Below are positions 1 through 34,137 of a DNA stretch of 34,137 nucleotides, in pieces; position 1 is the first letter of the stretch, and each line of letters starts with the position of its first letter. The notes under the pieces were generated by a model. The model did not search any database and had not been told where the DNA came from. It saw only the letters and a list, made by a program, of their open reading frames with translations. Made by a program: the position numbers and the translations under genes. This DNA is from Candidatus Saccharimonas sp. (lineage in GTDB: Bacteria; Patescibacteriota; Saccharimonadia; Saccharimonadales; Saccharimonadaceae): assembly GCA_039936495.1 (NCBI GenBank), contig JBDTIG010000037.1, positions 1 to 34,137 of the forward strand, written 5' to 3'.

Positions 1-868
1 CGATGATACCGATACTGAGCAGTTGGACGCCACCTAGGAATAAGATTGCCGCCATTGTCGACGAGTAGCCCGCACCGGTCGCGACGCCGAAAATTGGTCG
101 AATCAGCAGGTAAAGGATGTAGATGAAAGCGACTGACGAGACAATAGCACCGACGACGCTCGAAATCCTCAATGGGGCTGTCGTGAAGCTGGTGATGCCG
201 TCGATGGCTAGATTTACTAGCTTAGTGTAGTTCCATTTACTTTGTCCGGCCGCGCGCTCGTCACGGTCGTAGAGGATTTCCTTTTTCTTGTAGCCGATCC
301 AGCTAAACATACCCTTGGTGTAGCGCTCTGATTCACGGAATTTCTTTAACGCCTCGATGCAACGCCTATCAAGTAGACGGAAATCGCCGGTGTCGATTTG
401 AATTGGTATTGATGTCGATATTTGTAGGAGCTGATAGTACCAGCGACTAGTGTGTTTTTTCACAGCGCTCTCGCCGGCTCGGCTGCGTCTGCGCGCAAAG
501 ACATCGTCATAGCCCTGTTCCCAATATTTGATCATTTTGACGATTAACTCTGGCGGATCTTGCAGGTCGGCGTCGATTATCACCATAGCGTCACCGCGCA
601 CATAGTCGAAGCCGGCCAGCATAGCGGTCTCTTTGCCGAAGTTGCGGCTCAGGTTAATGTAGGCGACGCGTGGATCTTTGGCGGCTCTATCGCGGATAAT
701 TTCATAAGTTCGGTCCCGGCTACCGTCGTTGACAAAGAAAAACTCAAAATCATAATCAGGTACCTTAGCCGTCAGCCCATCGAGCCGACTAAATAACTGC
801 CCTAGCACCTCTTGCTCGTTATAAGCGGGGATAAGTATAGAGATAAGCTTTCGAGATGAGCTAGTCAT
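1..868 (-). CDS. GT2 polyprenol-phosphate glycosyltransferase (GtrB/YkcC-like), 3' end runs off window
   Basis: Not in ORF track. Manual translation from ATG 868: MTSSSRKLISILIPAYNEQEVL...VNDGSRD...SRNFGKE...IIDADLQDPPELI...DTGDFRLLDR...AIDGITSFTTAPLR followed by hydrophobic segments. Start overlaps the KilA-N stop (ATGACTAG). Confidence 0.93.
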   Translation of the reverse strand, partial: MTSSSRKLISILIPAYNEQEVLGQLFSRLDGLTAKVPDYDFEFFFVNDGSRDRTYEIIRDRAAKDPRVAYINLSRNFGKETAMLAGFDYVRGDAMVIIDADLQDPPELIVKMIKYWEQGYDDVFARRRSRAGESAVKKHTSRWYYQLLQISTSIPIQIDTGDFRLLDRRCIEALKKFRESERYTKGMFSWIGYKKKEILYDRDERAAGQSKWNYTKLVNLAIDGITSFTTAPLRISSVVGAIVSSVAFIYILYLLIRPIFGVATGAGYSSTMAAILFLGGVQLLSIGII

Positions 869-1706
869 ATTTTTCTCCTAAGTATTTTTTGTCATCTGGA
901 TTGCTATGCAATAGTGCGTCGTACTGTCGATTAGATTCCTTTGCAAGGATTATAATTCTTTCTGTTTGCGTCTTTTTATTCGCAATCAGATGAGAGTTTA
1001 GGCTTTCGAGGTTAGCCAGAATAATTAACTGCTCCGAAGATGCATAGTCTCGTTGGTTTCTCTGCCCTACACCAAGACTAGGGTTGTCGGTTTTCCACTT
1101 AGCAGCCGTTTGTCCGAAAACTAATCGATTTAGCATATCCGCCTCACCGGTGTAGACATATTGATGGATGGCGTCTTGGCGGAGAGACGGGATTATATAT
1201 TCTTTTATAGCATCTGTATGTAGCCGATAATTAGCACGCGATAAGAAGCGACGCGAGTCCCACTCGATAACCTTAGACTCGAGCGATTTAAGCCTTTGGT
1301 ACTCATTAATTATGAGTAATTTAAATTCGGGACTAAGCCAGGTCCCAAACTCAAAAGCGATATCTTTATGCGCAAATGTCCCACCAAATCGCCCAGTTTT
1401 AGCTACTAATCCTTTGGCAGCGGTTTGTTTCGTCCATTCTTTTACGGATATAGTGAATCTATTTAGCCCCGCAAAGTTTTTAATTACCTCGAATTCGAGG
1501 TAATTAAACTGAGGGTTGTTAAACTTTTCCCACACGCCCAAGAATTCAATTGTGTTTTTGTTGCGTAGCCAGTTTTCTACTACACGGTCTGCGCCGTAAC
1601 TTTTAGCCATATCTGTCAAACAAATGTAATCTTCATTCTCAATTTTAGTGATTTTTACCTCATAATCGTTTATGTCCATAGTGAGGTTGCTCGGGATTGG
1701 GGTCAT
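861..1706 (-). CDS. KilA-N domain DNA-binding protein
   Basis: DYICLTDMAK...NWLRNKNTIEFLGVWE...GRFGGTFAHKDIAFEFGTWLSPEFKL...NYRLHTDAIK is typical of this KilA-N family. Confidence 0.88.
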   Translation of the reverse strand: MTPIPSNLTMDINDYEVKITKIENEDYICLTDMAKSYGADRVVENWLRNKNTIEFLGVWEKFNNPQFNYLEFEVIKNFAGLNRFTISVKEWTKQTAAKGLVAKTGRFGGTFAHKDIAFEFGTWLSPEFKLLIINEYQRLKSLESKVIEWDSRRFLSRANYRLHTDAIKEYIIPSLRQDAIHQYVYTGEADMLNRLVFGQTAAKWKTDNPSLGVGQRNQRDYASSEQLIILANLESLNSHLIANKKTQTERIIILAKESNRQYDALLHSNPDDKKYLGEKYD

Positions 1707-1713
1707 AGTATAG

Positions 1714-1744
1714 ATTATATCATCTTGTGGACGGTCGGTGGCAA
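1714..1744 (-). promoter_or_regulatory. Putative sigma70 promoter of the KilA-N gene (leaderless)
   Basis: Minus strand TTGCCA-N19-TATAAT with TGn extension; -10 lies 7 nt before the ATG. Confidence 0.55.
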
Positions 1745-1802
1745 GCTTACTTCATGCCGAGTCATCTGGGAAAACCAGAGAAGTTATTTATATAGTAGAG
1801 CG

Positions 1803-2241
1803 CCAACCTCACGGAGTTTAGGGGTCGTGCAGTCATTGGGTGCGCTAACCCCACAGAATATCGAGGTGGCTTCGCGGACGCGGTGAGTATCCGCTCTAAA
1901 TAAACAGGCATCTTGCGTAACTCGAGGGCCAAGTCCCTCTCAGACATACTCAGATGGCCTTGTTTATTTATATCGTCCACTCCCGGCCCCTGCAGATACC
2001 TCGAGGTCCCGTGGGCCAGCGCCCCAGGCTCATGTAGCCAATATTGCCTCGTGAATTCTGTAGCTCGGGGGTCCGGGGTATCTGCAGGGGCCGAAGGGTA
2101 GGTGCTAAAAGAAACAAGGCCATCCGAGTATGTTTGAGGGCTTTAGCCCGAGTTACGCAGGATGCCAGTTTATTTGCAGCATCTACCCTTCGCGACACGA
2201 AGCCACCCCGGAGTTTTTCGTTCTTTTGACTGCAAAAGAAC
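1803..2241 (+). ncRNA. Candidate large structured ncRNA or foldback element of unknown family
   Basis: Nested inverted repeats: 1865-1874/2198-2207 (10/10), 1898-1924/2149-2175 (25/27), 1939-1965/2112-2138 (25/27), 1984-2000/2077-2093 (17/17). TATAGT at 1791-1796 and T-tract at 2214-2227. The structure is certain; RNA identity and strand are inferred. Confidence 0.5.
2220..2241. terminator. Perfect 9-bp hairpin just downstream of sucD
   Basis: GTTCTTTTG-actg-CAAAAGAAC. No clear U-tail in the sucD direction, so terminator function is uncertain. Confidence 0.35.
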
Positions 2242-2257
2242 ATCTAAGAAGAATTTG

Positions 2258-3118
2258 TTATCTGATTTTTGCTATCAACTCAGTGATGCTATCCGCCGTA
2301 ATCGCGCCAGATTTGGCCAGATATTTCGTCTTAGCCCTAGCCGACTCCATCTCATTTGTCCCAAGTATCGCCCCAGCATGCCCCATCTGCACACCAGCCG
2401 GTGCCGAGTGTCCTGCCACATAAGCATAAACCGACTTTTTTATCTCATGCTTGATATAATCTGCCGTATTTATCTCATCGGTTCCACCGATTTCACCGAT
2501 CATGACGATGCGCTTTACCTCTGGGTCAGACTCAAATAATTCCAAACAATCAACGAAGTTGCTACCTCGAATCATATCGCCCCCGATACCGATGACATAC
2601 TTCTGCCCCAAACCACGCTTGGTCAGTAAATCCATCGCTTCATAGGTCAAGGTGCCACTTCGGCTGACGATGGCCGTATCACCAGCCAGCGCCAGGTGGG
2701 CTGGGATGATGCCGAGCAGTTGTTTGCCCGGTATTAGCACTCCAGGGCAATTAGGCCCGATTAGCGTACTCTGGCTCGATTTCAGTCGCTGATTTACCGC
2801 TAGCATGTCGTGAACTGGGATATGTTCGGTGATGCAGACGATTAACGACACTTTTGCTTCGATTGCTTCAAATATCGCGCCGCGCGCATGTGGCGCTGGC
2901 ACGAAAATGACCGATATATCGACGGTGTGGTCGGCTTGGATGTCCCGGATCGATTTATAGACTGGTACGCCATAGACTTTGCTGCCAGATTTGGTCGGAG
3001 AAGTTCCCGCCACTATCTGTGTGCCATAATCGAGCATATTTCGAGTGTGGAATTGGCCGTTTTTACCGGTTATACCCTGAACGATGACATTCTTGGCGGT
3101 AAAGAGTGATTTATCCAT
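2258..3118 (-). CDS. sucD: Succinyl-CoA synthetase alpha subunit
   Basis: VIVQGITGK, CITEHIPVHDM, IGPNCPG, SRSGTLTYE, GIGGD, IGEIGG and the phospho-His motif MGHAGA. Confidence 0.96.
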   Translation of the reverse strand: MDKSLFTAKNVIVQGITGKNGQFHTRNMLDYGTQIVAGTSPTKSGSKVYGVPVYKSIRDIQADHTVDISVIFVPAPHARGAIFEAIEAKVSLIVCITEHIPVHDMLAVNQRLKSSQSTLIGPNCPGVLIPGKQLLGIIPAHLALAGDTAIVSRSGTLTYEAMDLLTKRGLGQKYVIGIGGDMIRGSNFVDCLELFESDPEVKRIVMIGEIGGTDEINTADYIKHEIKKSVYAYVAGHSAPAGVQMGHAGAILGTNEMESARAKTKYLAKSGAITADSITELIAKIR

Positions 3119-4169
3119 GATTCACCCCATCGATACAAGCTGTTAGGTCAGGGTAGAGCGTCAGCCCTTCGTCCTGTAGCAGTTCAGCTGCTTCAGCGCG
3201 CCGATTACCACTCAGGCGGATGTAGAGCGGCGGTAGGCTAGGGAACTCGGCTTTGGCGGCGATGATAGCCTCAGCCACATCGTCGCAGCGGACGATTCCA
3301 CCAAATATATTGATAATTATGACAGATATCTTTGGAAATTCGAGTATTTTATGAAAACTTGCCACGATACTCTCAACCGAAGCTCCACCCCCGATATCGA
3401 GGAAGTTGGCCGGTTTCAGTCCGGCAGCTTTGACGGCATCGACTGTCGCCATAGCCAGACCGGCGCCGTTCGCAATAGTGGCAACTGTGCCGGTAGCGTC
3501 GAGCGCCACGAAATTCGAGTTTTCTGGGAGGGATTCAAATTTCCACTCTGGATGGCGAAATCCCGCATCAGCGTCGAGCGTCATCTTGCAGTCACCGGCC
3601 ACTAATTTGCCGTTTCGAGTATAAATTAGCGGGTTTATCTCGAGCAAAGTCGCGTCTGAGGCCACCACGCAGTCATGTAGGCGCTTGACCAGCTCTTGCA
3701 GTACAAAGGTTTGCTGGGGTAAATCATAGTACTCCGCCAGCGATTCGCCGATTTCGTCGGCTTGTCTGGTAATTAGCTCTTTGCGCCAGAAATCAGCGCT
3801 ATCATGCGATTCTACCTCGATACCGCCCTCGCGGTGGGCGATTAGCTCGATAGTGCTAGCCTCGCGGTTGATGACGACCGCCAGGTAGTATTCGTTGGCG
3901 ATATCGAGGACTTCCTCAGTCAGCAGCGACTGCGGCAATTCGCCTTTTATCTCGAGAGAATATAACTTTTTTATCTCATGACTGATATCTTTTTGGTCAT
4001 TTACGACCCGGATTCCTCCAGCTTTACCGCGTCCGCCCGTATGGACTTGAGACTTTAATACGATTGGCGCCGTCGGCAGAGCATCGTCGAGCCGAAACAC
4101 CTCGCCACGAGGTGTCGGTATGTCGAACCGTCGCAAGATAGCCTTGGCTTCGTACTCGAGTAGATTCAT
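3111..4169 (-). CDS. sucC: Succinyl-CoA synthetase beta subunit (compact, 352 aa)
   Basis: MNLLEYEAK, KSQVHTGGRGKAGG, EINPL, NGAGLAMAT, PANFLDIGGGA, NIFGGIVRCD; overlaps the sucD start. Confidence 0.95.
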   Translation of the reverse strand: MNLLEYEAKAILRRFDIPTPRGEVFRLDDALPTAPIVLKSQVHTGGRGKAGGIRVVNDQKDISHEIKKLYSLEIKGELPQSLLTEEVLDIANEYYLAVVINREASTIELIAHREGGIEVESHDSADFWRKELITRQADEIGESLAEYYDLPQQTFVLQELVKRLHDCVVASDATLLEINPLIYTRNGKLVAGDCKMTLDADAGFRHPEWKFESLPENSNFVALDATGTVATIANGAGLAMATVDAVKAAGLKPANFLDIGGGASVESIVASFHKILEFPKISVIIINIFGGIVRCDDVAEAIIAAKAEFPSLPPLYIRLSGNRRAEAAELLQDEGLTLYPDLTACIDGVNHG

Positions 4170-4181
4170 AGCTCTATTCTA

Positions 4182-4781
4182 CTATATGTTTGGCGAGGTG
4201 ATGGATGACATCATTGAGAGTAGCAAAGTGCAATCGCCTTTAAAAGCCTGAATAGAGGCAGTGATGTTACTAGCAGGGTCAATATTAGACCAATCAACGA
4301 ACCATCCAGAATTTTCAGCGACTAGCCCGAGGAAGGTACGAATTAGTCGTCCATTGCCCTCTCTGAAAGGATGGATGGCATTCAACTCGGAGTGATAATG
4401 GGTAATTGCGCTTACAAAAACATCCTTCTCTCGTGATTGCAGTTTTGTGTCGGCAGTGAGTTCGCTAAATAGAGTATCGAGGGACGCGTCTATATACGCA
4501 GAGTGAGCAAAGTACGAATCTCCCTTACTGATGTCGATAGATCTGAGACTACCCGCCCATTCATAAATATTTCCGAATATTTCGCGATGAAGTTCTAAGA
4601 AGAGACCTTTAGTGAAGTCAGCCTGTTTTATATTGGCCGGCAGCTGAACAGAAGCAATGATAGCGGCTGTAATTTCAGCTTCAGCTTGTTCAAGCGAGTG
4701 AGCGTCGGCAATATCAAGTTTATTGATGAGAATACCCGTTGTCGTATCTATGTATGGGTCATTCGCGGCATCGTAAGGCAT
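4182..4781 (-). CDS. Fic-family (FicT-like) toxin / adenylyltransferase
   Basis: Canonical HPFREGNGR motif; N-terminal DPY...GILINKL and LH..IF..IY.WAG..R typical of stand-alone Fic proteins. Confidence 0.93.
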   Translation of the reverse strand: MPYDAANDPYIDTTTGILINKLDIADAHSLEQAEAEITAAIIASVQLPANIKQADFTKGLFLELHREIFGNIYEWAGSLRSIDISKGDSYFAHSAYIDASLDTLFSELTADTKLQSREKDVFVSAITHYHSELNAIHPFREGNGRLIRTFLGLVAENSGWFVDWSNIDPASNITASIQAFKGDCTLLLSMMSSITSPNI

Positions 4782-4783
4782 GG

Positions 4784-4975
4784 CTATTTAGATGGAGATA
4801 ACGTGTTTCGTACTTGTTGGAGAGTTTGTTGACGGAGCGCTTGGGCGCTAATCTTTCCGTCTGCGTACCGTAAAAGGCGAGCCTGTGTTCGTGCCGAAGG
4901 AGCCAGTCCTTCAGCTCGAACTGATCCGATGGCAGATGCAACAGATTTTTGTCGTGCTTTAGTTGACTTTATCAT
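4784..4975 (-). CDS. VbhA/FicA-like antitoxin
   Basis: 63 aa immediately upstream of fic with the inhibitory (S/T)xxxE(G/N) motif SVRAEG and a YADGKIS segment. Confidence 0.85.
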   Translation of the reverse strand: MIKSTKARQKSVASAIGSVRAEGLAPSARTQARLLRYADGKISAQALRQQTLQQVRNTLSPSK

Positions 4976-4981
4976 GTGTAT

Positions 4982-5010
4982 ATTATATCAAAGTAAGAGC
5001 TATTTTACAA
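4982..5010 (-). promoter_or_regulatory. Putative sigma70 promoter of the antitoxin-fic operon
   Basis: TTGTAA-N17-TATAAT with TGn extended -10, 6 nt before the ATG. Confidence 0.7.
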
Positions 5011-5045
5011 CCAAAACGGTTATGCTAGTAGATTATCGTGGATAC

Positions 5046-5231
5046 TTAGGTAGATTCTCGTAATCTCTCGAGTAATCCTTTGGCGGACTCTTCCCATGAG
5101 TATTTGGCTGATTGGCGAGGGCCGAGCTTTGATAGCTTGGTGGCTAGGGCTGGGTCGGTTATCAGTCTCTCTAGACCATCCCGGACACCGTTGACTGTTT
5201 TCTCGGTCCAGAGACAGGCATCATCACCGAC
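5046..5231 (-). pseudogene. C-terminal remnant of a GT4 glycosyltransferase
   Basis: Unannotated frame reads VGDDACLWTEKTVNGVRDGLERLITDPALATKLSKLGPRQSAKYSWEESAKGLLERLREST*, aligning without gaps to the GT4 C-terminus at 11868-13025 (VGDAALL...GKRQVSKFSWDDSARKLL). Confidence 0.75.
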
Positions 5232-5257
5232 CGGTATAGACTTGCAATTTCAGCACG

Positions 5258-5365
5258 AACAGGCGTAATTGGCAGCTTATCGCCAATCCGAAATACCTTG
5301 CCACTAGGGATTGGTATGTCGAACCGTCGCAAGACAGCCTTGGCTTCGTATTCGAGTAAATTCAT
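5258..5365 (-). pseudogene. sucC: 5' fragment of a second sucC copy (~36 codons)
   Basis: MNLLEYEAKAVLRRFDIPIPSGKVFR vs MNLLEYEAKAILRRFDIPTPRGEVFR; 5313-5366 matches 4117-4170 at 51/54 nt. Confidence 0.88.
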
Positions 5366-5542
5366 ATGTCGATTATACCTTACTATAAGATCGCTCCTAA
5401 TGAGTCTTCGCCGGTTTTAGCAAGGGATGCATTCTGACGATGTATGGGCATACAAGATATTGGGCTACAGGTGTTAAATGATGAATTTTTGTGTATAATA
5501 TAAGTATTACATGCGTAAAGTCTAGTTAAGGAAAGTGGAGAG

Positions 5543-6532
5543 ATGGCAGAAAAACGAGCACTCATTACTGGTATCACAGGTCAAGATGGTGGGCATCTTG
5601 CGCAGCTACTGCACTCAAAGGGATATAAGGTCTTTGGAATTATTCGCGGGCAGCACAATCCGCGCTTACGGCAAACTGAAGAAGAGATGCCATATGTGAC
5701 GCTTATCGAAGCAGATCTTCTCGATCAGTCTTCTATAGTGCGTGCTTTAGTACTATCGAAGCCTGACGAGGTGTATAATCTCGCTGCTATCAGCCACGTA
5801 GGTTATTCGTTCAAGAACCCGCAGCTAACTATCGACGTAACGGCGAAGGGAGTTCTAAATGTGCTCGAGGCCATCCGCTTAACTGACAAGGACAACAAAG
5901 TACGATTCTACCAGGCTTCGACTTCAGAGATGTTTGGTGGTCTAGACTATAACCGACCAGAGGGTGGGTACACTGAAGAGTCTTCATTCCATCCGCGTAG
6001 CCCGTACGGAGTTGCAAAGCTATATGGCTATTGGATAACCAAGAACTATCGTGAGAGCTACAAAATGTTTGCTGTATCGGGAATTCTTTTCAACCACGAA
6101 GGTGAACGCCGTGGCATCGAGTTTGTAACACGTAAAATCACTAACGCAGTTGCTCGGATTAAATTAGGCAAGCAGGAGTATATCGAGCTTGGTGACCTAT
6201 GGCCAAAGCGCGATTGGGGCTATGCGGGTGATTATGTAGAGGGTATGTGGATGATGCTTCAGCAGAAAGAGCCTGAAGATTTTGTATTAGCGACAGGCGA
6301 GGCACACTCAATCGAGGAGTTCCTTGATCTTGCATTTTTGGAGATTGGTATCGATGACTGGAAGCCATATGTCAGACAGAATCCAGCGTTTATGCGCCCT
6401 GCAGAGGTGAATCTACTTCTTGGCAATCCAGCAAAGGCCGAGAAAGTACTTGGCTGGAAGCGTAAAGTTGACTTTCCTGGACTCGTTAAGCTGATGGTCC
6501 AACACGACCTTGGGCTAGAAGAGACCAAATAG
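5543..6532 (+). CDS. gmd: GDP-mannose 4,6-dehydratase
   Basis: ALITGITGQDG, PDEVYNLAA.SHV, FYQASTSEMFG, PRSPYGVAK, NYRESY, GILFNHE, FVTRKI, RDWG, RPAEV. Confidence 0.96.
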   Translation: MAEKRALITGITGQDGGHLAQLLHSKGYKVFGIIRGQHNPRLRQTEEEMPYVTLIEADLLDQSSIVRALVLSKPDEVYNLAAISHVGYSFKNPQLTIDVTAKGVLNVLEAIRLTDKDNKVRFYQASTSEMFGGLDYNRPEGGYTEESSFHPRSPYGVAKLYGYWITKNYRESYKMFAVSGILFNHEGERRGIEFVTRKITNAVARIKLGKQEYIELGDLWPKRDWGYAGDYVEGMWMMLQQKEPEDFVLATGEAHSIEEFLDLAFLEIGIDDWKPYVRQNPAFMRPAEVNLLLGNPAKAEKVLGWKRKVDFPGLVKLMVQHDLGLEETK

Positions 6533-6678
6533 TCTATAGCTTAGCGCGGGTTAGGCCGAGAGAGAATTTACGTCAGACCTTAGACCGCAAAGATGACCCA
6601 CGATATTGAGCATAAGGTGACGTAATCGATTGCAAATACCGTGTTTTTAGACCTTAACCGAGAGGCCAGTGCGTGATA

Positions 6679-7611
6679 TTATTTTTGAGATGCGACAAAG
6701 TCTTTGATCGTCTGTCGTATATCTATTTTAGGTTGCCACCCTGTGTCATCACGAAGTCGAGAAGAGTTTCCATATATATCCATGATATCTGTGGGGCGGA
6801 CATTTGATGGATCAACGACTGGCGTGATATCTGTTACTCCCATTGTCTCCTGTAGCATACCGAGTATATCTGTACCCGCAAGGCTACGCCCGGTGCATAT
6901 GTTGTAGAGCCCATAGTTAAGCTTTTCTGTAGTGGCAATGAGTAGGTAGGCTTTTGCTATATCTCTCACGTCCGTATAATCTCGCCGCGTCGCTAGGTTC
7001 CCCACTGATATAGAGTTCGCTCCACTACTAGATGCTTCTGTTAGCTGCGAATACAGATCAGGCAGGAGAAACCCTTTTCCTTGTCCGGGTCCGATATGGT
7101 TAAACGGACGGACTGTAACGGCATCAATACCCCGTAGGCGGAAATAGTTTGCTGTATGCTCGACTCCAAGCTTCCCAACGGCATATGGAGAATTCTCTAA
7201 CGACAAAGAGTCTTCAGTCAAAGGTAGCGACTGGTTGGGGCTGTATAGCGCTGCCGAGCTTACTATTATCGCTCTTCCCTTAAACTCTTGCTGGCGAGCA
7301 TGCTCGAGAAGATTATAAGTCATAGACACATTGTCGTTGATGTAAGGGAGCGCTTTCTTGAAAGACTCACCGACATTAGATAGTCCGGCGAGATGTATTA
7401 TTACTTTAACCTCTGATAAGTCTATGCGAGAGACGGAGCTGAAGTCTAAAAGGTTGCACTTAATATACTCTGAAAGTTGGCTACTTACTCTTTCTCCTGG
7501 GTTATTGTCGTGCCCAAGCCCTAAAGTTTCATATTCGGCATCGATGAATGTATTGACGACATGTTCGCCTACAAACCCGTTTACACCTGTTATTATAACC
7601 TTGTTAGCCAT
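6679..7611 (-). CDS. rmd: GDP-4-keto-6-deoxy-D-mannose reductase (Rmd-like extended SDR)
   Basis: ITGVNGFVG, HLAGLSNVGESF, SPYAVGK, RPFNHIGPGQ, VGNL...RDYTDVRDI..AY, RPTD; next to gmd. Start moved to ATG 7611 (MANKVII). Confidence 0.8.
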   Translation of the reverse strand: MANKVIITGVNGFVGEHVVNTFIDAEYETLGLGHDNNPGERVSSQLSEYIKCNLLDFSSVSRIDLSEVKVIIHLAGLSNVGESFKKALPYINDNVSMTYNLLEHARQQEFKGRAIIVSSAALYSPNQSLPLTEDSLSLENSPYAVGKLGVEHTANYFRLRGIDAVTVRPFNHIGPGQGKGFLLPDLYSQLTEASSSGANSISVGNLATRRDYTDVRDIAKAYLLIATTEKLNYGLYNICTGRSLAGTDILGMLQETMGVTDITPVVDPSNVRPTDIMDIYGNSSRLRDDTGWQPKIDIRQTIKDFVASQK

Positions 7612-7668
7612 ACATAAACCTATCTCGTCTTTAATTATTGACCGATTCCTTATATAATTATACATTAG

Positions 7669-8493
7669 ATGCCAAAACCCTTACATATATTACGCCAGCG
7701 GTATACATACCCCCTCATTATTCTGAAGCAACTAGTTATCACCGATTTCAAGCTACGCTATAAAGGATCAGTTTTGGGCTATTTATGGACCCTGCTGAAG
7801 CCTTTGGCCATGTTTGCTGTAATGTATGTCGTTTTCGTTCAATTCTTGAAGTTCGGGGCAGATATACCGCACTTTGCTGTCGCGCTACTTTTGGGCACTG
7901 TACTGTGGAACTTTTTTTCAGAGGTAACCTTGAATGGAATGTCGGCTATCGTAGGAAAGGGAGACTTGATGAGGAAATTATCGTTTCCTCGCTATGTCGT
8001 TGTCCTTTCGAGCGCAATCTCTGCTCTGATAAACCTTTCGATTAACCTCGTAGTGGTTGGGGTCTTTATTATACTGAACGGGGTGGAGATTACTCCACAC
8101 GCTCTGCTAATCATCCCCATAATCGTTGAGCTATTCGTTTTAGGACTCTCTATAGCATTTTTACTCGCGGCTATCACAGTTAAGCTACGAGACATTGGGT
8201 ACATATGGGAGCTAGTGCTTCAGGCTGGATTTTATGCGACACCTATATTCTATCCATTGTCACTTGTCGAGAAAGTCTCACCGATCGGAGCTAAGTTAAT
8301 GATGCTAAATCCGATGGCTCAGATAATTCAAGATGCGCGCTATGCGCTCATATCGGTGTCGACGCCTACGGTATGGTCTCAGATATCAAATGTATTTGTA
8401 ATGTTAATCCCCGTTGCGATTGTGGTTATTTTATTTTTCTTGTCTAGTATGTATTTTAAAAAGCAGTCACCTTATTTTGCGGAGAATGTATAA
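7669..8493 (+). CDS. wzm: Polysaccharide ABC transporter permease
   Basis: DFKLRYKGSVLGYLWTLLKP, RDI, FYATPIFYP, LNPMAQII; multiple TM helices. Confidence 0.93.
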   Translation: MPKPLHILRQRYTYPLIILKQLVITDFKLRYKGSVLGYLWTLLKPLAMFAVMYVVFVQFLKFGADIPHFAVALLLGTVLWNFFSEVTLNGMSAIVGKGDLMRKLSFPRYVVVLSSAISALINLSINLVVVGVFIILNGVEITPHALLIIPIIVELFVLGLSIAFLLAAITVKLRDIGYIWELVLQAGFYATPIFYPLSLVEKVSPIGAKLMMLNPMAQIIQDARYALISVSTPTVWSQISNVFVMLIPVAIVVILFFLSSMYFKKQSPYFAENV

Positions 8494-8494
8494 A

Positions 8495-9685
8495 ATGAGC
8501 AAACAAGATATAGCCGTCAAAGTAAGCCATATATACAAGAGCTTTAAGCTCCCACACGAAAATACATCTTCAGCAAAGAGTTTGTTCGTGAATCCGTTTA
8601 AGGGTGGTAGAAAATTGAAAACCGAAACTCAGTATGCACTAGATGACATTGATTTTGATATTAAAAAAGGTGAGTTTTTTGGTATCGTAGGACGTAACGG
8701 ATCAGGAAAAAGTACGCTTTTGAAGCTCATCGCGGGCATATACCAGCCTACGAGTGGAAACATCGAGGTGAGTGGTCGTCTCGTGCCATTTATTGAGCTA
8801 GGCGTTGGATTTAATCCTGAGCTCACGGGCCGCGAGAATGTATATCTAAATGGCGCACTCATGGGCTTTTCCACTAAGGAAGTAGACGCTAGGTATGATG
8901 CAATTGTTGAGTTCGCTGAGTTAGAGCGCTTCATGGACCAGATATTGAAGAACTATTCGTCCGGCATGCAAGTTCGACTGGCATTTTCAGTTGCAACAAT
9001 CTTGGCAGATTCAGATGTGTTACTCATCGACGAGGTGCTAGCAGTAGGAGACGCTGCATTCCAACGAAAGTGTTTCAACTATTTCAGAACACTGAAAAAA
9101 CTGAATAAGACGGTTGTCTTCGTAAGCCATGATATGGAGTCAGTCAGAGAATACTGCGATAGGTGCGTGATGATTGATAAATCCAGAATTATTTATGTTG
9201 GTTCACCTGAGGTAGCTGCTGAGAAGTATATAAAACTATTTAACTCAGAAGATAGAGTGAAGAAGCAGCATCATAGTGAAGAAGAGAGCCGTTGGGGAAG
9301 TGGGTCGGCAAAGGTATCAAATGTAAAAGTTGACGTCAGCGAAGACACGATTAGGCTGAAGGTAGGCGTTAAGTTTTATCAACGAATGGAAGAACCGGTC
9401 ATGGGCTTCGGCATAAAGAATACGTCGGGAGTTATTGTCTGCGGAACTAATAGTAAGATATTGAAGACGAAGACGGGAACCTACCGAGTAAATGAAGAGA
9501 TTCTATTAGAATGGGTAGTTCCAAATATCTTCGGTGACGACGAATATGTAGTAGAGACAGCGGTGACAGACAGGGATGGGGTGACTCAGGCCGATTGGTG
9601 GCATGATGCCGCGACTTTCATTGTTAGAAACGACGAATCAACCCCCCATGTCGTTAGCCCAAAAATAAAAATTAAGATTACCTAG
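8495..9685 (+). CDS. wzt: Polysaccharide ABC transporter ATPase with C-terminal Wzt_C-like domain
   Basis: Walker A GRNGSGKST, GFNPELTGREN, signature YSSGMQVRLAF, DEVLAVGD, then RWGSG leading into a C-terminal domain. Start moved to ATG 8495. Confidence 0.93.
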   Translation: MSKQDIAVKVSHIYKSFKLPHENTSSAKSLFVNPFKGGRKLKTETQYALDDIDFDIKKGEFFGIVGRNGSGKSTLLKLIAGIYQPTSGNIEVSGRLVPFIELGVGFNPELTGRENVYLNGALMGFSTKEVDARYDAIVEFAELERFMDQILKNYSSGMQVRLAFSVATILADSDVLLIDEVLAVGDAAFQRKCFNYFRTLKKLNKTVVFVSHDMESVREYCDRCVMIDKSRIIYVGSPEVAAEKYIKLFNSEDRVKKQHHSEEESRWGSGSAKVSNVKVDVSEDTIRLKVGVKFYQRMEEPVMGFGIKNTSGVIVCGTNSKILKTKTGTYRVNEEILLEWVVPNIFGDDEYVVETAVTDRDGVTQADWWHDAATFIVRNDESTPHVVSPKIKIKIT

Positions 9686-9691
9686 ACAGAT

Positions 9692-10651
9692 TTAAATCTT
9701 ACGAGCAACTACGACGTAATCGGCTGGTCCGAATGACGCATTGTATAACTTTCTGATATAGGGAGACTTTACGGATTCTGGTAGTTTCTCTATTACGTGG
9801 AGTCTTATTATCTCACAGCTGAAACCTGAATATTCTAGCATGAAAGCGAGGAGCTGTGGCGGAATTGGGCGTAAGTGAGAAGGGTCCAGGTAAAAGGTGT
9901 GCTAACCAACGCTTGAAGTCTCAGGATTAGGCGTTTCGAATAATGCAAAGCCACCCCTGTCAATAGACCTGTAACATTCCTTAAATATAGCCATGAGAGG
10001 CTCAAAAGGTATATGTTCCACTATATGGAATCCGGTTACCGACGATAGAGAGCTTGTTTTGAGGGTAGCGAGGTAGGAGAGAGCGTCTGTATTATATGCT
10101 TCGAAGCCCGCTTCGACGGCACGGCTTACCATAGACTCGTTCATATCAATACCAACCGCATTAAAGTTAGATTCTTTCAGTACGGCAAGTAATTCACCTC
10201 GTCCACACCCTATATCAACAACAGGTTTCTTCTGAAGTGATTTTGGTAGACCTTTGAATAAAGGGACGTAATCAAGTAAGCGCGTCTTTATCAGCTCTTC
10301 GGAGCCTCGGAATTTATCTTCAAATGCTTTATAGAACTGGTCAAAATGGTGATCATCGGAAACGGTAGAATTAACTACAGCTACTACGGGCCGTGCGACT
10401 TCATTGCCTTGGGAAGACACGGAAATCTGATGGTAAATGTCGGTTATCTTGTCGTCCATCTTCTTGTAGGCGGCGAGAATGGTATTTGCTTTCTCTAAGT
10501 CTCCCTGGAGTTCACCGACCTGATGCTTTAGGTCGGAAAGCATTTGATCATGCTGTATATTCTTAGCTTCAAAGAAAGAGATATAAGACGGCAAGCGAGC
10601 GCCGTGTGTGAGTATTTTTATAGGATAGGGTAACTTCTTAATTCTCTTCAT
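9692..10651 (-). pseudogene. Coiled-coil + class I SAM methyltransferase (glycan-capping type) with an in-frame TAG at 9902-9904
   Basis: YKAFEDKFRGS, VDIGCGRGE, FHIVEH, ETPNP. After the TAG the same frame continues HTFYLDPSHLRPIPPQLLAFMLEYSGF...FGPADYVVVARKI to TAA at 9692-9694. Confidence 0.85.
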
Positions 10652-11867
10652 TTAATCCTCTGAGTATTTGATAAAATTGGTTCATATAATTTTTCCAAGT
10701 ATATATCTTTGATTGAGTATACCCTAGTTTTACATTTTTATCTCTCATGGCGGTGTCCGCTAATAGCGTATTTATACTACCTGCAAGCGCGGCGACATCA
10801 CTAGTCGGTGTAAGTATAATCGCGTTTCCGCCCACTTCAGCTATTGATGAATTATCATATGCTATGACCGGACACCCGTTTTGGAGTGCCTCGACTATAG
10901 GTAGCCCGAAGCCTTCGTAAGCGCTAGGAAAAACGAAGGCTTTTGCGTTTCTATATAACCATAGTTTTTCCGCATCATTCACATACCCGAGTGTATGGAT
11001 ATTCCTGCGAAAAGGTGTATTCTCGAGCGTCTCGATAATATCCTTACTAGGTATTTTAGCTGGATTAGCAAATTCCTTGCCGGCTAGAATTAGTTCTATA
11101 TCGTTTTTCTGCCTCACGAGGTTAAAGGCCTTTATTAAGTCACTGACACGTTTTCTAGCATCAGTCGCACCTATATAGAAGATGAAGGGTTTGCTTAACT
11201 TTAGCCTATGAGGCTGTATTGCCTTGTCTGTATTGAACACGGGCGCAAGGGGGATGGTTGCAATCCTATCCTGTCGGATTCCAAGCAGTGTAATCAGTGA
11301 TTCCGTGGTGCTATTAGAGATACTTAAAAGTAGGTCGGCCTTTTCGAAATTCTTGTAATGTAAGCGATAGCGCTCCTGATAGTAGAGTGCTCGGAGAGTC
11401 TTCTTAGTCTTCTTCAGAGTACCTTTGTTATTTCTAAATGCAAAAGTCGGCGTTGGTATATAATCTTCCTTGAATATGAGAGGAATAAGGTCGTAGGCGA
11501 CGAGTATGGTCTTTATGGCGATACTGGTAGACGGTAAGCCGAGCATAAAATCAAACTGTACAAAAACATCGATGCCCTTGTCTCGAAGTGCGGTGAAACG
11601 GTGAAAAATAACTCGTGCTAGATGGGGGAAATCGCGTGGACTGTCTATAGACTTCTTCAGTGTTTTTGTTTGTATAAGCGTGTAGGGTGCTGGCATGTTG
11701 ATTGCAAGTTTTTTGATTGGATCACTCTCGTCATATGCGTAGATTAGATAGGTATAGTCTTCAGCAGGGTCGATGTTTTCTAAAATGCTCCGAGCATGCA
11801 TCCCGATACCACGACTTTCGTGACCTATTTGAAGGCATCGTAGGTCAAAGCAAATAACCTTGCTCAT
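10638..11867 (-). CDS. GT4 glycosyltransferase
   Basis: RGIG, YDLIP, RK, FVFPSAYEGFGLPIVEA (EX7E). Confidence 0.92.
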   Translation of the reverse strand: MSKVICFDLRCLQIGHESRGIGMHARSILENIDPAEDYTYLIYAYDESDPIKKLAINMPAPYTLIQTKTLKKSIDSPRDFPHLARVIFHRFTALRDKGIDVFVQFDFMLGLPSTSIAIKTILVAYDLIPLIFKEDYIPTPTFAFRNNKGTLKKTKKTLRALYYQERYRLHYKNFEKADLLLSISNSTTESLITLLGIRQDRIATIPLAPVFNTDKAIQPHRLKLSKPFIFYIGATDARKRVSDLIKAFNLVRQKNDIELILAGKEFANPAKIPSKDIIETLENTPFRRNIHTLGYVNDAEKLWLYRNAKAFVFPSAYEGFGLPIVEALQNGCPVIAYDNSSIAEVGGNAIILTPTSDVAALAGSINTLLADTAMRDKNVKLGYTQSKIYTWKNYMNQFYQILRGLNEEN

Positions 11868-13025
11868 TTAATACATACTCCGAATGTCATTTAAAAGCTT
11901 TCTGGCACTATCATCCCAAGAGAATTTACTAACCTGCCGTTTTCCTTTTTTAATCAAGAGATTTTGAAACTTCTTATCTCCCAGGAGTTTATTCATTGCA
12001 TCGGCAATATCGGTCACTGAGCCAGCATCAACGAGGAGCGCAGCATCACCTACGGCCTCAGGGAGTGATGAATTGTTTGCACAAATTACCGGTAATTCGC
12101 AGGCCATGGCTTCAATAGGCGGTATGCCAAAGCCTTCGTAGATACTTGGGTATATAAAGGCAGTAGCGCCACTATATATTGCTGGCAGGTCTTCGTCCGT
12201 AACGTATTTACTTGGGAATAATACATTGTTTCGCTGTTTATTTAATCGAGCAATAATATCAAAGATTTCTCCATCTTGCCAACCTTTTGCTCCGACCAGT
12301 ACCAGTGGGTATGTTGACTGTATGCTGGGGGGGAGTAGCTCGTATGCGAGTAATAAGTTTTTGAGGTTCTTCCGTGGTTCGATGTTGCCGACGAAGAGTA
12401 TATAGTTATCGACAAGCCCATACTTACTTTTGACGTCCTCAGTTTCCTTAGTTGTTCGCTTATAGTATATTTTAGTGTCTACCGCAGGATAGTACACGCC
12501 TACCTTATCGGTTGATAACTTATAAAAGTCACAAATTTCACTTTTTGCACTTTCTGATATTGTTACTATACGATTCGCCCGTCTTGCAGATTTTTTCACT
12601 TGATCCGAGAGGAATACCTGGTTACGTGGTTCAGCAAATTGGGGGTACCGTTCATAAGAGATGTCATACATGAAAGGTATACTTTTTGAGTTGAGTAGCG
12701 GCCAAGTTGTGAAGTTTGGGAATAGGTAAATTCCTTTTCCAAATAATAAGTCGAGCGGTGGTTGCTTTCCATGAATTTTCAGACCATTGGATATACGTAG
12801 TGAAAAAGGAGATGGAATTATTTCGATATTTTTAAAATTATACTTCTTAGCTTTATCGATGTGCCGAAAATGTATCAACATTGAAGCTGTAAATTCCTTT
12901 TGATCGTTGAGCTGACGATCAAGTGCTCGGATAAGTTCAAGAGTGTAATGACCTACACCACTGAAATGGGGCATAACTAGAACCTCACCATCGATAATAA
13001 TTCTTTTTCTCTTGAGCCTTGTCAT
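11868..13025 (-). CDS. GT4 glycosyltransferase (mannosyl/rhamnosyltransferase-like)
   Basis: SGVGHY, FVGNIEPRKN, YPSIYEGFGIPPIEAMAC. Confidence 0.93.
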   Translation of the reverse strand: MTRLKRKRIIIDGEVLVMPHFSGVGHYTLELIRALDRQLNDQKEFTASMLIHFRHIDKAKKYNFKNIEIIPSPFSLRISNGLKIHGKQPPLDLLFGKGIYLFPNFTTWPLLNSKSIPFMYDISYERYPQFAEPRNQVFLSDQVKKSARRANRIVTISESAKSEICDFYKLSTDKVGVYYPAVDTKIYYKRTTKETEDVKSKYGLVDNYILFVGNIEPRKNLKNLLLAYELLPPSIQSTYPLVLVGAKGWQDGEIFDIIARLNKQRNNVLFPSKYVTDEDLPAIYSGATAFIYPSIYEGFGIPPIEAMACELPVICANNSSLPEAVGDAALLVDAGSVTDIADAMNKLLGDKKFQNLLIKKGKRQVSKFSWDDSARKLLNDIRSMY

Positions 13026-14137
13026 ACTGATTGAGCCTTGTGGATTATCTTCATGAAATCTTCGTAACTATTGTCGAATGTGTATTCTTTGCTCATTTCC
13101 CATGCGTTATGTCGGAGCGAATCGTACAGTGGCGCATTTGAGAGCAGGCTATTAATAGCATCACTCATTGCACTATAGTCATTATTCGGAACTATGATAC
13201 CTGTCTTGTTTGCTCTGACACTGTCACGCAGACCATCAACGTCATATACGATTGCCGGCGTGCCTTGACTATTAGCTTCTGTGACTATCAGGCCCCAACC
13301 CTCTTTGATTGAGGTCACTAGTATCAGCGCGGCATCCTGCATCAGCTGTAGACGCACCTCATTTGTCACGCGACCTTTTATATCGATAGAATCTTTATGC
13401 TCTGAGAGGCTAACATATTTGACTATCTTTCTCCCGTATGCAGAATCTATATCTCCAGCTATAACCATGCGAAGCTTATCGTTTTGATTGTGCGCTATCT
13501 CAAACGCCTTTATCGCTTCCAAGGTACGCTTCATTGGGCGGACCGCACCGAGCGAGAGAATGAGAGAAAGACTTCGTTTTTTGGTTAAAGAGGAGAGAGG
13601 ATGAGTTGAGATGCCAACCCGGAAGGTAGTTATTTTTGACAAGCCATACTTCTCCATATCTCGCTTCGAGCTTTCAGACTCTGTGGCTACGGCGCTATAC
13701 CTTCCTCGCGAAAGAAGCTTGAGCATAATTGGTTCATAAAGGTATCCGACGAGAGAAAGCGGAAACGCCATCTGATAAAACCAGACTTCACGTGCGAGCT
13801 GGTATGCCAACAGTATATTAGTCGCTTTTTTTGAGAATCTCGAAGCCCAGAAGGGCAATGTGTTCATCTCGTCTATGACGACATCAGCCCAATCTGCACT
13901 AGTCGCATTAAAAGTTTTTCTCGCAGCTCCGTAAACGCTATACCTATTCCCGGATCTATAGACATCTAGACCCTCGCAAACCGATTCATGCGTTTCGCTC
14001 CCTGGATATAGCGCAGTAATATGACGCACCGTGTGCCCGTCTGCAGCCATTCGATCCATGATCTCACCCGAGACCCTTTCTGCCCCTCCAGTCAGTGGGT
14101 GACCTCTGTCTTTCCAGGACAGCCAGACAATGTTCAT
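13022..14137 (-). CDS. GT4 glycosyltransferase
   Basis: HPLTGGAE, SIKEGWGLIVTEA...GTP...DVDGLRDSV. Confidence 0.92.
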   Translation of the reverse strand: MNIVWLSWKDRGHPLTGGAERVSGEIMDRMAADGHTVRHITALYPGSETHESVCEGLDVYRSGNRYSVYGAARKTFNATSADWADVVIDEMNTLPFWASRFSKKATNILLAYQLAREVWFYQMAFPLSLVGYLYEPIMLKLLSRGRYSAVATESESSKRDMEKYGLSKITTFRVGISTHPLSSLTKKRSLSLILSLGAVRPMKRTLEAIKAFEIAHNQNDKLRMVIAGDIDSAYGRKIVKYVSLSEHKDSIDIKGRVTNEVRLQLMQDAALILVTSIKEGWGLIVTEANSQGTPAIVYDVDGLRDSVRANKTGIIVPNNDYSAMSDAINSLLSNAPLYDSLRHNAWEMSKEYTFDNSYEDFMKIIHKAQSV

Positions 14138-14140
14138 CGG

Positions 14141-15088
14141 CTAGTTAGTTTCCTCTATGATGTATAGAGGACGATTTTGAGTCTCATAATACACATTTTC
14201 GATATATAGAGCCAATAGTCCCTGACACACCAGGACGATACCTACCATAAAGCTCAAAAATACAGCGAGAAGCGCAGTTCCAGTAATATTAAGGAGCAGG
14301 GGATCGCCAAGTATGTAGTTTTCTATAACGATGAAAATACCAAGAAAAGCTGTAAAAATAGAAATCGCTATACCAACTAGCCCAATGAACTTAAGTGGGC
14401 GAGTAGAGTGTTTCACGACCGCGTCAACCGCTAACTTTACTAGTTTTCGCATAGAGTAACTCGCTTCACCTGCATGCCTCTCCTCGGCCTCGAACGGGAT
14501 AAGCTTCCTAGAAAACCCTAGCCAGTCTAGCAAGTTTCTCGTTATCCGGTTGTGCTCAGAGAGCCGGTTATATTCATCGATAATCTTGCGGTCAATAAGT
14601 CTAAAGTCGGTGAGCCCGTGCTCGCTACTACTGTTTGACCCGAGAAGCCTGAGAGTGAAATAGAATACACGAGATCCAATCTTTTTAAGAATTCGACGCT
14701 CTCCGTCCCCCTTGCGAACACCGATAACCTGCATATAACCGTTGTTCCACTCTTCAATGAAAGATTTTATGAGCTCGATAGGATGTTGACCATCAGAGTC
14801 GATCATAACCGCAGCATCACCCTTAGCCTCCCTTAGGCCGGCCGTCGTCGCAGCTTCCTTACCGAAGTTGCGCGAGAAGGATATGTATCGTACTGTCTGG
14901 TCGCTAGCACCAATGGACCTGATTATATCTAGGGAGCCGTCGCTGCTACCGTCATTTGTGTAGATAAACTCGTATTTTATATTTAAGGATTTTAAGTAAG
15001 CGGACATCTTTTTATGGTGCCAATCGAGGTTAGTCTCTTCGTTGTAGACGGGTACAATGATGCTGATTAGGGGAATTCTCTTAGCCAT
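14141..15088 (-). CDS. GT2 polyprenol-phosphate glycosyltransferase (GtrB-like)
   Basis: PVYNE, NDGSSD, SRNFGKE, DSDGQHP, DFRLIDR, two C-terminal TM helices, RPLYII. Confidence 0.92.
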   Translation of the reverse strand: MAKRIPLISIIVPVYNEETNLDWHHKKMSAYLKSLNIKYEFIYTNDGSSDGSLDIIRSIGASDQTVRYISFSRNFGKEAATTAGLREAKGDAAVMIDSDGQHPIELIKSFIEEWNNGYMQVIGVRKGDGERRILKKIGSRVFYFTLRLLGSNSSSEHGLTDFRLIDRKIIDEYNRLSEHNRITRNLLDWLGFSRKLIPFEAEERHAGEASYSMRKLVKLAVDAVVKHSTRPLKFIGLVGIAISIFTAFLGIFIVIENYILGDPLLLNITGTALLAVFLSFMVGIVLVCQGLLALYIENVYYETQNRPLYIIEETN

Positions 15089-15128
15089 AGTTATACGATT
15101 GATTATAACACCTAGAGGGGTGACTGCG

Positions 15129-16304
15129 CTAAAGGTACTTCACTAGTGAGTCAATGACTTTTTTATGGTCGAACTCCGATGCTTGAACTAAAGCTTCTCT
15201 AGAGAGTTTTCTTCGCTTCTTCGAATCGGTTAGTAGATCTATGATGTTTTCTGCGAATGCATCCGTATCATAAAGCGGACTACTGACGAAACCTTGTTTA
15301 TAGACACCCCCGAAAATATCTAGGTCATAAGATACTACGGGTAAGCCGCAGGCCATAGCCTCGCAGACGGCTAGCCCCCATCCATTCTCGTGATCGGGAC
15401 ACAAGAATATCTTAGCTGATTTCATGATGTCGAATACGGTGCTCTTATCTAAATACCCGAGTAAGCTGAAAGTGTTGGATATACCTTTTTCTCTGAGCTG
15501 ATGTTCAACCCTCGCTTTAATATCCGAGCTTCCTCCTCCCATCCATGCGATTTTTACCGTAGGGTTGTTCGCGTGTACCTTTCCCCATATACTTATCATG
15601 TCATAAATGCCCTTTACTGGTGTAAGGCGACCAAGAACCACGATATCATAATCGTGCTTTGCTTGTACTTTATAGTCTTTGATAGTATTGAAATCGATAC
15701 CAGCCTCTAAGATGGCCGTTTTCTTTTTAGGAAAGCCTAGAATCAGGAGTTTGTCATAGAGTTTTTTATTGAGCGCAAAGATTGTGCTTGATTTCTTGCG
15801 CATTAGGCAAAAGCTTAGTCTTTGGAGGTAAAAAGCTATTAAATTAGTGATTTTATTACCCTGACGCTCCTTAGGAGGCAGCAAGATATGGTACACACGA
15901 GATAGCCATTTTACATCCGGGCTTCTTCTCGCAAGGAGATAGGCGGGCCATATGTCTGCGTATGCGATATCTGAGCATGAGTATATTGTCTGTATATTAG
16001 CTTCCTCTTTTAGAATACGATAGACCTGTAAGGCTCTAATGACGTATGAGATAAATATGAACATAGGATTTCCATTTTTCTCAAACCTATTCGGAGGTAG
16101 GAACTTAAATACGATATTACTGGTGTCTATATTACGCCAGTAATTCTTAGCGAAGAGTGGCATGATTACAGTTATAGCAATATTCTTGGGCAGGCGAGGA
16201 GCTATATCTATAAAAAGTTGATCACCTCCTGTAACCACTTTGGGGAAAACGAGTCCAGTGAATAAAACATGAAGGCTTTTGTCCGATACTTTAGAGTTCT
16301 TCAT
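15129..16304 (-). CDS. GT4 glycosyltransferase
   Basis: TGGDQ, LGRLTPVKG, ENGWGLAVCEAMACGLPVV. Confidence 0.88.
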   Translation of the reverse strand: MKNSKVSDKSLHVLFTGLVFPKVVTGGDQLFIDIAPRLPKNIAITVIMPLFAKNYWRNIDTSNIVFKFLPPNRFEKNGNPMFIFISYVIRALQVYRILKEEANIQTIYSCSDIAYADIWPAYLLARRSPDVKWLSRVYHILLPPKERQGNKITNLIAFYLQRLSFCLMRKKSSTIFALNKKLYDKLLILGFPKKKTAILEAGIDFNTIKDYKVQAKHDYDIVVLGRLTPVKGIYDMISIWGKVHANNPTVKIAWMGGGSSDIKARVEHQLREKGISNTFSLLGYLDKSTVFDIMKSAKIFLCPDHENGWGLAVCEAMACGLPVVSYDLDIFGGVYKQGFVSSPLYDTDAFAENIIDLLTDSKKRRKLSREALVQASEFDHKKVIDSLVKYL

Positions 16305-17476
16305 TAGATTGTAAAGGCAGTAGCTATTTCCTCGATCTCCTTATCAGTGAGTTCTGGGTTGTTGCCAAAGTAGAGTCCTTGTTCGTGAATGAGGCCTGCG
16401 TTTGATTTTACGAGTTCAAAGCTGCTGTATTTATTGAAGAAAGGCTGCTTCGTCATATCACCTCCTACGATGGGGCGTAGCTCAATTTTGCCATTACATT
16501 TTTCCACTAACTTGTCACGTATTGCCTTACTCTTACAAATGATAGGAACTGCAAAATTTGAGACTGTGTCAAGATGAGAGTAGCGTATAGGGTAAAAAGC
16601 GTCGGTATTTGCGTAAATTATACCCGCAAGCCTCTTAAATGTAGCCTCTCTAATTGATACAATCTCTTCGAGGTATGGAATTTGGGTGTTCCCTATGAAT
16701 CCATTAATTTCATTTGGCCGTAGGTTGTAGCCTAGGTCATAGAAAGTGTATCTGGAGTAAAATGAGCTGTTAACATCATGTTTGGCCCGGATATCGTTTT
16801 GGTTTTTCTCTGTAAGGTTGCGGTCCCAGCCATGCGCACGCACGAGACTAAGCATGTTTGAAAGCTCCTCGTCATCCGTACAAATAGCACCTCCTTCAAT
16901 AGTCGACATGTGGTGACCGACGTAGAAAGAGAACGTGCTTGCGACACCAAAGTTACCGAGTTTTTTGCCCTTATATACTGTACCGAGAGATTCACAGTTA
17001 TCTTCTGCAAGAATAATGTTTTTATCTTCACAAATTCTTTGAATTTCATCAATATCGTCGCAAAAACCCAAGAGATTGGTGATGAAAAGCATCTTAACGT
17101 CATACTTCTTAAGAACTTCTTTTAGTTTTTTGCTGGATACATTTAGAGTGTCGAGCTCCACGTCAACAGGAATCACTTCAAGCCCAAGTTGAATCAGGGG
17201 CATTGCGTTAGTTGACCAAGTGAGGGCTGAGAATGCGACTTTATCACCACGCTTAATCCTACCTAGATTTAGGAGTGCTTGGATAACAGCTAAGTTGGCA
17301 GAACTGCCGCTGTTTACGAAAGTAGTGCACTTTCGACCTTGCCATTCAGAAAAGGATTTTTCAAATTTTTGACATTCAGAACCGAAACTAAGCATTTCAG
17401 CACCGCTGATAAAGTCGATAAGCTTTCGCTTTGTATCTGCTTCGTTATGGAAAGTGGATTTAATAAGTTTAATCAT
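16304..17476 (-). CDS. PLP-dependent DegT-family enzyme, ColD-type GDP-4-keto-6-deoxymannose 3-dehydratase-like
   Basis: VNSGSSANL, EDNCES, SFYVGHHMSTIEGG (His where aminotransferases have Lys), RAHGWDRNL (no Cys cluster of CDP-pathway E1), GYNLRP. Confidence 0.8.
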   Translation of the reverse strand: MIKLIKSTFHNEADTKRKLIDFISGAEMLSFGSECQKFEKSFSEWQGRKCTTFVNSGSSANLAVIQALLNLGRIKRGDKVAFSALTWSTNAMPLIQLGLEVIPVDVELDTLNVSSKKLKEVLKKYDVKMLFITNLLGFCDDIDEIQRICEDKNIILAEDNCESLGTVYKGKKLGNFGVASTFSFYVGHHMSTIEGGAICTDDEELSNMLSLVRAHGWDRNLTEKNQNDIRAKHDVNSSFYSRYTFYDLGYNLRPNEINGFIGNTQIPYLEEIVSIREATFKRLAGIIYANTDAFYPIRYSHLDTVSNFAVPIICKSKAIRDKLVEKCNGKIELRPIVGGDMTKQPFFNKYSSFELVKSNAGLIHEQGLYFGNNPELTDKEIEEIATAFTI

Positions 17477-17486
17477 CTTATACTAA

Positions 17487-18749
17487 TTATATAGTATGAT
17501 TTTCATAAAGCGAATACTTGGTGTTATTTTTACTACTCGCTTCAAATATTATTAGCACCACCAGTGTTGCTGCGATGAGTGCCCCAATAATGTTAATCTG
17601 TATTAAAACCTGAGTTGTACTGAGAGATTGATTGACAAGTGCGCCATAGGTGACTAGAGAGGCTGAAGTAATGAAAGCTACGAGTACGACGATATAACGA
17701 TGCATGACTATAAAGTATAGTGTGGCGGCCGTCACTATCAGCATTGTAATTTTAAATATAATCGAAAGGGTACCGATAGCTTGAAGTAGATGTAACGAAT
17801 ATCCTGAGCCAAAGAGTAGGTCTGTAAGTGCGCCCCCACCTACAAGCAAACCCCCAATTGCAACTAGTCCAATGGCTGCGAAGGATCCAATTAGCTTGAG
17901 AAAAGGACGGGTATTCTTATCGAGCGATGATATGTTTATCTGTCCAAGGAACGGCCATATGAGGATCATGCCTGCAAAAAAGACTATTCTACTGACTACA
18001 TAAATATCTGTGTAGAATTTTATATCGGTCGTTTTCATGTTTCGGAGAATAAGTAAGTCGGCGATCTGCGCAACGCTAACTAGCATGATAGAAGCTGCCG
18101 CTAAAGCCGTGTAAATCATGAGTTTTCTGCTTATTAGTCTAGACCCAGCCCATTTGAGAGAGCTTCCTATGTTCGGTAGATCTAGTGACGAGAATAACCT
18201 ATATATAATGAAAATAGTAATCATCTGAGCGATTGTCATAGCCAACATGCTAAGTAGCCCGCTCTGAGTAAGAATCGCGACTATTAGTGCAATGACAAAT
18301 TGGCTTGATGCAGAGATTAACGCTACGAGCCCTAGCTTTGCCATAGCATTTATGCCGTTGAGGTAGCCAGATATTACAGTAACGGGTATCGAGAATAGCA
18401 TCATTAAAACAATAGGCAATACAAACGCGGCAGGTATATGTGCGCCTTTTGTGATGAAAGGTGACAATACTAAGAAGACTGTTGCGAGCACGAGGAAGGC
18501 CTTGAAAAGAAATGATTGGAGCGCCTGAATTTTTTCTTTAGTGTTCGGACTCTCTCTTTTCGATATCCCTACGGTTATCGCTATGATAGACGAAAGAAAA
18601 GTCGATATTTGCGTGAACAATGAAAGTGCAACAGTTATGTCTACATACTCGTATGACGGCAGCACTCGACTCATTATCGGATAGATAATATAATTTAGGC
18701 CTGATGCAATTACACTGAATAGTATAAACAGGCGCGTATTTCTTTTCAT
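17487..18749 (-). CDS. Polytopic membrane protein, probable Wzx/MOP-family flippase
   Basis: 420 aa with about 12 hydrophobic segments; N-terminal LNY...MSRVLP.EY pattern; glycan-locus context. Confidence 0.65.
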   Translation of the reverse strand: MKRNTRLFILFSVIASGLNYIIYPIMSRVLPSYEYVDITVALSLFTQISTFLSSIIAITVGISKRESPNTKEKIQALQSFLFKAFLVLATVFLVLSPFITKGAHIPAAFVLPIVLMMLFSIPVTVISGYLNGINAMAKLGLVALISASSQFVIALIVAILTQSGLLSMLAMTIAQMITIFIIYRLFSSLDLPNIGSSLKWAGSRLISRKLMIYTALAAASIMLVSVAQIADLLILRNMKTTDIKFYTDIYVVSRIVFFAGMILIWPFLGQINISSLDKNTRPFLKLIGSFAAIGLVAIGGLLVGGGALTDLLFGSGYSLHLLQAIGTLSIIFKITMLIVTAATLYFIVMHRYIVVLVAFITSASLVTYGALVNQSLSTTQVLIQINIIGALIAATLVVLIIFEASSKNNTKYSLYENHTI

Positions 18750-19579
18750 ACTTTTGGCCTGGAGATCGAAGATATAATGTATCCGATTCCGCCAAAGCCA
18801 AATTCACAGGTCTTCATGAACAACATACCAACTCCGAGAATAGGATTGCGCAGTAATCTTTTTGGATTGGAGAAGAACAAACTATACCGCCCAAGGATGT
18901 TGGTTTGCTGTGTCACGTTCTTGGAATTATAGGGAGTTGTTACATAGGATTTGAATAATTTTGCGTAATAGAACTTCTTTTTGATAGTTTTGATTAGCGA
19001 GATACGACCCTCATTATGATGAATGATTGCATCTGTTCGATCGATACCTCCAAGCGATTCGATTCGTTGAGATAAGTCCCAGTCTTCACCGCTAACCATG
19101 TCTGAGTTGTACCCACCAAGCTTCAGAAAATCTCTCTTATAAAAAAATCGAGCAGCTTCCATATAGGGGACACCAACGTAGAAGCTTCGCTCGAGTTGTT
19201 TGCACCTAGCCCAGAAGCCTTCGCCAAACGATTCCTCGGGTATGACTATTCCTCGCAAGGTTGATATTTCTTGAATCTTCCTTACACACTCCTCGATAAC
19301 TTTCGGGTCTAGATTCATGTCACTGTCTATGATGCATACATATTCCCCTTTCGCTTTTTTGACAGCGAAGTTGCGTTGAGCGCTTCTTTCGGGACCCTCG
19401 CTAAAAAAAATGTCGGTGAAGTCACGCGCAATCTCTGGAGTAGAGTCTGTAGAAAAATTGTCTACAACTATGATTTCAATCGATGTGTAAGTTTGAAGTT
19501 TAATTGACTTTAAGCAGTCGGCAAGCGTCTGGCTAGAATTTCTGGTGGGTATTACCACTGACACGAGAGGTTGATTCAT
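18746..19579 (-). CDS. GT2 glycosyltransferase
   Basis: LVSVVIPTRNS, IVVDNFSTDST, QRN, IDSD, GEDWDL. Start moved to ATG 19579. Confidence 0.92.
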   Translation of the reverse strand: MNQPLVSVVIPTRNSSQTLADCLKSIKLQTYTSIEIIVVDNFSTDSTPEIARDFTDIFFSEGPERSAQRNFAVKKAKGEYVCIIDSDMNLDPKVIEECVRKIQEISTLRGIVIPEESFGEGFWARCKQLERSFYVGVPYMEAARFFYKRDFLKLGGYNSDMVSGEDWDLSQRIESLGGIDRTDAIIHHNEGRISLIKTIKKKFYYAKLFKSYVTTPYNSKNVTQQTNILGRYSLFFSNPKRLLRNPILGVGMLFMKTCEFGFGGIGYIISSISRPKV

Positions 19580-19629
19580 ACCTATAAGTATATCATTGTG
19601 AATACGGTATAGTGTAGAATATACCGTAT

Positions 19630-21837
19630 ATGGATAGAGGTGCAAGGCTCAGAGGTTTGTTCACATATTTGAAAAAGAATTGGTTTCTATTCTTCGCAGT
19701 TGCAATTTATATTTTCTTCTCGGCATACTACATGGGCCCAGGCTTCACTAATTGCGCCGATTCTATATATGGGTTCGGAGATAGTACTGCTGGACCCATA
19801 TGGCGCAATAGCCTAAAGCCCGAGCAGCCATTATTTGGTGGTTATGAAACGAGCACAAACTACCCGTACGGCGAGTCTCTTTATAGCCCTGTGGGCTTTG
19901 CTGCTTCAGTGCAGACTGTGTCGATGAATATTGGCTCTAAGGTTGTCGGACCAATGTGTGCGTATAACCTTTATAATATCGCTGGGTATATTATCACGGC
20001 GATGGTCATGTTCTTGTTTATACTCTATTTGACGAAAAATCGTTGGATAGCCCTGATTGCGGGGTATGCTGTGTCGTTTACTCCATATGTCCAGAGTAAG
20101 GTCGGTGGTCACCCGAACTACGGCTACGCAGGACTTCTGATTGGGCTTCTATGGCTGACGGTCTACACGCTCGAGTCTCGCAAGAAGAAAGGCGCTATCG
20201 CTCTTGGCTCACTACTTGCCCTAAGCGCTTATTTAGACCCATACTTCACTCTTCTGTCTGCAACGGTAGTCGTTCCTACAGCTTTTGCGTGGCTCTGTAT
20301 AAAAGCCGTTCGTGCGAAGAAAGAGAGCAGGAGCTTGAGGGACGAATTGAAAAGAGTCGCGAAGCCCGTGGTGGTTTCAATAATAGCTTTTATTATTGTA
20401 CTTGCACCAATTGGCGCAATGAGAGTACTCGATGCAGGCTCAATCAATCAGACTGTGTCTGCCTCGCGAGGAAATGTTTTTGCAGCCGCAATGCAGTGCA
20501 GCAATATGCCTATAGACTACCTCCTTCCAGACCCAATGAACGTACACCTAGTAGATACTATCGGGCCATCCTATAGCGCTCATAACATTGCTCTTCGCCA
20601 TTGGTGTGGTTCAGGGGAGAGCCGCGTCTCGCTTAGCCTGACCCTCATAGCAGTTATAGTTGTGGCAGGAGGTCTCGCGCTGTACCGGACCGCTCGGCGT
20701 CGCAAGAAGGAACGACTATCGCTTTCATACGATACGCATATTGTTGTTCTTTCGGCCATTTTCGTTGGGCTAGCGGGGCTTATGGTTGGATTGCCGCCTA
20801 AAGTCCACGGTTTAATTATGCCAAGCGGGGTCATCCTTAAAATCACGGAGATGTGGAGGATTTTTGCACGCGAATACCTGGTAGTAAATCTAGCTCTCGT
20901 AGTCGTAGCAGCAATCGCTCTTTACTATCTAGTGCGGCACGTTAAATGGCTTAGAAGTAAAGTGGCAGTAGCACTTCTGCTAGCCGCAGTGTTCGGAGGG
21001 GTTTTGTTTGAGTACCAAATTAATGCTCCGTTTTCGCCTATGACATTTAGCTATGCGCGCGATGTCCCACACGTTTACGAGACTATCAAAGACAACCCCG
21101 ATATACAGGCAATCGCTGAATATCCTATGGACAGGCTTGGTGTGGAGCATGACTCGGTTGTATATTACATGACTATGCAGGCCGTGCATGGCAAGAAGAT
21201 GGTTAATAGCGTTCTCTCTACCGACTCGCGAATGACAACTCATATTGCCCTTAAGGATCTTTCTGCTCCACAGACGATACCGGCGCTACGGTACCTAGGT
21301 GTGCACTACGTTGTTGTTCACGGAGAAAGTGTTAGCGACATCGTAGCTAAGACGAACGGTAACCTAGAACCTATCGAGTCGGATGTATCAAAAGTCTTTG
21401 GATTATCTATAGTTCGGTCAGGCGAGAACAATAGGGTTACTTTATTTAAAATTAAAGACGGCCCTTTGCTGTCGAGTGTTTTGACGATAGAGAAAGGGTT
21501 TGTAGTTAACCTTCCGTTACTGCAATCACCAATCGCAACCGAATACGAAATATTAAACAACGCTGAACTGAAGAGGACACCCCTTAAAGACGTCGATAAC
21601 AGCAAGGCAGCTGTTTGTTTCGACGTTAAGATGTCCGCTATAGGTGACGTTGGCGAACTAACGGTGTACGAGGGCGATAGTATTGTCAGTAAAAGCACTA
21701 TATCGGACGCGTATTCGCAAGTTGTAGTGCCAAATATGGCGGACAATGATACCTTACGAATCACTAATAACAAGGGTTATAATATGAGGCTAAAAAATCT
21801 TTCCGTAGGCTGTTCTCTAGATAGAGTTATCCAATGA
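19630..21837 (+). CDS. Large polytopic membrane protein, GT-C/YfhO-like glycosyltransferase candidate
   Basis: N-terminal TM followed by an acidic loop (GFGD...NYPYGE), many TMs, then a soluble C-terminal domain with EYP...QAVHGKKMVN...LGVHYVVVH. Confidence 0.6.
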   Translation: MDRGARLRGLFTYLKKNWFLFFAVAIYIFFSAYYMGPGFTNCADSIYGFGDSTAGPIWRNSLKPEQPLFGGYETSTNYPYGESLYSPVGFAASVQTVSMNIGSKVVGPMCAYNLYNIAGYIITAMVMFLFILYLTKNRWIALIAGYAVSFTPYVQSKVGGHPNYGYAGLLIGLLWLTVYTLESRKKKGAIALGSLLALSAYLDPYFTLLSATVVVPTAFAWLCIKAVRAKKESRSLRDELKRVAKPVVVSIIAFIIVLAPIGAMRVLDAGSINQTVSASRGNVFAAAMQCSNMPIDYLLPDPMNVHLVDTIGPSYSAHNIALRHWCGSGESRVSLSLTLIAVIVVAGGLALYRTARRRKKERLSLSYDTHIVVLSAIFVGLAGLMVGLPPKVHGLIMPSGVILKITEMWRIFAREYLVVNLALVVVAAIALYYLVRHVKWLRSKVAVALLLAAVFGGVLFEYQINAPFSPMTFSYARDVPHVYETIKDNPDIQAIAEYPMDRLGVEHDSVVYYMTMQAVHGKKMVNSVLSTDSRMTTHIALKDLSAPQTIPALRYLGVHYVVVHGESVSDIVAKTNGNLEPIESDVSKVFGLSIVRSGENNRVTLFKIKDGPLLSSVLTIEKGFVVNLPLLQSPIATEYEILNNAELKRTPLKDVDNSKAAVCFDVKMSAIGDVGELTVYEGDSIVSKSTISDAYSQVVVPNMADNDTLRITNNKGYNMRLKNLSVGCSLDRVIQ

Positions 21838-23126
21838 AGTGGATAGATATAACAGACATGCTAGCGTGGAGTGGTTACTACACTGGGATACAACGCGTTA
21901 CATATGAGTATGCCAAGAGGTTCAACGGAAATGGGGCTAAGTTCTTTCTGTATGACACCGTCGATGACAGGTTTGTTGAGGTCTCGTTTGATAGGCTTAC
22001 AGAAATTGACGTTCCAACCATCTCGACCGAGCACGGTAGCATATCGAGGCGCAAGAAGTTACGTAATATACTTGGTGCTCCGTACTACCGATTGTCACTT
22101 GAATCTCAAGCCGCTTTGCGCCCATACGTTGATGCAGCCAACTATACTGTTCGGTTAGGTATGGACAGAGTGGCTAGGCTAAAAAAGGCGCATAACGTCG
22201 ATATTTCGGTATACTCGCCGTTGCCGACCGCCAAGATGAGCAAGGGCGACACCGTTGTAATGATTGGCGCGGCGTGGAATGATCATCGCGTGCTAGACGC
22301 TGTAATTAAGCGAAAGAAACAGGTCGGTTTTCGGATTAGCCAGCATATTAACGACATACTTCCGATATATCAGCCTCAGCTTTTCGCGGATGAGCTTCCA
22401 CTAGTATTCAACCCTTATGTAGAAAATGTCGTGAAGAATGCGGACATCATTACTGTCATATCTGAAGCAACGAAGAGAGACCTCTCAATATACTGCAGCG
22501 AGAGGCATATAGAGCCTCCTCTTATTGAAGTCTTGAGGCTTGGTGATAACCCAGAGATTAGGGGTGTGGCAACAAGGCCCGAGGGCGTTCATGTGAATGA
22601 GTATATTCTGGCTGTGGGTACATTTGAGGTCCGCAAGAATTACATACTGCTCTATCAGGCATATAAGCTGGCGCAAATAGAAGTGCGTAAGATACCACCT
22701 TTAATCATTGTTGGGCGAAAGGGCTGGTTGTCTTCTGATATACGGCACATGCTAGAGAGAGATCCGTTTGCAAAAGAGAATATAGTATGGCTGAGCGACG
22801 TTAGCGATGAAGAAGTGAAGTGGCTATACCAGAATTGTTTATTTACTGTTTTTCCATCCATCGCTGAGGGGTGGGGGCTGCCAGTCGCAGAATCACTACA
22901 GAACGGAAAGTTTTGCTTATCGTCTGGAGTGTCTTCGATGCTAGAAATAGGTAATGGACTCGTTGATTATTTTCTACCATACGATGCGCGCGAGTGTATG
23001 GAGAAAATCCTCTATTATTATGAAGAGGATCGATATATAGCTAAGAATAAAAAAGTTTTAGAAAAGTACACCACTTTCACGTGGGACGATTCGTACAGCC
23101 AGCTTAATTCTATACTAAAAGGTTGA
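21834..23126 (+). CDS. GT4 glycosyltransferase
   Basis: DIT...TGIQRV, DILP, VGTFEVRKN, FPSIAEGWGLPVAES. Confidence 0.92.
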   Translation: MKWIDITDMLAWSGYYTGIQRVTYEYAKRFNGNGAKFFLYDTVDDRFVEVSFDRLTEIDVPTISTEHGSISRRKKLRNILGAPYYRLSLESQAALRPYVDAANYTVRLGMDRVARLKKAHNVDISVYSPLPTAKMSKGDTVVMIGAAWNDHRVLDAVIKRKKQVGFRISQHINDILPIYQPQLFADELPLVFNPYVENVVKNADIITVISEATKRDLSIYCSERHIEPPLIEVLRLGDNPEIRGVATRPEGVHVNEYILAVGTFEVRKNYILLYQAYKLAQIEVRKIPPLIIVGRKGWLSSDIRHMLERDPFAKENIVWLSDVSDEEVKWLYQNCLFTVFPSIAEGWGLPVAESLQNGKFCLSSGVSSMLEIGNGLVDYFLPYDARECMEKILYYYEEDRYIAKNKKVLEKYTTFTWDDSYSQLNSILKG

Positions 23127-23158
23127 GAATAATAACCTGTGGCTGCTAAAAATGTTAG

Positions 23159-25621
23159 CTATTGAACACTTAGGTTGTAATTGAAGTTGATATTTGTCAT
23201 CCATGCGCGTCGCTCGCTCAATAGATTGTAGTATTCCCTGTAATTTCCGGCTGTTGCAGGCGCCTTTATCCAGAACTCAAATGTTCCAACCTGCCCAGGT
23301 GCAACTGACACTTCTTTCATAAGAGCAGGACGCGTGCAACTCAGCCAACGTTGTTCGCAGAAAGTTCCGGAATGATCATTCGTATTTGACGTACCTACTC
23401 GTACGGGGTATGTGCCCGAGTTGGTCCACGTAACAGTTCCGGTATTTTTTGCGGTAAATCCGACATAAACCGCCTCATTTGGAGAGAGGCCGCCTAATCC
23501 TATGGGTACCGTCTTGGTGGCGTCTGTATACGCATATTGGGAAGCAAGACTCCAGGAGTAGACGGCTTTAACTACACGGATACGATAATTTAGTCCGATA
23601 TCAGGCATCCACGCGATACCTTCGGCAACAGGCGTGAAGTATTCGAGATAGTTAGAGTCTTGCCATGTTAACGGTGCGTTCATCCAGAATTCGAATGTTG
23701 CATTCTGTCCAGGTGCAACTGACGCTTCACTCATGCGTGCCGGTCTAGATTGGCCTATCCATGAGTCGTCAAAGAATACACTCAATCTATCGGTTGCACG
23801 AGTAGTGCCAAGGTCTACGGGGTTTGATCCCGTATTAGTCCAAATTACATTTCCAGTATTCTTTATGACTAGGCTAACAAACTTTCGTTGTGTGGGCTCC
23901 ATGCTGTCGAGACCGGTGGCTGCTGACTTTGTATTGTCTACGTAAGCTGCTTGCCCCACAAGACTCCATGTGTAAACGGCTGGATTTACGCTTATGCTGT
24001 AATTTAGTCCGAGATCAGGCATCCAAGTTAATCCTTCGGCGAGAGGAGTAAAGGACTCTAGATAATTGCCGCCTTGGGTAGTGATCGGTGCCTTTATCCA
24101 GAATTCGAATGTTGCATTCTGCCCGGGCGCCACCGACGCCTCTTTCATTCGTGCGGGTCGAGAGGTGCTAAGCCATGTAGCGTCGTAGAACGGACTTGTT
24201 CGGTCGGTCGGCCTGGTCAGGCCGATATTAATTGGATTAACTCCTGTATTAGTCCAGGGTACATTACCCGTATTCTTGATAACTAAACTGATATATTTTC
24301 TCTCACCTGGTGCCATGCTACTAAGCCCCGTTGAACTGGTCTTTGAGTCATCTGTGTAAGCTGCCTGGCCAACGATATTCCAGGTGTAAACCGGGGGTGA
24401 TACGCGAAGCCCGAAATTCATTCCGTAATCCTGCATCCATGTGATTCCCTCTGCGAGCGGAGCGAAGTATTCCGAAAAATTAGTCCCGGTTGATACTTGA
24501 GGTGCCTTTATCCAGAACTCAAATGTTCCAACTTCTCCAGGTGCAACACTCGCTTCTTTTAGATTCGCAGGCCTGCCGAGTCCAACCCAGCTTGGGTCGT
24601 AGAAAGGACTGCTACGATTATAGTCTCGAACTGTACCCGCTCTTATGGGGTTGTTGCCGGTGTTTGTCCAAGTCATATTGCCGGTGTTTCTGGCACTGAA
24701 GCCTATGAATATCCTCTGGCCAGGCATTAGTGTCGATAGGTTTGCGGGAGTATTTTTTGAAGAATCGGTGTAGGCGTATTGGCCAGCAAATGACCAGGAA
24801 TAATTTGGTGACTGAGTTGGTCCAAACCAGTCATTGAAATATAGCCAGAAGTTACGGTTTCCATATGCACCACAGCCGTCGCCCATGCCATAGCCGGCAT
24901 TGAGAGCGGATGGATTTGGTTGGTAGGGAGTGTAATCGTAGAGAGCAGCCGTTGACCAATTCTGGATATTGACAGTTGAGCCACCACAGCCTGCATTCGG
25001 GCTCCACTGGATATAGTTATTGCCGACGACATATGGTGAGTACCATGTTGGGCTTTGGTTGAGGATGGCACGATACATCTTGGCCGTCCACGTAATCTGA
25101 TTTGTGAACCCATAATACGCGCTATTACAATTTGCTGAATTGTTTGGTCCGCTGTCAGGGCAGCCGTAGCCAGTTGCTGTCTTGTACTGGCTAGGGAGTG
25201 GCCAGTAATCTGTTACGAGACTTGCTTCTTTTTGAAGTGTGACTATTAGCACCTGCGGGTTAATCTGATACTGCTGCGATAGATTGTAAAGAAGTTGAGC
25301 AACGGTAACTCCGTTCTCGGTGTAATCTTTCAGGCATGTGTATGGAGGAGCAGACCATCCACGCGCGGCTGCATATTGTGCATGAGTTAGGTCAGAACGG
25401 CCGAAGTCAGAGGCGGGCATTGTGCCGTTCGTATCACACGTAGGCACTTTGCTGTTTAGAAAAGTCTGGATTTGCTCAGCGGACATCGCCGAAGCGTTTT
25501 CCATAACACCATCGTCAATGATGCGACCTGGGTCGAAAGACGCTGCGTAGGCTTGGTGCGAGCCTAGGATAGAGAGGCCGATTATGATAGGAAACGCCAG
25601 TAGCGCGAAGAGGCGTTTCAT
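23159..25621 (-). CDS. Secreted surface protein: 'hemagglutinin'/lysozyme-like N-domain plus four Ig-like repeats
   Basis: Signal peptide ending AYA-A; FDPGRIIDD...INPQVLIVTLQKE...ATGYGCPD...YYGFTNQ...LYDYTP; repeats contain KNTGN..W and VAPG....FEF. Confidence 0.75.
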   Translation of the reverse strand: MKRLFALLAFPIIIGLSILGSHQAYAASFDPGRIIDDGVMENASAMSAEQIQTFLNSKVPTCDTNGTMPASDFGRSDLTHAQYAAARGWSAPPYTCLKDYTENGVTVAQLLYNLSQQYQINPQVLIVTLQKEASLVTDYWPLPSQYKTATGYGCPDSGPNNSANCNSAYYGFTNQITWTAKMYRAILNQSPTWYSPYVVGNNYIQWSPNAGCGGSTVNIQNWSTAALYDYTPYQPNPSALNAGYGMGDGCGAYGNRNFWLYFNDWFGPTQSPNYSWSFAGQYAYTDSSKNTPANLSTLMPGQRIFIGFSARNTGNMTWTNTGNNPIRAGTVRDYNRSSPFYDPSWVGLGRPANLKEASVAPGEVGTFEFWIKAPQVSTGTNFSEYFAPLAEGITWMQDYGMNFGLRVSPPVYTWNIVGQAAYTDDSKTSSTGLSSMAPGERKYISLVIKNTGNVPWTNTGVNPINIGLTRPTDRTSPFYDATWLSTSRPARMKEASVAPGQNATFEFWIKAPITTQGGNYLESFTPLAEGLTWMPDLGLNYSISVNPAVYTWSLVGQAAYVDNTKSAATGLDSMEPTQRKFVSLVIKNTGNVIWTNTGSNPVDLGTTRATDRLSVFFDDSWIGQSRPARMSEASVAPGQNATFEFWMNAPLTWQDSNYLEYFTPVAEGIAWMPDIGLNYRIRVVKAVYSWSLASQYAYTDATKTVPIGLGGLSPNEAVYVGFTAKNTGTVTWTNSGTYPVRVGTSNTNDHSGTFCEQRWLSCTRPALMKEVSVAPGQVGTFEFWIKAPATAGNYREYYNLLSERRAWMTNINFNYNLSVQ
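23162..24802 (-). repeat. Four intragenic tandem repeats with a 414-bp (138-aa) period
   Basis: Y(S/T)W...Q.AY.D units begin at 24802, 24388, 23974 and 23560, exactly 414 bp apart. Confidence 0.92.
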
Positions 25622-26190
25622 TAGAGAGTGACTTCCTGCGACACTGACCCCGAGTCCGTGCCATCGACAAAGTTGATCTTAATTTGCCATTTGCCATGTG
25701 CCAGGCCGGACAGTGGAACATTGAAGCCTTTGCAGGTCGAAGAGCTAGGCATCGCTTGAACTTCAGCAGTAGCAGTATATGAACCCCCGTTTGGCCCTGA
25801 CATCGTCAGTGTGCAGCTACCTGTAGATGTAACCTTCTGGATAAGCGTGTGTATGACAAGAGCACCATTGGACGTGTCGGTATTAGTGATAGATATGTCT
25901 ACAGTTGGTGACTGTGTCGAGGATCCTGGAGGTAAGTTTGTATCTTGTGATCCCGACTTTGCTTGGTCGGCGATTTTTTCTTTGATGACGTTGCCAGCTT
26001 TGACTTGGTCAGGTTTAGGAGGCTCGTTGTTTATGGTATTAGTTGGGGTGGCTGTATTGGTGGGAGGAAGGAAGGGCCAGTTTTGAAAATGATATGCGCT
26101 ATAGAGCCAAACAAGTACGCCAACAGCTAGCACTGCTATGAGCGAAAGGAGGAGTTTCTTGTTTAATTTGCGTCGAGTTTGTATGATCAT
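25621..26190 (-). CDS. Membrane-anchored hypothetical protein with P/T linker and small beta-rich domain
   Basis: Basic N-terminus, one TM helix, low-complexity linker, two Cys and LAHGKWQIKI; coupled to the surface-protein gene. Confidence 0.75.
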   Translation of the reverse strand: MIIQTRRKLNKKLLLSLIAVLAVGVLVWLYSAYHFQNWPFLPPTNTATPTNTINNEPPKPDQVKAGNVIKEKIADQAKSGSQDTNLPPGSSTQSPTVDISITNTDTSNGALVIHTLIQKVTSTGSCTLTMSGPNGGSYTATAEVQAMPSSSTCKGFNVPLSGLAHGKWQIKINFVDGTDSGSVSQEVTL

Positions 26191-26324
26191 ACTACCAACT
26201 GTTTATTTTATCTTTAACTAATAGCTATTAAACCACATTATGATAACATATTGCAATACCGGCTGTGCTTATCACAACATATATTTACCAGCTTAAACCA
26301 CGATGTTGAGGTATAATGTAACTT

Positions 26325-27371
26325 ATGATTACCGTTATTATCGCAGGAGGGTCTGGTACGCGATTGTGGCCGCTCTCGACACCTCGTAGACCAAAACAAT
26401 TACTAGTACTTACTGGTGAACGAACAATGGTACAGCAGGCGTATGATCGTGCTGCAGTGCTCGGCGGTGCAGTGTATGTCGTTACAGAGGCCAGTCATTC
26501 AGAATCTCTACGTGCACAGTTGCCGGAACTTGAAGATGGTGCATTTCTCATCGAGCCGGGTCGTCGTGGCACAGCGAGCTGTATATTGTTCGCACTCGAC
26601 TACATCTCAAGGTTTCATGATACGAGTGAACCGATTGCATTTATACACGCTGATCACAATATTCGCGACGTGAAAGGCTTTGCGCGTTCTTTTGAAGTAG
26701 CTGCGAAGGTGTCACTAGAGAATAATGAGATTACTATGATCGGCATAGAGCCTACATTTCCTGCAACAGGATTTGGATATATAGAGCGAGACGGTGAACT
26801 CGATGCTGGAAGTGGCGTCTATAACGTAGAATCTTTCAAAGAGAAGCCCGATTTCGAGACGGCACGCCAGTACATGGAATCGGGTAATTATCTCTGGAAT
26901 TGTGGGTACTTCGTTGGCTCGGCAGATACATTCTTGAATGAAATCAACCAGAGTGCGCCAGATTTGAAAGAAACATATGATTTGTTGTCTGGAATTGAGG
27001 AACATGGCAGTGAGGCTTATAATCAGGCCTACTTGGGGCTCGAGAATAAGGTTATTGACATTGCACTGATAGAGAAGGCCCGCAGTTTAGCTGTGGTGTC
27101 TGCCGGATTTGACTGGATGGACGTCGGTAACTTTAAAGATCTTCACGATGTCGTGCCGAAGGACCAAGGTGGAAATTACACCAAGGGTGAGAACATCCAC
27201 ACTATTGAAGTTGAGAACGTGTATATTCGTAATGAGGAGCCAGATAAGCCTATAGCTGTCATAGGCCTAGATAACGTTGTTGTCGTAAATACACCAGACG
27301 GTATATTAGTAGCTCGCAAAGACATGAGTTATCGAACCGGCGAGGTTGCTAAGAAGCTACAGGGCAGGTAG
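26325..27371 (+). CDS. manC: Mannose-1-phosphate guanylyltransferase
   Basis: IAGGSGTRLWPLS...PKQ, EP..RGTA, ADH, TGFGYI, FKEKP, WNCG, WMDVG. Confidence 0.94.
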   Translation: MITVIIAGGSGTRLWPLSTPRRPKQLLVLTGERTMVQQAYDRAAVLGGAVYVVTEASHSESLRAQLPELEDGAFLIEPGRRGTASCILFALDYISRFHDTSEPIAFIHADHNIRDVKGFARSFEVAAKVSLENNEITMIGIEPTFPATGFGYIERDGELDAGSGVYNVESFKEKPDFETARQYMESGNYLWNCGYFVGSADTFLNEINQSAPDLKETYDLLSGIEEHGSEAYNQAYLGLENKVIDIALIEKARSLAVVSAGFDWMDVGNFKDLHDVVPKDQGGNYTKGENIHTIEVENVYIRNEEPDKPIAVIGLDNVVVVNTPDGILVARKDMSYRTGEVAKKLQGR

Positions 27372-27375
27372 TTCG

Positions 27376-28926
27376 ATGGCTACTTTGTTCTCTTGTTTGG
27401 ATAGGAGCCCTGTAGAATTGAGTTTTGGGACCAGTGGCTTACGTGGCTTGGTCGTGGATATGACGGATTTAGAGTGCTATATAAATGTAATGGGCTTTAT
27501 TGAGTTTCTCAAGAATAGCGAAGATACGCATGAATGGCAACAGATATATTTGGCCGGTGACCTTCGAGAGAGCACCCCGCGAATAATGAGAGCCGTCAAC
27601 AGAGCTATTTCTGATAGTGGATTTAAAACTATAAGTTGCGGCTTAATACCTACACCGGCTTTAGCGAACTTCTCTTTAAAGAATCAGGTGCCTAGCATCA
27701 TGGTGACGGGCAGCCATATACCTGCTGACCGCAATGGTATAAAATTCTACAAATCTGTAGGAGAAATACTAAAGAGTGACGAAGCGGGCATACAAGCTGC
27801 TGTCGCTAAGGTTAGGGCGGATGTTTACAGCGTCAATTCCACGAAATCTATGTTTGACCAGAGTGGTTGTCTGAAGGACGAAGAGAGTATACCAGATGCC
27901 GTTAGCAGGGCAACTGAATTATATAGAGATCGTTATATTAATCTATTTGGAGCCAAGCCGCTAGAGGGCAAAAGTATTATATTCTATCAGCATTCTGCGG
28001 TCGGTAGAGATATATTGGCGAACCTACTCGAGGAGTTAGGGGCAGATGTCGTTAGAGAGGGGCGAAGCGATGAGTTTGTGTCGATAGATACCGAGAACGT
28101 TACGCTCGGTGATCGAACCTACTTTAGGTCGCTTGCCATGAAATATCCCGAGAACTTTGCGATTATTTCAACTGATGGCGATAGTGATCGTCCGTTCGTT
28201 GTAGACGAGGATGGAATTTTTCATCGCGGAGATGAACTGGGAGCAATCACTGCCAAGTGGCTGAACGTAGACTTTGCGGCAATCCCCGTGAGCAGTAGCG
28301 ACGCGGTAGACACTTACCTAGAAGAGAACGGCATAGCTTATACACACACTCGGATAGGCTCTCCTTATGTCATCAGCGAGATGATCCGCGCCATAGAATC
28401 TGGCAAGGAGAGAGTTGTAGGTTGGGAAGTAAATGGTGGTTTCTTAGTAGGGAGTAGGCTTTCAGTTAACTCTCAAATGATAGAGCCGCTGCCTACTCGA
28501 GACGCGTTCCTGCCTATAGTCATTGCACTCATTTCGGCGATTGAAGCCAATAAGTCAGTTTCGGCGATTTTTAAACAATTACCGTCTCGATTTACGCAAG
28601 CTGGAATAATCGATAACTTCCCTCAGGAATCTTCCCGAAGTATAGTCGAGAAATTATCGAGTGACCTTACTGTCGTTAAGGCCATTTTATCTAGATATTT
28701 AAATTCTAAAAATGGGTTTGACACAATTAAATCGATTAATACATTAGATGGCGTACGTGTATACTTCGATAACAGTGACATCATCCATATTCGTCCATCT
28801 GGAAACGCGCCCCAGCTCCGTGTGTACAGCGTGGCCAGTACTCAAGCTCGTGCGGATGAGATAGTTCAATTTGCTACAGACGAGAAGACTAGATTGCTGT
28901 ATAAGTTAGCGAATGAAGTCTCTTAG
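27376..28926 (+). CDS. manB: Phosphomannomutase
   Basis: FGTSGLRG, VTGSHIPADRNGIKFY, DGDSDRP, GWEVNGGF, RPSGNAPQLR. Start moved to ATG 27376. Confidence 0.93.
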   Translation: MATLFSCLDRSPVELSFGTSGLRGLVVDMTDLECYINVMGFIEFLKNSEDTHEWQQIYLAGDLRESTPRIMRAVNRAISDSGFKTISCGLIPTPALANFSLKNQVPSIMVTGSHIPADRNGIKFYKSVGEILKSDEAGIQAAVAKVRADVYSVNSTKSMFDQSGCLKDEESIPDAVSRATELYRDRYINLFGAKPLEGKSIIFYQHSAVGRDILANLLEELGADVVREGRSDEFVSIDTENVTLGDRTYFRSLAMKYPENFAIISTDGDSDRPFVVDEDGIFHRGDELGAITAKWLNVDFAAIPVSSSDAVDTYLEENGIAYTHTRIGSPYVISEMIRAIESGKERVVGWEVNGGFLVGSRLSVNSQMIEPLPTRDAFLPIVIALISAIEANKSVSAIFKQLPSRFTQAGIIDNFPQESSRSIVEKLSSDLTVVKAILSRYLNSKNGFDTIKSINTLDGVRVYFDNSDIIHIRPSGNAPQLRVYSVASTQARADEIVQFATDEKTRLLYKLANEVS

Positions 28927-29045
28927 ACTTCATTGACAGTTTTTTGGCGACTGTTGTCGAATATACGCTGGTGATGTAGAGCGGCGGGCGCTGCCCGCAG
29001 CTAGCATACGATAAGGGTTATCATGGCAGGAGAGATGATAGTGTG

Positions 29046-29079
29046 AAAGCGATAAGCCCACCCCTTTTCAGGGGTGGGC
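29046..29079 (-). terminator. Intrinsic terminator of the 29090-29434 gene
   Basis: Minus strand GCCCACCCCT-GAAA-AGGGGTGGGC followed by TTATCGCTTT, 10 nt after the stop. Confidence 0.75.
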
Positions 29080-29089
29080 GAGCGGATAA

Positions 29090-29434
29090 TCAGGATTCTG
29101 CAGGAGGTAGCATGCGCATAATCACGCCTGCATAGTGCTTAGTGCTGCGCCAGGGGTGCCAGCGTATCACAGGTACGTTATGTACACGTGCAGCATCGAA
29201 GAGCCTGGGGAATGAAGTATGATATAGTTTCTTGCCATCGCCATCCATGCACGTGCCGTCTGTCGCTATTAGATCTACGCCCTCTAGCGTCTCATCGAAG
29301 AGATCGGTAGAGCTGATGTAGCGAATAGTGACGCCGCCAACTGGGTGGAGACGTCTAATCCTTGCGCCAAGCCCGTACGCACGCTTGCGCTTAACACTGG
29401 GGTCAGCCGACACAATCAAAACTGTATTTGGCAT
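29090..29434 (-). CDS. Small hypothetical protein, possibly a degenerate receiver (CheY-like) fold
   Basis: Has its own consensus promoter, SD (AGAGGA) and terminator; VLIVSAD...VDLIATDGTCMDGDG...NVPVI resembles the REC pattern. Confidence 0.7.
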   Translation of the reverse strand: MPNTVLIVSADPSVKRKRAYGLGARIRRLHPVGGVTIRYISSTDLFDETLEGVDLIATDGTCMDGDGKKLYHTSFPRLFDAARVHNVPVIRWHPWRSTKHYAGVIMRMLPPAES

Positions 29435-29484
29435 GACGCTTCCTCTCTGAGTTCGTGAATGTACTGGGATTATCCTATCCTCTC

Positions 29485-29513
29485 ATTATACACCATTTCG
29501 TGTGAATTGTCAA
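29485..29513 (-). promoter_or_regulatory. Perfect-consensus sigma70 promoter
   Basis: Minus strand TTGACA-N17-TATAAT, about 50 nt upstream of ATG 29434. Confidence 0.88.
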
Positions 29514-29659
29514 TATATGTAAAATTGAGCTTATATAGAGATAAGTCGCCGCTTAGAGGAATCTAGTTGCTCCAACCCATTCGGTCATCTCCTGTAGTTT
29601 TCATAACTATAGAGCTTTTGATATAGTTTGTCAAATCAAGGATAGGTGAGTAGTAGAGT

Positions 29660-30748
29660 CTAAGACTTCAATTTGTAGTAAGCTTGTACAGTTGTGATAA
29701 CATCTCCGTTGCCGCCACATTGATCGCTCGAGAATGCTGCGCGTTGATCGAGCGTCTTATAGTCGGTGCATGGTAGTATGCTTTGCGTGCCAGTAAAGAA
29801 TTGCCATTTATCACTGCCCTTCTGATAGAACAAGTAAGCTGCGCCGCCGAATCCATCGCGAGAGGATAGGTTGATGCTGGCTGTCTTGTAGCCTGCAGTG
29901 GCGCTGTTTTTGACGTCCGGCATAGAGAATACTTGATTGGTGGCATCATTTGCGGTGCCGTTACCTATGATGTAGGCATCGGCAAATGGCAGGATAGTAT
30001 CACTGGCCACTTTGTAAGTAGCTTTGTCGGAGCAGGACAATGTGATTGGTTCGGCGCTGAACGTCGTGACTGTACAGATAGTGTTATCAGACTGATACTC
30101 AGTGAAGCTATTTAAAGAATCGGTCTTTGCATAACCATTAGTTAGCAGGATTGGTTCGATTTTAGCGATGATAGCTTTTGTGAATTCGGTATCGATATTG
30201 GCACTAGGCTTGGACGATTTATCGATATTTAGCGTGTATGCGTCACTAGATGCGACATAATAATTTGCGCCGGTTACTTTGTAGCTCGGACCGTTTGCTG
30301 GCGGCGTGCTGTCTTTGTCGGAAGCGGTGATAGCCAGCGTCGGATAAGTAGATTTCATATCTTTGTCTAGCGATGAATGAACTGTAGTAGTGACAGATTC
30401 TGCAGTAGCTTTTGGTACTTTGGTGACAGCAACTTGGCTGGCATCGGTTTTAGAAGTGTCGGGTTTTGATACCGCCGATTCCTTGGTAGCAGGCTTTAGA
30501 AGCATCCAAAGCGCCATGCCGATAGCGATAAGAAGTACTAGAGCTATAGCTGCGATGAGCAGATTTCGATTACGATGGCTCGGCGCCATGAAGATTGTCG
30601 GGTTTGGATTGGTTTCCGTCTCGCGTGAAGTGTCTTCGACCAAACCAGCACTAGCATTGACTTGGCTGATTTCCAAGTCTTCTGGTCGCGGCGGAGTCGG
30701 AGTCGGTTCAGTTGGGGGTGTTGGTTGATTACCCTGTTGTTCGTCCAT
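29660..30748 (-). CDS. Single-pass membrane-anchored hypothetical protein
   Basis: Pro-rich N-terminus, one TM helix, and an S/T-rich ectodomain with four Cys. Confidence 0.8.
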   Translation of the reverse strand: MDEQQGNQPTPPTEPTPTPPRPEDLEISQVNASAGLVEDTSRETETNPNPTIFMAPSHRNRNLLIAAIALVLLIAIGMALWMLLKPATKESAVSKPDTSKTDASQVAVTKVPKATAESVTTTVHSSLDKDMKSTYPTLAITASDKDSTPPANGPSYKVTGANYYVASSDAYTLNIDKSSKPSANIDTEFTKAIIAKIEPILLTNGYAKTDSLNSFTEYQSDNTICTVTTFSAEPITLSCSDKATYKVASDTILPFADAYIIGNGTANDATNQVFSMPDVKNSATAGYKTASINLSSRDGFGGAAYLFYQKGSDKWQFFTGTQSILPCTDYKTLDQRAAFSSDQCGGNGDVITTVQAYYKLKS

Positions 30749-30802
30749 ATGTAAACTATAGCATAATGGAGCCTGTAGTCATATGGTCAACAAATGGTGG
30801 AT

Positions 30803-31933
30803 TTATTTTGCGGGGTAGTTGTCGTGGACAACTTTTTGGAGTTTGGTTTGAAAGAGTACTTTGTCGAAACGTTTAGCGGTGCGCTGAAGTTTGGACGGCA
30901 TGAATTTAACTGATTCAGACCGCTGGATTGCTCGTGCGACATCGTCAATTAATTGATGGCGAAATAATATGCCAGTTTCCCCGTCGGTGACGATGTCGAG
31001 CGTGCCAGCTTTGCCGAGAGCGATGGCTGGTGCGCCAGCAGCGAGAGCCTCGACGGTCACTATACCGAAATCTTCCTCGGCGGCGTAGATGAATCCCTTG
31101 GCTGATTCGAGGGCCTTTTCGAGTTCATTGTTTGAAGCATTGCCGGCGCGATCGGTGAAGAATTCGATAGTTGGTCCAGCGGCTTCGACTAGTTTCTGAT
31201 GCATCGGCCCTTCGCCAAAGACTTTCAGATTCAGACCGAGCTGTGTGCAAGCCGCGACCACCAAATCGTAGCGCTTGTAGGGCAGTTGACGGCCAGTCGT
31301 CACGTAGTAATCACCGCGCTCACGCTCGGGTGAGAAACGTTTGGTATCGACTGGCGGATGGATGACTGTGCTGTTGCGATTATAGTATCGTTTGATCCGA
31401 CTTTGCGTTTCGGTGGAGTTAGCGATAAAGACGTCGACTTGTTTCGCAGCTTCGAGGTCGAGCTTGCGCTGTCTAGGTACCAGCAGAGGCATCGCTAGGC
31501 GCACCAGCGGGTTTAGCTTGCCATAGCCAGGATCACGCCGGTATTCGGCGTAGTGGCTCCAGTAGTAGCGTGGCGGCGTGTGGCAGTAGTTTATGATGAC
31601 TTGATCGGGTCGAGATTTGGTAACTTGATGCCCGTGTAGGTAGCTACTAGTTAGGATGATGTCGAATTGTGATAGATCGAGCTGGCGCATCGCTTTGACA
31701 GCTAGGGTAGGCAGGAGTTTGTGATATTTCTTGACCAACTTTGGTAATCTCTCTAGGCTAGAGGTTCGGATATCGAGTTTAGCAAAAGCCGGCACCTTGG
31801 CGGCATTATATACGGCTGTGTATATAGGAGCGTCAGGAAATGCTTCGTGCATAGCCAGTACGACATTTTCCGCCCCACCCATAGTGGTCAGGAAATCACA
31901 AACGATAGCTATCTTTGGCTGATTCTCGGGCAT
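30803..31933 (-). CDS. GT4 glycosyltransferase
   Basis: MGGAENV, YCHTPPRY, VIHPPVD, PYKR, EEDFGIVTVEA. Confidence 0.93.
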   Translation of the reverse strand: MPENQPKIAIVCDFLTTMGGAENVVLAMHEAFPDAPIYTAVYNAAKVPAFAKLDIRTSSLERLPKLVKKYHKLLPTLAVKAMRQLDLSQFDIILTSSYLHGHQVTKSRPDQVIINYCHTPPRYYWSHYAEYRRDPGYGKLNPLVRLAMPLLVPRQRKLDLEAAKQVDVFIANSTETQSRIKRYYNRNSTVIHPPVDTKRFSPERERGDYYVTTGRQLPYKRYDLVVAACTQLGLNLKVFGEGPMHQKLVEAAGPTIEFFTDRAGNASNNELEKALESAKGFIYAAEEDFGIVTVEALAAGAPAIALGKAGTLDIVTDGETGILFRHQLIDDVARAIQRSESVKFMPSKLQRTAKRFDKVLFQTKLQKVVHDNYPAK

Positions 31934-32038
31934 GCTTGATATTATAGCCTTTTTATGACGGACATGCTTGCCTATTGTTTCTTCGTCATGTAAAAAGGTA
32001 TGAATATCAACTTATCAACCAATGTCTCCGACACCCTA

Positions 32039-32739
32039 TCCTGGGTCTGGCCTCGGAAACTGAGAAATAGTATGTAATATAATTATGCCAGCTAGAAATA
32101 TTGTTAGGATAAACATCACAGAAGGCTACTTCCACGTTTACACTCGCGGGGCGTCGAAGAAGCTTATTTTTCTTGAAGATTCCGATTATCAGAGGTTTTT
32201 GAGTTTGGTCCATCGCTATCTGGGAGAATCTGACGAAGTGGACGCTCGCGGTCGGCAATACAGGAGTTTTCGCGACAGGCTAGAGCTACTGGCATTCTGC
32301 TTGATGCCGAATCATGTGCATTTACTGTTTTTCCAATACGACGAAAAGGCGATTTCAGAATTCATGCAATGTGTCATGGGCCGGTATAGTAATTATTTTA
32401 ACTTGAAATACCACCAGTCCGGACAGCTGACGGAAAGTAGGTTTAAAGCGTCGTGGATCTCAAACGATACCTACCTGATGCATATCTCGCGCTACATTCA
32501 TCTTAACCCGAGGCATTGGAGAACTTGGCGCTGGTCGAGTTTAGCGGATTATGAGAAAAGACCGACTAACGCAGGAGTTAGTCCTGGTAAAATAATCGAA
32601 TTATTTAGTAGCCGCCAGCACTACATGGAATTTGTTGCTGACTACGAGGAAAGTAAAAAGTCACTCGACGCTATCAAAAACGAATTAGCAAATTACTAGC
32701 TATACAATATAATCACACTTTCCGAGGCCAGACCCAGGA
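32039..32739. mobile_element. REP-RAYT-like unit bounded by a perfect 21-bp inverted repeat
   Basis: TCCTGGGTCTGGCCTCGGAAA at 32039-32059 and its reverse complement at 32719-32739. Confidence 0.8.
32085..32699 (+). CDS. REP-associated tyrosine transposase (RAYT; IS200-like Y1 HUH)
   Basis: YFHVYTRG...IF, AFCLMPNHVHLL (HUH), YFN.KY..SG, RYIHLNP (catalytic Tyr), WRWSS. Confidence 0.92.
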   Translation: MPARNIVRINITEGYFHVYTRGASKKLIFLEDSDYQRFLSLVHRYLGESDEVDARGRQYRSFRDRLELLAFCLMPNHVHLLFFQYDEKAISEFMQCVMGRYSNYFNLKYHQSGQLTESRFKASWISNDTYLMHISRYIHLNPRHWRTWRWSSLADYEKRPTNAGVSPGKIIELFSSRQHYMEFVADYEESKKSLDAIKNELANY

Positions 32740-32906
32740 AAGGGACAGGGTATATTCTATAAATAATATGTTGTATTTATTACATATATTTTACAGGTGT
32801 AATGTAATTATCGCTATAGATTCCTGGGTTGCTTATGCTTGTGTATTATTTTGTAGTCATGTAAAAAGGTATGAATATCAAGTTATATTCGGGAGTGTCG
32901 AAGGAC

Positions 32907-34137
32907 ATGAGAAGAAAAACTTTCACACGCACCACACTATACGTAGCAGTAGGTGTGTTTTTAATTTTAGGAGTAACGGGTGCAGTAAATATAGCAAATA
33001 CGAGCTCAGCTGCAGCTGAATCTATCGACTGGATGTCAGATGGCGTATCGGTAGTTAGGGAGATGGATCGTTCGACTGACGTGGGTGGAGTGCCTCCGAA
33101 TCACGTTCAGGCGTGTACTCATAAATCAGTACAACTGGATAAAGTAGAGCTGTTCGATGCGTGCGTATACCAGGCCAAATCATTCAGTCTGGCTAGAGAA
33201 ACAGTATGTCAACCGAACTTGTACGGGAGCTGTAACTATCAGACTTCGATGTTGATTGGTTTTAACGATGGTAATCGGATGTACCGGATCGATGGTCTGC
33301 TGACAATGGTAAGTTGGGTTTGTTGGCAAGTCTCACCCGAGACGAACAGACTGGTTGTGGCTTGTGGTGGCGCGGTAGGCGTGATTGATGATCTGGTTGC
33401 CAACTTGACGAAAACGAGTGATTTTGGCGGAGATAAATATCAGTTTAACCCGGATAATCTGACTTATCTAAGAGATTCAAGGGACTGGGTGCTTCGAATT
33501 GATTCAGCGGCAATGTCAAAGAATGGCAAGTGGCTAATTGGTGAGGCTACTAACCATGGCCTGATCCGAGTTAATCTAGAGGACTCATCGGTCCGAATGT
33601 TTTTGCAGACGGGGCAATATACAGGCTATGGTATGGACCCAACGATGGAGTTTGCCGTGACTGGTGACGGTCAGTATGTGGCTGCGGGTGGTTGGAATAA
33701 CGGTGCAACGATGTATAAAATTGATGATTCGTGCGGTCGGCAGGCGAGCGTTTATCTGACTAGTTGGAATAAGCTTGATTCGTCTTTTACGAGTTGCCCA
33801 AGCAAAGATATTTCGGCAATGTTGATGGCAGCGAATGGACCAACATCGGGGTTCAGAGCCGCAACATACCCTAGCTTTAGTGACGATAGCGGGCAACTTG
33901 AGCTTTTGTATAGTCCTTACACGTGGAGCGATGATGTGTATCAAAGCTGGATGACACTTACGGCAGATAATTATACCGCGGGTTCAGACTTGCCTATGCG
34001 TTTTGGGTACCTAGCTATGGGTGATTCGTATTCTAGCGGTGAGGGTGATGTGGGGAAAGGTGAGGGCGGCAATCGCTACTACGCATTAAATGCGCAAGGC
34101 ATCGTAGATGCGTGCCACGTCAGTCCTAGATCTTATC
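32907..34137 (+). CDS. Secreted protein with SGNH/GDSL hydrolase domain, truncated by window end
   Basis: Not in ORF track. ATG 32907 after AAGGA; signal peptide MRRKTFTRTTLYVAVGVFLILG...; propeller-like SKNGKW and TGDGQY motifs; in-frame YLAMGDSYSSGEG and CHVSPRSY at the window end. Confidence 0.85.
   Translation, partial: MRRKTFTRTTLYVAVGVFLILGVTGAVNIANTSSAAAESIDWMSDGVSVVREMDRSTDVGGVPPNHVQACTHKSVQLDKVELFDACVYQAKSFSLARETVCQPNLYGSCNYQTSMLIGFNDGNRMYRIDGLLTMVSWVCWQVSPETNRLVVACGGAVGVIDDLVANLTKTSDFGGDKYQFNPDNLTYLRDSRDWVLRIDSAAMSKNGKWLIGEATNHGLIRVNLEDSSVRMFLQTGQYTGYGMDPTMEFAVTGDGQYVAAGGWNNGATMYKIDDSCGRQASVYLTSWNKLDSSFTSCPSKDISAMLMAANGPTSGFRAATYPSFSDDSGQLELLYSPYTWSDDVYQSWMTLTADNYTAGSDLPMRFGYLAMGDSYSSGEGDVGKGEGGNRYYALNAQGIVDACHVSPRSY

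What the first reader, a model, noticed from the sequence alone, without database searches (positions are those of the whole stretch)
1803..2241. Unannotated ~350-nt perfect-register rod: candidate novel large structured RNA
Seen: 1861-2211 folds back on itself through four colinear stems (10/10, 25/27, 25/27 and 17/17 complementary), closing a ~55-nt apex with small hairpins (GGGC-cagc-GCCC, GGCT-catgt-AGCC). A TATAGT -10-like box (1791-1796) precedes it and a T-tract (2214-2227) follows the closing stem on the + strand. The neighbouring KilA-N gene has its own leaderless promoter, so this is not its leader. I do not see the hallmark motifs of tRNA, tmRNA, RNase P, SRP, hammerhead or group II domain V. 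Inference: an independent + strand ncRNA of about 420 nt, opposite in orientation to both neighbours, or a DNA foldback element.
Basis: partly seen in the sequence, partly recalled or inferred. Interest (0 to 1): 0.8.

Follow-up and report, generated by a model that had tools for sequence, protein, structure and literature searches.

The report
Back-to-back copies of dispersed hairpin repeat
The 350-base fold-back is real, but it is two oppositely oriented copies of a ~150-base hairpin repeat scattered through this small bacterium's genome and its relatives, likely a mobile DNA element related to the TwoAYGGAY repeats rather than one new large RNA.

Summary
All four stems are present as described (z about -14, equal on both strands; no Rfam match). 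The rod is two divergent copies of a ~150-nt hairpin unit around a 54-nt spacer. The unit has 7 full copies in this genome and occurs in 10 of 105 genomes of the genus.

Covariation supports each unit's own hairpin, not the rod. The two arms are 73% alike, less than the right arm is to three copies elsewhere. Arbitrary pairs of copies fold as well, and 7 of 13 doublets examined form no rod. The 'terminator' T-tract is a repeat tail that also follows single units.

The family is modular, patchy at orthologous sites and recently duplicated. It reaches Proteobacteria and shares its tail with a TwoAYGGAY element. Of 121 metagenomic homologues of the tip, 78 end in a GNA triloop, the DNA mini-hairpin signature, though the window's own tips do not.

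Best reading: a non-autonomous, REPIN/BIME-like repeat folding as single-stranded DNA. No mobilising enzyme is linked and no RNA data exist. New variant of a known kind.

The parts
1797..1855 (-). Left end-cap: two degenerate tandem copies of a small hairpin module also found at the 3' end of the C40, C58 and C32 copies
   Evidence: alignment; hairpin 1820-1852
1856..2011 (-). Left unit: ~150-nt imperfect hairpin (G-run base, conserved internal loops, tip motif at 1912-1952), pointing outward
   Evidence: CM match 137 bits (a training sequence); alignments
2012..2065 (.).
2066..2216 (+). Right unit: second copy of the hairpin unit, tip motif at 2125-2160, pointing outward; 79-84% identical to copies on C35, C46, C58
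2214..2241 (+). Tail module: T-run plus hairpin 2220-2241; same type of tail in relatives, in Variovorax, and behind a TwoAYGGAY element
861..1706 (-). Neighbour: KilA-N domain gene with its own extended -10; not part of the element
2258..3118 (-). Neighbour: succinyl-CoA synthetase alpha subunit (sucD-like); its stop lies 16 nt from the tail, so read-through would cross the element on the minus strand
32085..32699 (+). Y1 HUH transposase-like gene flanked by its own 21-bp inverted repeats; candidate but unlinked mobiliser

Best explanation
The rod is a head-to-head doublet of a ~150-nt hairpin unit from a dispersed, modular intergenic repeat family, and it likely behaves as a non-autonomous mobile element that folds as single-stranded DNA and is copied by an enzyme encoded elsewhere. 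Shown: two inverted copies around a ~55-nt spacer, outward T-rich tail hairpins, multi-copy and patchy distribution, covariation within each unit, and swapping of modules at conserved junctions. Inferred: each unit folds when its strand is exposed, for example at the replication fork; the conserved internal loops and tip are the recognition site; the divergent doublet offers a folded unit on either strand; a HUH (Y1) nuclease is the likeliest but unproven mover. The long rod is a by-product that forms only when both units are of the same type.
For: Copies: 7 full units plus partial ones in G000, at intergenic housekeeping sites. The CM matches 10 of 105 genus genomes. The tail pattern matches 36 of 401 order genomes vs 1 control hit. 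Unit hairpin: 20 of 48 pairs change on both sides, 0 of 500 shuffles as high (7 related sequences, structure derived from them). Rod not special: arms 73% alike vs 79-84% to distant copies; 21 of 42 arbitrary pairs fold better; 7 of 13 doublets have 22% or fewer cross-centre pairs. Mobility: the pilB-trmH spacer carries different versions in 7 of 31 loci and lacks the element in the other 24; 97% over 546 bp between two unrelated loci of one genome (L075/L082); degenerate units in-frame in recJ (C67) and in a topA-like gene (L174). DNA signature: 78 of 121 distinct metagenomic tips are GNA triloops, 0 the antisense form, 1 GNRA, 0 UNCG. PMC13037366 (passages) says only GNA loops give the extra-stable mini-hairpin and that RNA versions are much weaker. 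The same doublet layout occurs in Variovorax (L309) and in viral contig L175. A Y1 homologue is in 8 of 10 CM-positive vs 8 of 95 other genomes.
Against: No mobiliser is linked. No unit lies within 1.5 kb of the 30 Y1 loci, which have their own short inverted repeats. Two carriers 97-99% complete have no Y1 gene (G038, G141). No neighbour gene recurs as a partner in 40 Saccharibacteria or 123 metagenomic loci. No target duplication or fixed end was seen. The window's own tips are not GNA, and most Saccharibacteria tips carry TNT loops. The 121 tips are not independent. The Y1 co-occurrence is confounded by kinship. The TrmH tree is poorly resolved and does not exclude inheritance with losses. 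Outward-strand bias and U-runs after hairpins also fit RNA.
Confidence: 0.62

Rival explanations
1. Each unit is a structured RNA: the doublet makes two divergent ~190-nt RNAs that end at the T-rich tails and bind a protein at the conserved internal loops, as proposed for TwoAYGGAY elements; copies spread by duplication or through an RNA step.
For: The outward strand folds better in 23 of 31 units (mean -4.0 kcal/mol, RNA parameters); mismatches on it are purine-rich (A.G 213 vs C.T 46); hairpin-plus-T-run tails resemble terminators. A TwoAYGGAY match carries the same type of tail.
Against: No conserved -10 before the units (4 of 23 vs 2.9 shuffled, p 0.31). GNRA/UNCG loops almost absent: 1 of 121 tips, 2 of 44 spacer hairpins. 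No clear G.T bias (120 vs 98 A.C), and DNA parameters give the same 23 of 31. Reverse transcriptase over cut-off in 2 of 5 carriers, none in G000, no unit beside them.
Confidence: 0.22
2. Host-made structured repeats without a dedicated enzyme: copies spread by recombination and gene conversion, and stems stay paired through template switching in quasi-palindromes.
For: No linked enzyme. Ragged ends and mosaic modules with breakpoints at shared motifs. Quasi-palindrome correction is recalled, not from a call.
Against: It does not explain insertion into empty, unrelated sites, the conserved unpaired motifs and GNA tips across lineages, or the 54-59 nt spacer in 6 of 11 Saccharibacteria doublets.
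Confidence: 0.11
3. A single ~420-nt + strand ncRNA gene whose function needs the long rod.
For: The rod is the minimum-energy fold (-206 vs -138 kcal/mol for the halves apart); a -10-like box precedes it and a T-run follows it.
Against: The rod equals arbitrary pairings of paralogues, is absent in 7 of 13 doublets, and is strand-symmetric; the T-run is a repeat module.
Confidence: 0.04

Closest known systems
Extended TwoAYGGAY elements (Rfam RF01731; PMC2864571; bioRxiv 10.64898/2026.09.22.753630)
   Same: Intergenic long-stem units with extreme copy-number variation, enriched as divergent doublets (68.4% of doublets in Pseudomonas), with a mobile-element-like spread that the preprint leaves unresolved (passages). 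An RF01731 match in Pseudoalteromonas (51.3 bits) is followed by the same type of T-rich tail hairpin.
   Different: No two AYGGAY loops and no RF01731 match here. The head is a single hairpin with a CGAG...CGCAG internal loop. The preprint's main text does not mention Saccharibacteria or Patescibacteria; its supplements were not seen.
REPINs and BIMEs with RAYT/TnpA-REP (PMC3337134, PMC3333891: search listing; PMC3733652: abstract, sections 14 and 16)
   Same: Two inverted palindromic units around a conserved, structured spacer; homo- and heterodimers; intergenic; occasional in-frame insertion in genes; non-autonomous.
   Different: Units are ~150 nt rather than 20-40 bp. There is no consistent GTAG/CGTC tag at the hairpin foot, no copies flank the Y1 gene, and T-rich tail arrays form the ends.
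TIRYT-associated TIR repeats (PMC3733652 section 16; PMC6006769 passages)
   Same: Y1 genes of these genomes are flanked by short inverted repeats; in G000 that repeat shares GGGTCTGG with the unit's base.
   Different: The unit's base does not fit GGGGWSAS, and the shared triplet agrees in only 2 of 7 genomes compared by eye.
UG27 reverse-transcriptase ncRNA arrays (same preprint, sections 9 and 10)
   Same: ~150-nt hairpins with variable stems and short motifs in asymmetric internal loops.
   Different: No array, no adjacent reverse transcriptase or accessory genes, and different motifs.

Membership tests
TwoAYGGAY (RF01731) | Two hairpins with AYGGAY loops on a basal stem; CM match | tested here: not met
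   No match in the window or in 52 related loci; 0 of 5 genomes (controls also silent); the model does hit L310
TwoAYGGAY (extended) | Multi-copy, divergent doublets, variable copy number | tested here: met
TwoAYGGAY (extended) | 3' pseudoknot and upstream 5-6-mer repeat array | not tested
   The extended model was not available; preprint supplements not seen
REP/REPIN/BIME | Inverted pair of palindromic units with conserved spacer, dispersed and intergenic | tested here: met
REP/REPIN/BIME | 20-40 bp palindrome with GTAG or CGTC at its foot | tested here: not met
   Units ~150 nt. GTAG lies 5-8 nt before the G-run in some G000 copies only and not in other genomes
REP/REPIN/BIME | Cognate RAYT gene flanked by the same repeat | tested here: not met
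   0 of 30 Y1 loci and 0 of 6 carry a unit or tail
MITE | Fixed terminal inverted repeats and target-site duplication | tested here: inconclusive
   Ends are variable tail arrays; no duplication seen in within-genome comparisons; empty sites too divergent for a base-level junction
UG27 RT ncRNA array | Tandem array beside RT plus two accessory genes | tested here: not met
Viroid-like / retrozyme RNA | Self-cleaving ribozyme within the rod | tested here: not met
   No Rfam ribozyme and no hammerhead core in the window element or beside other G000 copies; cores near an element at only 2 other loci
Non-coding RNA gene | Discrete transcript | not testable with these tools
   No RNA run listed

The most novel reading that the evidence does not exclude
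A cross-phylum superfamily of non-autonomous ssDNA hairpin elements with interchangeable heads: outward T-rich tail hairpins and divergent doublets form the chassis, the CGAG...CGCAG hairpin capped by a DNA mini-hairpin is one head and the TwoAYGGAY motif another, all moved by a trans-acting enzyme not yet tied to any of them.
Probability: 0.3. Interest if true: 0.68.

Novelty: new variant of a known kind. Interest (0 to 1): 0.4.

Why it matters
It removes a false candidate large RNA. It also places a Saccharibacteria repeat in a wide family whose nearest described member, TwoAYGGAY, is catalogued as an RNA and has an unexplained mobile-like spread. The loop-blind census of tips (GNA triloops, almost no RNA tetraloops) and the shared tail make testable the questions of whether these elements act as DNA or RNA and which enzyme moves them. 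Genomes under 1 Mb with few candidate enzymes are a convenient place to look.

Tried and rejected
Rfam on the window and 52 related loci: nothing at gathering score.

blastn of the element against plasmids and phages: no match. Viral-contig scans: one chance hit inside coding sequence and none. The bare G-run pattern across the genus was uninformative.

No RNA holder listed; this is no evidence on expression. Runs X3 and X4 do not cover the element.

Mobiliser candidates:
- Y2 transposase: 0 of 5 carriers.
- Rep_trans: 0 of 5 over cut-off.
- Reverse transcriptase: 2 of 5 over cut-off, unlinked.
- Small stand-alone GIY-YIG: 2 of 5, with unrelated flanks.
- No autonomous version among 20 order-level loci; L153 and L167 hold only small hypothetical ORFs between tails.

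An HDV-like ribozyme reading of the TCCTCG string was dropped by eye, because its flanks are the hairpin's own arms. The 91-aa minus-strand ORF 1968-2243 has no Pfam match.

In the tail census I dropped 29 of 46 matching genomes (single or non-array hits, mostly one identical string) before counting 12 of 17 vs 4 of 88 with Y1. Doublet boundaries were set by hand for units of other types.

Literature searches listed no paper describing this unit; the library lacks most subscription papers.

Full report
OBSERVATION. The four stems are present at 10/10, 25/27, 25/27 and 17/17. The region folds far better than shuffles, and equally on both strands (z -14.4 and -13.9). It lies between a KilA-N gene and sucD, both on the minus strand. 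Rfam gives nothing at gathering score. It is not an assembly fold-back: the arms differ by about a quarter of their bases, a contig of the possible source run crosses the apex without differences, and contigs from a second study hold both arms, one of them joined to sucD; no contig spans the whole stretch.

WHAT THE ROD IS MADE OF. The genome (G000, 809 kb, 89 contigs) holds matches on nine contigs. Alignment resolves a ~150-nt unit with 7 full copies (two in the window, two on C58, one each on C35, C40, C46) and partial or other-type copies on C5, C31, C32 and C79. All of these lie between genes, next to groES, rpmE/prfA, murA-like, serS and tRNA genes (gene names read from the translations). 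The window holds a left unit (1856-2011, minus strand), a 54-nt spacer, a right unit (2066-2216, plus strand) and a tail hairpin (2220-2241). Each unit is itself a hairpin: 20 of 48 pairs change on both sides among the 7 copies, and 0 of 500 shuffles reach that. The sequences are related and the structure was derived from them, so this is supportive and not a probability.

THE ROD IS A BY-PRODUCT. The two window units are 73% alike, whereas the right unit is 79-84% alike to the copies on C35, C46 and C58. Any two G000 copies placed back to back around the window's spacer fold at a median -208.8 kcal/mol, and 21 of 42 ordered pairs beat the real pair at -206.4. Of 13 natural doublets, 6 fold mainly across the centre and 7 do not (22% or fewer cross-centre pairs). 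The spacer is 54-59 nt in 6 of 11 Saccharibacteria doublets; boundaries of other-type units were set by hand. The T-tract follows single units too. The TATAGT box abuts a degenerate end-cap of the repeat and was not called a promoter. Against my reading, the rod is still the lowest-energy fold of this locus (-206 vs -138 kcal/mol for the halves apart).

DISTRIBUTION AND BEHAVIOUR. A covariance model of the unit matches 10 of 105 genus genomes. A core pattern gives 22 loci among 185,579 species genomes, all in records titled Saccharibacteria, Saccharimonadales or Patescibacteria, from which I infer the window's group. The tail pattern matches 36 of 401 order genomes against 1 control hit and often occurs as outward-facing pairs 348-570 bp apart (13 pairs picked). 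Full elements read: tails, unit, two or three small spacer hairpins, unit, tails. Units come in several types and are mosaic across species.

SIGNS OF MOVEMENT. The spacer between divergent pilB and trmH carries different versions of the element in 7 of 31 loci examined (the 30 best of 102 hits, plus G000) and lacks it in the other 24. On a TrmH tree the 10 carriers need 9 changes (shuffled mean 8.6), but well-supported branches force only 2, so inheritance with losses is not excluded. Two unrelated loci of one genome share 97% over 546 bp, and matches break at module junctions, with no target duplication seen. Degenerate units sit in frame in recJ (C67) and in a topA-like gene (L174).

BEYOND SACCHARIBACTERIA. 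The window's tip flanks, with the loop left free, match about 640 metagenomic stretches by the tool's estimate. The 123 loci read range from 34 to 65% GC in the 60 printed; 1 of 129 sites lies in an ORF of 200 aa or more, and only 2 of 121 have the tail. A related doublet with tails occurs in viral contig L175 and, as a ~750-nt near-perfect rod, in Variovorax paradoxus. In Pseudoalteromonas the same type of tail follows a true TwoAYGGAY match (51.3 bits).

DNA OR RNA. Of 121 distinct metagenomic tips, 78 are GNA triloops (GGA, GAA, GTA and GCA all common, also on extended stems), 0 the antisense form, 1 GNRA and 0 UNCG. PMC13037366 (passages) reports that only GNA loops form the extra-stable DNA mini-hairpin and that RNA counterparts are much weaker. 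Spacer hairpins show C-closed purine-N-A triloops in either orientation in 18 of 44 cases (9 strictly GNA) against 2 of 97 background hairpins. Against this: the sites are not independent, the window's tips are not GNA, most Saccharibacteria tips read TNT, and the outward strand folds better in 23 of 31 units with purine-rich mismatches, which fits RNA or DNA. No conserved -10 precedes the units (4 of 23, p 0.31).

THE MOVER. A Y1 HUH gene in the window has homologues in 16 of 105 genus genomes, including 8 of the 10 carriers. Kinship confounds this. These genes have their own short inverted repeats and no unit nearby, and two near-complete carriers lack Y1. RT, Y2, Rep_trans and stand-alone GIY-YIG are not shared by the carriers tested. 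No partner gene recurs beside 40 Saccharibacteria or 123 metagenomic loci. Mobilisation by a trans-acting HUH nuclease is therefore inferred by analogy with REPINs, not shown.

COMPARISON AND VERDICT. It works like a REPIN/BIME (PMC3733652: abstract and sections 14, 16; PMC6006769: passages; PMC3337134 and PMC3333891: search listing only) but fails the tag, size and cognate-RAYT tests. The nearest described system is the extended TwoAYGGAY element (bioRxiv 10.64898/2026.09.22.753630: abstract, passages, sections 9-10, supplements not seen; PMC2864571: passages and supplement passages), which shares divergent doublets and copy-number swings but whose defining loops are absent here. PMC2718517 and 10.1101/2023.02.02.526783 (passages) added nothing specific. 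Eight searches listed no description of this unit. Earlier AI notes describe similar elements in other Saccharibacteria; one pointed me to TwoAYGGAY, and they are leads, not support. Verdict: a real feature, not a single large RNA; a new variant of dispersed modular palindromic repeats; interest 0.4.

Noticed in passing
G000 C29:1815, C49:14147, C50:8833; L085:1844; L167:1618 and 2570: Hammerhead-like cores (CTGATGA, stem II, GAAA). The two in L167 read as type III by eye and bracket a left unit plus a 147-aa ORF; neither L167 nor L085 reached an Rfam gathering score, and the G000 sites were not scanned.
   Followed up: partly
G000 C67:3805-3948; L174:2300-2450: Degenerate units inserted in frame in recJ and in a topoisomerase I-like gene, adding a peptide without breaking the frame.
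   Followed up: partly
G000 C58:9853-9992 and C40:11730-11868: Two versions of the rpmE 3' end (79% identical), each followed by a unit: a partial duplication or a second strain in the bin.
   Followed up: no
window 32039-32060 and 32720-32740: A 21-bp inverted repeat pair flanks the Y1 gene, as in TIRYT-type elements; a direct repeat starting GTCATGTAAAAAGG lies upstream and downstream.
   Followed up: partly
window 4066-4182 and 5262-5378: 117-nt direct repeat (80%) of the sucC start region around the Fic gene, suggesting an insertion that duplicated the gene start.
   Followed up: no
G000 C5:1345-1510: Three tandem copies of a ~60-nt unit beginning CTCCTAGTGTTATAA beside a partial element.
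   Followed up: no
L141 (pilB-trmH spacer of G143): A pair of CGTC-type REP-like palindromes is nested in the centre of the element.
   Followed up: no
L316 (G013): A small GIY-YIG gene lies between two copies of a 25-nt sequence, the second running into a tRNA-like 3' end: possibly a tRNA intron or an integrated cassette.
   Followed up: no
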